From: Curvularia clavata
Taxonomy: Eukaryota
Reading direction: 5' to 3'
Length of the DNA stretch: 64,000 nt
Assembly: GCA_023920165.1 (NCBI GenBank)
Contig: CP089278.1
Location: 3,038,001 to 3,102,000 of the forward strand
Under the pieces are notes generated by a model, which worked only from the letters and a program-made list of their open reading frames with translations, was not told the DNA's origin and searched no databases. Positions within the stretch are counted from its first letter, which is position 1. Each line of letters begins with the position of its first letter. A program made the position numbers and the translations under genes. Shown one piece after another: positions 1-64,000 of the stretch.

Positions 1-2
1 AC

Positions 3-11
3 CTGAGCCAT
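3..11 (-). CDS. Probable first coding exon (Met-Ala-Gln) of an unidentified gene continuing off the left edge; 5'UTR intron at 117-325
   Basis: The minus strand reads ccgATGGCTCAG|gt at the window edge. Upstream lies a clean intron, CAG|GTACAG (325) ... TGCTAAC ... CCAG (117), within a pyrimidine-rich leader reaching about 600. Confidence 0.45.
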
Positions 12-1140
12 CGGTGGCCTTTTTGGGGGTACGGCAGTGATGATGAGGAGCTCGATCTGTATCGGCCTAGGGCTGGTTGGCGGCAGTGGCAGCGAGCGAG
101 AGAAGCAAGAGAAAATCTGGACGAGACGATTGTGTTAGCATGGTGGTCGGAGGGTGCGAACAGATGGCGGGTGGTGGAGAGAGGTGGAGTGAGGGCAGGG
201 TCGCAGGACGGAGGGCGGGCTGGTGGAGGCCAGGAAGGGAGCGGGATCAAGGGAGGCGGCATGGGAGGAGCCGCCTTGGAGGAGGTTGTGGGCGGCAGAG
301 GCGGGCTTCAAAGGAGGAGCTGTACCTGGGATGAAAGGAAACGGGAGAAAGTATTAAACGGGTACGTGGAAAGAAACGTCGTCGTCGTCGAGCGCTGGGG
401 AAGGCTGTCGTGAATTCGACGGAGATGGCAGCGTGTACCAAGCCTCCCGAGCAGACCCTCAGGCGTGCATTGGTCGAAGTACTGGGGTGGGTCGTCTGCT
501 GCTGGAAACGACGAGGGATTCAAGAAGCAAGCAGAAAAGGAAAAGAATAGAGTGAGTGTCTTTGGAGGTTAGGGTTGGCGGTCGCGGTGAAGAGTTGAGG
601 TTGTCAGGCAAAGGGGCCGCACTAGTCTGGGAGCACGCACGGGCGCGGTGCTAGGAGAGACTCAATTAGCTACTCACGCCAGACGACAACGGGGCATGTT
701 GGCCTTGGTCTGCTCTCCACGGTGCCACGGCCACTGTCACGGTTGCGCTCACGGTCACGGGCTCCGTCGTCAGGGGGTGCCTGCGAGAGTATTTGGGTGC
801 AGCCGTGCCTTTTGGGCGGACGCCGTGGTTTGGGGCCTGGGGCTGCCTGAGGCCACGGGCGGCCTGCTTACGTAGCCTCTAGAGCAGTGTGTTTACGCGC
901 GTGCATGGCATTTAACCAGCCATGGAGCCGATCGCCCGTTGTGCTTGATCTGCCTCGGAGACGTTAAGAAAAAGAAGCATGGAGTTTCCGGCACTCTGCC
1001 TGCCATGGCATGGCAGCTTCACTCGCAACCCTGGCTGCGCCCCCTCCCCCCCGGCTATGTGCTCGGGCGCTGCCGGCGCAGCAAAACAAAAAGGCGGCCT
1101 GGCTACGCTTTTGGCCTTGTCTGCGACTGTTGTTGCCACC

Positions 1141-1158
1141 GCTGCTGCTGCTGCTGCT
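1141..1158. repeat. (GCT)6 microsatellite
   Basis: gctgctgctgctgctgct read directly. Confidence 0.9.
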
Positions 1159-1279
1159 CCGAGACTTGTACCCTGGCGCTTCGGAAGCTTCTGGCTGCAC
1201 GGCAACGGCACACTGCAGAGGGCGACGACGGGCCACTGTGACGGTCGCAGGCAATATGCCGAAGCACCGAGGCAGAGGA

Positions 1280-1311
1280 GCGCAGAGCAGCGCAGAGCAG
1301 CGCAGAGCAGC
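1280..1311. repeat. Tandem repeat (GCGCAGAGCA)x3
   Basis: gcgcagagca gcgcagagca gcgcagagca gc read directly. Confidence 0.85.
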
Positions 1312-4300
1312 ATCCTCTGGCGCAGTTGACGCGCCCGAATGCCATGTCCCAGGGTCTGCAGGCCGAGGATGGAGCTTGAGCGAGGTGGGAGGACGGGATG
1401 GAATTTGTGCCGTGCCAGGGAGTCTGTGGGTGGGGATGCAGCGCGCTGGCGAATGGCAGCGTGATTTGACGCGTGAAGGCCAAGCAAATACGACGCGATC
1501 TGGTAAACACTCTGGGAATGGCTCTCGAGGACAGCCAATGCCCAGAGGGCGGCCGGGGCGACCCACTCGACGCATCTGCGGCTGAGCGTTTGCAGCAACG
1601 GATGAATGGCCGCGGATGCGTCAAGTCGCTGATAAGACGGCCGGACCCCGCTTGTACTGTTCGTACAGAGACAAGGCAATGCCGTTGCCGTCCGTTGGCC
1701 GCTGGAATTGGGAGCACATGTTCACAGGGTCTGCCATACATGCGACTCCATGCATACACACCCTGCCCTGCCCTGCAACCCACCATAACACACGATACTA
1801 CGTACAATCCTTGCCCCTATTCTTGCTACTGCTGCTGCTGTCGCTGCTCGATGCACACTCTCGCCGCCCGATGCTCTTCCCACGCCCGTGTCCGCCAAGC
1901 CGTGTGGGGAAGCCAGCCAACGAGCACGCTGGCGACTGTGAGATGAGGCTTGTTTGATTTGCATGCATTGCACATGCCGTCATTTCCTGTCAAATGAAGC
2001 TGCAATCAGTGCGAAACCCGCCGTCTCTCCCCCGACCACCTCGAGCATGTCCTTCAGCTGCCCTCGGTCGTCTTGCAACCGCGCCCACTGTAAAAAGTGC
2101 TGTCGTTGTTGCACCACTCATGGCGTGCCCCACCTTCCCACCGACCATGACGCGATCGCTCCCCTTCCGTTTTCGGCTGCCAGGCCAATCGCTGCCTTCG
2201 CTTCTCTATCCCGCCGCCTTACATCTACTACACACAACTAGCAACCTCTCGCAACCACTCTTTGCCCTCGCTACCACTCAACAACCATCCCGCCAACCCA
2301 TCTAGTCTGCTGCAATCGCTTGTCGCATCGCTAGCTGTCCACACGGGCGGGACACGGCACGTAATCGGTCCACGTCCTATCCCGCCCTGCCGATTCCGTT
2401 ACCTACAAAGTACCACCGCTAGACCTCGGGCTGTGTCGATGAGCGCTGCGACTCATGATGCGTACATGTACAAAGTAAGCGCACGACTTTTGTCCCATAC
2501 AGCTGCCCGAGCACCACCGCTTGCCTGTCACTCGCTTCACAGCCCTAGCGTCGACTGGCTGCCACCATCTGCCTCATGTCTGCCCACTCCATCTCTTCCG
2601 ATAGGCTCATCGAGCAAACTTAGTTCCCGTTTCGACTCTGAATACACGTTTCCTCTAGCTGACCACTCCATTGTGCGCCTTGGCTCGTTACCCGTTCAAC
2701 GCTAGAGCTTTCTCAACCCTTTTCGGACACTAACCAACCCTCACCCACCAACCACCTTTTCTATTCTCCTACCCGTCTGATGCTCCCATGGGCCAGCTGC
2801 TGTCTAGACCTCCCAGCTCGCTTCACCGATCTCCACGCTGCCGCCATTAGCGCTGTATCGACAAGCTTCGTCAAACTTTAGCTAGTACCCGTCTCGAACT
2901 GCTGTTCGGTTATCTTGCTACAGCAACCCGTGCCTGGTTTCACAGCTTGCCAACAGCAACGTGAGTTGTTCGAACCAGTCTGGCCGCTTATTCGTCTTAG
3001 AAACAACGCCGTACAGCAGGTCGTCCAATCAGCACCAACAAATGTCCCTAACCGACAATTCTGCAAACTTCAGCTGTTGCACTAGGCAGTGTGGTCAGAA
3101 ATGACGCAGATTCCTCCTCTTAGCATTGCCCTTTTCAAACACACCTACACAACTCCTACGCCTCTGACAATCCGATTCAGTGGGGTACCGTCCCGCTCCC
3201 GACGCCTTCTTTCGTGACCCTGACTCTCTACCATTACCCAACAAGACGTCATCCCCGCAATGTTGAAAAGCCACCACAGATCAAGCATTGAGCTACGACC
3301 ATGTCCATACCCATAGTTTTGGTACAAGTCGTTTCAGACGTCGCATCATGGATGGCGCTTCGTGATCTACGAGGCCCATGTGTGTGTATCACAGCTAACC
3401 ACCGCTGAATGACGCGTGACAAGCACTCTAGGCCCTTTGGACAACCGGCTTTCCAGCTCGGCATCGTCCCAACAGCAGATACTGTACCTAGTCGCGCCCG
3501 CGCCATCGATCTGAAACGCGGCACATCGCAAACTCGGAGTGGGGCTCGCGCTTCTTAGCTCTGCTATTATTATGATTCTTTTTGCAGATCAGCCGTCCCC
3601 ATTGTCCTTATCACCCCTCTTAAGCAGTCGGTCGTTTTTGGAACGGCGACTAAGTTTGCAACCTGACCATGTCGCGTATAATCGCCGTGACGTGTTTCAA
3701 GGCTGGTCGGAACCGAGTAGTAGCCCACATTGTGCCGTTGTCATTGAAAAAGTAAGAGGCAGGTACGCCCACACAAAACATGAGGACCAACAAAAAAGCT
3801 AGTGCCCAAACGTGCACCAAGTGAGAATCGTGAATTACAACGTAGAATCGTGAATCACAAGGCACATCAAACGGCAGCTGGGAATAAAAACAAAAAAATT
3901 ATCAAAAAAGAGAATGCGAAGCCCATGGGGATCTGCGTTGAATCTGTTAGTAACATGGATCGAAAGTGCGGTGTCCAGGTGAAAATGCTTACCGAACCCA
4001 CAACCTTTGGTGTATCAGACCTAGAAGCCGAAAACCAACGCGCTACCATTGCGCCAAGGCTCCTATTTAGGAAACATTGAAAACTGTTGTCAATTACAGC
4101 TGCTATATACTCTTCAAAAAGACGCTGGCATCATCGGCGCCCCGACTTTTTTAGTTTTTTTCTGTGTTTCGACACACGTACGCGAAAAAGAAAATACTGA
4201 ATCCACATTGGACAAGATTCTGCAGTCAAGACCCACTACAACGCATGGTCTAGCCCAAAGGCTACATCTGTATGTACGTACGGACAGCTATGCGAAATGC

Positions 4301-7139
4301 AGTCCCATGTCAGTGTCAGCCAGCCCCACGTTTTACGGCCCCATAGGAATACATGTGTGTGTCTGTACATAGTTGCTGGTTCTGCGCAAGGGGGAATTTA
4401 TTCCACCATCCGTCAAGCTGAACTGACTTGTGCGGCCAGGTCCGTGGTCTCGCTCGCCTAACCCCGGCCCACTCTTCTCCTTGGTCAGTACTGCATGTCG
4501 ACCAACTGTTCGTTTTTAAGGTTCGGTTATATAAGATGTCGCGGTGGGTATAAAGACTGATATTCACAAGTGCATGAGAACAGAAATTCATATTATCCAT
4601 ACACAGGTCATACCATGCAAGGGACGCATTGAACAATAACTACACTAGTAGATTTAGTCTTCCAAAACCTCAATATCCAACATTTGTGAATTTCTGATGT
4701 GCACTCGCTTGGCATGGTCAACTGCAACATCCGAGACATTCTTGCGGTCTAGAAGCCGTGTCCGCGTCACCCACGACACCGGAATATTTCTGTTGAGAGC
4801 ATAATGTCTCCAATCAGAACGCAGTATGGATCAAAGAAAAAGTCAGAATAGAATGCATCTGGACGCGTAAACATACATGCGCATTGCAGCCCATCTACAT
4901 ATCTCGGTCCCTGATTCGATGGCGGCATCGAAATGGGGAATATGTTGCCTTATGCGGCAGCCACGTGGGAGGGATTTTTTCAGTAACGCTCCCCACTGTG
5001 CGTCATGTCCGGGATTTAGATGACATCCTAATGTACAAAGTAAGACACTGAACTCGCAGAATCTAGACCGAACTAGAACAACGACCTTGCATCGTTTCTG
5101 CTCTCACGCTGTCATATATACATAGTAAACACTTCTCTATCAACCTCAATCATTAGAGACTACCCGCGGAGCAGCACCATGACTGTTGAATGGCTCCCCG
5201 GAATACTATTTAATCGAAACCAAACACCGGTCATGAAATCATGGAACCACTTCCTCTGGACCAAGCTGGAATGTAAAAAACCATCTTGTGCATGGTGTTG
5301 AGAAGCCACATGGGCCACTTCCAACATCCTTAACCGAACTATGTCTAAGACACCGTTGTCCCGCGGCACATAGCTCCACTCATCGATGGCATCATGTCTC
5401 ACTTCAGAATTCGGTAATCAGTTCGGTAAAGCGTATCCTTACGCGTCATAGATACGGCTACACATATTGCCACTCAGCATCCGGCTAGAATTGGACAGGA
5501 TAGTGCTGAGTGGAAGACAATCGCCAATCCTAACAAGCTCCAATGAAACCTTTCTTTGGCCTCCTGTCTCGGTGACGTTACACCCGTGACACACGCACGT
5601 TGGCTGTAATACACTACATCATACAATTCCGCAACTTTTCATGTGCACCATCCTCAATCCCTGCTATCACAATCACACAATCACATGCTAATAACACAGA
5701 AAATATCAGATGGCTGTGGAAATTATAGCTATATAAAAAATTGTGTGAGAATGTAAGTTCTGGGGTATGTAAACAAGTCAGCCATGAACTTTCTCTTTAA
5801 CTCAACAACTATCTTCTCCAAAAATTAGCACTCCAAGTGTCAGCATCTAGTTGACAAAAACATGTTAACACAAAGTGACTCTTCTCCACACAAGCCCTAA
5901 CCAACTAAAGTCCAGAGTAACCCACGTTTGAATACGTTTGCAATATGTTAGATACACGGCTTCTTTAACAGATACAAACACATATAAGCATACATGTCCG
6001 CCATCTATTTCTCATATCTTCAATCATACAATACTACTATCAGATTCCCAAAAGGCGTCTTCAAAGCTCGTGGTACTCTTGTGGCGGATACACTTGGCCT
6101 GGCGATGGATCGCTTATTCAACAAACCTGTGGCAGATACAGCGTCCTGATGAATTATGATATTCGTAATACAATCTCTCATCTTGTAGTATACGGTGTAT
6201 CTTGCGTATCCATGCCTTCTTCAACAAAGGCTTCCGGTCTTGTTAGACAATGCCGCACCGAGTGCGGGAACAAGGCCAGCATTGCCAACTGGACGCAAGA
6301 CCTCTTCAAAATTGCGATCATGAATAACTATGCATCGTATAATTTAATAGCCTCACCACTAGCCATCACATACACTATTCCTTTCCTCACTCCCTGATCC
6401 TCATTCTTGATCCAACGATACATACCGCGTCTCCGCACAATTCCTAGCGGCATGCGCTCTCCGGCCAAATACAACGATGTCACTCGAAGACTCGACATGG
6501 AATTCAGCGGCATACGTATCTCCTGCTGGAAGGCACCATGGGTGTCCGTGATGTCCATTGTTTGCCCCCAATGGGGTTAGCGCGAGAGGGTTGTATAGCA
6601 GGCACGGAGGACTACCCACCCAACTCAATCCACCTCTACTATCTACTCTCTTTGACGCCTGCGACGGCGCGGATTCATCTATGTGGTGCTATCTTTAACA
6701 AAACCACGGCAATCGATCAGTTCTGAAGCTGAATCGTCTTGTCGAATTGCTCGAGCATCAGCACCTAGACGAGCTTCGACCACGACGCTTTTACTGGTCT
6801 GAGTGCATTACGCACCTGGTCAAACTTGAACCAAAACGCTCTTGCTAGACCGAGAGTGCCCATGCTCCACAGCACCACGGCTATTTCACTCGACATCCAA
6901 TCGGGTTTAAAGAGGACAATGAAGAGGAAAGCAGGACCTGAGTAGCTGAGGAGAACACCTGAGAGCTATCGCCCGCCTCATTTTCTCTTCTCTGCCTCCT
7001 TTGGCATCTCAGTTTTTCACGTTCCCAGTCACCAGGCACTTTATGTTTCTGAATCCCGTACCTAACTTGGCTTCTCTCCTGATTTTCTCCGACAATCATG
7101 GACCAGTCTTTCACTCTCTGGTTCCCACAAGGCTTTGCA

Positions 7140-7453
7140 ATGTTTAGAACGATCTGTTCGATCCTGGCTCTTGTCCTGGCTCTTACTGTCGCATGCGAAC
7201 CGGACAAGAATACATCTCACCTAGAGGACCTGATGAAGAAAGTTCGAATGGTTGTCAGAAATACAGCACGACTCAACAAGTCACTCGTCGAAAAAGGCAG
7301 CAACTGTATAAACGCCGCTGTAGACCAAGATTTCGTAGACAGCCTGGGATCTGAGCAAGAATATTGAGATGCTGGTAGATGAAGTTCGTGAAACTCGCAA
7401 AGCTATTGGGGTGAGCTCGCCAATACATTTGAATCTTGATATACAGTTGTAAT
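7140..7453 (+). pseudogene. Possible degenerate small secreted-protein gene
   Basis: Signal-peptide-like start MFRTICSILALVLALTVAC. After an apparent frameshift in the A-run near 7291, a second frame continues with protein-like sequence (AWDLSKNIEMLVDEVRETRKAIG) but is interrupted by TAA/TAG/TAG. Confidence 0.3.
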
Positions 7454-7953
7454 AACATGCTATAGGGTGTAGGACAACTCGAATTAGCGACAACTGCGAT
7501 CACGGAAACATCTTGGCATTCTTGCGTGATCGTGGCTTAGTGTTATCACGACATTGATGAAGTTAGGTTGGATTTTATCAATCGACGATAACAAGCTTCG
7601 TTTGATTTTGCATTTGTGATATCACTGATATTACAAACAGAATTAACGTCCGCGTTACCTGTTAGTCCATGGAAGCGGCAATGTTTCTTCGTAACAAGAC
7701 CAGCATCGTTTTCTCACTAACATGTCCAGTAGCGTATCGTCTGGCATGTGTCGATCAGTGCTTCTCCGAATTATAATTGGCCCGGCCTGTTCGAGGTATG
7801 GTGCCGCCGAGGTGGGGTACTCTTTTCCACTAGGTCGACACATGGATATGGACAGCTTGACTAAGATACCTATTCAAAATATGAAGGTCACAGTGACTTC
7901 CTCACTCATCGAAACAAGCAGCTCCTGTCTGTTTTCAATTCCGATCAAACACA

Positions 7954-8046
7954 GCATCGGTGGTTTAGTGGTAAAATTAGCCGTTGCCATTCATCTTCTT
8001 GATGAGCGACGTCGGCTAGCCCCGGGTTCGATTCCCGGCCGATGCA
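7954..8046 (+). tRNA. tRNA-Gly(GCC) with 22-nt intron (7990-8011)
   Basis: GCATCGG/CCGATGC acceptor stem, D-arm GTTTAGTGGTAAAAT, anticodon stem AGCCG/CGGCT with loop TT-GCC-A^T, T-arm CCGGG-TTCGATT-CCCGG. Mature length is 71 nt, followed by a TTTTTT Pol III terminator. Confidence 0.97.
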
Positions 8047-8507
8047 TTTTTTGCAATTGTGGCTCCTCTGCAAGACGGTAGAATGTGAATTGCATGTTCA
8101 CCCTGATGGGTTCTTTTTGTTCAGGTCGGGGTGGGCGAGGTATTCGCTGGTTAAAAGGTTTTAGATAGAATGGAGACATGTTGAAAATCGTCCTAGTAAT
8201 AGGAGTATTTCTGGGGGATACAGGTTTCGACGAACGTTTTTCATGTGAGGCAACTACGTAGTATTCAAACGTTACTTTTTATCATTTCACTCTGAGTTGT
8301 AGTTGCCACATCTGCTTAATGTCAAATATTTTTGCCGAAACTAGTATGTAGTATCTGAATTATAGCTCTTGAAACTGATGTATGTGATTTGTTTATCAAC
8401 AACCCTTCAAAGAGAGAAAAATCCACAAGGAACGAGATAAGCTCATAGATGCAGAATACCAATACTTTACTCTCATCTCTCCATAGTCTATCACCTCCCC
8501 CTTATCC

Positions 8508-9424
8508 CTAATCATACTTCCTCACCGGCCTCCCCTTCTCCGCCTGCTCGCACAACCCCCTCTTTGGCAACTTGTCCAACCAGCCCTCCTCCCTCTTCAC
8601 ATACCCAACCTTGCGATACGGCTTCCCCTTATCACCCCTAAACAACTTATGCCAGCCCTCCAAGCCCTCTACAACCTGCTTCTTCGCATTCCTCAGCTCC
8701 TGCGCATGCCTATTCTTCAGCTCACCACTGCTCAGCTTCTTCCTCTTTGCCGCCTTTTCCATCTCGACGGCGCGCTCTTCCGGCGTCAGCGACGCTTTTT
8801 CCTCTGGGTCAACAGGCATGTACATTTGCTCGACGCCGCGGAGATCCGGGACCGAGTCTTCTGCGAAACAGCCGGTTAGAAAGGCGCGCGCGGCGTCTTT
8901 GCCGGCGAAGAAGTGGTACGAGCCGCCGGGGCCGTAGGTCGTGGGCGAGATGGACACGTCGTAGATTGTGCCGTTGAGGGCGAGGTAGATGGGCTTTTTG
9001 GGGTCGGAGCCGTCGTAGAGAGCGAGTTCAGCGTCGGTGAGAACGACTTCGCCTTGCTGTTGTGGAGGAGTTGGCATTAGCACCTTTTTCCTTGCGTTGA
9101 GGGTCGATTCGAGGAGTTACGTACCATTAGACTCTTCCATTCTCGCGCTCGTGTCCACCATGGGTTGTAGCCCCAGGTCATGCTCTCGCCGCTGGTGCTG
9201 AGATAGCTCAGACCGCAGCTGAGTAGTACAAGGCCGCCTAGGATACGCAGGACGTCGAGGACAGACAGGCCGTTTGATGTGGCTTCGGCTTGCTCCTTGA
9301 CGGCCTGCTTGAGCTCCGCTTTCTCCTTTGCGGCGGTCAAATCCGGAACTCCAGCAGATGACGTGGTCGCATCTGTGGACGCATTGTCTTTTGCGGGACG
9401 ACGGTACCGCTGCGACGAGGACAT
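8508..9424 (-). CDS. Membrane-anchored cytochrome b5-like heme/steroid-binding protein (MAPR family); intron 9057-9124
   Basis: N-terminal TM helix (VLRILGGLVLLSCGLSYL), then LALYDGSDPKKPIYLALNGTIYDVS...YGPGGSYHFFAGKDAARAFLTGCF. A GTACGT..GCTAAT..CAG intron joins the two ORFs in frame. Confidence 0.92.
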
Positions 9425-10147
9425 GGTGGTGGGTGTTGATAGTGATGGGGTTATGGACTTGCGCAAGTCTGCTGGGGAGACGCGGAGTTAAAAACCGATG
9501 ATCTTAACTACGCAATCTTAAATTCACTGTTAGCTTTTACGCGGTCTTGGAACTAGAAGCGCAAGAAAGGGAGACAGGTAGACAAAATACCATACCTGTT
9601 CACAACCGACCCTCTGTTGAACAGCACTGCACATATGGCAAGCTGCTCAAGTCCAAAAGCGAAATGCTTGTTCCCCCAGGCCAAAAGCTAATCTAGCAAA
9701 ACTTTACAAAGACGTGTCCGCAAGGCTTGAAAACGGTAAATGCGCGCGTAATGCCGAGGAAATAGATTGCATGCGTGGTGTAGGTCTGTCGGAAGTAACG
9801 CACATCCTGGTTCCGATGATTGGGCCGTTCGCTCCGGAATCCCGGCTGATGTCATTTGGCCAATGCTCTTTTCCTATGCGACAAACGTTGTGTGGGGAGA
9901 GATTCATTACAACTTGGACTTGAATTATACGGGTACACGAAATCGACAAAAATGCATCTTATATGGACATGTCTGGGGCGCAACCTCAATTAAGCGCTGT
10001 TCTCAAGTATTTCCTATCATACAAGTACACGACATTCCTCGATCCTAACCATACCCGTCAAACGCTCATCGTGGTAATCAATGCCATCCAATATGTACAG
10101 CAACTCTGCAATACCTTCCATCTCATGTCCAGACGTCAGCGTCAGAA

Positions 10148-12089
10148 TCATTGGTCCAAAACGTCGTGAATGTTACGAATCTCGACCTGTGCCTCTCTGT
10201 CGCTCTTTGGGAAGACTTGCTTCAAACCGGCCTGGAAGACTCCAACGTTGTAGTCGATGAGAGCCTTCTTCTCTGCTGGGTTGTCTTGGCCCATTATGCA
10301 CACTAGCGCGAGATACCTGTCAAGAGTCAATACACACAATCGTCAAATATACTCATGTTAAGACTTACTTGTTAATTTCTCGCAGGTAGAGGTACCGGCT
10401 GTTCTTCTTCTCCATGGTGATCAAGCTTTCGGCGTCGTTGTTGCCCATCTCGCTTTCATTGTCTCCATCATCCGGCCGGTCCCAGCCATAAATCTCGCTG
10501 ACATCAATGACCACGTCGATGTAGTCAGAGCAGATCTCGTAGCTGCCGATATCCGTGGGGCTCGTGTCAGTTGCAATGTAAATCTTGCTCATGATGTCAA
10601 AGAGATAGGCCTTCTCGATATTGCAAGCTCCGCACAGGTTGTTGAGCAATGCCTCGAGGGTGGGTAGTTGGGGAATGAGCTTTTGAATGACTTTACTGAA
10701 GGCCTCGAAGATGGACTGGTCGTAGATGGATGTCTGGTAGAAGGATATAGGCGCTTGCTCATAGCCGTGATCCGAGAGTTCGTCTTGTACTCGTTGAATG
10801 ATGTCGCGGAACGTGTCACCGCGGAAGTCATCTGATAGTCCGTCGACTTTGTGAACAAATACCTCGACATTGATGTTTGGATATGATTGTTGCAAGTTAA
10901 GAATCGTCATGTTGAGCCGGGCAATGGCATCGAGATACTCGTCTTGTGCATCAATGACCCAGATTAGAGCTCCGATTTCTTCAAAGATGTTGTCGGTATC
11001 GAAAGCTGGATCAAAGTAGTCGAGGTGGCCTGGAAGATCCCATACTTGGAAGTCCATGAAGGAGCTATTTTGTTCAATCAGAACAAAAACATACAGTATC
11101 CAGAAGCGACTTACTGCATGGACTCCTTCTTGATCCTGTAGGTGGTCTCTAGGTACAAGGTCTCACTTGGTGGGAGCTTGTGGAAAACGACACTTGATAT
11201 CGACGACTTTCCACTCCTGTGACGTGGTTAGCCTCGAAACTATAGTGCACTCAACAAAGACTTACCTTCGCTGCCCCATGAGCAGCAGTCGGGGTTTGCC
11301 ATCTCCGGCTTTGCTGTTGGGCACGCGACCCGTGTGGTACTGGGGCGAAAAGTCAACCGGCGGTTGTTCGGCGTTCGGCAAGTCCTGTAAGAAGCGATCC
11401 ATCGTTAACTGTGCACTTGGCTTGAGAAACGATGAGCTAGCTGAAGTCTGGTTTTTTTCTCCGCCGCTCTCCCGCGTGATATTGCGCGCCGCGTCGACGG
11501 CTGCCGAGCGTTGCTGGGAAAGGAAACGGCTCTCCATGGTGGTGTAAAAGTAGTGGTGGTTATACAGGGTATATGGCTGAAGAAAACACAAGTTGCGCCA
11601 ACAAAACGGGTATCGTGAGTGCAGAAAGCGCCGAACCGGAAAGAAAAAAAAAAACTGGCAAAGGATTACAAAGCGGCCGCTTCCACTATCAGCTCAGCGG
11701 ACGGGCATTTGCGCGGTGAAGCGTGGTACTGTGAAGATGGCAGCCACGCTGCGACGATGGGTAGCACGCAGCCCGAAGAGGAAAGCCACGAGGGACCGTC
11801 GGCTCGTACAAGAGGCGAGGCTGGATGGAAAGCGACAGGTCACTCAGGCGCCCACTGGCGATGTTCTACAAGAGTGACGGGCCCCAAGGCAATTGACACG
11901 GAGCCGAGGGTACAAGAAGGGGAGCTCAGGCCATGGTACAAACGCGCATAGGGCTGGAGGATGGAGAGTCGCGGCGCCACAGGCACACACGTGGCTGGGA
12001 CGGGACGATGCGAGGGCGAGACGGAGACGACAAGAGACCACGTGGGAGAAGAGGCGGAGTGGACGAGGAAAAGATGGGCTTACCTCCAT
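10148..12089 (-). CDS. GTR2: Rag family GTPase Gtr2 (RagC/D), multi-exon; start uncertain (12089 via long intron, or 11537)
   Basis: [17 protein letters not shown]-loop, [45 protein letters not shown] and C-terminal roadblock domain ([20 protein letters not shown]). The candidate first exon is accATGGAG|GTAAGC at 12089. Confidence 0.95.
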
Positions 12090-12739
12090 GGTTATACGGC
12101 GATGGTGTAGCGGCTCTGCGAAGGTGCGCACGGTGATGATGGTCTGTAGGCCCGAGCCTCGCGATACCCTTTGTTCCTTGACCCTGGCGGTGTTGGCCCG
12201 GTGCCCAACCTGATTTCCACGCCTCGGCCCAGATACGCTCTCTTGCACACAGTGGCCTGCTCTCAATCGACGCGTACAACAGGCGTCATGCAGCCGCAAT
12301 GCTAGTCGGAACCGCCCGTCGTTGGTGCTTCCAAGCCGACGAGGCCGGGTCGGCAGGGATGCCTCTCAGCGGAAGCCGGGCCCTGGAATGTCTCCGGGCA
12401 CGCGAGTCGAATAAGTCAGGACTGCTGATAAGAAGCCGTGGTGGCGTGACTCCAACGCCGTGGGAACGGTGGCAGAAGGATGGGAAGAGTGTCATTGCAC
12501 CACGACGGTTGGGTCGCCTGCATCTAGTCGCTCGCCGCCATCTTGGCTCAAAGCAGCAAGATCTTCAGGCACCCTTCCGCTCTCTCCAACATCAACGGCC
12601 TCCGGCGCCCACAGCCTGTCTACGCCCGCTCAGTGCAATGTCGACACCCGCGTCAGCCCAACCTGAGTCAGAGCTGACGACCGCCGTCGTGGCAGACCAG
12701 GATTGCTTCCATTTGGTCTTTGCGGATATCCATCCGTTG

Positions 12740-12758
12740 CCGCCGCCGCCGCCGCCGC
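12740..12758. repeat. (GCC)6 microsatellite
   Basis: gccgccgccgccgccgccg read directly. Confidence 0.9.
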
Positions 12759-13218
12759 AACGTCACACTGCGCTGCCGAAACTCCCTGGGAGCGCCATGG
12801 TAGGGGCTCGTCTGCCCTACTCAGTATGCTAGTAGCCCTGTATAGTGCACTTGTAGTCATGGGAGCCCAAGCACAAAAGAAACGAGCGGAAAAACAAACA
12901 AACTTTGGCATTTACACCGATCACACCAAGGGCATGTGTCTGCTCATCACAGTGAAAATCCAGATCCTCCCAAGCACAATGTTTGTCTTTGAATAGCATC
13001 GTATTTGCTAAGTTTCAGAAAGCAATATCAAATGCAACCCGGCGATCCGGTCCGTGGCTACCAAATCAGAAAACTAAAACTGGTGCTTGCCAATCTCCAT
13101 AAATCGATCACTCAAACACCTGCCACCACCGTTCCCCCAATGGGACTCCGTCCAAACGCCACAGACATGGGATCGTTGTTCATCGTCAATCATGCAAGCC
13201 AACTACCTTCCGGAACTG

Positions 13219-14944
13219 TCACTCTCGCGGACCCGTCACTTCGGCACCTAGAGTGCCAGCCGCCAACTGTCCCAGTCCACCAAGAAACGTAAGGAACAAG
13301 GCCAGCGCAGTCGACTCTCCAGCAGATACCACGTCACCATCTGCCGCTGCTCCGTCCGACTCCATGGCCTCGACAGCTCGTTTCGTCTCTTCCGATGGCT
13401 GATAGGTAGTGTCAGGCTCACTAACAAATGAGCCCATGTCATCCGACTCTGGACTGTGCACCTTTCCCCTTGTACTCCGCCTGACAGCCCCAGCAGAAGC
13501 ACCGGGCTGTGCTGAACTGGCCGAGCCATTGGCTTTCTTCGAAGGACGCCCGCGCTTCTTCGGTGTTGTGTCGAGAGCTGGAACTTGTTCTTCGGCATGT
13601 TCCATGACTTTAGCCAACTCCTTTTTGAAGGCGACGTGCTTCTCGTGATTGGGTACCAGGAAAGAGAGTACGCTACTTTCCATTATGGAATGGACATCCA
13701 GGTCCCTGATAAAGGTCCAGGTAAGCAGGCTAATCATTGTAAAGAGCACATCAAGACTTGTGACACTGATGGCAGGATGCGTGGAGATGTGCTTGAGCTT
13801 TTGCCCAGCATTGCTGATGCTTCCCAAGAACTTATTCGCCTGAGGCGAGTCGGTCCTTCCAAACGAGTTGGTAAACAGGTCCCAGACATGGGACCGTGAG
13901 GAGGGCCTGTTCACATAGAGCAGAGTCGCCCACACCCGCCAGTATAGTAGAATCGAAGCCAGCGACAGTGCGTAGAAGACCTTGGCATAGAAGCGATGGG
14001 CTGCCGCCTTGGAGACATGTTCATACCCGAGTGCGAAAGGAACAAGCTAAAATTTGTTAGAAACGACTGTTTTGCTCGTAGCATATTACATACCTGTGGT
14101 GCAAAAGCGAAAGCAAGAGGCATGGCTAGATAGCCCACTCGCATCATGCTCTTGTCACCAAACTCAGAGACCAGTTGCGGGAAGAGGTTGAGTGTGATGA
14201 GTGATGCGACAATGCCCACGTCGTAAACGGCAGCGTACGGCGTGAACAGCGCATCATGCCGCGGCGTGCCCCCACGCTGTAGAGTCAATGGCGTGTACAA
14301 GATAGTGATGAAGAACAAGCTCAGGGAATATCCCAAGCTTCCGATGGAGCTCAATAGCACGAAAGACGCAATAGTGGTGTTGGAGAGATTGCGCCTACGT
14401 CCTGGAAGCGAGTCAGCAGCGCATTCCGCGTACACTTCCTCATAACATAACTATACGTACCCTCGGCGCCCATAAAGATAGAGCTTGCTATCAGTCCAAC
14501 AAAGTACTGGCTAGTGTAGAGGAACCCTTCAGGCTTCATGATACCGACAGCATCGAACTCGCGCACGAGATCTATATCAGCGATCCAGTCGCCCAAATGC
14601 CACTGCCCTTGCTCACTGCCGTACCAGCCACTCCATAGACTACCTGGGATTTCGTGTTTGTTATGTTCTGCCCAGCGCACATAGGAGATGGCGCGCCAAA
14701 GGAAGGCGAAGCTCCCCACCGAGACCAGTGACATGAGCGCGATGAAGGAGAAGACATAGGCATGGCGTCGGCGCGCGGGATCCTGAGAGCGCGTATGGAT
14801 TGAAGGCGGTTGTAAGCTGGCGGCGCGTCGAGTAGTGAGTAGCACGCGAGCTGTTAGAACAGTAACAAGCAAGACCTGCCCGCCGAAGAGTGCAATAGGA
14901 AGTGAGTTGCTCCGTGTAGCAGCGTCAGTCTCGACTGGCGCCAT
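13219..14944 (-). CDS. Conserved hypothetical multi-pass membrane protein with AT-hook-like motif; introns about 14402-14460 and 14048-14093
   Basis: Three ORFs are joined by canonical GT..CTAAC/CTGAC..AG introns. There are many hydrophobic segments and a KKRGRPSKK motif in the C-terminal loop. Confidence 0.75.
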
Positions 14945-15253
14945 GATTGCTGTACAAAACTATGAAGTCTCTAGACGTAGAGGAGAAGGCGCATCATGCG
15001 AGTACGACAGGAGACGAGATGATAAACAGCAACTCGAGCTAAATCAGCCGGAAGCAGCCATGTCTTGTTTTGAGCTGCGACGCGATTAGAATCCCCCGCT
15101 CACGTCACTGCACGTTAATCTTGTTATCCCTGTTGGACACTAGTCCAAGTGCGGCGTTAGCCGTCGATCTGGCGCCAACCGTCATCTTCATGTTAGCTCT
15201 AGCATGTGCGCGACGCGATCTTTTAAGCCTCCGACCACGATTCTGCGTTCACC

Positions 15254-16336
15254 ATGCCCCACACATACGGCGATGAAGACTTGGACATCAATGAAGAGAA
15301 ATACCACGAGTCTTCTGACGAGGACTTTGACCCCAATGCCGCCCCGGCCGAAGACGCATCGAGCTCTGAAGACGAAGACCATGTTACGATAGAGCCTGCA
15401 CAGCGCAAAAGTAAGCGAAAGGCGCTCAAGGATGAAGAACTCGACTCTGGAGATGAAGTCACTATACAAGCTGCGCGGCGGAAGCGGTCGAAGAAGAAAG
15501 GGGGGAAGGCGAGCAAAGACGACGATGCCGACTTGATCATATCGGACGATGAAGGCGGCGAGGGCGGTCTAATTAAGACGCGTGCGCAAAGAAGAATAGA
15601 GGGCAAGGAATTTAGACCGCTGGCAAGGACCGAAGGTGCGACTGTGGACGTAGATGCGTTGTGGGCTCAGATGATGGCGGCACCGTTGAAACCGATTCAA
15701 GAGCCAAAGCCACAAGAGGTGGACACAGCAAAGCACCACGCGCCCGTAACCGATATCCCTGCTTCTGCCGAAGAGGAAGAGCAAATCACTGTGAAAAAGA
15801 CTTTTACATTTGCTGGCCAGGACACGACCGAAGAGAAGCAAATACCCCGCTCCCAACTCGACGCATACCTCAAAGACGGCTGGAAACCGCAGGATACACC
15901 TGCAGCAGCCTCACCAACAGACACGTCCGAAAAGAGCGACTCCAAAATCCGCCGCCCCCTTCGCCGCCCCTCGCGCTTCGACCCCAACCCAACCGGCTAC
16001 GTGCGCGCCCTCGCTCCAGAATACCAACTCTCCTGGCCCCGCACATCCACTACCAACCCCCGACCCGAGCCCGAAACCGCCACAGACATTGAAGCAGCAA
16101 CAGCACCCAAGAAAGCAGAAAAGACGCACAAACTCAACGTTGTCGATAAGTCGCGCATGGACTGGACGGGTTTCGTTGATAAGGAGGGCATCGCGGAGGA
16201 ACTGGATACACATGGCAAGACCAAGGAGGCGTATCTGGGTCGCATGGAGTTCCTAGCTGGTGTGGAGGCGCGTAGGGAGGAGGAGAGAAGGAATGCGAAG
16301 ATTAAAGCAGCGAATGCGGCGCAGATGGCGGGGTGA
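15254..16336 (+). CDS. SWC5: SWR1 complex subunit Swc5 (BCNT/Bucentaur domain)
   Basis: Acidic N-terminus (YHESSDEDF), GGLIKTRAQR, and C-terminal BCNT domain KLNVVDKSRMDWTGFVDKEGIAEEL...YLGRMEFL. Confidence 0.93.
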   Translation: MPHTYGDEDLDINEEKYHESSDEDFDPNAAPAEDASSSEDEDHVTIEPAQRKSKRKALKDEELDSGDEVTIQAARRKRSKKKGGKASKDDDADLIISDDEGGEGGLIKTRAQRRIEGKEFRPLARTEGATVDVDALWAQMMAAPLKPIQEPKPQEVDTAKHHAPVTDIPASAEEEEQITVKKTFTFAGQDTTEEKQIPRSQLDAYLKDGWKPQDTPAAASPTDTSEKSDSKIRRPLRRPSRFDPNPTGYVRALAPEYQLSWPRTSTTNPRPEPETATDIEAATAPKKAEKTHKLNVVDKSRMDWTGFVDKEGIAEELDTHGKTKEAYLGRMEFLAGVEARREEERRNAKIKAANAAQMAG

Positions 16337-16906
16337 GGCTGCCGCTTCGTGCTGGGGGGTTAGTGCATGTGTAGTCCGTTTATTGTCAATGATACCCAAC
16401 GATTTTTCTTGATTGAAAAGAGTGTTATATCTGCCATGCTGTGATCCAGCCCACTGAGCGTGACTGGCCGAAGTAGTGTGTGTATTTACTCATTGCAATA
16501 GCGGAGACATGTCAAGGGCATACAAAATCTCTAGGGAACATACTTTTGTTCTCAAAATGTAAATATGACCTCGATACACGCATCTTATATTACATAGTCA
16601 AGAAGAAAAAAAAGGGAACGACAAAAAATGTGTCCCTATCCAACAGGACCAAATCAAGATACCATTGGCCCAAAGGTGTCTTGCGAAGACCAGGCTGGGT
16701 AGATACGACAGAGTGAGGCGCTACAAATAACGCCCAAGATGCAAGCGCAAATGCCCATGGTATGCGTCGACAACCCATAATGCGTGATGAAGACTGTGAC
16801 AAGGAAAAAAAAACCATCCAGAATGGCAGCCAGTTACCAGAGACAACCGCATGTGTCGGAAATTCACCTTGAACCATCCTCATGATCTCACCTCCTCACA
16901 TCCTGA

Positions 16907-19900
16907 TTATTCAAACCCTGGCTCCTCCAGCACCGAGAAAAACTCATCTTCATCACCCTCATCATAGTCATATTCGTCTCCGTCCGCCCCGCTACCCTGT
17001 ACCGGAGCCTTGACGGGTTTCGGCTTCAAGTTCGAGCGGATCGGCAGTACCATGGATCTTGTATTAGCAATGCTATTGGCCTTGATCTTACAAAGCTCTG
17101 CTCCCGCCATCTTGAAGACGAAGCTCAACTTATCGGGTTTGTGGTACTTTCTGTAAAGTGCGGAGGCCTTAATTGCGTCCCACAGACATGATCCGGGTCG
17201 AAGATAAGGTGTCAACAGAGGCTTGATTTCGGGATCGTCGGGGTCGTCGGGCTGTATGGCTAGGTACTTTTGATAGCACTTTTCTACCTCTGCGTTTGCA
17301 TTCTCTGCTATGCCTGGAGAGTGCCATGTGGTATTCCATGCAGAGCGCACATTGCCCAGCTTCTGGTCCAGGGAGAACAGTTCCTTTTTCAGCACGTCTG
17401 ATTGTTTGTCGTAGAGATGCTGACTTGGATATAGCAATGCTTCATCCGGTTCATCGGCATTCGCTAGGACCTCTTTGACTTGCTTTATCGTCTCATCGTT
17501 GTGCGCCCGGACAATGTCGAAATAGAGATAATCCAGGATATTGTTGGGTTTGTAACGATACGGCTTCCTTCGAACGCTCTCCACATCCTTCGTCTTTGTC
17601 TTTCCGCAGTCCTCAATCGCCCTCTTGTAAGCCGGCGTTCCTGGTTTTCGTTTGCCAAGCAATCGATCCAAGAAGGCTTTGTAATTCTCCTTGGTTAGGA
17701 TGTACCCTTGCTTGCTCGCGTCGACCAGCAGGTCATGCATATCGTAGAGCTGTTCATGAATTCTAGAATGGATGCAGTTTGTGCTGTAGGAGTGACTTTC
17801 ACCGAGATTGGTAACTGCACCTAGCAGCGAAGGTTTGTAACGGAATTCGATGGCTTCCTTCAGGAACTTGTCTAGGTTTTCGGGGTTCTCGAGATCCACA
17901 ACCTGATCAAGTTTCTCGGTCTTCGTTTCGATACCATATTGAGAAGGATCTGGAGACTGGACTGGCGCAGGGGCGTTGTAAAACGGCTGTACAAGTGTAG
18001 GTTCCCAGCAAATCCAGAATATGTCGCCATCGTAATCGCCTCCTTGTAGTTTTCCAGCCAAAGGGTAGGGGCCTTTTGATGAGAAGACAACCACGTCTAC
18101 TAAATGCGATAGCTTAGGATGTACGACCGTCTTCACCCTCTGGATATCGGAGCGGCGACAGGCAGGCTGGCGAGCGACTAGGGCTTCCATGTCTCTGAGG
18201 CAGAGGTACCTCTCATCTGACGACTCGTCAATGAATGAAGTGGAGAACAAGACCTGAATCTGTCCAGGCTCCAGCTCGCCCAATGGGTCTGCTACTCCGT
18301 ACAGAAATGTAGACTTTGGGAGCGGTACACGTAGTTTAGCCTCTTGTAATATTTGCTTGGCCTGGATGAACCGCTCAAGATTTTGAGCAAGGTAGGCAAA
18401 CTTGAGAGGGTCGAAGCCAGACTCCAACAGAAGTTGAATTCTTTCCTCAAGCGACACCGGCAGACCGGCTTGCCAAATGACCTCCTCTCCTGGCTTAGCC
18501 TTTGCTCCGTTTCGATATATCCACTCGTGCAACTTCACCAGATCACCAACAACATCCAATAGCTTCATCCGGTCGTTTTCGAGGCAATCGGACATGAGAT
18601 TTGAGATCGCTTCCCTCGATACACCTCTATCTATTAATATTGGAATGAAGGACACATGCAGCTCAGACGGAGATGGCGCAGAGCTATAGTTCGATACTTC
18701 GAAAGTACGGTGGTGAGGAGGTTTATCATGTGGTAGATCGAACTTTTTCTGACTCCCATTGATTTTGATCCAGGGCTTCAAGTGCCTTGGGTCTTTGGTG
18801 TACGAGTCTGTATTTATCACCCAAAGTCCTTTAGCACCACCTATTCGCCCCTGAAAAGCACTAGGCAAGGGACCAGTGACTCCTGTGGTTTCTTTGTAGA
18901 GTCTCCATATCTCCTTTGCTGCACCCACCGACATGGTGCAACACCCATCATTCATGACCACCTTATCGGGTAAAGGGGGCCAATCAAGTTTGAAGTCGTT
19001 GAACTGAGTATCTTCAGCGTCTTTTGTACTCATCATGTCGGGTTCGTGATCCATCTGTCCATTTTCGAAACAGAGAGTGGGTATAGTCCGGGAAAGTCCA
19101 AGGTCGATGCGAGCAAAGACCTTACAGAGGAGCTGCTTATGATTCAGGCGCATGGGTAGGAACTTGTTCAGCATCTGACCAATTGTATAGGGTTGGTCAA
19201 TGTCAGCGCCTTCTGTGGCAAAAAGAACAATCCTCATGTCGTGTTCCGCATCCTTATTAACCTTCTTCAAGTTTTCAACATGAAATACTCTCCACTTGCG
19301 ACCCAGGAAGGTATGTTCCTTGTGCAACCATTTCTCCCACTGCTTTTGGATTTGCTTCTTTTGTTCCTGGACGAAGCGACGGCATTTAGAAGATGCGAAA
19401 TTGGGTGAGCGCACGTAAAGGAACCTGTCTGAACCGAACATCCGCTGCAGTCGACACGACTTGTCTCGTTGCACCGTCAGCGAATTGAGGTACAGGGGCG
19501 GACCTGTTTGTTTGGAGTTGAGAGTGATGTTTGCTTTGAACGTGTAACCATCAAATTGCTGTTTCTCTGCCTGCCAAAGATGACTCGAGTAGCGTGATTT
19601 GACTGCGGGTTTGCGCAACCGCTGGAGATGTTTATTCATAGTTCCCCAAAAGGCATCTGGATTAAGAAACGTTTCTGGCTTGGCAATGGCACCAACAGTG
19701 TCGCGCAAAGAAATAGACGACTCCAAGGCGATTCCACAGCTTATGAACAGCACGAAAAAGGGAACGAATTCCAACTCCTCCGGGAGTATTTCCACAAAAA
19801 GATGTTGGTCTGGTATGGTGCGTATTCCGTAATACTGTGTCTTTTCAAACTCAACTCTGTCATTGGGCTCAAGGAGCTCAGCCGTCTTTTCAACTTCAAA

Positions 19901-21269
19901 TGAGACATTAACAAGTTCGTCTTCGTCTACAGAACCAAAAGTGGATCTGCTTTGCACGCTGCTCTCTTGGGAGAAGATCTTATTCAAGTCTTCCTGTATG
20001 TCTTGCTCACGGATTCCGTGGTCTTGAGGCAATATCCCGCATTGCATTTCTGCCTGGAGAAGGGCGTCGTCGTCCGAGGAGTAGGCTGTAGTGGAGCTCG
20101 TTCTGTTGTTCGGTTTTGAATACGAAATGCTCTGTCCATGGATGTTGGTGTCACTGTTGTACGACGCGAAGGAAGTCGTTGCAGTGTTTGCGGTCTCTTG
20201 GGAGGAGAAAGTGCTGTTGTTGAAGGACGTGTTCGCTGAGCTGTCGCGACTTGTCTGAAATGAGGGTGCCATTTCACGGGTCGGTTTCTTGAACCGTGTC
20301 TGTCGGACTGACAGAGGGGTGACTGTCTGTTTTCCTCTCAGGGTTTTTGTCAACTTCGAAGAGGTCTCAGAATGATCACAGTCCAAGGGTCGTTTCCTCG
20401 TCATTTGCAAAGAGACACTTTTACTTGCCTGAGGAGATGCATGCGTAGGCCTAAGAAATGGCGAAGGAGATGGCGAGCGCGCCTCAAATTCCAAGTTTGT
20501 TTCATTGTCGGTGTCTTCGTCTGTGGGCGATCCTGGATCTATAGCGGTCACATACGACTCACGTGATTCCCACGACTCGCGTTCCTGTCGTCGGTCGGTA
20601 CGCAAAGGACTGAGTGTTTGCGACATGCTGGTTGTTTCTGTTTGTGATGTCTTGCCTGATTCCGTTCGCAATTCGCCAATTCTTTCTATTCGTATGTTAG
20701 TGCTTCAATCCCATGAGGGGTTCATAACTTCTGATGAAGGCTCCGAAGTAGAGAGATCTGACTCTGAGGCAGCCATGGAAAGTGACCATGATGTCCGCGA
20801 CGATGTCCTAGAGTAAACATCTATAGATGTTTGTCCCAGGAAGAGTTTACTAACCGCAGGAAGAAGAGACAAGACTTCTAGACTGTCCAATGTTTTGCGT
20901 CCTGACCTTTGAGGGGGTTACGCACTTCTTTGCCGCATTCGACAACAACTCGTACAATAAACTGAGGCGCTCCTGGGGTTGTTTACCCCAAGCACGGTTG
21001 TTAAACTCATCAATTGTATGATCAAGAGCTGATTCATCTTTGTACGTTAAATGTTGAATGTGACCGTAGACCTTGTTGGCTATGTCATTGGGGCTGAACT
21101 TTGTTGGTGAATAATTGAAGCCTCGTATTTTGATACCAAGGCTCCATTTGTCGTTGATTTCGCGGACCCGCCGGTCGATACGCTCTCCATGTGAGAGGAA
21201 CTGGTACGGCGTGCTTGGAAGCGAAGGAGGTGCGGGAGGACCCTTGGCCCTAGCATGAGCCGGCGGCAT
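16907..21269 (-). CDS. qde-1: RNA-dependent RNA polymerase, QDE-1 (quelling) type; intron 20686-20854
   Basis: Eukaryotic RdRP motifs RMFGSDRFL, MNDG, PSAFQGRIGGAKGLW, GVADPLGELEPGQI and catalytic KLQGGDYDGDIFWICW (DYDGD as in Neurospora QDE-1). The upstream exon starting MPPAHARAKG joins in frame via GTTAGT..CTAAC..TAG. Confidence 0.93.
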
Positions 21270-21832
21270 GCGGGGCAGTAGCTGTCCTGCCCGCTTGGTG
21301 ACACAGGGATGAACCCTCAAGATGAGCACACATGTGTACCAAGAAGAACAGCGTCGAGATGCCGTATGATGAAGAGGGGAGAGGCAAGCAACCCAAGGCT
21401 GAGTATGCCAGACCTGGGCGGTTAATGCTTCGGTGATACGATTACTGGTCTGTGCACAACACGTCTTCGCGGTGTCACGGGAGATGCTCATTCACGTAGC
21501 TTCATCCACCAACCCTTGCGCCGCGCAAACAAGAAGCCATTTCGCTTATGCAAGACAAGGGGGGAGGATCTGAATCAGGCAGGGCAGTGGGGTAAGTGTT
21601 GGAGATGCATGAAAACCCACCATATGGTGCATAGACAGGGAACACGAGTGACACAAGACAGGACGGGTGGGAAGAAAGAATAACGTGTGTCACATTTGAC
21701 TCGATTACGGTCGTCTAGATTGGTGCCGTGTCGCTTTTCGCATTTTTGGCGGATATATCCCAACCATGCAATTGGTATTCGTAAATTTCAACATGAATCG
21801 TGAACCGACCCCGCGCCTTGAGCCGTCCAAGT

Positions 21833-22577
21833 TTAAACCTTCATCTCCTCGAGACCGTGCTTCCAGACGGTAACGTAGGGGGTGACACCGTCCTCACGGT
21901 AGTTGAGGAGGACGATCATACCGTCGGGGTTCATGGACTCGCCGGTGAAAAACTCGTAGTCCTTGAAGTTGCCAATGATCTTCTTGGCGAAGCCCGAAGC
22001 CTTGGACTCGAAGTCCTTGATGGTAGCCTCGTCGGCGCCCTTGCTGACGAGAGCCTCCTTGACGGACTTCATGTAGCCTGTTAAGTCGTCAGTACTGGGG
22101 TCGGCGTGTGGTGCTGATGCGCCCTACCCTTGAGGTATGTGAGGTAGCCCTTCTTGTCGAAGCCGGTCTCGTTCAGGCGGAAAGAGTGGACGACATCGAT
22201 CTTGGTCTCGACGGAATCATCGGCACCCTCCTCCTGCTCCTCAGCGGAAGCATTGGCGCCAGTGTCTGCGGGGTTGTTAGGCCAGATAGGTGTACCACAG
22301 CATGGCTAGTACGCACCGAATGTCTCTCCTCCGACAGTGATCTTGCGGCAGTCGGCCTCGTAGGCGACGCCATCAACCTCCTTGAGGTCATACGAGTCGG
22401 AGATGATCTCGTCACCGGTGATGATGTCCTGGGAGCATGTCAATACTGTGTTTCTGGCGTGCTTGGGTCTGGATGCGCAGAGCAGAGTGAAGCGGGACAG
22501 CGAAGGCGGGGTAGTTGCGCGGGCAGGAGAGCGCCAGGGAGGCGGCGGTAGCAGCAACGTACCTTGTAGATGATCAT
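21833..22577 (-). CDS. TMA19: Translationally controlled tumor protein (TCTP), 4 exons
   Basis: [40 protein letters not shown], and C-terminal [39 protein letters not shown]. Confidence 0.97.
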
Positions 22578-23251
22578 GTTGGCGGCGTATGTGTGTCTGG
22601 AGAATGCGTGCGAGAAAGAGTGTGGGCTGGTCGGGGGCTGGAGGAATCTTTCTGTCACTCGGGCGGAAAGGAAGCGCGGGACTATAAGGGCGTGAGAGAG
22701 AATTTGGTGGGGTCGAAAATTGGGTTAGGGCGGTCTAGCCGCAAGCGGACGGGCGCCACCCGTGGCTGGAGTGTGGCGAGTGCGGTCCAGCGTGGCGCAC
22801 GGGCCTAGGTCCGGGCTGCTGCTGCCCTTTTGGCCCGGGCCAGGAAAATATCATGATGCGGCGGCCGTGTATTGCATTTCCACTCTTTGCGCCCGTGCTT
22901 CTCCTTGTCACAGGCACGCAGCCAAGCAGCCCAGCGGCACCACCCTCACACGACCTTGTCCCTGCCCTCGCTCTGCCCACCTCAGCCTCTCCTTAACGAG
23001 CCTTTCTGCCCGCTCATCTAAATTGCACGCCCATCGTCCGCTGATCCACACGCATCCGTCCTCCGTCTATCCGCTGCATCGCTCCTTCTCCCTAATTTCC
23101 TTGGTCCGACGCTTCCGCTCTCTCGCCATCCACCGTCACCGCCCCAGCCTGCCTTGTAACCCTCTCACCAGCACGCCCTACGCCATCTCCCTCGCTGCAT
23201 AGCTACACCTGTAATCTGTAATCCGCTCTGCTCGAGCTCCATTGCTGCACC

Positions 23252-24623
23252 ATGGCCAGCGCAAACGCAACAACATCCTACTACCAACTACCTCCGCTAC
23301 CCGAATACACCCTCCGCCCACTGCAGCCACTCACAACATGGGCATCCGATGCCTTCATACAAGCTGCACTGCCCGTCGTCGGCTACTGGGTCGTCTCCCT
23401 CATATTCCACGCCATTGACGTATACGACCTGTTCCCCCAGTACCGACTGCACACGCCAGCAGAGGTCCTGAAGCGCAATCACGTTTCGCGGTACGAAGTC
23501 TTGCGCGACGTCATTCTCCAACAAATCATCCAGATTGTTGCGTCCTTCAGCCTTTCAATCTTCGACGAGGCTCCAACAACCGGTAAAGCCGACTATGACG
23601 TCGCTTGGTACGCCCAGAAGATTCGCCTCGCACAACGCGCAGTTCCGTACGTCCTGTCCGCTGTGGGCGTGGATCCCATTGCCCTGGCCTCAAAGGTTGC
23701 TTCTTCACAGCCAACAATCTCCTCGATCCTCGCCGGTGGCAAATACCCCATGTTGCTGCAGTCAACCGTGGTTGCGGGGGAGCAGACATGGGTCCCGGCT
23801 TTTGCTTCTTGGGAACTGGCTGTCGCTAGCTTTGCCTATTGGTACGCAATTCCAGCCTTCCAGTTCAGCGCTGCTGTGGTGATCATGGATGCGTGGGAAT
23901 ACATGCTGCACCGCGCAATGCACCTCAACAAATGGCTATACGGTATGCTCGGCTCTACTCAACCTCTCTAGCTTCTGATTAACAGACATAGTCACCTTTC
24001 ACTCACGCCACCACCGACTCTACGTCCCCTATGCCTATGGCGCACTGTACAATCACCCCATCGAAGGCTTCGCGCTAGACACCCTTGGCGCCGGTCTCAG
24101 CTACCTGCTCACTGGCCTTACCATGCGACAATCCATGTGGTTCTTCACCGGCTCAACTGTCAAGACTGTGCTTGACCACAGCGGCTACGAATTCCCCTAC
24201 GACCCTATCCACTGGATCTTCCCTAACAACGCCGCCTACCATGATATCCACCACCAGAGCTGGGGTATCAAGACCAACTTCTCACAACCATTCTTCGTCT
24301 ATCTCGACCGAATTGGAGGCACCATGTACAAGGGCGATGTGGCTGCTAAATACGAGCGCGCTCGCATCACGGCGCAGCACAAGCTCGACCAGGATAAGGA
24401 AAACGAAGTGACTGGTGTTTCAACAACCGCTGCTGCAGCTTCCAGCCCAACTCAAGACGACTCCTCGCTCCCCCAGGGAGCTTCCACACCCCGCATTTCG
24501 CGGAAAAAGGCGGGCAGCATCTCCTCGTCGGCGGGCGCCAATTTCAAAGATTTGACCAACAAGGTCAACCAAAACCTGCATGGCAGGAGAGCTAACGTCC
24601 TTGGACTAGAAAGTTCGCATTGA
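23252..24623 (+). CDS. SUR2: Sphingolipid (sphinganine) C4-hydroxylase; intron 23943-23991
   Basis: Fatty-acid hydroxylase His boxes HRAMH, HSRHH, DHSGY and HDIHH; YRLHTPAEVLKRNHVSR; WGIKTNFSQPFF. Confidence 0.95.
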
Positions 24624-25029
24624 TTGGGCTGTGTGACTGCATTCGTAGACAAGATCCTTTTGGCTACTATAGTAATGTCTAGTTAGTACTACACCACCCT
24701 TCGCTTCGTTCTAGCAGCATCAGCCTTGCGGTTCTTCTTGCTCCATCTAGGATAGTCTACCCTTCATCATTCGCTTATGTATTGTACGATTCTGGGCCGG
24801 CGTTTACTGGATGGTGGGATCATTACCAAATTTAAGATTTATTATGTTCTATCAAATATGCTTGTGCCATATTGTCATTGCCGATTTCCGTTTACCTCCA
24901 ATATGGGCAAACTTGCGTGTGACTAGTACGTCCGTTTGCTTCTGAATGCGCAAACTTGCCTGGGACTTGTATGCTTCCACTATACACCTGAAGTCGTCTC
25001 TTCGAGTATACATACATATATCGCAGAAT

Positions 25030-25326
25030 TAGCTCTCCCTCCATCAAGCGTCACTCATCTTGCCTCACTGGGTGGGTCCCCTAGCAATAATAGTTCCATA
25101 GCGATTAGCACTATGACTAGAACTGGGTTGCTCGCTAGGGGAGCGCCTGTCGTCCGTAGGACCAGAGTTCGATTCGGACCAAAACCGAAAGTGTTCGAGT
25201 TGAATGCGAGTCTGATCCGGAAGACAGGCGTGGGTGGGGCAACGGAGGCTTCAAGTCAGTCGACGGCTTGATAAGAACCAACGGTTTGATTCATATCGTA
25301 ACCTTGATTTTTGCCCTTTTTTTTTT
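25030..25326 (+). ncRNA. Candidate structured non-coding RNA of unknown family
   Basis: Nested helices 25043-55/25258-72 and 25060-69/25233-42 close two long arms. G-U pairs favour the + strand. It carries an internal GTTCGATTC, a 3' hairpin, GATTTTTG and a T10 run. Confidence 0.55.
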
Positions 25327-25690
25327 ATTCATCACAGATAACAGTTCCTTTCTGGAAATTAATATTGCCTCTATTTTCTAATTTCCAAGTTCGTGTCGAA
25401 GATTCACTGTCATAATTGAACAGTGGAACCCTCTTCTTAACAGTGTCACCTCCATCGCTTTCCAAGACCATGCGAATACTGAAAACTCAACTCGTGGTTT
25501 CACAACGTACCCTACTCACCAACTCGTTGCACTGTTGTCTTTTACAGCGTCTGAATTTAGTACTTATTTGGTAGTCTCCTCTCTCCTTAATCATTCCACT
25601 ACACAACAAACAGACCAAGGCTCTAATCTCAATCACGAATATCACATAAAACGTTATAATCACAAGCAGGTTGTATCAAGCGCAGTCAAT

Positions 25691-27199
25691 ATGAGTTACC
25701 TCTGGCAGAAGCTCGGGACTCGTGATCTCCATCGCGATGACATGTTGTCTCTCGTCCGTATTCTGCGGGATGTGCCCTTACGTACCGAGGAGCGTTACGA
25801 GCGCAAACAAGAATTTTACAAGAAATTCACCAAGCTAGATATTCAGGATCTCCCGCGTCGCCTACGCGCTTCGGGCCGGCCCTTTGGTCCTTCACACAAT
25901 CTCTGCTCCCTCCATAAAGGCCTAAACGCATACTTAATCAACGACATCTGGGCATGGATTAAGCACGAGTTTGAAGGCGCAGTGGGCGGGTTCCTCTACC
26001 CAATCATCATGTCTGGTATCTTGAACAAAGAGCTGGAGTGGAGCCTGCGTCAAATGGAGCCTGTGCTAGAGATGTGGCGCGAAGATTTCCGACTTGATGC
26101 TTCCCCACCTCCAGGTCGCGAGCCTATCCAGTGTGGAGATAAGTGGTGCTATCAACAAGACCAGTGCCCAACCTGTATGATGGCACGCATCGGCTCCGAT
26201 GAGAAAGTACTCTTTACCCTATTCGCGGGCTTGGTTGGCCGCTTGAGCAGCAAACGTGCAATCAGCGGAGCCAGCGAGGTTCCTTGCTGGAAGAAGTCGG
26301 GCTCTAAACGTGTTCGATTCGTAAAATACTGGCTCGGAAAGACAAACGACGGTCAAACCAATCTTTTCCAAGCTGGTGAGCTCGGCGTACAACTCAGGCG
26401 CTGGACGATCGAGATGACAGAAAGCCCAGAGACTCTGTTTTCAAACTCTGGTACTACAGTGAGCAGCCTGACCGACAACTCGTCAACTGTGATCGACGGA
26501 ATCTCCCGCCCTAAGCAGGACGATTCCAAACTCGGTCCCCTTCCTCGCCCCATTGGAGTGGCACAGCTGACTCCAGCAGAAGACCTGGGATTTAACATCC
26601 CACACGGCCCTCAGTTTCCGGCTCCCGCCTCACCTACCCTCCACCGCAAGATCTCCACCAGCTCCCTCTACTCATCCACGACCCTGAGCCCCAACGACAG
26701 CGTCAGCAGCGTCGGATTTAAGCCCGTGCCCCTGCGTGTGGCCCAAAAGCAATCCCCCAACCTCCCCGACGTCACCGAAAATCCTTACCACTACCCTTGC
26801 ATGCCCACCCCCTCCGCTCAAGACTTCGTCACCAACCCCCCTCCACCCCCGGAAACCATCTTATCCTACACCGGTGGTCCCTCCGAGCGTGAAAACTACA
26901 CTGACCCACTCTCACATCCCATCTATAACGCCTTCGCGCCGCAAGCAGAGGGTATAGAGAAGTATCGTCGTCTCCTAGCTACTAACAAACCGCATACTGC
27001 GCTGCCGGTTCCTAAGCGCACCTCCATGTACTTTTCGTACTGGGATCGTAAGTTCAATGAGGCAGAGTTCGATGAGGTTGACAAGGAGCCGACGAAGGAA
27101 GAAAGGGAGGCTATGGAGAAGCAAGTTAGGGAGGATAAGGGCAACGGGGATGATACGAAGAGTAGCACTACGCAATGGGAGGATCTCTATAGGACATAG
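25691..27199 (+). CDS. Hypothetical protein: N-terminal globular Cys/His domain plus Pro/Ser-rich tail
   Basis: Intronless 502-codon ORF from the ATG at 25691, with LCSLH and CPTC motifs and a disordered C-terminal half. Confidence 0.75.
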   Translation: MSYLWQKLGTRDLHRDDMLSLVRILRDVPLRTEERYERKQEFYKKFTKLDIQDLPRRLRASGRPFGPSHNLCSLHKGLNAYLINDIWAWIKHEFEGAVGGFLYPIIMSGILNKELEWSLRQMEPVLEMWREDFRLDASPPPGREPIQCGDKWCYQQDQCPTCMMARIGSDEKVLFTLFAGLVGRLSSKRAISGASEVPCWKKSGSKRVRFVKYWLGKTNDGQTNLFQAGELGVQLRRWTIEMTESPETLFSNSGTTVSSLTDNSSTVIDGISRPKQDDSKLGPLPRPIGVAQLTPAEDLGFNIPHGPQFPAPASPTLHRKISTSSLYSSTTLSPNDSVSSVGFKPVPLRVAQKQSPNLPDVTENPYHYPCMPTPSAQDFVTNPPPPPETILSYTGGPSERENYTDPLSHPIYNAFAPQAEGIEKYRRLLATNKPHTALPVPKRTSMYFSYWDRKFNEAEFDEVDKEPTKEEREAMEKQVREDKGNGDDTKSSTTQWEDLYRT

Positions 27200-28270
27200 A
27201 GGTTCGGTGTTGCTATTATTTCCTTTGTTTATTTCTTTTGTTCATCTGAAATAGGAGCTAGAGGTTTTATGGAAACTGCTTCACATCTTCTGCTGTGCTT
27301 GTAATATGTGAGGTGTACTGATGTGGTTGTCTGCTATTTCCACTGTGAAGATCGACAAACTCTCTCTCCACCATTTTTTGTCCTTGATTTTGTTATTTCC
27401 GTGTCTCCACGATGACACACAGACTTTGCCGTTACCTACTCGACTACACCAGTATCCCTAAACTAAACCTAAAAAAGCAGATCCGCTTAAGCGATGTAGT
27501 ATCTCGTCTAATGTTACCCGAAAAAGTGCCTAAACCGTTGGCGCAAATCTGCCTTGCAGGGGTTCAAATGCACGACATGTAAGGCAGACTGGCTTGCCAA
27601 ATTAGTTTCATCATTTTTTGCTCTTGTACATCAGGCGTCCTGAGGCGGCAGACAAGCGAGGGAACTAGAGGGGTTGGATTCTTGGTTAAGGCAGGGTGAT
27701 GCGGACATAATAATGGTTCTCCTGTTATAGCTTATCTTTTGAGCTGTCGCATGTGAATGTCGAGTTTGAATTCTTGAAAAGCGTATATTCTCATGCATAC
27801 GATATCTAAAGTTGGTAGTAAAAAAGATACACTGTTTTTCTACATGATACCCTGATAATCTATTCGTACAAAAACGCCTGAACAAAGCAGCAAATGACCT
27901 CCCAAGCCATGTCCCATGCAGCATAATGCAGCAGAAAGGTGAGGAAAAAAAGGGGGGTATCATATGCAGCAGTGGCCCAAAACAAAAAGAGAAACCTCCT
28001 AATCCCATCATATGTTCCACAAAAAATTCCGTCCGTGGAGAGAAAAATGCTTAGACCCACACCCACCCAATAGGCGCCCAGTGTTCATAATATCATAACG
28101 TGTTGTTCATCAAATGGTACTCGGTAGAAAGTGGGACCCCGCAGTATCAACCAGTCCAAGGCAGACACGACGCTGGTCCGATGTTATGTGCCGTCCCGCG
28201 AGGCCCAGCAAACACCAGCACCATCATCTGCCGTGGCACGCCCCCTGTGGAAAGCAAGCGGTGTGTGCAA

Positions 28271-29290
28271 TCAAGCCTGCCTATGAAGATCCTTGGAATT
28301 CCTATCCAACTTCCTGTGCACCGCGCCCATGACCACCTTGAGGATACCCTTTGCAGTTAGTTGCTCGCCCTCTGCGCCGCTAAACGGTACGGTATCCACA
28401 ATGTCACGGAGATCCTCGTCCTGAGCTAGTTCGGCGAGTCCGTCGTCGAGCTGCTTGAGGTGCTCGCGCGCACCGGGCTCCCGGCCAACCTGGAAGAATT
28501 GGATACCGACTTGCCAGGCAGGCGCGTCGAGCTTATCGAGCTTCTTGGCGGTCTGGATAATGGTGGATTCGACATCGTCGGTGGGTTCGCCGTCGGTGAT
28601 GACAATGATGTTGATAGGCTTGGTCTTGTCGTCTTTTTCGTAGCGCTGAAGATAGGGTTTCAAGATTTTGTGCAGGCGCTGGCCGGTTGGTGTGGCGCCA
28701 CTTGGCCGGACGGTTTGGAAAATCTCGATAATGGTGCTGGGAGTTGTGATTCCTTTGTAGAGGCTAGAATCTGGGTGGTTTAGGAAGTAAAGGTCAATTC
28801 CGTCTTCATCGTGTGCGGTGCAGATTGGGGTGATGGTCGCAAGAGCCTCTTGTGTCTCGCGCCATGAGCGGCCAGCCATGGATCCTGAGTCGTCTATGAG
28901 AAATATGGTGTCAAAGCTTCTTAAAAAGGAATAAGGATCAGAGTCTGAAGGCGCCGTAATCGAAGTCGTTTGCAGCGCGCCCGCATTTTCAGCTGGACCT
29001 GGGGTATAAGCTGGTGGAGCATCGTTGTTAGGCCTAGAGGTATTCATGGCTACGTTGTCTTGTAGCTCGTTAGTGTCTAGGACAGGTGGTAAAAGATTTA
29101 AAGTGCTCTTACTTGGCCTTCGTGTTGGCGACGAAGGAGCAAACGGAGCGATGTTAGGATATTCAGCTCTCTTAGAGCCAACTGGCGCAGCTCTGAGTGC
29201 ATCGTTTCGCGCCTGACCTGCGCCTGAATGATCGCTACTCGAAGTCGATGACTTGCGCGTTGAGAATGCTCTTTTAACTTTATCGAACAT
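28271..29290 (-). CDS. von Willebrand factor type A (vWA) domain protein
   Basis: MIDAS motif FLIDDSGSM, GATPTG, IIVITDGEP and GIQFFQVG; N-terminal PPAY motif. Confidence 0.9.
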   Translation of the reverse strand: MFDKVKRAFSTRKSSTSSSDHSGAGQARNDALRAAPVGSKRAEYPNIAPFAPSSPTRRPSKSTLNLLPPVLDTNELQDNVAMNTSRPNNDAPPAYTPGPAENAGALQTTSITAPSDSDPYSFLRSFDTIFLIDDSGSMAGRSWRETQEALATITPICTAHDEDGIDLYFLNHPDSSLYKGITTPSTIIEIFQTVRPSGATPTGQRLHKILKPYLQRYEKDDKTKPINIIVITDGEPTDDVESTIIQTAKKLDKLDAPAWQVGIQFFQVGREPGAREHLKQLDDGLAELAQDEDLRDIVDTVPFSGAEGEQLTAKGILKVVMGAVHRKLDRNSKDLHRQA

Positions 29291-30100
29291 ATTTCTTTGT
29301 TGAAAGGGTGACTGGGGGTGGTTATAGAAAGAGGAATGATTTGAAGAGTTCGTAAAACTTCTGCAGTAGTGGGAAGTAAGTGGCAATGACATTGTGCGTA
29401 AGCCAGACGTGGCAAGCCCCTAAAAGCAATCGGCTGAGATTGGTCGGTGCTTCCGAAATGGTAGAGTTGTGTGTAAAGAGCCAGTGTTTGTGCTATCCAT
29501 TGTTTCAATGTACAGACTTATATTATTGAGGTCCAAATCAGCGCTCTGCCTTGTGTGAGCCCTAGATGAATGTGTATCATGTAGCAGCGAATAAAGCCTG
29601 GGTTTTTTCAATAAATGTGCCCGTGAGCTGAGGTTTCTTTTACACTATGCTCAGCCCAGTAGCACACAGCCACACTCTCCTGTAACTTCTGACCAATCAC
29701 AGCAACTGCACAGCCGAGCTCACGAGCAACCATCGTGACCTTTGGAATTTCTTCAGAGCAGTACAATTGCTCATCCGAAATTATGATTTTGCTATTCGAA
29801 TCATGTGTGAACCACTCCACCGAGCATAACTGGCTGTGGAGAGCAGTTGTACCAGACTGTTAGTACCGAGTACAAAGTTCCCCTCTTTCCAGCATGCGAA
29901 GGAACAAGGCGTATTTCAAGGCGGGGTAGGTTTTCTCACTTTAACATCTGATACGCACGTGCCTTCAGGGTAGGAAGAAGTAGTGAGTTCGAGGCGCCCA
30001 GGCAGCCCGATGGCGCAGGCACATTCCCAGCAAAGATAGGGCTGTACTACCTAGCTCATAAGCGCCAGGTGTAGATGCTCAAACTGAGGCCTTATGGGCC

Positions 30101-31408
30101 TCAGCAGGCTCTAGTCCCTTGTGACGTGCTTCCCGGATTCCAGTCTCTATCCCTAGCCATGAACATGTCCCTTACCGCTGTGTGTCTAGTCAGGCAGTTA
30201 CTCGCTATGCCCGGGGGTCCTTTTCGCGGAACACCATTGCTTAGCAGCCGGTTACCCGTCAAAGATCTTGGATGAGCCCACACGACAGGTCTCTTCGCCA
30301 GTTGCCAGGCATATTCATTACGATGCGCGTTCCAACAATCTATGCAAATCCCAACGTCTTGACTACCAGCGTCTAAGCTAAGCTGGCTCTGGACAAGGTC
30401 AAGGAGTGGGAGCAACCGTGATCGTAGCCCGCAGTGTGCATGGTTGCTATCGACCTGGTAATTTGAGCATTGCCGAAGTGACGACAGGAGTCGATCAATG
30501 TCTCCAAGATAGTACGTTGGCTCGGTGTTGTCGTAAATCTTGCCTTGCAGGCGCACAGTGTCGATCTTGCAGAAAAAGCGAACCATTTCTCCGAGTTGAA
30601 AAGAATCGCACTGGACTGATGTGTCATAACCAAGCTTGCATTGCCGCTCTCCGGACGTATACAGCTTGAGAAAGTGCGACTGCAGGGAGTTGATCGTCTC
30701 CAGAATGTACTCTCGCCGCTGAATTAGCTCGTCCTCGACTCCATTCGGCATGTCCCACCACAGTGCCTTTGTATGGTCCTCCTCTGTGCCTGGTTGCCAT
30801 TGCACAGAGTCCCGTATTATCAGATACTTCGAGTATCGCATTACCCAGGGTGGGTGGTCGAAAAGCAGCCCGACAAACAGCTTCTGTCGTACTCTTTCTT
30901 CTGTCTGTGCTGTGCTTGGTTTGCCTCTGGATTTGGCATCGAGGATTTGCAGAAACTTCTTCTTCTGGACGTATTTCGAGAGGCACGCGACGGCATCAAA
31001 ACGGTCGGCCACGACGGCGAGGTTGGCCAGGTTGGGGACGGGAGGGTTCGACACAGCAAGGTCCAAGCCATGGATGGCGCGGAGAAAGTCTGCAAGTAGG
31101 TTTCGGATGGAAGAGGCTTTGGCCACTGCCACTCGACCAACATTAACGATGGATATGTGAGGAAGCACATCTTCAGGTGCATCGCCGATATTTTCATGTC
31201 CGCTCAGCCTGAGGGCCTCCAGCGCCTTTGCAAGCTGCTGCCCCTCATGGAATCGCTGACTGAGCAGATTCTCGAAATATCGTGAGTTTTGTTGGAGGAC
31301 TTTGGAGTCGACGCGGTACGAAAAGCGCTGTCCTCCCTCCTCTTGGGCGACGTCAAGGATGAGATCGCCCCCGGCTGCTATCACTAGCAGCCCTTCCTCG
31401 TCCGACAT
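30101..31408 (-). CDS. BTB/POZ-like domain protein (fungal hypothetical)
   Basis: GDLILDV...YRVDSKVLQQNSRYFENLL and LANLAVVADRFD, typical of fungal BTB proteins; C-terminal CDSFQLGE and HAHCG motifs. Confidence 0.75.
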   Translation of the reverse strand: MSDEEGLLVIAAGGDLILDVAQEEGGQRFSYRVDSKVLQQNSRYFENLLSQRFHEGQQLAKALEALRLSGHENIGDAPEDVLPHISIVNVGRVAVAKASSIRNLLADFLRAIHGLDLAVSNPPVPNLANLAVVADRFDAVACLSKYVQKKKFLQILDAKSRGKPSTAQTEERVRQKLFVGLLFDHPPWVMRYSKYLIIRDSVQWQPGTEEDHTKALWWDMPNGVEDELIQRREYILETINSLQSHFLKLYTSGERQCKLGYDTSVQCDSFQLGEMVRFFCKIDTVRLQGKIYDNTEPTYYLGDIDRLLSSLRQCSNYQVDSNHAHCGLRSRLLPLLDLVQSQLSLDAGSQDVGICIDCWNAHRNEYAWQLAKRPVVWAHPRSLTGNRLLSNGVPRKGPPGIASNCLTRHTAVRDMFMARDRDWNPGSTSQGTRAC

Positions 31409-32156
31409 GGTTCAGGTGTAACTTTGTAACTCTCAGAGCGTATTCCCTCATGGGTATGGCCAGAACATAATTACTAATGGATGGCGACTTGGTTTCCGGG
31501 TTGGTGGACAAGGTTGAGCACTGAGGCCACACAGCCCGGAGGCGGAAACCCTGTCGGCGAGCAGACCAATCACAGGATGCGCGAGCGCGAGAAGTGGCGT
31601 CGGCTGCCTTGGGCGAGGCAGTTTACATACTCCTCCTACACACCACCATCTCGCACCGCCTCTCCACCCCTGGTGTTGCTTCTGGGTTTCAGCAGACGAC
31701 TTGGTCACTAAGCTTGTTGCATTGATCATGTTGGCGTTCGGTCGTTCGAGTACAGACATCACGTGCAGCACTGGATTGAGAAATAAGAGTATTATTTATA
31801 TTGTATCGTATTGATACGTCCTTGATGCCAGCGGCAAGCAAAGACAAGAGACTTCTGTCCACAGACAGACACATCTAACATAGGAAATATGCAAACTCCG
31901 TGCCGCATGCCGGGTATCTTCCTATGCGCAAAGGCTATGAATCAAACACGATACAGAAACGCTCAACCAAGGAGACGGCGACCTGACCACCTTGGTACGG
32001 CCGATAATTATGGTCGCTCGCTCGAACAAAAGAAAATCGTAAATCGACTGTAATGGCGATATCGCTGCCATGGACGTGCCGGCTGTTGTCGACACCGGGA
32101 ACCCGATATGCGCTAGTTTAGCTGGACAGCCCCGTCCGGCGTGACTGCGTGCTAGC

Positions 32157-32514
32157 CTATCGCATACGGCGGCTAGGGAGCTTCATGCGCATCCACTCGT
32201 CGCCGACTATCGCATGGCCGACCCGCGAGTCGTAGAACTGGCGCTGGCGATGGGCGCGCTCAACGTGCGTGAGACGATGCCTATGCACCCTGCCTTTGGA
32301 GTCACGAACATATTCGTACTTTTCCTCGCCCTGGAGAGTCGTTAGTATCATGCTCTTCAAGAGACGAGGTACAAGAGGCGTGACTTACAATAATGGACCA
32401 TATTTGCTGCTCCTCTGGGTTCATGCGACAGTAGTAGGTTGGTCGTGGAAGAGGCTTTTCGCCACTCAGTCGACTTGATATGCTGTCTACGCTGGAACGG
32501 ATGGATAGGACCAT
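32157..32514 (-). CDS. Small basic hypothetical protein (99 aa); intron 32331-32388
   Basis: accATG start. A GTAAGT..ACTAAC..CAG intron joins MVLSIRSS...WSII to GEEKYEYVRD...SRRMR in frame. Confidence 0.65.
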
Positions 32515-34901
32515 GGTGAGGGTGTTCAAGGCGCGACGCCGTTGCGGTTCTTTGTCGGACGTGGGGGTCGGTGACAGGAATGCTCGCCGCGGACGGCTTC
32601 TGGTGTGCGTTACCAGACGAGCTTCACAGTTGTGTTGTTGTGGAAGTTGTCGATGGAGTAACAAAGGGAAGGGGTGACAGAAGAACAAAGAAGGATCAAG
32701 AAGAGAAAAGGTTGATGCAAGATAGTGCACAATGTTGAGGAATGACCCGTAGTTTGCCCCACGATGGCTGGAAACGGCAGAGGTTTTATTCGCGCACCTC
32801 GGAGAGCGAAACCGGCAATGTGTGGGCACTGTGTGGGAACCGCGGTCCGCTGGCGACGTTTGGCCCTCCACCCACTGAGCGAGGGAATACAAGATATATC
32901 TGACGAAACAGCCAAGCCAAGAGCGGAATCCAGGAGCAATCCGGGGCATCATGGGGACGCCCCCAGTGAACTCAAAAGTAATTGCGCCTACCGCACTACG
33001 CGGCTGGTTGAAAAGCTTCCAAGCCACGCCGAGAAAGGCCAGTCCGCAGCGCAACTGACCTCCGCCGTCCACATCCAACCACAAGGCTGCAGATCAAAGT
33101 ACAACGACGCACAGTGCTTGTTGAAGCGTCACATCACTGTGTTGCGCGCTGCTTGGCTAACCAAGCAACGCGGCCAACTTGCGCGGCGCCCAGCCAAGGC
33201 GGAGGCTTGTCGCGACAGAGAAGAGGTCGAGTACCACCTTAAGTAAACCAACACGCACTGCGTCTGAGGCGCAATCTACAGATCGGCATGTCCAAGACAC
33301 TTGGCGGGGGATCGACAGGTCTATGTGCCCCTTGCGTCAAAGCATCGCGGGACTTTGGGGGTGCGAGTGGGATAGAGATCATCACAAGGCTGCGCAGGAC
33401 AGGTTAGACGGTACGCCATCCCACGCGCCCATTACAGACGCCTCGATACCTCACTGTGCGGGAGGTGCCCAGTGTTGGATATGCTCATTACACGCAGTAT
33501 CATCATCTAAGCTGTCTTGGGCAGCCTATTAAACTTTGACAAGTCTGCCTCTGAGACATGGTGACACCCGTCCATGGGGGACGATATCACGCCCTTTTCC
33601 CCAGGAACGGCCATCGGAGTCCCCTTGACGCCGACATTCTTGCACAGTTTCGTAATCATGCGTTATTCCAAGCCTTCAGGCGTGTTTCTAGCGGACCAAG
33701 CCATGTGCGCAGCTACCCGGGCCGCACCACTGTGCTTACTTTTGCTCAACAGTACGTTCCGCCAGACGCGTGCTGATAGGAACACGATTGCTGCACGCCA
33801 GCGAATCATCGGCGGACTACACGTTAGCACTCAGCCGCCGTCGGGCACTAGAGGGAAGCTAGATTGGACTATATTGGATGGTTTCATTCAAACGCCTATC
33901 CAGCTTCCCATGGGAGACAGTCTTACAGTTCCACAGTTGTGTTTTCTAGGCACGCATCAATGAGCAAATGGCCAAGCACGGAAATCCGTTCAAAGCGAGA
34001 TTACGTAGCAGAAGAAAGCAAACGACGTTTTCCAGAAGCTGCCGTCATGGCTTCGTCTTACATTCAGCCAGAGGGAAGGCCAAGGCGGAAACGAATGCTC
34101 CCTTCGACTTCGATGTAACCATATTTTCGTTTGCATTTTCTTACGCTTGTCGTGGCATGGCTTGCTTCGCTTCTAAATACCTAGGACTGCAATATGGGGT
34201 CAATATGTTGTACTTGTCGCAAAATACCACGCAGTTGCAGTTGACTGGACGACTGATGGCCCCTGACGTTGACTATTCAGTGGACGACTACGATGAGAAA
34301 CAGGCGATCTAGACTCTTCTATTGGCGAGCCTTGACTTGACCTGTGCAGGAGTCATGGCCTACCCGTATTGAGCACAAGGGATGCTTTCCGCTTGACCCG
34401 TGTTGTCGCTTCCCACTGTCGCTCGCTCTTCACTGCAGCTTTCCGATGTCACTTTTGGCCTGTAAACTCTCACAGTGGCCTTGGAATTTGGGAGTGAGAC
34501 GGTTGCAAGTGGCATGTATTGTCCGCACGTTGCTGTTATATCCTAATGGCCCCTCTCGGTGAAGTTCCATCCAATTCTCGTCCAAGTGTCTGAGCGTCTT
34601 GCCAAGGTGATATGCTGAGCACATGGCCCGCAAATCAATTCTCTCTTCAATCTATAGACCATCTTGCATGTTTCAGCAGACCTGTCTTTCTACCGGACTA
34701 TAAAGTAAAAAAATATATTGAGTTGCCAATTCTTCAGAGAACCACAGTGACGACAAGCATAGCATTATATAAAATTTGCCAAGATCGACATGTGTACGCA
34801 AAGAGATCGTCCGAGAATAATGCTCAGTGTTGTTCGCTTCGAGAGGAGACAAAGTTCGGCATAAGATGGATAGCAGTAAGCTTGTGGTCGGCAGATGGCG
34901 G

Positions 34902-34911
34902 CCGACGTCGG
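34902..34911. promoter_or_regulatory. Putative Leu3/LeuB binding site CCG-N4-CGG
   Basis: Perfect palindrome CCGACGTCGG about 130 bp upstream of the LEU2 ATG. Confidence 0.55.
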
Positions 34912-35041
34912 AGGGGTCTGCTATGGCGGGGCTCACCTACATACATACTTCGTGGGGTAGCTTCCGCACTTTTCTGACCAAACCCGTGTGCGCCGTCCTT
35001 TTTCTCCTTTCAAAAAAAGTATATACACACTTACAGACAGA

Positions 35042-36392
35042 ATGCCTTCTCACAACATTGTCGTTCTCGCTGGTAAGTTGCAGTGTTCGAACTATACATC
35101 ACGGTACTAATTTGCGCATAGGCGATGGCGTCGGCCCTGAGGTAACAACGGAACCCACGCGTTCCCTCTGCAATTACTCACTAAGATTTTTAGGTCGTTG
35201 CCGAAGCGATCAAGATCCTCAAGGTCATTGAAAAGCACACCGACAATACCTTCAACTTCCAAGAGCATCTATTCGGTGGTGTACGTTGGCAGCCATGACG
35301 TAACGTTGGGAACGGACACTTACATCTCACAGTGCTCAATAGACGCGCACAACAACCCTCTTACAGACGAGACACTTGCAGCTGCAAAGAGCGCTGACGC
35401 CATCATCCTCGGCGCTGTTGGCGGTCCGGTACGTGCATGTGTATTTCAATTGAGCGACGAAATCTAACAAATGATGTAGAAATGGGGCACAGGAAAGGTA
35501 CGCCCTGAACAGGGTATCCTCAAACTCCGCAAGGAACTCGGCACGTTCGGAAACCTGCGACCATGTTTCTTCGCCTCTGACTCGCTCGTCGACTCATCGC
35601 CTCTCAAAGCCGACAATGTACGCGGCGTAAACTTCAACATCATCCGCGAATTGACTGGTGGCATATACTTTGGTGATAGGAAAGAAGATGAGGGCGATGG
35701 CAAGGCAATGGATACTGAGCCGTACAGCGTCGAAGAGATTGAGCGCGTCGTGCGCCTGGCCGGCAACCTCGCCTCTGTTGAGAACCCGCCGGTGCCAGTA
35801 TGGAGTCTGGACAAGGCCAACGTGCTTGCCACATCAAGACTCTGGAGGAAGACATTCGAGCGCATCATGAAGGACGAGTACCCGCATCTCAAGTCGGGCA
35901 CCCACCTGATTGACTCTGCGGCTATGCTCATGATTAAGAACCCACGTGCGCTGAACGGTGTTGTTGTCACAAGCAATCTGTTCGGTGACATCATCAGCGA
36001 CGAAGCAAGCGTCATCCCAGGCAGTTTGGGTCTGCTACCCAGCGCCAGCTTGGGCGGCATTCCAGACGGCAAGACGAAGCTCAACGGCATCTACGAGCCC
36101 ATTCACGGTAAGCCCCTTCACTACCCCCTAACTTGCGTCTTGCTCACAAGCTGTAGGTTCCGCACCAGACATTGCCGGACAAGGCATCGTCAACCCCATT
36201 GCCACCGTCCTCTCCGTAAGCATGATGTTCAAGTACTCTCTGTGCCAGCCAGAGCTTGCGCAAAAGATTGACGAGGCGACTAAAATCGCTATCGACAATG
36301 GTGTCCGGACCGCCGATATCGGCGGAAAGTCGAGTACCAGCGAAGTCGGCGACGCGATAGCCGCTGAACTGGAGAAGTTGCTGAAGAAGTAG
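35042..36392 (+). CDS. LEU2: 3-isopropylmalate dehydrogenase, 6 exons
   Basis: [57 protein letters not shown] and [13 protein letters not shown]. Introns 35073-35121, 35142-35193, 35281-35332, 35429-35479 and 36108-36156 are all canonical. Confidence 0.97.
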
Positions 36393-39077
36393 GGTTAAGA
36401 TGGTGGAGTGGAATGTGCAATATTTTTGTTTTTGGTAACATAACGATGCTATGGTAGCTCTTTCGGAATGTAAAAAGTCGGGTTGCGTTGGTGTGCTTAA
36501 TAAAACAAATTCAATGAGCAGCCCATTCGGTCATTCGATATTTCCAGACGTAACCTGTCTTTGAAAGAATAATCCCCCAGGTTGATGATAAGGACTAAAA
36601 AATTGTCTGTATTACACAGCAAGTTGCCTACTGTTACGACTCTAATCGGCTCTTACTAGTTAGGAAAGGTGTATAAAACACGACTCATCCACCCGCATTT
36701 TGGACATGACTCGAAGTTCACGTCGGAGTACAGACCGTAGGTGTAGTTCCTGCACTTCTCTAGTCTGGGACCGAATGCGTGAACCACGATATAGTGTATC
36801 TAAGGCGTGAGAGAAGCCGAGGGGCGTTTTCAAGCCTGCAGGGTTGGAAAGGGGTGTTGAAATGACATGAAATATTCAGTGGCGGGGATTTAGTGTCAAA
36901 AAGAATGGGATTACCACGTCTACCAAGATTGCAGTTATCAGAAAAGGAAATTGTCAGAAATGAGATGATGGGTTATGTCGAGAAGTCCGGGGTGCATTGG
37001 TGTCAGTATTCACGCTCGAGCATCGGAACCCGAGATTCGGGGATGAATGTTTGACACGGCGTGGGAAAGGAGACCAGCCAGACATTGCAATGTGAAAAGA
37101 GCACCCTTTTGGGAACAATGATATTCTGTCAATGGACGGCAATAAATTACGAGGACGCAGGATGTCGCACAAGCTCGCCATGCCTCCACCAATTCTCATC
37201 GTGTCCTAAACCAGCGATCCCAAACGACCACCACGATGGAAGTCAAAGAAACCGCAAAATCGGTACACGGGACTGTGCTCTGATGTCTCTCCCGACTCGA
37301 CGGGCCGTAGTATTTTTCCGATGGCCGATTCACCCTTTGCGCCAATGGATAGAGGGCAGCGAGTTGGGCGTGAAACATGAGGCGGTTAAAATGGGATCTG
37401 CGGGGCTGACTGCGAGTGTGACCGCCCTGACGGAAGGGAAGGGGCGGGCGGCCGCGCGCTTCAGTGTGAGTCTGTGTGCGGTGGGCTGAGATGACTGATT
37501 GGCTGGGTTAGAGCGAGATGGGGAATCCGTGATTTGAGGTTTTTATTTCGCTGGAACTACGATGACATGGGGTGATGGGCTTTGCAAACGGTCATAGGGG
37601 TGGTGAGCAAGGGTGCTGTGATGACCTGGTGCGCTCTCGTGGCATATTGAGAAGTTTTTTTTCGCTTGTTGAAGACACATTGTTAGTGTGATTATCTTGA
37701 CTTCTTTGGGGGGCAGTGAAGAAGAGCTGGCGTCCAGGGTAGCTGGGCAAGGAACATGGTAGCATTCTCGTCCCTAGGCAAAAAGGCTAGTTGTGAATCG
37801 GGGTTTTACACCACGATGCCGCTACGTTGCCGAAACCCGAGCCCCACCCTTACTAAGTCCATGGTAGTCTCGGACGAGCGTCTGCAAAGGATCACCAGGC
37901 GTGCCCCTGCATCGTGTAACTTGCAGAGGCACATACGAAGACACTTGGCCATTGGCAGTGGCGGAGAGTGTTATACGCCCGGGTGGAGCACATTGTCGTT
38001 AGCTAGATTGTCCGTGGACGCCTTGTGCTGCAAAAGCAATACGAAAGACGGGTAAATGGACGGACTGTTTCCCGTTGAAAGCAAACGGAGAGCGAGTAGG
38101 TATGTAAGAAGTCGTGAATTAATAAAACGAAACATTCCAGAAAGGCGATCAACAGCACGTGGCGAGAGGACGCGAAAACGTCGCTATCGATACGGCCCTG
38201 GCTCCCGCTCATGCTAGTATATCCACTGTAAATCTTACTTTCCATTGGTAACATAGCCGAAGGATCATAGACCGTTTTGCTGGTGAAACGCGTTTCTCTC
38301 CTGTCGTCCTAGTGCTCTGCTCATCTCTGCGAAAAATGTCGTCTGTGGTTGTCTGTCCTGTGATGGCAGGTCAGGAACAAGCGCCGCTGCTACTCCCAAA
38401 CAGGTAAGGCGTGAAACGGAAGGCGGACTCTGCCAGCCACGAACAGCAGAACCTCCATCGCGGGCCCGGACAGAGACTCCTTCACTCAAGACCCACAGGC
38501 TCCCGCGTCTCGCTGCCCAGAAAATGAGACCCACTTCCGCACCTACGCCTCCCGGCCTCGCAAGCACATTGGCTCGTAGATAAATCAGGGGCCGTATGCC
38601 ACGCTCTCATAGGCTCCGTTTTGGGCAAAGGCCACCAGCATGCTCCCTTGCACAACGCTCTTCAGTCGCCAAGCCCGGGCGTGCTCAGGTGGATTATACG
38701 AGCTCTCCACCTATACTGATGTCCAGTCGCTAGAAGATGACTTAAAAGCTGGATGCCTGCCCGTGTGAAGGGGGGCATCAATCCCAGTGATAGATACACA
38801 CGCTCCCTCTTGACAAGCTAGTCTTTGTCGACACTCATTATACATTCACACTCCTTTTCAGTTCGAAAGCGCGGGACCGTCTTTCTTCTTTGATCTTCAA
38901 TTGCTGCTTCTAACAAAAGCGTTGTCACTCAACTGCGCACATCGTCAACGCATACTGTTCTTTCGGGTTTGCTAGTACTTAGGGACGCCAATTTTGTCCC
39001 TGCATTTGAACAAACAGTTCTTACAACCATTCGCACCAGTCATAACAAACACAACAAAACAACAACATTCAGACACC

Positions 39078-40313
39078 ATGTACACAAAGACTTTCTTTAC
39101 CCTTGCCCTTGCCGGCGCTGCTCAGGCTCACATGAGTTTGTTCTACCCTCCCCCTCTAGGTGGAGCCCCGTCCATTAACCCCCAGTCGACCGAGCTCGAT
39201 CCTGAGTTCAACTTTCCTCTTGGATGCTGCGGCCCCGATGGAGGTGACAGCAGACCCTCTCCAGGCCTCTGCCGTGGCCACATTGACAAGTTTGATACCG
39301 AGAAAGCCACCGTCACCTGGCAGCCTGGCCAAGACGCCCACTTCCAGCTTACCGACTTTGACTACGACCCAGCCGCGCCCGGCGGTACTCACTCTGGAGG
39401 TTCCTGCCAAGTTGGCTTCTCAGTAGACAAGGGCAAGACTTGGAAGTTGGCTGCCTCATATCACGGCGCTTGTCCCCATGCTACCACTGACGGCTCCCCT
39501 GAGGCTCAAACCTTTGACTTCAAGGTGCCTACCAATATGCCCGAAGGAGACGCCCTTTTCATGTGGATATGGCTTAACCGCGAACACGAAAGCTTCGAGT
39601 CGTGTGCCAAGGTTCATATTGGAGGAGGATCTGGCGATGGCAACAGCCCTAGCCAGCCTAGCCAGCCCTCTCAGCCGGCACCCCAGCCTGAGCAGCCAGC
39701 ATACCCTACGGACCCACCCAAGGAGACTCCCCAGCCTGAGGCTCCTCAGCAGCCAGGATACGCGGCTCCTCAGCCTGAAGCCCCTAAGCCGGAGGCTCCC
39801 CAGCAGCCGGGTAACGAGAAGCCTCCCACCGGCCCCGTTGTCACCGTCACTACCGTGATCGCAACCACCATCTACCAGACGGTCGAGGCGACCCCAACCC
39901 CCGACAACTCCGCCTCCAAGGCCAACGCCCGATCCTGGCAATGGCGTGCCCACCAGAAAGTCAAGCCCAACACCCGCCGCTACGAGGTCGACGGCTCCCG
40001 CTGCGACTGCACCCGTGACGAGTTCACCCTCGCCGCCCGCTGCTCCTGCGACTCGACTGATAAGGCCGTTGAGCGCAAGGCTCTCCGCCTGCACCGCCGC
40101 ACCTTCTATAAGCGTACCGACGCTTGCGACTGGAACACGGCCCCCGCTATGGAGACTTCATACTACACCATCGACGCTAAGTGCGCTCCTGGCGCTAAGG
40201 ATCGCGTGCCCGAGAGCGACAAGTTTGAGCTGGGCTGGGATGTCCCTTGTGGTGTTGTCGCGGGTGAGAGCGAGTACGAGATCAAGATGTTCTCTTGCGA
40301 CATGTACGGTTAA
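39078..40313 (+). CDS. Secreted AA11-like lytic polysaccharide monooxygenase with Pro/Gln-rich linker and Cys-rich C-terminus
   Basis: 17-aa signal peptide followed directly by His (39129); HSGGSCQ, SYHGACP, FKVP..GDALFMWIWLN and ESFESCA motifs of AA11. Confidence 0.8.
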   Translation: MYTKTFFTLALAGAAQAHMSLFYPPPLGGAPSINPQSTELDPEFNFPLGCCGPDGGDSRPSPGLCRGHIDKFDTEKATVTWQPGQDAHFQLTDFDYDPAAPGGTHSGGSCQVGFSVDKGKTWKLAASYHGACPHATTDGSPEAQTFDFKVPTNMPEGDALFMWIWLNREHESFESCAKVHIGGGSGDGNSPSQPSQPSQPAPQPEQPAYPTDPPKETPQPEAPQQPGYAAPQPEAPKPEAPQQPGNEKPPTGPVVTVTTVIATTIYQTVEATPTPDNSASKANARSWQWRAHQKVKPNTRRYEVDGSRCDCTRDEFTLAARCSCDSTDKAVERKALRLHRRTFYKRTDACDWNTAPAMETSYYTIDAKCAPGAKDRVPESDKFELGWDVPCGVVAGESEYEIKMFSCDMYG

Positions 40314-40411
40314 GATGTGTGCGACTGTGTCGTTCTACTTCTGTATATCCCCCTTCTCTTCTTCATTCCGCTCGTTCAGCATTTTCTCTGGACGCTTGGA
40401 CTCTTTTTTAT

Positions 40412-40436
40412 TTTCTTCTTCTTCTTCTTCTTCTTC
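40412..40436. repeat. (TTC)n microsatellite in 3' flank
   Basis: ttcttcttcttc... run read directly. Confidence 0.9.
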
Positions 40437-40957
40437 TTTCTGGCCACGTCTCATTTGAGCGGGTCTTTGATAGGGTCTTTGATACTGCGCATGATGGAAA
40501 TGCGCTTGTCTTGAGGGTGTGTTACTGGAGTTTGGGTCTTGGCTGTGCAGCTGATGGAAACAAAAGGAAAAAAATGGGAGGTGTATTGGCTTCTTGGTAT
40601 GGCCTCTTCTCATAGAAGAATGAAACTTGCTTGAGCAATCTTTTGCAAAACTCTCTGGCGTGAAGATGTGTGTGTATATTGATTCGCGATGTATGTCCTT
40701 GTTGTGTTCATTTAGTGACTAAGAAATAAGACTGTGGTTGTTACCTAGCTTTCTAAGCGGCCTAGCACGTATCCATCTAATGTCCCTCCCTAGGTCACGC
40801 AAATCCCTCTGTGCCGCAAGAAAAGAGGGTAACTTCAACTTCAAATGAGCAATACACTACGACTGGTTTAGTAGAGCCCGTTGAGCTCTATATATAGATA
40901 CTAGAACTTTTGAGGCCTCTCTCTGGGGCTAGCTTGAACTTCTCCGAAATACGAAAT

Positions 40958-43900
40958 TTACATGACCCTGCACCATCCTTTCTGCCTCTCAATCTGTTGC
41001 TGTAGTGATTTATCTGCCTCCACTACATCTCCATCCGCACCATCTCTTCCGCCCATCCCCATCCCCATCCCTGTTCTTTGCTGACCTTCTGCTACTTCTT
41101 TTACCTCTAAAGTCCCGCCTAAAGGATACGGGTTCTCCAACAATAACCTCCATCCCTCCTCCATCTCCAAAAACTCACTAGCAAACTCAAATAGTCTCCC
41201 AGTTATACACGCCTTATGCAAATCCATCGGATTCGCCCTATTCAACACCTGCCTATAAATCTCCATAAGCGTGAATGTATCTTCCAGTGTGTTACAATTG
41301 AAGAAGCCATAGTCGCAAGCGATTGCCGGGATGGGCGGATATGTTGTTAGATCCGCGTTCTCGAGGAATTGTTTGAGATCCCAAACGGACGGATGCGGAC
41401 CCGACGGCGGCACGGAAAGGAATGATTCGAGATAAGGTAAACGGGTGCGCAAATGCTTGAGGTCGTGAGAGTCTATGAGCTGAAGTAGTGTCCCGGCCTC
41501 GTAGGACTTCCAGAATGAAGCGAATGAAGCTGTGTGCGTAAGACTGCGCCGCTCATTGTGGAATGTGTAGAAGAAACTGCCATCGCTGGGGACAAGCAGG
41601 AGAAGGTATATTTCTAACAGCTGACTTTCCTCGGCGCTGTTGCGACAGGCTACAAAGGCGAACGTGTGGTACAGCATTGTGCTCGGGTTTGGGGTATGGC
41701 GGTGCAAGATGTGTGATAACAGAAAGAAGCTATCTCGTTTGGCCTCAGGTTTCAGCTCACTTGGGTGCATGTTACGGTCCCGAGGATCAAGGTACAGTTT
41801 TGCTTTGTCAAAGAAAGTCTCTGCGAGACTTCCCTCTGCTTCTTCTTTGGTTGTAGGCTTCTGCAGACGGTGCAGATTTTTGAGCCACCAGGGGAAGTAC
41901 TGGCCACGATGGGATTCGGGTATTCTGTAGAAAATCTCTTTGATCTTCTCAACCATGATACCTTTGACGCGCCATTCATGTAAGTCACTCGATGTAATGT
42001 CGCCGAAAAGACGAACGCCTTGGTATAGCCCAAAGAGGTTAGATCGGTCCCTGGCGTCAATGGCGTTGAAGCCGAAATCTTGCAAGACATCTTCGTCCAC
42101 GGGTATGATGTCTTCACCCAATGACTTCCAAAGATAGTCCGCTGAGGTGAGCTGGCGCTTTGAGCATGTGAATAGGTGATATACGGATGCTTTGCCTTCG
42201 CACGATTCACTACAGAAATGCCCTCTACTACAGTAGCTGCATCTTCTTTTGGTTGGCCGGTCACATACGTCGCATTCTGTTTTGTATGCTTCATCGTTTG
42301 ACGTGGAATGATAGCGGTTGACGAGAGTCTCTGACCTCTCTGATCGCCTGTAAGAATTAGGTTTGCGGGAAATTAAAGCATGAATTTGGATTTTCCTACC
42401 TTCTGAACATCTCTGCAACTCGATCCTGCTCCGCCTTCATAGCTAGATGATCAATCTGCACTCGCCTCGCCGAAATTTCGTCATGCTGAGTACCGATTAA
42501 GCTGCTGCCCCCAAGTACTGAAGTTCGTTCATGTCGAACTTTGCCTGCCACTGGGGTGACGAGCTTCTTTACTATCTCGTTCTGCAGTGATATCACAGCC
42601 TCACTGATTCGCTTGACCTGTTTCGGGAGAGGCAGCTCCACATTTGGAATAGTCCATGGCTTGAAAAGACGACCGTGGCATCCCCGTGTATTAAAGTGTC
42701 CATATGACTGGATAAACGCATGGCACATGAAGCAACACAGCTTACTACATCCAATGTAAGGCAATGTCTCAGGGCCAGACGAATTGGATGTGTTCAAGTG
42801 CATCAGTAATTGCACCTCGGCATGGATTTTCAGCTTCTGTCTCTGTCGCTCCATGAACTCGTGTTCAAGTTGACTCAGAGTCCACTTTGGACCCATGACG
42901 GCCTGAATTGTCCCCTTTTTTGTATCAAGGCCAAGAATATCAAATGTCTCCCTTAGCTTCATGAGACGATAAGGCGGTCTTGTGGGTGCAGGAGGTCGGG
43001 CCACTAGGGCGATGGTGATATGCATGAAACTCGGGAACGTTAGGGCGGTTTCCTTGAACTTTTCGCATGCAACTCTGAGCCGTGCAGTTAAACAGATGTT
43101 GACCCAAAGTCTTTTTGACGTAGAAGATGCTTGTGGAGAGCTGTTGAGCATTTTCTCTATAGTCTTTGACCGGCGTAGGTCGTATGCTGCGATAACAAGC
43201 TCTGAATGCCGGTCAAAAGTGCTTCCGCCATTGATATTTGTATCGAAAAGAAGTCCACGCAGAATCGATAGTTTTGAAGCAGGGTCTGGACTTTCGCCTG
43301 TTGTGTCAACATATGTCTCCCTAGATCCTACCTCGAAAGCTTTGAAGCTCGCTCTTAGATCGGGTATATAGCTACTCTGTATCCGACTCTGGTGGAAGGA
43401 CACCAGCACTTCCCATAGACGTAAATCTGTATTTGTATCTAAACAGATATCAACAGATATCAACAGATATCAACAGATATCAACAGATATCAACAGATAT
43501 CAACAGATGAGCTGTCGATGAAAAGTCAGTATGTTGAACATACCTTCGCCACGGGAATATGATTCCAACAGCCTTTCTAAGGCAGTAAAGATAGGCTTTT
43601 CAGCCTCTGAGAACCCCTCATTCCGAGCGATCCAGATGTACACGCTGTCTTTACTCTCCCTCATAGCAGAGCAAGCGACTCTAGTTCCGCCCTTTTTGTT
43701 TGCTGCAAATTCCGCCAAGCAGTCCAGAAACTTCTGCTTCAGCCTTCCATGTCCAGAATCTGTTATCAGATCAGCGCAGCCAGTGTCCACACTAGGTGCG
43801 CCTGCATTGTCATTGTTGTCGCTACTATAGTCTTCGTCGAGTACGGCGTTAGATAGCGAGGAGGCTTCGGCCTGGCCGCCGTTTCGAAGCGCTAGCAGAT

Positions 43901-43964
43901 TGGCTAGAGAGTGGAAATGGGACCAGTTTAGGCCTGGATAGTCCCAGTCGAATGTTTCGCCCAT
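40958..43964 (-). CDS. OTT_1508-like zinc deaminase fused to MYND-type zinc finger and C-terminal repeat domain (about 949 aa); introns 43439-43543 and 42348-42399
   Basis: IWIARNEG in the N-terminal region; IHAEVQLL ... YIGCSKLCCFMC ... RGCHGRLFKPW deaminase motifs; CDVC..RCSYC..FCSESC..HLFTC MYND pattern. Both introns restore the frame across three ORFs. Confidence 0.8.
43442..43508. repeat. 10-bp minisatellite (AACAGATATC) x about 6.7 inside intron 1 of the deaminase gene
   Basis: aacagatatc is repeated perfectly from 43442 to 43508. Confidence 0.95.
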
Positions 43965-44862
43965 TTCAAAACACACATCTATCGTTCGTGCTGGTGGTGT
44001 ATGATGCGTAGATGTGCGGGGTCGACTGGGACTCAGGTGCGAGGGGTGGTAGTACGCCTGCAGACCAATCAGCCAATGCAAGGTCGATACATATCACTGC
44101 CGCGAAAGAAAAGTAGCGTGTCATCTTTGCCGCGTTCCAAGCAGAGAAATGAACAAGTGCTGAACCAACTCAGTACTATGATGTCAACTGTTGAGACATC
44201 TTCTCAGCTCTCGCTCTATTGCCATCGTACACTTGCACTTCTACAGCGATAGCACCGAGTATGGCATGGAATAGCACCATAATACAACGGGAAAGCCAGG
44301 TTATTAGTGTATCAAACGGGATGGCTAGTGTCAACATGTTGTGAACACCACTACTGAGGCTATTATAATGGACACTACCCTTCCTACTACGCGGCTTGGA
44401 AGACAAAGGAACCCGCTCTGATGCCAGAAATAGATTAGCACGTGATCTGATAGATGCTTTGAGAGTTGAACGCTAGTATGCTTGGGCCTGGTTGGATCTA
44501 GTAGGAACTGACGCGCTATCTACGTAAGTATACGAAAGTTAGAACTGATAGGATGCCAATTAATTCTAGACTGAACAATACAAACAAGCCACGACAAGAC
44601 TAAACACACTATACTATCTTAGCTACCTTTCTAAAACTATATAGAGTAACCTCAAAAGTAACGATTCCATTACAATAGTGAGATGAAGCGATATGGCGGC
44701 CTTCAAGGCGCAAAAACTGCAGGTGCTTTGCGGCACGGCGGGATTTGCGTGACCTAGGGAGGAATACTATTTCCCACATCACCATACTTTGACGCTTCCT
44801 ACCTCGTTCCACTAAAGTCAACGCCTCCCACGCATTTCTGTATCTATTGACTGTTCACTTCA

Positions 44863-47124
44863 TCAACCCAGCCTCACCTCCACAGGCTCACTGGCATGCG
44901 CCTCCCAAACCACCTTGGGCACCCACCCACACGCCACTCTGTACGCGACACCCTCCCTGCGCTGAACCCAAAGCACATTATAAAATTCGCACTTTGCCTC
45001 CGCGTTTGCCGGCTCCTCTTTCTTTCTTTCCTCAGCCAGCGTATCCAGCACCTTCTTTCTCGCCTGGTGCCACAGCTTCAGTTCAAACCGCATTCTGTAC
45101 TCCTCTCCATATGCTGACAACGTATCTTTATTCGCCTCCATATCCTCCTGGACTGACTTTTCCACCGCTGCCTCCAGCGCATCTACATCGGATACAGCGC
45201 GGCTATCTGTCTCTTTTCCTGCATCTGGGTCAAATACTAGCGTAATATCGCACAGCAGCGCGCGGCGTTGGTGTCGTGAAAGCGGCGGTGTACCGAAGGG
45301 AATCAGTTTTCCCTCATTACCGTACGTGTAGAAGATTTGTCTATGAGTAAACACATCCCATTCAATCGTGTACTCCAGATCTGCTATTGTGGCGCTTCCT
45401 GTAGAAAGGGCGATGAGCTCGACTGGCTCGTGCGGATTCAGTTTGTCGTTGTTCATCAGGCGGAAGAGACCCGCGAAGAGGCCGTTAGGTTGTTGCAGGA
45501 CGAGGACGGGAGGGATTTTACCCTCTCGAGGGCCGAGGGCGAACATTCGGTCTTGCCAGACGGAGACTTTGGAGGCACCCCAGCTTATGAGGGACTGGGG
45601 CTTTTGGGGCCGCATGACAGATGCGATGTGAAATTTGGCGGTCGTGGTTTGGAAGACGAGGTGCGGTGCTGTGGTGAGGTTGGGGTGAGGTGAGGTGGCA
45701 AGGGATAGGGGGATGGGGTGCTTGAAGAGTACTTCGTGATCTTTCGCATGGCTGAAACGCAGAGAGTCTTTACCGAGTGCAGTATGGACATGCCAGTCTT
45801 CAGGAAGAAGTGTGTCAGGTGAACTTGAGAGACTGACGTGCTCGTCAAACATCTTCGGTTCAGGTATCAGCTCCACCTGGCCCTCCTCGTTAGACAAGTG
45901 CCACTCGACCAAGTTCCGTGTTCGCCAACTACGTGACCGGTTATTGATCTTCGGATCATCGATATAAGCTAGTCCTGGGCGAAGGCTCTCCGGGTCGACA
46001 TAACATTGCCATCCGCACCATGCCCAAGACGGGAGACTAGATACCGCACCGGAGGTACTCGATGGTTGGTCTCGATCAACGCGGCGCTCTGCAGTCTCAA
46101 ACGGTTGCCATAGCAGAACGTGATCGAGGAACATAGCCGGAATCCCTGACACAAATGGCCCAGGAAATGAGCCGGATAAGGCACTCAAGACACCCGAAAT
46201 GCCCAAGAGCGCATCTTGGGGGTAAGAGAAGTCTCTTCCGTTGTATGGGCAGATCAAATCAATGTAGAAGCCAAAGTCCGGCCACCACCGAGTCGAGAAC
46301 CGTTGTCCCATATCCGTATAAACTGATGTGGTTTTGTAGTATTGACCAGGTTTGAGATCCGCACCGTCCCACAAGCAGCGCTGGCAGTCCCAAAAGATGC
46401 CTTTGTCGGTGAACATGACGGCTCTCTTGCATAGTATTTGCTCTTGATATGTCCATCCTCTTGTCGCCCATCGCGATGCTCTCAGAACTTCATATCGGCC
46501 GTCCATGACACGGACGATATTGTCCTGGGTCAGCTGAGACGATCCCAGGTAGTTGTACATGGTGTTGAAGTTCGGCCATTCTGAAGTCCTATCACTCTGG
46601 TACATGGAGTCTGGTGCGGCCGCGACGATCGTGAGATAAGCTCCTGCATATATCCTGTCCATCCTTGTAACTTGATCCAGCGTCCCTGCGTCATTTTGTA
46701 GGATGCAAAGGCGATCGACCCAGAGAAATCGCTCGTTTAATGCGACTGTCACTCGCATAGCATGTTTGATCACACCTGGAAGGAGCTCTGCGATGGCCGC
46801 GCTGGAGAAGCATCCCGGTGTCTGGAGCCCCGCTACGCTCTCAGCATCTAGAAGTAAACTGCGTGGCGAAGGTGTGGAGCTATCGCGGGTTTCTGGCCAG
46901 GTATAGCTCAGAGCCAGGTAGCGATCAGCAGAGCTTCCGGGTACGAGGCACTGTTCTTGGGTGTCGATAAGCCATACTGGCACGTCTTCTTGCGGTTGTT
47001 GTGAGAGTGGTTTAGGGACACAGGTATCACCATGTGTTGTATCGCACGCATCTATCCACTCACGAATGCGAGAGGCATAGCTGGTTTGATTGCTTTTTAG
47101 AGGAAAGATTGATGTCGAGGCCAT
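44863..47124 (-). CDS. HET domain (heterokaryon incompatibility, PF06985-type) protein
   Basis: IREWIDACDTTH, RYLALSYTW, LPGVIKHAM, FLWVDRLCILQND, MDRIYAGAYLTIVAA, WATRGWTYQEQIL, YNGRDFSYPQDAL and LPSWAWCGW. Confidence 0.92.
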   Translation of the reverse strand: MASTSIFPLKSNQTSYASRIREWIDACDTTHGDTCVPKPLSQQPQEDVPVWLIDTQEQCLVPGSSADRYLALSYTWPETRDSSTPSPRSLLLDAESVAGLQTPGCFSSAAIAELLPGVIKHAMRVTVALNERFLWVDRLCILQNDAGTLDQVTRMDRIYAGAYLTIVAAAPDSMYQSDRTSEWPNFNTMYNYLGSSQLTQDNIVRVMDGRYEVLRASRWATRGWTYQEQILCKRAVMFTDKGIFWDCQRCLWDGADLKPGQYYKTTSVYTDMGQRFSTRWWPDFGFYIDLICPYNGRDFSYPQDALLGISGVLSALSGSFPGPFVSGIPAMFLDHVLLWQPFETAERRVDRDQPSSTSGAVSSLPSWAWCGWQCYVDPESLRPGLAYIDDPKINNRSRSWRTRNLVEWHLSNEEGQVELIPEPKMFDEHVSLSSSPDTLLPEDWHVHTALGKDSLRFSHAKDHEVLFKHPIPLSLATSPHPNLTTAPHLVFQTTTAKFHIASVMRPQKPQSLISWGASKVSVWQDRMFALGPREGKIPPVLVLQQPNGLFAGLFRLMNNDKLNPHEPVELIALSTGSATIADLEYTIEWDVFTHRQIFYTYGNEGKLIPFGTPPLSRHQRRALLCDITLVFDPDAGKETDSRAVSDVDALEAAVEKSVQEDMEANKDTLSAYGEEYRMRFELKLWHQARKKVLDTLAEERKKEEPANAEAKCEFYNVLWVQRREGVAYRVACGWVPKVVWEAHASEPVEVRLG

Positions 47125-48255
47125 AGGTATTTCACGTAGGATTAGCCTGGCGTACCTGGAAGCGCAGAACCGACGGTGTTTGCATGGTGCATCGTCAGAG
47201 TGGGTTCGGCCCCAGATATACTAGCAGTGTCCCTATCATGACAATAAATAGATTGCAGCTTAATTCTTCCCTAACCATGTGCCGACGCCAAGGCGTGGCT
47301 GGACTTAAGTTGAGGAGAAAGCCGTCGGGCTAGCTGTTTCGCGTTGGGATTTGTCCAGCTGAGATGCTCCCATTGCAGTGTTTGGGGTTGTAAGGCGCTA
47401 CTACGCGCTCAGTCACCGCGTGCCCTGGACTGAGCCGAGCCGTCTCTCTCTGAAAAGCGGGTTACGACACGTAGTGAGCTAGTGGGTTTATTTATTTCTA
47501 GACGTGTCATTTGTCCAGATTCAAGTTGCCGGCGAGTACATGGGTGGTTGCTAGGTAGCAACGAATGGCCGGGAACAGCGATGTTAAGGCCCCCCCTGCA
47601 ACACTGTTCCGCATGGCTTTCCGCAAAGGTTGAAAAAGGGAAACAATACGAATACGTGAAGAGAAGATAGCGCTATAACCTGGAGGCTATAGTTATAGTT
47701 TAACTGTGACAGTCGCAGAGATAAGAGAGTAGAAAGTAGGCTGAGGTTGTTTGCTATCAGGTCCGTGCGTCGTTGCACCAGCTACTTCTCACCCTTCACC
47801 TTCACCACTGGGTTATATGGGATCGCTATCTGATTCCCTACGATCTGTTATCAGTTTCAATGAATTCTTTGTTGGAACCCAGTGCCGTACCAGGATACCA
47901 CCTAGCTAAGCTGAGAGGAAAGGATCGATGGTAGGACTGGGGGATATTGGAGTATTTACAGTGCATGGCAGTTGAGAGTAAGTAGTAAGAATGGTGGGAG
48001 CAGAGTATGGGTGCGTTTGAAGACATGACACGACAGCAGGACAGCAAACACCCTCAACACGAGACAATGCGGAGGGTCGCGCTCAGAAACAACCGAATAG
48101 TGTTCAACTGTGTTTATTCTTTCATAATTTATGGACATGGGAACGAAAGACAGATGCGTATGATACAGACAGACACATTGGTAACCATCTCACTCTCCAT
48201 ATATCCACATCCAATCATAACAATTTCATCCTAACACGGCATGACGTGGAATCAT

Positions 48256-49946
48256 CTATGACGACTTCCAGAACTCGCCGCCCAACCACCTGTTGAGCAT
48301 CTCGAGGGAAGCCTCGGGCTGGTCGTATGGGACCATGTGGCCACCAGCGTGGAGCTTCAAGAAGGTGAAGTTACCGCTGGACTTGACCTGGCCAACAGTC
48401 TTGCCATCGCCATCAATCTTGAAGTCCTTCATCTCGGCCTTGTTGTAGTCCTTGGCACCGGGCCACTCAAGGGCCTCAGTCCAGGCCTTGTTACCGAGCC
48501 AGTTGCAGATGTAGTCGGCATCACCGGCGTAGATGAGGACGGGGATCTCGGCAAGGATACCAGGGACAACGCGGTGGAAGGGCTTCATCCAGTCACCCTG
48601 GAGCAAGAAGTTGCGGTTGATGTCAAAGTTGCACGACTCGTAGTTGGAGACCTCGGCACCGACGGCCTTCATGACTTCCTTCTTGTTGAGGTAGCCCTGG
48701 ATCCAGTCAAGCTCGTCGTAGCAGAGCGAGTTGCTACCGCAGGGCTTGCGGACGTCGTAAACGTTCTGGCCAGTGCGCTGGTAAGGACCAATCATGGCGT
48801 TGTTGCAGTAGATGGAGGCAGGGACACAAGACCAGACAGACTCAGAGTTGTAGCAGTTCTCGATGAGGCTAGCGCAGCGGGGGTAGGCGTTGTCCATGGC
48901 CTTGCACTGAGACTCGTCGAGGACAGCAGGCCAGCCACCTTCACCGCAGGCCATGGGACGGTAGTACTCGTACTGAGTAAGACCATCGGTCAGACCGTTA
49001 CCGATGAGAACGGACTGGAGGTTGATGTTGCGCTTCTTGTGAGACAGAATCTCAGAGGCAAAGACAGGGATGTAGTGACCAGCGTAAGACTCGCCAGAGA
49101 TGTGGAAGCTCTGGTGGGAGTACTCGGGGAACTGCTTGAAGAAGAGGGTGAGCAGGGCGTAGATGTCCTTGCCAGCAGCGACAGTGTTGCTCACTGAGCC
49201 GCTCGAGTATGAGTATCCGACGTTGACAGGCTGGTCGAGGAAGATGACCGAGGCGTTGCTGTTCCATGAGTAGGGGTTGTGCTTGATCTTCTGGTCCTTT
49301 GTGATGGACGCAGGGCCGAGCTCCATGAACAGACCCGTCAGCGAAGAGCAGCCGGGTCCGCCGTTGAGCCAGAGGACAACGGGGTCGTTCTTGGGGTCGT
49401 TGCGCGACTCAAAGAACCCTGCGATGCATTAGATACAGTTGCGATGGAGCAGTGGCCATTGGGGTACTCACAGTAGAACAGGTGCTTGTCCTCCTCCTCG
49501 TCATCGAGGTAGCCGGAGTACTGCTTGACCTTGTCGACGCCCAGGACGCTTGGGTCGACCTTCTTTGCCCTCAGGCTGTACTGCTCGAGCCTGCCGTCGA
49601 TCTCGCGCTCCTTCTCGCCGTTCTCGTTCTCGACCCAGACGCTCTGGATGTCGGCGCCCTTGACGATGTGGTCCCACTCGCTGTCCTGCTTGCGAGTGTG
49701 AGGCTTGGGGGGAGTGAAGAAGGCGGCCTTCTCGAAGCTCTCGGGGAACATCATGGCAACCTCGTCCCAGATGGCGCGGGCCTCGCCGGTGAGCGACTTG
49801 AGGCTCTCCTCGAGGTTGTGCATTCCCTTTGCGAAGGAAGACTCCTTGAGCTCGCTGAAGGAGTCTGGGAACTTGAGGACCTGCTGCTGCTGGGGCGCAA
49901 CAGCAGCGGCTGCTCCAATGAGCAGGGCCGAGGTGGCTACCTTCAT
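48256..49946 (-). CDS. cpyA: Carboxypeptidase Y (S10 serine carboxypeptidase); intron 49419-49471
   Basis: Signal plus propeptide; [35 protein letters not shown] and GHMVPYDQP. Confidence 0.97.
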
Positions 49947-50575
49947 GGTGGCGGGTGTGCTAAGCTTCCGGAGCTGTAGCTGTAGGTGATGGAAGAGCAA
50001 AGGGTGCTTCTATGATTTGAGGGAGAAGCAGGGGGGGGATGGATGGGGAAGAGGAGGGATGGAGTGTGGAGAGAAGAGGGAAGGTTAAGAGGATAGGCGT
50101 GGGATAGGATAGATGGTGCGGAGAGCAGCCGCTTGTCCAGGCAACGGAGCATGACGCGCACCCCCGAAGCTTATCAGAGAGGCTGGCGCGCCCGAGCTCG
50201 ACCATCACATGGGCTTAGCGTTTCACGATAGTGCTGCCGGCCGGGACAGGACAGGACAGAACAGGACGCGAGACGCCCCTGGCAGACACGTCAACGACAT
50301 CATGACTGCCGTCGTCTCTGGCGGCCGGCAACGTTGAGGGCGCGTTCCATGGCGGGCGTCGAGCGTGTACAGCTGCGCCTGCAGCATGTGTGACGGTGAC
50401 CGGGACCTGCATGAGCCCAATCGGGCCTAGCGCGCTTTCGAATCATCCTGAGTGAGGCCTATGTCATCCGTCGAGAGCGCCCCCACCAAAAATGCCGTCC
50501 AGCTTTTATATCCTGCGCCCGACACCAGCACGCCGCCCACAACCACTCCCCACAGACCCTGCATAGACCGCCACC

Positions 50576-51540
50576 ATGCCTGTCGGGATCAAGACGCCGT
50601 CCAACCAGATCAAGCTGACCAACGTGTCGCTGGTGCGCATGAAGAAGGGTACCTTCACCCCGCCAAGCCCCATGTCTCCTCCGCAGCCCACTCACAATCT
50701 CCCACAGGCAAGAAGCGCTTCGAAATCGCGTGCTACAAGAACAAGGTCCTCGAGTGGCGCAACAAGGTCGAAAAGGATCTCTCCAACGTCCTGCAGATCG
50801 AAAACGTCTTCCTCAACGTCTCCAAAGGCCAGGTCGCCCCCAAAGCCGACCTCGAAAAAGCCTTTCCCAAGAAGTCGCTCGAGGAAATTATTACCGATAT
50901 CCTAGACCATGGCGAACTGCAAGTAGGCGAGAAGGAGCGCAATGCCGAGCTCGAGAGGACAAAGAATGAGGTCATCGACATCGTATCCGGAAAGCTAGTC
51001 GACCCCAAGACGAAGCGCGTATATACCACCGGCATGATTGAGAAGGCGCTGGATCAGCTGAGCTCGGCAGCAGCGTCGCAGCAGGGCGAAAAGGACAAGG
51101 GCGAGGCCAACGAGGATGGTGATGACAAGGCAAAGGCAAAAGAGCTGCCAAAGTGGACGGGCATCGTCACCAACAAGTCGGCCAAATCACAAGCGCTGTT
51201 CGCCATGAAGGCGCTCATCGCCCACCAGCCAATCCCCGTCGCTCGCATGCAGATGAAGCTCCGCGTTACGTGTCCGACCTCCGTCCTCAAACAGGGCATC
51301 AAGACTGCCCCCAAAGCGCAAGCCGACGCCGAAGACAAGGGCACAACCGGCACGGTCAAGGATGCGATACTTGGTTTCATGGAAAAGGTCGAGAGCCAAG
51401 ACACAATCGGTTCCGAATGGGAGGCCGTAGGCCTCGTTGAGCCCGGTGCATTCAAGGGTCTCAATGAGTTGATTGAGGGCCAAACCAAAGGACGAGGCAA
51501 TGTCGAGGTTCTAGAAATGGCCGTTGGCGCCGACGATTGA
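50576..51540 (+). CDS. SDO1: Ribosome maturation factor Sdo1/SBDS; intron 50649-50707
   Basis: [50 protein letters not shown] and KSAKSQAL. Confidence 0.96.
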
Positions 51541-52277
51541 GTGAGTGGAGACACGTCTTCCCAGCACACGCCGCGCATGGTCCTCGCCATCACGTGCTGA
51601 AGTTCCACCACCACAAGAGGAAATGGCCTGTCCAAGAGAACGGTGGGTCAGTTGCCCATTGGGCAGTGCCCGCGAACCGAAACGTGCATGGACATGTACG
51701 GTCTGCAAGGGCAACACGGCTCCCCTAGTCCACCGCTTCTTTGCCTGCCTCACTCTACAGCATACACACCGGAACTACGCACAGCTACAGTGCACGGTTC
51801 TACTGCAGTCGGGCCTTTGCCACGCAGCGATAAGCACTGCAGTGCACACCGGACCTTTGCATGTCTTTGAGTCCTGAGACTTGTAGCCAATCAAACCGAC
51901 GCTTTCCACGGCTGCTGTTCACACATCGGGACAACTTGATATAGAAGCGCTATCAAAATACAACATAATTTGACACTTTTCTTAGACCAATAACTCGCGT
52001 ATTCCAGTAATGTGACGACGCATGGCACCCGATTTTCCTCGGCTCAAAATCATATCTACAACCCGTAGTCTGCGAGAAGAGAGGTGCAGCTTTACTAATA
52101 TATGGCTACTGGCTGCTAAACACTAATTGTCAGCTTTGCTGAATTCCATTTGCTTAATCAAAGGGAGAGGTCCTGTAACCCACCTTAATATTGGTCATCA
52201 AGTATATAAACACGAGCGAAGATTCCTAGATATATTGCGATTCTATCGCGACCCCGTATCGTGGTTCCAAAAAAGCC

Positions 52278-53032
52278 TTAATCGTCATTCGCAGGCGGTT
52301 CTAAGCGATCATTGTAATATTCAAAGGAAAAGCTGTAGTCCCGCTCCTCACGCTCAAATCCATTGGCTATAAAGTCCCTAACAACCCGGCAAATTTCCTC
52401 GGCTATGATCTCGCAAATCTCTGTCATAACTTTTTCAATCACATGCCGCACCATGGCCCCAAGTAAAGAGTCCTCTGCTAGACATAGGGTTAGCACTCAC
52501 AAACTTAGGATTTAAGAGCGTACTACTCACCATCTTCATGTAGCGGAATCATTGCGCCCGAAGAGGCCTCAGGATCTGAACTAGATCACACAGTCAGCAA
52601 AACGTTACCCAAGACCTTGCGTAGAGCCTCCACATACCTATTCCCAAAACATGCAGTAATTAAACCGGCAATAGCTCCCCAAAGTCCTAACCTCTTGGAC
52701 TGAAGAGATTGACCAGCCCAACCATACCGACCTCCTTTATAGGACCGCAAGACCAAGTTTTTCGGCATTTGTTGCTGGTACACAACCAGCCCGTTCGACT
52801 TACTGTTATGAGGATACCGCTGTGGCATTCGTCGGGGTCGGATCATTGGCGGCACAATCACTGCTGCTGGTGCTTTTTGTCGGAAACATGTTGAGAAGAC
52901 GCGTCGGTTCTGTGGATAGGGAATTGTTCGGCCAAGTCTCGATGCTGCGATATAAAGTGCAGGTGATGCTCCTGCTCCTCCCATAGCGGAGGCATGGGCG
53001 ACTGAACGAAGTGCAGGAAGAGTAAGAGACAT
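52278..53032 (-). CDS. Hypothetical protein, possibly mitochondrial, single TM; introns 52581-52637 and 52478-52530
   Basis: Arg/Ser/Ala-rich N-terminus lacking acidic residues and a hydrophobic LGLWGAIAGLITAC segment. Two canonical introns (GTATGT..GCTGAC..TAG; GTGAGT..GCTAAC..TAG) give a continuous frame. Confidence 0.6.
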
Positions 53033-54509
53033 GGTATGTACGGATAAAAGTAGTGGACGGTCAACAGAAATTGCGATGATGTGGTGTGTTCGAAATATGG
53101 GTGTAGGATAGTTTTGAAGTAATGCAGGGTAGAAGAGATAGAATTCGCCAGTGACTATATGACGACTAGGTAAAACGACTGGGTTCACGTTGACATAGAC
53201 CCACGGTTCATCACGGCTGGTTCCAAACAACGGAACTGATGTGACTCACGTTGCCAGAACCTTTTATCAAGCGTGCACTCAGAACGATGGTTCAAAATTG
53301 ACCGACCAGTGTCGTCGCAGGTATCTCAAATATTGCGTAGTCCATTGCAAAGAGATGTCTTTTGGGTACCGGATGAAGTCCACATGAAAGAGCTCTCCCG
53401 CATGAGAGAACTTAACTGGAAATAATCTGTTGTTTCAAATGGACTTGACAAGATATTGTCGACTGAAATTCAGAAATGTTCCACTTCTTGCCCACCGCTA
53501 CACTCGCTTGCTGGCACCTGATCAAAATTGGATCTGCCGTACTCAATGAAAGACTCCGTCATTTTGATAATAGGGTATTCATATCGGGATGTAGTTGTGC
53601 GATGATTTCAGTTATGTAGATGCTACTGGGTCACTAGATAGTCATTATCCGCACTTAGCTAGATCAGAAAATCCATCTGTGCTACACGCTTAGCTGATTA
53701 CACTACATATAACACTGGGGGCAAGTAAGATGATGTCGGAACAGCGCAGCGAAAAAATGGAGCTTTTGATGCTAGTGGGATTTCTCGTGTTACGAAGCAT
53801 CGAAACATCTGAAAAAGAAAGACGTGTGCTCAGAAATACAAGCAGATATGGTTACTACAAGTGTGACGCATTGCTTTTCAGTGCGAGATAAGAACATGAG
53901 CCGAAACCGACGTCTTACAACAAATCCTTCCCGTCCCATCACCCCCCCTCCCGGAACTAATGCAACAATACCCGAAATCGGACCTGATTATATGCGGCCA
54001 AGAAACCGCTCGGGGTGAGACAACGGTTCCCCGCCTCCATTTTGCATATTCATGAGCATTAGCCCCCACGCATGGAATTGACACAATGACTGGCAATAGG
54101 TATCGTGCTATGCTTGTCCGCTTGTTCGATTGCCTGGCCCTTCCATTCTCAGTGTATGCTAGAAGAACAGTGATACATAAGAGATGCAAGAACAGAGAAA
54201 TGTAGACTCATCTACCGTTTACACAAATCCCATGCATACAATCCATAAATTCCAAATGACAATCTGTAGAACTTCGAGTAAATCTTCTTACCCCCACCCG
54301 ATACTCCACCTCTTTGTTTTTTTACATTTGTCTTTCTTCATACACCACAGATATAGTAAGCAAGGGTCATAAAGTCATAACTACTGTAACCACATGGAGG
54401 ACAACCGCGCTGAAAAGAAGAAAAAAAGAGCAATGACATGAAACCATGCAGCACAACCTAAGAAGAAAAAGAAGACATTCAATCACCATCGGAAAATAGG
54501 AAACCAGTA

Positions 54510-55217
54510 TCAGTCTCGCCACTCTCGACGCACCACCCGCCCGTTGTCACTCAAGATGCCGAGCACGTCAGCGCTGCTAGTGCGTACGCCCCACACCCGT
54601 TCAATCGGGTCCGCAATGGACATCCAATCCAGCCTCCGCACATCGTGCATGTCGAGCACGGCGCAGACCAGCCAGGGCGAATACATGGGACAGCTGGTAT
54701 CCTGGTAGAGAAACGGAGATGTTGGGCCAACCGCAATGCTGGCGTCTGAATGTGTAGTGCTCTGTGTAAAGGCTAAAGGGTGAGGTCGCGGTCGCTGTCG
54801 CTGGTGCTGGTGCTGGTGTTGGTGCTGCTCTACCTGTTCTTCTTCTTCTTCCTCTTCTTCTTGTGAAGGAGACGGCGACAGTGCTTCATCCGCATCGAGT
54901 TCCATGCTGCTTCCCGAGCTGGTCGGGGAAGTGGTGACACTCGAGAATGAAGCACTCAACGCTTCTGAAAGCATCGAGGCATCGCTCGCCTTAGTATTCA
55001 GCGGAGGCAGAGCACCAGCAGACCCAAAGCCTCCAGCCGGGATACTGTCACTTGTAGCATCGTAGCTCGGCAGTGTCTTCAGTGAGCCCGTCGACTTTGA
55101 AAACGGCGACTCTTCGACTGGCGTGACACTGAGGCGGAGAAAAGGCGAGTCGAATGACTGCGAGCGTATGCGTACTTTCAGTGAGGGGGTCTGCGGTGCA
55201 ACTGCAAGACTCGTCAT
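54510..55217 (-). CDS. Hypothetical Ser-rich protein with small C-terminal helical domain
   Basis: ORF from the ATG at 55217 with poly-E and (QH)n tracts; the C-terminal YSPWLVCAVLDMHD..WMSIAD..ERVWG segment looks folded. Confidence 0.6.
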   Translation of the reverse strand: MTSLAVAPQTPSLKVRIRSQSFDSPFLRLSVTPVEESPFSKSTGSLKTLPSYDATSDSIPAGGFGSAGALPPLNTKASDASMLSEALSASFSSVTTSPTSSGSSMELDADEALSPSPSQEEEEEEEEQVEQHQHQHQHQRQRPRPHPLAFTQSTTHSDASIAVGPTSPFLYQDTSCPMYSPWLVCAVLDMHDVRRLDWMSIADPIERVWGVRTSSADVLGILSDNGRVVRREWRD

Positions 55218-56240
55218 GCTGGAGCGGTTACGGCGGCAGTAACCATCTATGTGGACAGCTACAAGGAAAAGCAAAAAAATGGGTAAAGGATTACAGGGCA
55301 AAAGATCTAAGAGTGAACTGTCAATTCAATCGCTAAGGCTTATATCAATCAGAGTTACGTCGCGCATGCAGCCGGTTCGCTGGCTCTGCATTGGGGAATC
55401 TGTGACCACGCCACGACGTTCGTAACAAGACGAGGCTGCAGTGCTTCTGGGTACCGTTGTTCGGACCAGGCGCACATGGCGGGGGAGTGGGATGTGTTTA
55501 GTGGGTAGCATGATAGCACTGCGTAAGCCAATGCTACCATGGGTTGATGCAACATGCGTGGGAGACAGCGCACTCCACACTTGGCGGTTAACCCTCCAAT
55601 CGACATGAGTCGATGAAGACCGAGGCACATGGATGGAGACGTGCATCACGAGCCTAGTCTACGCCCGTTCCGTGTTTCAAATGCTCCGGCGGTAGCAATT
55701 CTGCTGGCCATGTCCATTGTCAAATCATTAGTGGCTTGTGCATACTGAAGTCTTCACGAAAAACTACTGTAGCAAGCCTAGACACGATTAGCGAAACATT
55801 TCGACTCCGTGTTTGCTTTGTGAAAAACCAAGTTTTGAGAGGACCGCGGCGCAATCCAATGACCTGATTAGCATCATCATTGTGTGACGTGGTGGACACA
55901 GTATGGCTGCGCGACTGATAATCCTCATTTGTCAATCACTAAGCGGACCGAGCGCCGCAAAGGCGGCGGGTATCGTGGTGCAGGCCAAAACCATTGAATC
56001 TTTCAATAATCAAAAGCGTCAAATCATTCTTGGAACAAGTCGAAATTTGAATGTGTGATTTTGGTACAGGCTGAATTCGGCCAACCCTAACCGTGGCACA
56101 TCATTTCACCCCATATCGTGCATTGCCGCATGAAGTGTAAACGTGAAAGCCAATGAAAGCCGTTTGATAACACCGTGATTGCACCACCCATTTCGTAAAG
56201 GCATGTTCCAGCCCCAGCTGCCCAGCGCAAGCGAAAACCT

Positions 56241-57254
56241 TTAACCCTTCTTCTTGGAGACACCGACGGTTCGGCCGCGGCGACCGGTGGTCTTGGAGTG
56301 TTGACCACGGACACGGAGACCCCAGTAGTGACGGAGACCACGGTGAGCGCGGATCTTCTTCAGGCGCTCGAGATCCTCACGGAGCTTGGAGGCAACACCG
56401 TTGGCAAGGATCTGGCTGTTCTTGCCATCGACAATGTCGCGCTGCCTGTTGAGGAACCAGGAGGGGATCTTGTCTGCGAGGGCATTAGTGATTGTATGAA
56501 TTAAACAGGGGCAGCCACTGCGTACACTGGAGGGGGTTCTGGATGATGGTGACGATGCGCTCGAGCTCTTCGGAGGTGAGGTCACCGGCACGCTTGGTGA
56601 GGTCGACATCGGCCTTCTTGCAGACCAAGTTGGAGTAGCGACGACCAACACCAGTGATCTTGGTCAAGGCGTACATGACCTTCTGCTTGCCATCGACGTT
56701 TGTGTTCAACAAACGGATGATGTATTGGAAGCTGTGAAAGTCAGCATTGCTCTGACAGTACGAGAACGCGTCCAAAGTCGATATCGCTCATCGTGTGCGT
56801 GCGCCGTTTCGTTTAGACAGCCACCAACTACCACAATTCGCCCCTCCCATCCAGACAGCATGGCCAAGTCCCTCCTCTTCTCAAAGCCAGTTCGATATTC
56901 CTCGCCCAAAGATATCCTTCACATGAACACCTGCTGCTGTTCTTCTACCTGGCTTTTGCATGCCGTTGGACGGGGGAGGCGGATTGCCATAATAGGCGGC
57001 CGAGATCGAAGCGGACATTGCGACATAATGGCGGCAGCGAATGGAGCGTGAAACCTCAAACTGGTGTCTCGACGTACTTAGACTTCTCTCCGGAGACGAG
57101 CGCTGTGCGAATGTCAGCATGTCTGTACTGTGCGTATCCGGCCCTGGAACATTGCGACCCCGCTCCGTGCGCTCGCGAGACAGGCTGCGCTCGACACACA
57201 AGTACAGTCGCAATGATCGAGAGCTATTCAGACGATCAGGGTGTACTCACACAT
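56241..57254 (-). CDS. RPS18: 40S ribosomal protein S18 (uS13); introns 57103-57250, 56732-57077, 56474-56525
   Basis: [44 protein letters not shown]...IPSWFLNRQ...[36 protein letters not shown]. Confidence 0.98.
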
Positions 57255-58366
57255 GATGGCGGCTTGTCGTACGTCGATGTGGTATTGTCGTTGCTCTGTC
57301 GAGTGGGAAAATCAATTTCGTCCTTCTACTACTAAGCGAGGTGTTAGCCAAGACGTCGGGTCCGTGCACGCGACTAACCTCTTCCATCGACACCCCGACA
57401 TCTCCACCGAAGCCACTCAACACCACCGCCATGCAAACCTCTTGTTAGCTCAAACCTCTGGGACTGTTCCTGCGAGCTTTCCGCACCTTGCTGAATGTAT
57501 TGTCTGCTCAATACTGTCTTGCACACCCGTTCACGCACTGCCTCACCGCTCTTTGATCCTGCGCTGTATCCAAGAGGGCTGTGCAAACCACAAAATTGTG
57601 CTGCCTAGCAATGCACAATACCATCCCACCCTACCTGACGAACAACATGCAACAAAAAACAGGGCCTTAGACCAGCCATGTAGAGATCTTCACGTCATGG
57701 TCAATATCAGAGCCTGCCTGGTCAGGCTGACAGGCACCAGCCACATCCTATGATCGCGCGACAAGCGCCACAGGTGCAATGCAGGAACGACCAGCATGTG
57801 TCCCTCAAACTCAATCTTTTCAGTTCGACAGATGCATCTGTTCATCGCAATTCGATTTCGTGGTCATTTCTAATCACTTCTGAGGATTCTCAGTAATGAA
57901 TCACAGCCATGAGTACTTTGTGTTCTCGTTCCTGTATCGCTTTGTCGTGTTATGGCTTTGGCCCCTACGCTACAATCACACGGCTGCGCCACACTTTGCC
58001 CCCAACAATTTTACTAATGGAGGGTGGGAAGGTCAGACGCCTGATTGTAGGCGAGACTATCGATAGGAGTATAGCGTACATATGCCGAACTACCTCTTAA
58101 GACCTCGGAACACCCACGGCACTGGCTACTGGAGCGATCAGACGCACCACCACCCTTGAACCATTCGTTGTATTGTCCCTAGCCTGGCTCCCAGGCATAC
58201 ATTTCACCCGACGCAGAGCCCTTGGTTGTTGGCATCCAAAGATTTTGGCATCCCTCTCTCTCTGGCCCGATTGACTCATGCATTCAAGGAGAGAATCTTG
58301 TTATTACAGTCACAGAAGCGGACGCACCTACTTAATCGCCCGTCCGTGAGGCGTGACTTCTCCACA

Positions 58367-59965
58367 ATGGCTTCTCAGGCACCCACAACTATGCCGACGT
58401 ATGTCACCGACGACAATGGCTCCCCAGAGGCGATGCCTCCGACAACGGGACTCGCTAGACACGACACGAACTCTTCTACAGGAAGTGCGCGTCGGCCCTC
58501 TCATGGAAATCGGATCATTAACATCAGTGGAGCATGCCCGAGCTGCCATCATCAACATAGATCACTCCAGGTACACGTAAGGATTGAGGACGATTCTGAC
58601 CAAGTTGGCGATGTTTACTGCAAGAAGTGTGGTCGCCTATGGTTGGCTTTCGGAAACGCCAATGCTACGCGACTGTCCCTTTTGTCTACCCTGAGTATCG
58701 ACACAGACCCGATCGAGAACACATTTCGCAGTACTTTGATTCATATGATACGTTCTGTCACTCCAATTGCAGTGCTATCTCCCACTCTCACCGTCATTCC
58801 GGAAGCGGCATCAGCCGATCTATCGCGAGAGACTTCTGTCCGTTCCACCACTGGTAGAGACGGGCGAAGGGCCACAATCAATCCAAATGATGTAGTCGAA
58901 ACGTCCGTCGCCAATACCATCGGTGGCCGCAAGTATAGCAGGCGTTCTCTGGTCAATGGACGACACATGCTCTCTAAGTTTACGCACAAAGCTAGAGCGA
59001 GATTCTTCAAGTCAGGGAAAATTCCTTTTGGTCTCGGAAGATGGTTCTCTAAAGAAGAGACCTTAAAGCGTGGAAGCCTCCAACGGGATCTGACAAGCGC
59101 ACCAATCGATGCCCCGTCCAGCCCTGTGATCTCGACACCCCCCTTTCAGGAGCATACAGAGGTACGAGAGGAGATCAGCACCAATTTTGATCCAGCTGCA
59201 CTAGATGTTTCTGCCTCGTCAACAAACGCCGAGGAGGCATTGGCTTCACTTAAAGCCTTGAACCTCCAAGTTCTGCAGAATCTACCTGAACAGGAGCGGA
59301 TTTCGTGGGCCCGCAGACAACTCACTGACTTCAGAGCTCGCCACTCTCGCATCACTGCTTACCTGACTAAATATGATACGGGAAATGGCGAGGGTCTCCA
59401 TGATCGCTCCGGATATCCACCTCGGCCCAATTCAATCCTGGCTTACGTTGGAGGCGTGTCTGATTCTTATGAAGAGTGGAACAGTCTCAGGGAACGCGAA
59501 CGTATCATCAATGGTCGCCCATGGAGCATTAGCGAAACAAGCACCTCTGATGCTGATACGCTTGTTGATAGAAGCCTGTCTTCTACCCCGCAACATATTT
59601 TTGTCGAGACCCTCCACCGAGACTATCCCAGATCATTATCGCCACGCCCTCTTTCCATGCATAGCGTGCAGGACTGGTCACAAATTCATCGAAACCGAGC
59701 TGAAGCCCGAAGATCTATTGACTCAACCATGACTGGAGGCAATGTCCGAAGTATCGCCACGGCAAAGACCCATGCTCCTAATCGCTTATCCCGTAATTCA
59801 ATCCACCGACCTTCTTCCTCTATCTTTGGTACTGAGCCGACGAATTCACGGACCCAGCTTCGAGTTGATGAAGAGACTGAAGAAGATGGTGCGTCACAGC
59901 GGCCGCGATCGCCCTCTCCATCGCCGCCAAAGCCTGAAACTGATGAAACCAACCCACCGGAATAA
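58367..59965 (+). CDS. Hypothetical protein with N-terminal zinc-ribbon-like CxxC..CxxC motif
   Basis: CPSCHH..YCKKCGRLW near the N-terminus; the rest is Ser/Arg/Thr-rich and mostly disordered; long intronless ORF. Confidence 0.7.
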   Translation: MASQAPTTMPTYVTDDNGSPEAMPPTTGLARHDTNSSTGSARRPSHGNRIINISGACPSCHHQHRSLQVHVRIEDDSDQVGDVYCKKCGRLWLAFGNANATRLSLLSTLSIDTDPIENTFRSTLIHMIRSVTPIAVLSPTLTVIPEAASADLSRETSVRSTTGRDGRRATINPNDVVETSVANTIGGRKYSRRSLVNGRHMLSKFTHKARARFFKSGKIPFGLGRWFSKEETLKRGSLQRDLTSAPIDAPSSPVISTPPFQEHTEVREEISTNFDPAALDVSASSTNAEEALASLKALNLQVLQNLPEQERISWARRQLTDFRARHSRITAYLTKYDTGNGEGLHDRSGYPPRPNSILAYVGGVSDSYEEWNSLRERERIINGRPWSISETSTSDADTLVDRSLSSTPQHIFVETLHRDYPRSLSPRPLSMHSVQDWSQIHRNRAEARRSIDSTMTGGNVRSIATAKTHAPNRLSRNSIHRPSSSIFGTEPTNSRTQLRVDEETEEDGASQRPRSPSPSPPKPETDETNPPE

Positions 59966-60386
59966 CCACCCGGGAATTATTTAGCGTCCGTTCATCATGG
60001 ACTGTCTTTCCTGCTCTTACAATCTTGGGAGGAACTTTTCATTGTTTTGGTCATCTATTGGTTGTCGCGAGTTTTGCCTGTCCTTATCTGTTGCTCATGT
60101 TATAGACCAAGCTGATTTTCCTCCCTACGATTGATACCGCGGAATAGAATCCTTTTCAAATTCTCAATCAATACCCCACAAACTATCTCAATTACACATT
60201 TCTGCCAAAAGAACGGTGTCTCGATTGACAGATCAGCAACATGCCAACTCCATTATCAAGTGCGCCAGACTAACATTCCACATGGAAATAGCGAAGTACA
60301 ACAACAACAAAGATATTTGGAAACCCAATTCGCTCTGTATCCCTGCACCGCCCTTCTTCCGCATTACCAAAGTGCCTCTGAAGCAT

Positions 60387-61813
60387 TTACCAATCATCAA
60401 TCATGTCATTAAATTCCTCGCTCTCAACATCCAGTACCTTCCTCGCCGCCTCGCTCCCACTTACTGGCAACATTTCCAGCCCGTCGTCGCCGCCATCTTC
60501 ATCGTCCTCGTCCTCATCATTACCATTGGCCTTGGCCTTGCTTTTACCCTTTCCTTTGAATTCTTTAGGCACCTCCTCTGGATCCAACAAGCCGACCTGG
60601 AACAGTACACTAGCCTGATCCCAATACATTCTCTCGCTCCAGATCTTGCCAGCGCGGAAGCCTACTATGCTCACGACGACGATTTCAACCTTCTCGTTTG
60701 TGGGAGGGACGCCGGGAAGGATCCACGGCATCTGGCAAGTGTGTTTGAAGTTGAAGTAGATTTCGTCGACGATGCGGTCGACACCTATGGTGCGGGATAT
60801 GAGGCGCATGTGGAGGGATGGCGGACAGCTCCTGAGGAAGTATTCGCGGTAGAAGCGCTTGAGGTCGGGGATGCCGCTGGCGCCCGTCATAGTGGGAGTA
60901 AAATTCACTGATGGCTTTGGGCTGCGCGTGTACGTTTCTAGAAGTTTTTCGACGGATCGGGTGTGGTATTTTTCTATTTGTTGTCAGCTCTTGGGTACTG
61001 GTATGTACGGGAGTATATGGAAAGACGTGCGTTCTTCATTCTGTTCCAGCACTCGCTCCAAGTCAACTTCAGCGACGAAGCCCTTCCTGACTGTGCTCAA
61101 ACTTCGGCTCCATGCGAGCGCATCGGCGACCGCGTCATACTCGGGCAAATCATGTTCTGCGAAACCGGCATCCACGCCTTCGTATGTGAAGCAAGGGTAC
61201 AGAATCTTGTCCTGTAGGCCTCCAACACCAATACCCGGCGTGACTCGCTTCTGTACTGTCTTCCGCTTTCCTTGTATACCGAGGACTTCTGGGCGACGGA
61301 CTACGCCCACCGTACAATCGTTTCCGGATGTGCCTTCCGCCAGATGGACCAGGACGCGGAAGGAGGATGTGAAGCGGTGTCGCGTGTCTGGGATCGAGGT
61401 CGGGTAGTACGCAATGAGGGAACATAGCTTCGAGGTCGCGGCTCTGGCCTCAGAAAAGACATCTAGACACACGGCGGCTGCGTCTCCGAAAGCTGAGCAT
61501 TTTGGCGTCAGGGATTCTCGTCTCAATGTGTAGCCAGTAGGCGCTGGTAGTGCGCGGGAGTAGGAAAGGGCCGTATACCTACGATGGCGTAACGCTCCCC
61601 AATACCCATATTCTCGCCCAGCTTGTGGAGCATCTGCACATATTGTTTCCCACCCTTGCCCATGGGAATGTATTCAACGATGAAGCCCTCGTCGCGCCAT
61701 GCCTTCAGTGTCTCGATGTCGAACTCGGCGTCTTCGGCGGTAATGTAGAGCAGAGGCGTACTGCTCCTAAAGGACAGCCAGCCATTGTGGTCGGCAAGGA
61801 ATTGTTGAGCCAT
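60387..61813 (-). CDS. Dienelactone hydrolase-like / SnoaL (NTF2-like) fusion protein; introns 61493-61578 and 60974-61030 (GC-AG)
   Basis: LIAYYP, YEGVDAGFAEHD..YDAVADALAWSRSL, PTMTGASG..LKRFYREYF, ISRTIGVDRIVDE, MPWILPGVPPT and ERMYWDQASVLFQVGLL. Confidence 0.85.
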
Positions 61814-62776
61814 GTCGTAGTGGTATGTGGTGGTTTAGAAAAGCATTCGGATCAGCTGTCGCAGTCACGCCAGGATTATTGCAGCTCCACTATTCGTAGG
61901 TAGGGCTTGCCCAGTTCTGCAAGGCGACCGAGTTGTGCCTTTTTGGGGGCGGAAAGAAACTGAAGGCTTTCTCAGCATGCAATGGCGCACAAGTTCGGAC
62001 TTATTTGATGGCGCATTTTCGGCCTGGGCACACATGAAACCCTGCTTCACTGGTTTCGAGACGGGGTGGAGTGGAGGCGTGCGCGCGCGTCCTCGTCGTG
62101 CTGGTGCATGACGTAGGTAACCGAGGAAGTGCGGCCCTCAGGTTTAGCTAGGCACGGGTTGCCGACAACACCATTGAAAGTAGCCCAACTTTCTCCAAAC
62201 GCTAGTGTGTACATGTTTACCCTAAAACTACATGTACACACATAGCTTACGTGCTTCCAATATATATGTGTATGTATATGTATATTTAGCTCATTCACAG
62301 AGAAGATTTGTCTCTTACCAAAAATGGAGTATTGCCTTCCGAGATCGGAAAGAATTTCTGAGACAAGAGCTACCCAAGCATATACTTATAGGACAGGGTT
62401 ACGACGCATATGTACCCGACCGGAGAGCCCGACTTTCAATCCTGAATCGTGAATAGAGATCTTAGGATAGCAGCCGCCGCATCCGGCTCGCAACCCATCC
62501 ACTCTGTTGACAAAAACACCGGGACTGCGTGCCACCAAAATCAAAGAGGAATATTGATCGTATCTGTGTCGGAGTATCTATAAGTATATTTCACTAATAT
62601 GACAAGTGTTTTTGGGGACTCTTGCGGTGTTGTGGTGGGCTACGCCATTTCAGAGTCCCGATATTTTTGTCCACATGGTGCCATCCCCACAATTCAGGTA
62701 CCGCGCGAGTCAGGTATCGACTGGATCAAGACCCAGGATCGACATATATTAAGGGATGCTGGTAGGGATCTTGATA

Positions 62777-64000
62777 TCACCAAGCCGTCTGGGTAGCTTC
62801 ATTATGCTGATTTTCCTCATTGTAGAAGCCAAGGTTCATCCGCATAGCACGCAATATCTGTGTACATTGTCAGCTGGGGTTTCTCCTGAAGCCTGGATTA
62901 CGAACGCCTTTACAAGCTCTCCTTTGCTTTGCGTCTGGTATCTCCTTGATCTCCTTGGCCTTCATATCCAGCCATTCCTCTGGCGTGCGATCAAAGTAAT
63001 GATTCAGTTGCTCCGAGTAGATGTCCCCGGTATCATCTTCGATTGGATTAAAGAAGTCGTAGCCGAATACCTTAACGTTCATGGAATTTTCCCGGAATTT
63101 GTAGAAGAAGGGTCTAGTGACTTCGAGAACCTCAAACAACCTCACTCGATATTGCATCCACGTAGAGAGATAGATGATGATTTTAATGCTTCGATCGTCT
63201 TTGAGCGTCAGAAGAGCATCCAAGCTATCTCTCCAGGCTGCTTCTGCGAAGCTTTCGATGAAACCAAAGCTATCGCAGCCTACAGTGATGGTCAAGCAGT
63301 TGATGAACCTTTTGAAGGGAAAATGCAAAGATCCGAAGCGGTCGCGATTTAGGTGGGCTCGGACACAACGGTGGTCAATTTCAGCAGCAGTCAAAGCCCT
63401 GACATATCTCAGTGCAAACTCTGCTGCAAATTCGGTACCAACAAGGCTTGGATTGGCGAATATTGGCACTGGAAGATCCGGCAAATGCACGGCAGGTTGG
63501 TTCTGATATCGAATACCGGCGGGAACGGATGACATGACCTTATCGACGCATTTGATATCATGACTACTCCAGAGCAGATCGTAGCTACAAGTATTGCATT
63601 AGCAATGTTTACTGTATGCATGAATGTAGGTATTGCTAATTTTCAGATGAAAGGCCCTGCCGCTATACGCTCAGGGCGACGGAAGGCAATGACGCACATG
63701 TAATCGCGAAGCTCGCGTGGGAGTGTCGAGAGAATAGGTTGCACTAAAGCTGGGCACAATTGTATTTCTGAGCATTTTGTGGCAATGTCATCTAGTTGTC
63801 TGCGGAGAATCAGCCATTTCTTAAATCAAATGCTATGGAATTGAGCATACTTGTCAATTGCTCTCAGCTCCATTTCGAGCCGTGTATGCGTGAATCCTCC
63901 ACTCATCATTAGCTGGCCTTCCTGAGCCATGGACACTAATCCGTCGGCCTCGTTTGGAATCAATGTGGAAGCTCTGTCAATAGATTCATTATCGATATTT
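62777..64000 (-). CDS. Hypothetical protein with F-box-like motif (5' end may lie at 63930 or beyond the window); introns 63800-63850, 63585-63697, 62858-62905
   Basis: The spliced frame gives ILSTLPRELRDYIYDLLW, an F-box-like signature, continuing into ORF 62870-63535. All three introns have GT, CTGAY/CTAAT and AG signals. Confidence 0.6.

Follow-up and report, generated by a model that had tools for sequence, protein, structure and literature searches.

A spliced OTT_1508-like deaminase gene of Curvularia clavata, very probably carried as cargo by a transposase-less pogo/Fot1-like element

Background

How a gene for a deaminase joined to a MYND finger came to its present place in the genome of Curvularia clavata, and what its product does there, is the question raised by positions 40958 to 43964 of the 64-kb stretch of DNA analysed here (the window, to which all coordinates refer). 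The fungal OTT_1508-MYND fusion was already named by Iyer et al. 2011 (PMC3239186), whose account of this clade places it near AID/APOBEC, with cytosine as the expected target, and proposes roles against selfish elements, against viruses and in heterokaryon cell death. According to a review (PMC12754623), the OTT_1508-like proteins OLD-1 and OLD-2 of Neurospora are A-to-I mRNA editors acting at UA sites: during viral infection OLD edits a UAG in the mRNAs of neighbouring zao genes, whose tandem C2H2 fingers lie behind this premature stop, and its cofactor is given there as unidentified. In view of these reports, the preliminary description of the locus was out of date in regarding the family as little characterised in fungi, and the editing, antiviral or cell-death role that it suggested is plausible and is not new, the MYND fusion and the defence or cell-death idea having been published in 2011.

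Results and discussion

Gene structure and transcripts

The deaminase gene lies on the minus strand and comprises exon 1 (43964-43544; ORFs and RNA contigs), exon 2 (43438-42400), which carries a helical insert and the OTT_1508-like catalytic core, and exon 3 (42347-40958; ORF and RNA contigs), which encodes the MYND finger, the repeats, the tail and the stop. Both introns, of 105 nt (43439..43543) and 52 nt (42348..42399), have GT-AG borders, and the spliced product has 949 amino acids followed by a stop. A protein under the name of Curvularia clavata is matched with 100% identity by the product of a housekeeping gene of the window, which places the host in this species or very near it. Contigs from four of the 19 listed public runs were compared. 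The 52-nt intron was spliced out in RNA contigs of three of the four runs (X1, X5 and X9) and the 105-nt intron in contigs of two (X1 and X5), where the short side of the joint spans merely 28 nt. Run X9 is RNA on record and the RNA status of X1 and X5 was guessed; since the latter two show GT-AG joints, splicing is evident despite the guessed label. Intron 1 includes a 10-nt repeat in 6.7 copies (43442-43508). Alternative acceptors that would give a first intron of 32 or 117 nt were not seen in the RNA contigs. The joining of both introns in the contigs bears out what had been proposed from three ORFs, namely one protein of about 949 amino acids with the deaminase and MYND parts in a single expressed gene, and the gene is confirmed as transcribed, spliced and genuine.

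A public model of 1,686 amino acids (P0001) fuses this gene to the neighbouring HET-domain gene (44863..47124, minus strand; Pfam HET, 84.8 bits) and leaves out the MYND finger, an omission that the RNA contigs contradict. Those of X1 and X5 run unbroken across the MYND exon, and no transcript joint between the HET and deaminase genes was found in contigs of the four runs, which could miss a rare form. As the end of a transposon (see below) also lies between both genes, the fusion is rejected, and on present evidence the HET-domain gene, which is outside the element with its stop 94 nt past the right end, is separate from the deaminase gene.

The deaminase half

The Pfam family OTT_1508_deam (PF14441) is matched at E 3.8e-22 over positions 1-64 of its 64, with 78.5 bits where the cut-off is 27. 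The motifs HAE (42816-42824) and YIGCSKLCCFMC (42723-42758), the latter being the GCSK-CxxC stretch with CFMC, lie in exon 2 and are followed by RGCHGRLFKPW (42654-42686), with an HG..W-x-x-P loop from 42686 that includes WTIP. The motif set given for PF14441 in Table 1 of Iyer et al. 2011 is complete (HxE, CxxC, GxxK, the H loop and the aromatic-x-x-P), in agreement with the intact deaminase motifs reported in the preliminary description. The catalytic H, E, C and C are present in 53/53 aligned fused homologs, a set that had been preselected for presence of the domain. By its sequence, the protein is an OTT_1508-like zinc deaminase with a predicted active site.

Exon 1 encodes a helix and two strands that close with a conserved ARN motif (43620-43634), and the Asn closing strand 2 is conserved in 37 of the 39 alignment rows that have a residue there. 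In the model of the homolog P0004 (936 residues; mean pLDDT 84, single-chain pTM 0.55) the order is the exon-1 helix and two strands, a long helical insert, the HAE helix, a strand and the CxxC helix. Exon 1 and the catalytic core may thus form one deaminase fold split by the insert, as the model suggests and in line with the table of Iyer et al. Fold searches with the 936-residue P0004 model retrieved no deaminase, their result rows being filled by the helical insert.

The MYND finger, the repeats and the C-terminal tail

A C4-C2HC zinc finger of MYND type is encoded at 42164..42274 (minus strand). Its score with zf-MYND (PF01753), 16.1 bits, is below the gathering cut-off of 22.7, which several homologs exceed. 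Despite this sub-threshold score the ligands, the family profile and the structure agree on the MYND-pattern finger described previously: all eight ligands are present, the family profile matches solved MYND domains (E 2e-8), and the best structural match of the model is a MYND domain (Z 5.8, rmsd 3.5, 50 aligned). The finger is followed by an unnamed, all-helical domain (41120..42157, minus strand; model pLDDT 95.3, pTM 0.83), so that the helical repeat region noticed earlier at the C-terminal side can be specified as three repeats, each starting with a [DT][FY][GA]F-like motif and with profile-profile probabilities of 96.5, 89.2 and 94.4%. For this domain there was no Pfam match, and Foldseek found no counterpart with E <= 0.001 in the PDB or among viral models; in a wide structural search the best Z outside the MYND part was 5.0, with repeats 2-3 barely covered. 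This lack of a structural match is no proof of a new fold. A language-model atlas offered no useful family for the protein, PADLOC and NCBIfam gave 0 matches with five proteins each, and no Sir2 match was obtained in exon 3 or in the 79 homologs scanned.

The protein ends, after an acidic low-complexity linker, in the CaaX-like WCRVM (40961..40975, minus strand), whose function would be that of a membrane anchor. This feature, like the enclosing transposon ends, was not mentioned in the preliminary description. CRVM directly precedes the stop; R is atypical at position a1, and homologs have CGVM, CSIL or CTIQ. A tail of at least 20 residues is found in 36 of the 144 homologs with a complete third repeat, the other 108 being short-tailed or tailless, and CxxX ends occur in 7 of these 36 vs 0 of the 108, counts in which kin are not independent. 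On the tree, CaaX-like ends are spread over three distinct branches, and many other long tails close with a Trp/Leu-rich segment of amphipathic or hydrophobic character.

That the MYND-repeat half gates the activity of the deaminase, as had been suggested, gains a little from docking of the two halves of P0004, which scored 0.53 against 0.00 for the best control, with at least 37% of contacts shared and a partner pLDDT of at least 76; scores of 0.60 or less were rated weak (5 of 78 solved pairs passed there, plus all 4 false passes of 180) and are more often wrong than right unless the interaction is likely beforehand.

A transposon around the gene

The gene is enclosed by a 3,992-nt element (40778..44769, minus strand, including the TA at each end) of the pogo/Fot1 type of Tc1/mariner transposons. 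Its terminal inverted repeats are 42 nt long, the distal (3') arm at 40778..40819 on the plus strand being 88% complementary to the proximal (5') arm at 44728..44769 on the minus strand, and TA stands at each outer end. The inverted repeat is the strongest in the 10.5 kb around the gene, and 0 of 100 shuffled controls gave two matches. With models built from autonomous elements only, the distal end was matched with E 3e-12, its likeness extending to about 40852, and the 5' end with E 1e-31 and 3e-13. This decayed 5' end (44245..44769, minus strand) includes the first transposase codons and is 71-77% identical to two elements on C7. No empty site was seen for the window element, the outer bases of both its ends differ from autonomous ends, and the deaminase cassette is single-copy in the C. 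clavata genome. Since the window element shares with the C7 elements the first ~520 nt, including the transposase start, and the last ~60-75 nt, and lacks the remainder of the transposase, it is a deletion derivative in which the deaminase gene replaces the transposase. The deaminase gene is thus very probably the cargo of a transposase-less pogo/Fot1-like element. One RNA contig begins at 44359, within the transposon relic, and contigs cannot mark transcript starts; there is only a hint here of an old transposase promoter driving the deaminase gene.

On C7, three sites related to the inverted repeat of the window bound two elements, A and B. Element A has 2,962 nt and an intact DDE_1/HTH_Tnp_Tc5 transposase (DDE_1, E 3e-31); element B is the same plus a 6.3-kb insert. 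This insert is a nested, TA-bounded element of 6,315 nt with related-looking repeats of its own, and it carries a divergent pair of a HeLo gene and a NACHT-WD40 gene. Element B as the direct carrier of this NLR pair was therefore wrong. Both genes of the pair presumably encode HET-s-type amyloid motifs, as judged by eye. A second NACHT-WD40 gene adjoins another copy of the repeat of the 6,315-nt element. TAG or TAA stops stand in many transposase copies of the genome, as would suit a deaminase that mutates the DNA of selfish elements; RIP suffices to account for them without any involvement of the deaminase.

Transposon ends at the loci of relatives

One metagenome scan provided 47 loci, 29 of which belong to the close family, and these were searched with end models built only from transposase-bearing elements of the C. 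clavata genome. Ends were found beside the gene in six of the 29 (L008, L009, L012, L016, L020 and L029; best E 1e-9 to 1e-50), weak matches in two more (L010 and L011), and none in the other 21; in addition, two distant deaminases (L045 and L047) each had one such end nearby. No ends were found at the C3 or C6 paralogs of the C. clavata genome, and the models gave no match on reversed sequences used as a control. In L016 both ends flank an intact gene, over 4,388 nt. L012 is 94% identical to L016, and the likeness stops at the right inverted repeat; L009 has different flanks and has only the gene and the element in common with both. Synonymous distances among L008, L009, L012 and L016 are 0.02-0.07. 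Near-identical deaminase genes are therefore present at different insertion sites in relatives. The gene in the end-bearing metagenome loci runs from distal to proximal, the reverse of its direction in the window, with repeats similar to those of another subfamily, which implies either two captures or one inversion.

There were no conserved neighbours in these loci except among the near-identical ones. Nine of the 29 close-family loci are broken at the ORF level by a frameshift, stop, insertion or deletion; misassembly or additional introns may account for some of these.

Distribution, selection and spread between lineages

A family search of 1.84 billion representatives rendered 791 matches at E <= 0.001, and our own profiles placed the MYND-repeat module, alone or fused to the deaminase half, in 169 proteins. 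No other Pfam partner above cut-off was found in 79 homologs scanned. Fused forms are named from Dothideomycetes, lichens, Aspergillus, Botrytis, Sordariales, Rhizina and Pisolithus, and stand-alone and tandem modules from mushrooms; as many hits of ~336 or ~400 amino acids are single exons called unspliced, only the named mushroom proteins count as stand-alone. In the C. clavata genome, C3 bears a distant paralog with the same architecture, and C6 a copy without the catalytic core, MYND finger and repeat 1. Copies without the catalytic core also exist in two other Pleosporales.

Values of dN/dS, obtained by a simple counting method for nine chosen intact loci, were about 0.1-0.3 for distant pairs and 0.2-0.9 for recent copies, which indicates clear purifying selection between copies that are distant from each other and a weaker one among those of recent origin.

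In the gene tree, proteins of lichen-forming Lecanoromycetes and of Pyrenula nest among those of Pleosporales, and monophyly of seven Pleosporales among 15 rows was rejected (p-AU 0.0012), with the test group chosen after the first tree had been seen and organism names as in the sources. The Lentithecium protein is 80% identical to that of the lichen fungus Xylographa vs 54-61% to those of fellow Pleosporales; overall, deaminase identity is 72-80% across classes vs 54-61% within Pleosporales. The housekeeping protein Sdo1 shows 83% identity to Phaeosphaeria and 65-70% to Clohesyomyces and Periconia, and exon 3 shows 50% to Phaeosphaeria, 69% to Clohesyomyces and 78% to Periconia (two different Periconia species being compared). 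The conflict of gene tree and identities with taxonomy would fit horizontal spread, and hidden or old paralogy could be behind part of it.

Comparison with known systems

With the OLD-ZAO system of Neurospora (PMC12754623, PMC13327615) the gene has in common an OTT_1508-like deaminase with an HxE...CxxC centre in a filamentous ascomycete. Unlike OLD, it lies inside a DNA transposon, has no adjacent multi-C2H2 zao gene and bears in addition a MYND-repeat half and a CaaX-like tail; editing is reported for Neurospora OLD, and the text of the review mentions neither a MYND domain nor a transposon link for OLD. Neither the 64-kb window nor the surroundings of the C3 paralog contained a zao-like C2H2 ORF, and none of the 47 metagenome loci had an ORF with at least two C2H2 patterns; fingers split by introns would escape such a search, and the flanks of several loci are short. 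Without a zao-like neighbour, the arrangement is not that of OLD-ZAO. No editing signal could be separated from strain variants in the RNA contigs, which came without matched DNA; their differences are fixed and of mixed types, with three coding A-to-G changes, none with U at -1.

The fusions of Iyer et al. 2011 (PMC3239186) have the same N-terminal alpha/beta region, helical insert, GxxK-CxxC stretch and MYND finger. Those described there are MYND/SIR2-like, whereas here the finger is joined to a three-repeat helical domain with no Sir2 match, and carriage by a transposon is not known to be mentioned there. Fungal pogo/Fot1 elements of the Tc1/mariner group (PMC2836289) likewise have inverted repeats of 42-49 nt, TA at the ends as the presumed target site and, in the autonomous partner, an HTH and DDE transposase; the difference is that the transposase is deleted here and the ends enclose an entire cellular gene with its introns. 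ToxhAT and the Starships, some of which carry NLRs (PMC13449251), resemble the window element in shifting accessory genes between sites and species, but ToxhAT is a 14-kb hAT and Starships are giant tyrosine-recombinase elements, whereas we deal with a Tc1/mariner derivative of 4-6 kb with one or two cargo genes. The cargo on C7 has the divergent HeLo and NACHT-WD40 genes of the HET-S/NWD2 amyloid-signalling pair (PMC3321046); unlike that pair it lies inside inverted repeats, in an element distinct from that of the window, which merely shows what else this type of transposon carries.

Literature searches for OTT_1508 with MYND yielded only Iyer et al. 2011, the primary OLD paper (Honda 2025), which may mention MYND-fused OLDs, lying outside their reach. 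They found no link of OTT_1508 to transposons, most subscription papers being outside their scope, and, at the level of titles and abstracts, no pogo-type elements with such cargo. Within the literature searched, no mention was found of the transposon setting, of tails of membrane type or of the repeat domain.

Function and alternative explanations

We favour, with moderate confidence, a mobile and self-regulated defence RNA deaminase, OLD-like in kind, which its MYND-repeat half restrains or aims. The cassette is likely to have spread by cut-and-paste with a transposase acting in trans, also between fungal lineages, and is likely to have been retained for the usefulness of its protein. If the enzyme acts as OLD does in Neurospora, it would deaminate A to I in RNA, in a non-self or antiviral response that would slow or kill the affected hyphal compartment, and its target would be something other than an adjacent zao gene. 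The MYND-repeat half would bind the deaminase half as a built-in brake, a cofactor or a target adaptor, and the CaaX tail would tether the protein to membranes, at a distance from chromatin. In this scheme we infer the substrate, the gating and the role in defence.

It can also be the case that an accessory deaminase with a non-defence job, such as deamination of tRNA, small RNA or nucleotides, hitch-hikes on the transposon as a chance passenger. That most relatives are without transposon ends or conserved neighbours and that recent copies are relaxed (dN/dS 0.2-0.9) would agree with this, and the few cargo elements examined leave the link between cargo and immunity on small numbers. We consider it unlikely nevertheless, since the other cargo with such ends in the genome is of immune type, both in the HeLo/NLR pair on C7 and in the second NLR beside the same end, and since captured genes have been kept in both orientations and in two subfamilies of the transposon.

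The cassette might instead be a selfish one in which the deaminase is the poison and the MYND-repeat half the antidote, the transposon persisting through damage to nuclei or spores without it. Spok spore killers have a comparable poison-antidote action. Such a cassette would be expected to be transposon-borne, patchy and often broken, as in the nine ORF-level cases among the 29 close-family loci, some of which may reflect assembly errors or extra introns; the module alone in named mushroom proteins, the core-less copies in C. clavata and two other Pleosporales, and the weak docking of the two halves point the same way. It is made improbable by transcription in several runs without an obvious stage limit (the run conditions not being recorded), by the window copy having outlasted its transposase with an intact frame, and by host defence being the sole tested function of the family. 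A chromatin-targeted mutator, in which MYND docks chromatin proteins and cytosine of selfish-element DNA is deaminated, has been proposed for a clade grouped near AID/APOBEC (Iyer et al. 2011) and agrees with the mostly nuclear regulators among the solved MYND matches, but it seems quite unlikely to us, as the tested fungal members edit RNA adenosines and the CaaX-like, amphipathic or hydrophobic ends of many long-tailed homologs suggest membranes and argue against the proposed chromatin role.

Returning to the OLD-like defence deaminase, a broader proposal is possible, though we put it forward tentatively and as rather doubtful in its full extent. Small pogo/Fot1 elements would be recurrent vehicles of immune genes, here an OLD-like editor and an NLR/HET-S module, across loci and fungal classes; the editor would be a membrane-anchored receptor-effector, with the MYND-repeat half as an undescribed sensor fold, and would stand for a second, ZAO-independent antiviral mode of OTT_1508 proteins.

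Conclusions

Fungal immune genes turn over quickly and cross species borders, the carriers described so far being giant Starships or isolated examples like ToxhAT. A 4-kb Tc1/mariner derivative with a whole editing enzyme, together with a sister element bearing an NLR/HET-S module, would be a simple and countable route. The transposon setting is the most informative feature of the locus and points to a way in which fungi may move defence genes. For the repeat domain, which is modelled with confidence, the libraries searched offered no counterpart. The protein offers a one-gene test of how an OTT_1508 deaminase acts without a zao partner, and it may reveal the missing cofactor of OLD.

Gene models and intron 1

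In the public 1,686-aa gene model P0001, the HET gene at window positions 44863-47124 is joined to the deaminase and the MYND finger is lost; this model appears to be an annotation error. Among the relatives, the Bipolaris maydis protein P0176 lacks, as annotated, the CxxC motif and most of the C-terminal half, and looks either decayed or mis-predicted. Intron 1 of the window gene (43439..43543) is lengthened to 105 nt by a 10-nt unit repeated perfectly 6.7 times (43442-43508), and it is still spliced despite this array.

Two further window genes were noted. About 20 kb from the cassette, a minus-strand frame of 1,265 aa with a GDYDGD motif (16907-20704) is a putative RNA-dependent RNA polymerase of the RNAi type. 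A secreted-looking protein on the plus strand (39078-40313), with a His directly after the signal peptide and with a Pro/Gln-rich linker, is a candidate LPMO-like protein; it had no Pfam match above the cut-off.

Related transposons and their cargo

The pogo-like transposase has 78 matches across the host genome as a whole, many of them interrupted by TAG/TAA stops and one set consisting of near-identical intact copies. On contig C7, a pogo-like transposon contains a nested, TA-bounded element of 6,315 nt with its own inverted repeats (L063:964-7278), whose cargo is a divergent pair formed by a HeLo gene and a NACHT-WD40 gene with 14 near-identical repeats. A second NACHT-WD40 gene on the same contig (L105:128-5606), with DNA identity of ~80%, adjoins another copy of this element's repeat and is followed by a further NLR-like gene.

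A multi-C2H2 zinc-finger frame of 424 aa (L061:6508-7887), the end of which adjoins a repeat of this transposon type in degenerate form, is possibly further transposon cargo. Two metagenome loci (L045:3385-3541 and L047:6542-6698) also contain stretches that weakly resemble the proximal region of the transposon, downstream of distant OTT_1508 genes without the MYND half.

Paralogs in the same genome

A distant paralog on contig C3 (L003:5717-8682) has the same three-exon build as the window gene but neither transposon ends nor a CaaX motif. Its downstream flank carries a long CAG repeat at a distance of a few kb (L004, ca. 2600-2930). On contig C6, an intact frame of 597 aa (L006:370-2163) keeps the helical insert and repeats 2-3 of the C-terminal domain and lacks the catalytic core and the MYND finger. 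Similar forms occur in Massariosphaeria and Melanomma, and it is possible that the core-less C6 protein acts as a decoy or a regulator.
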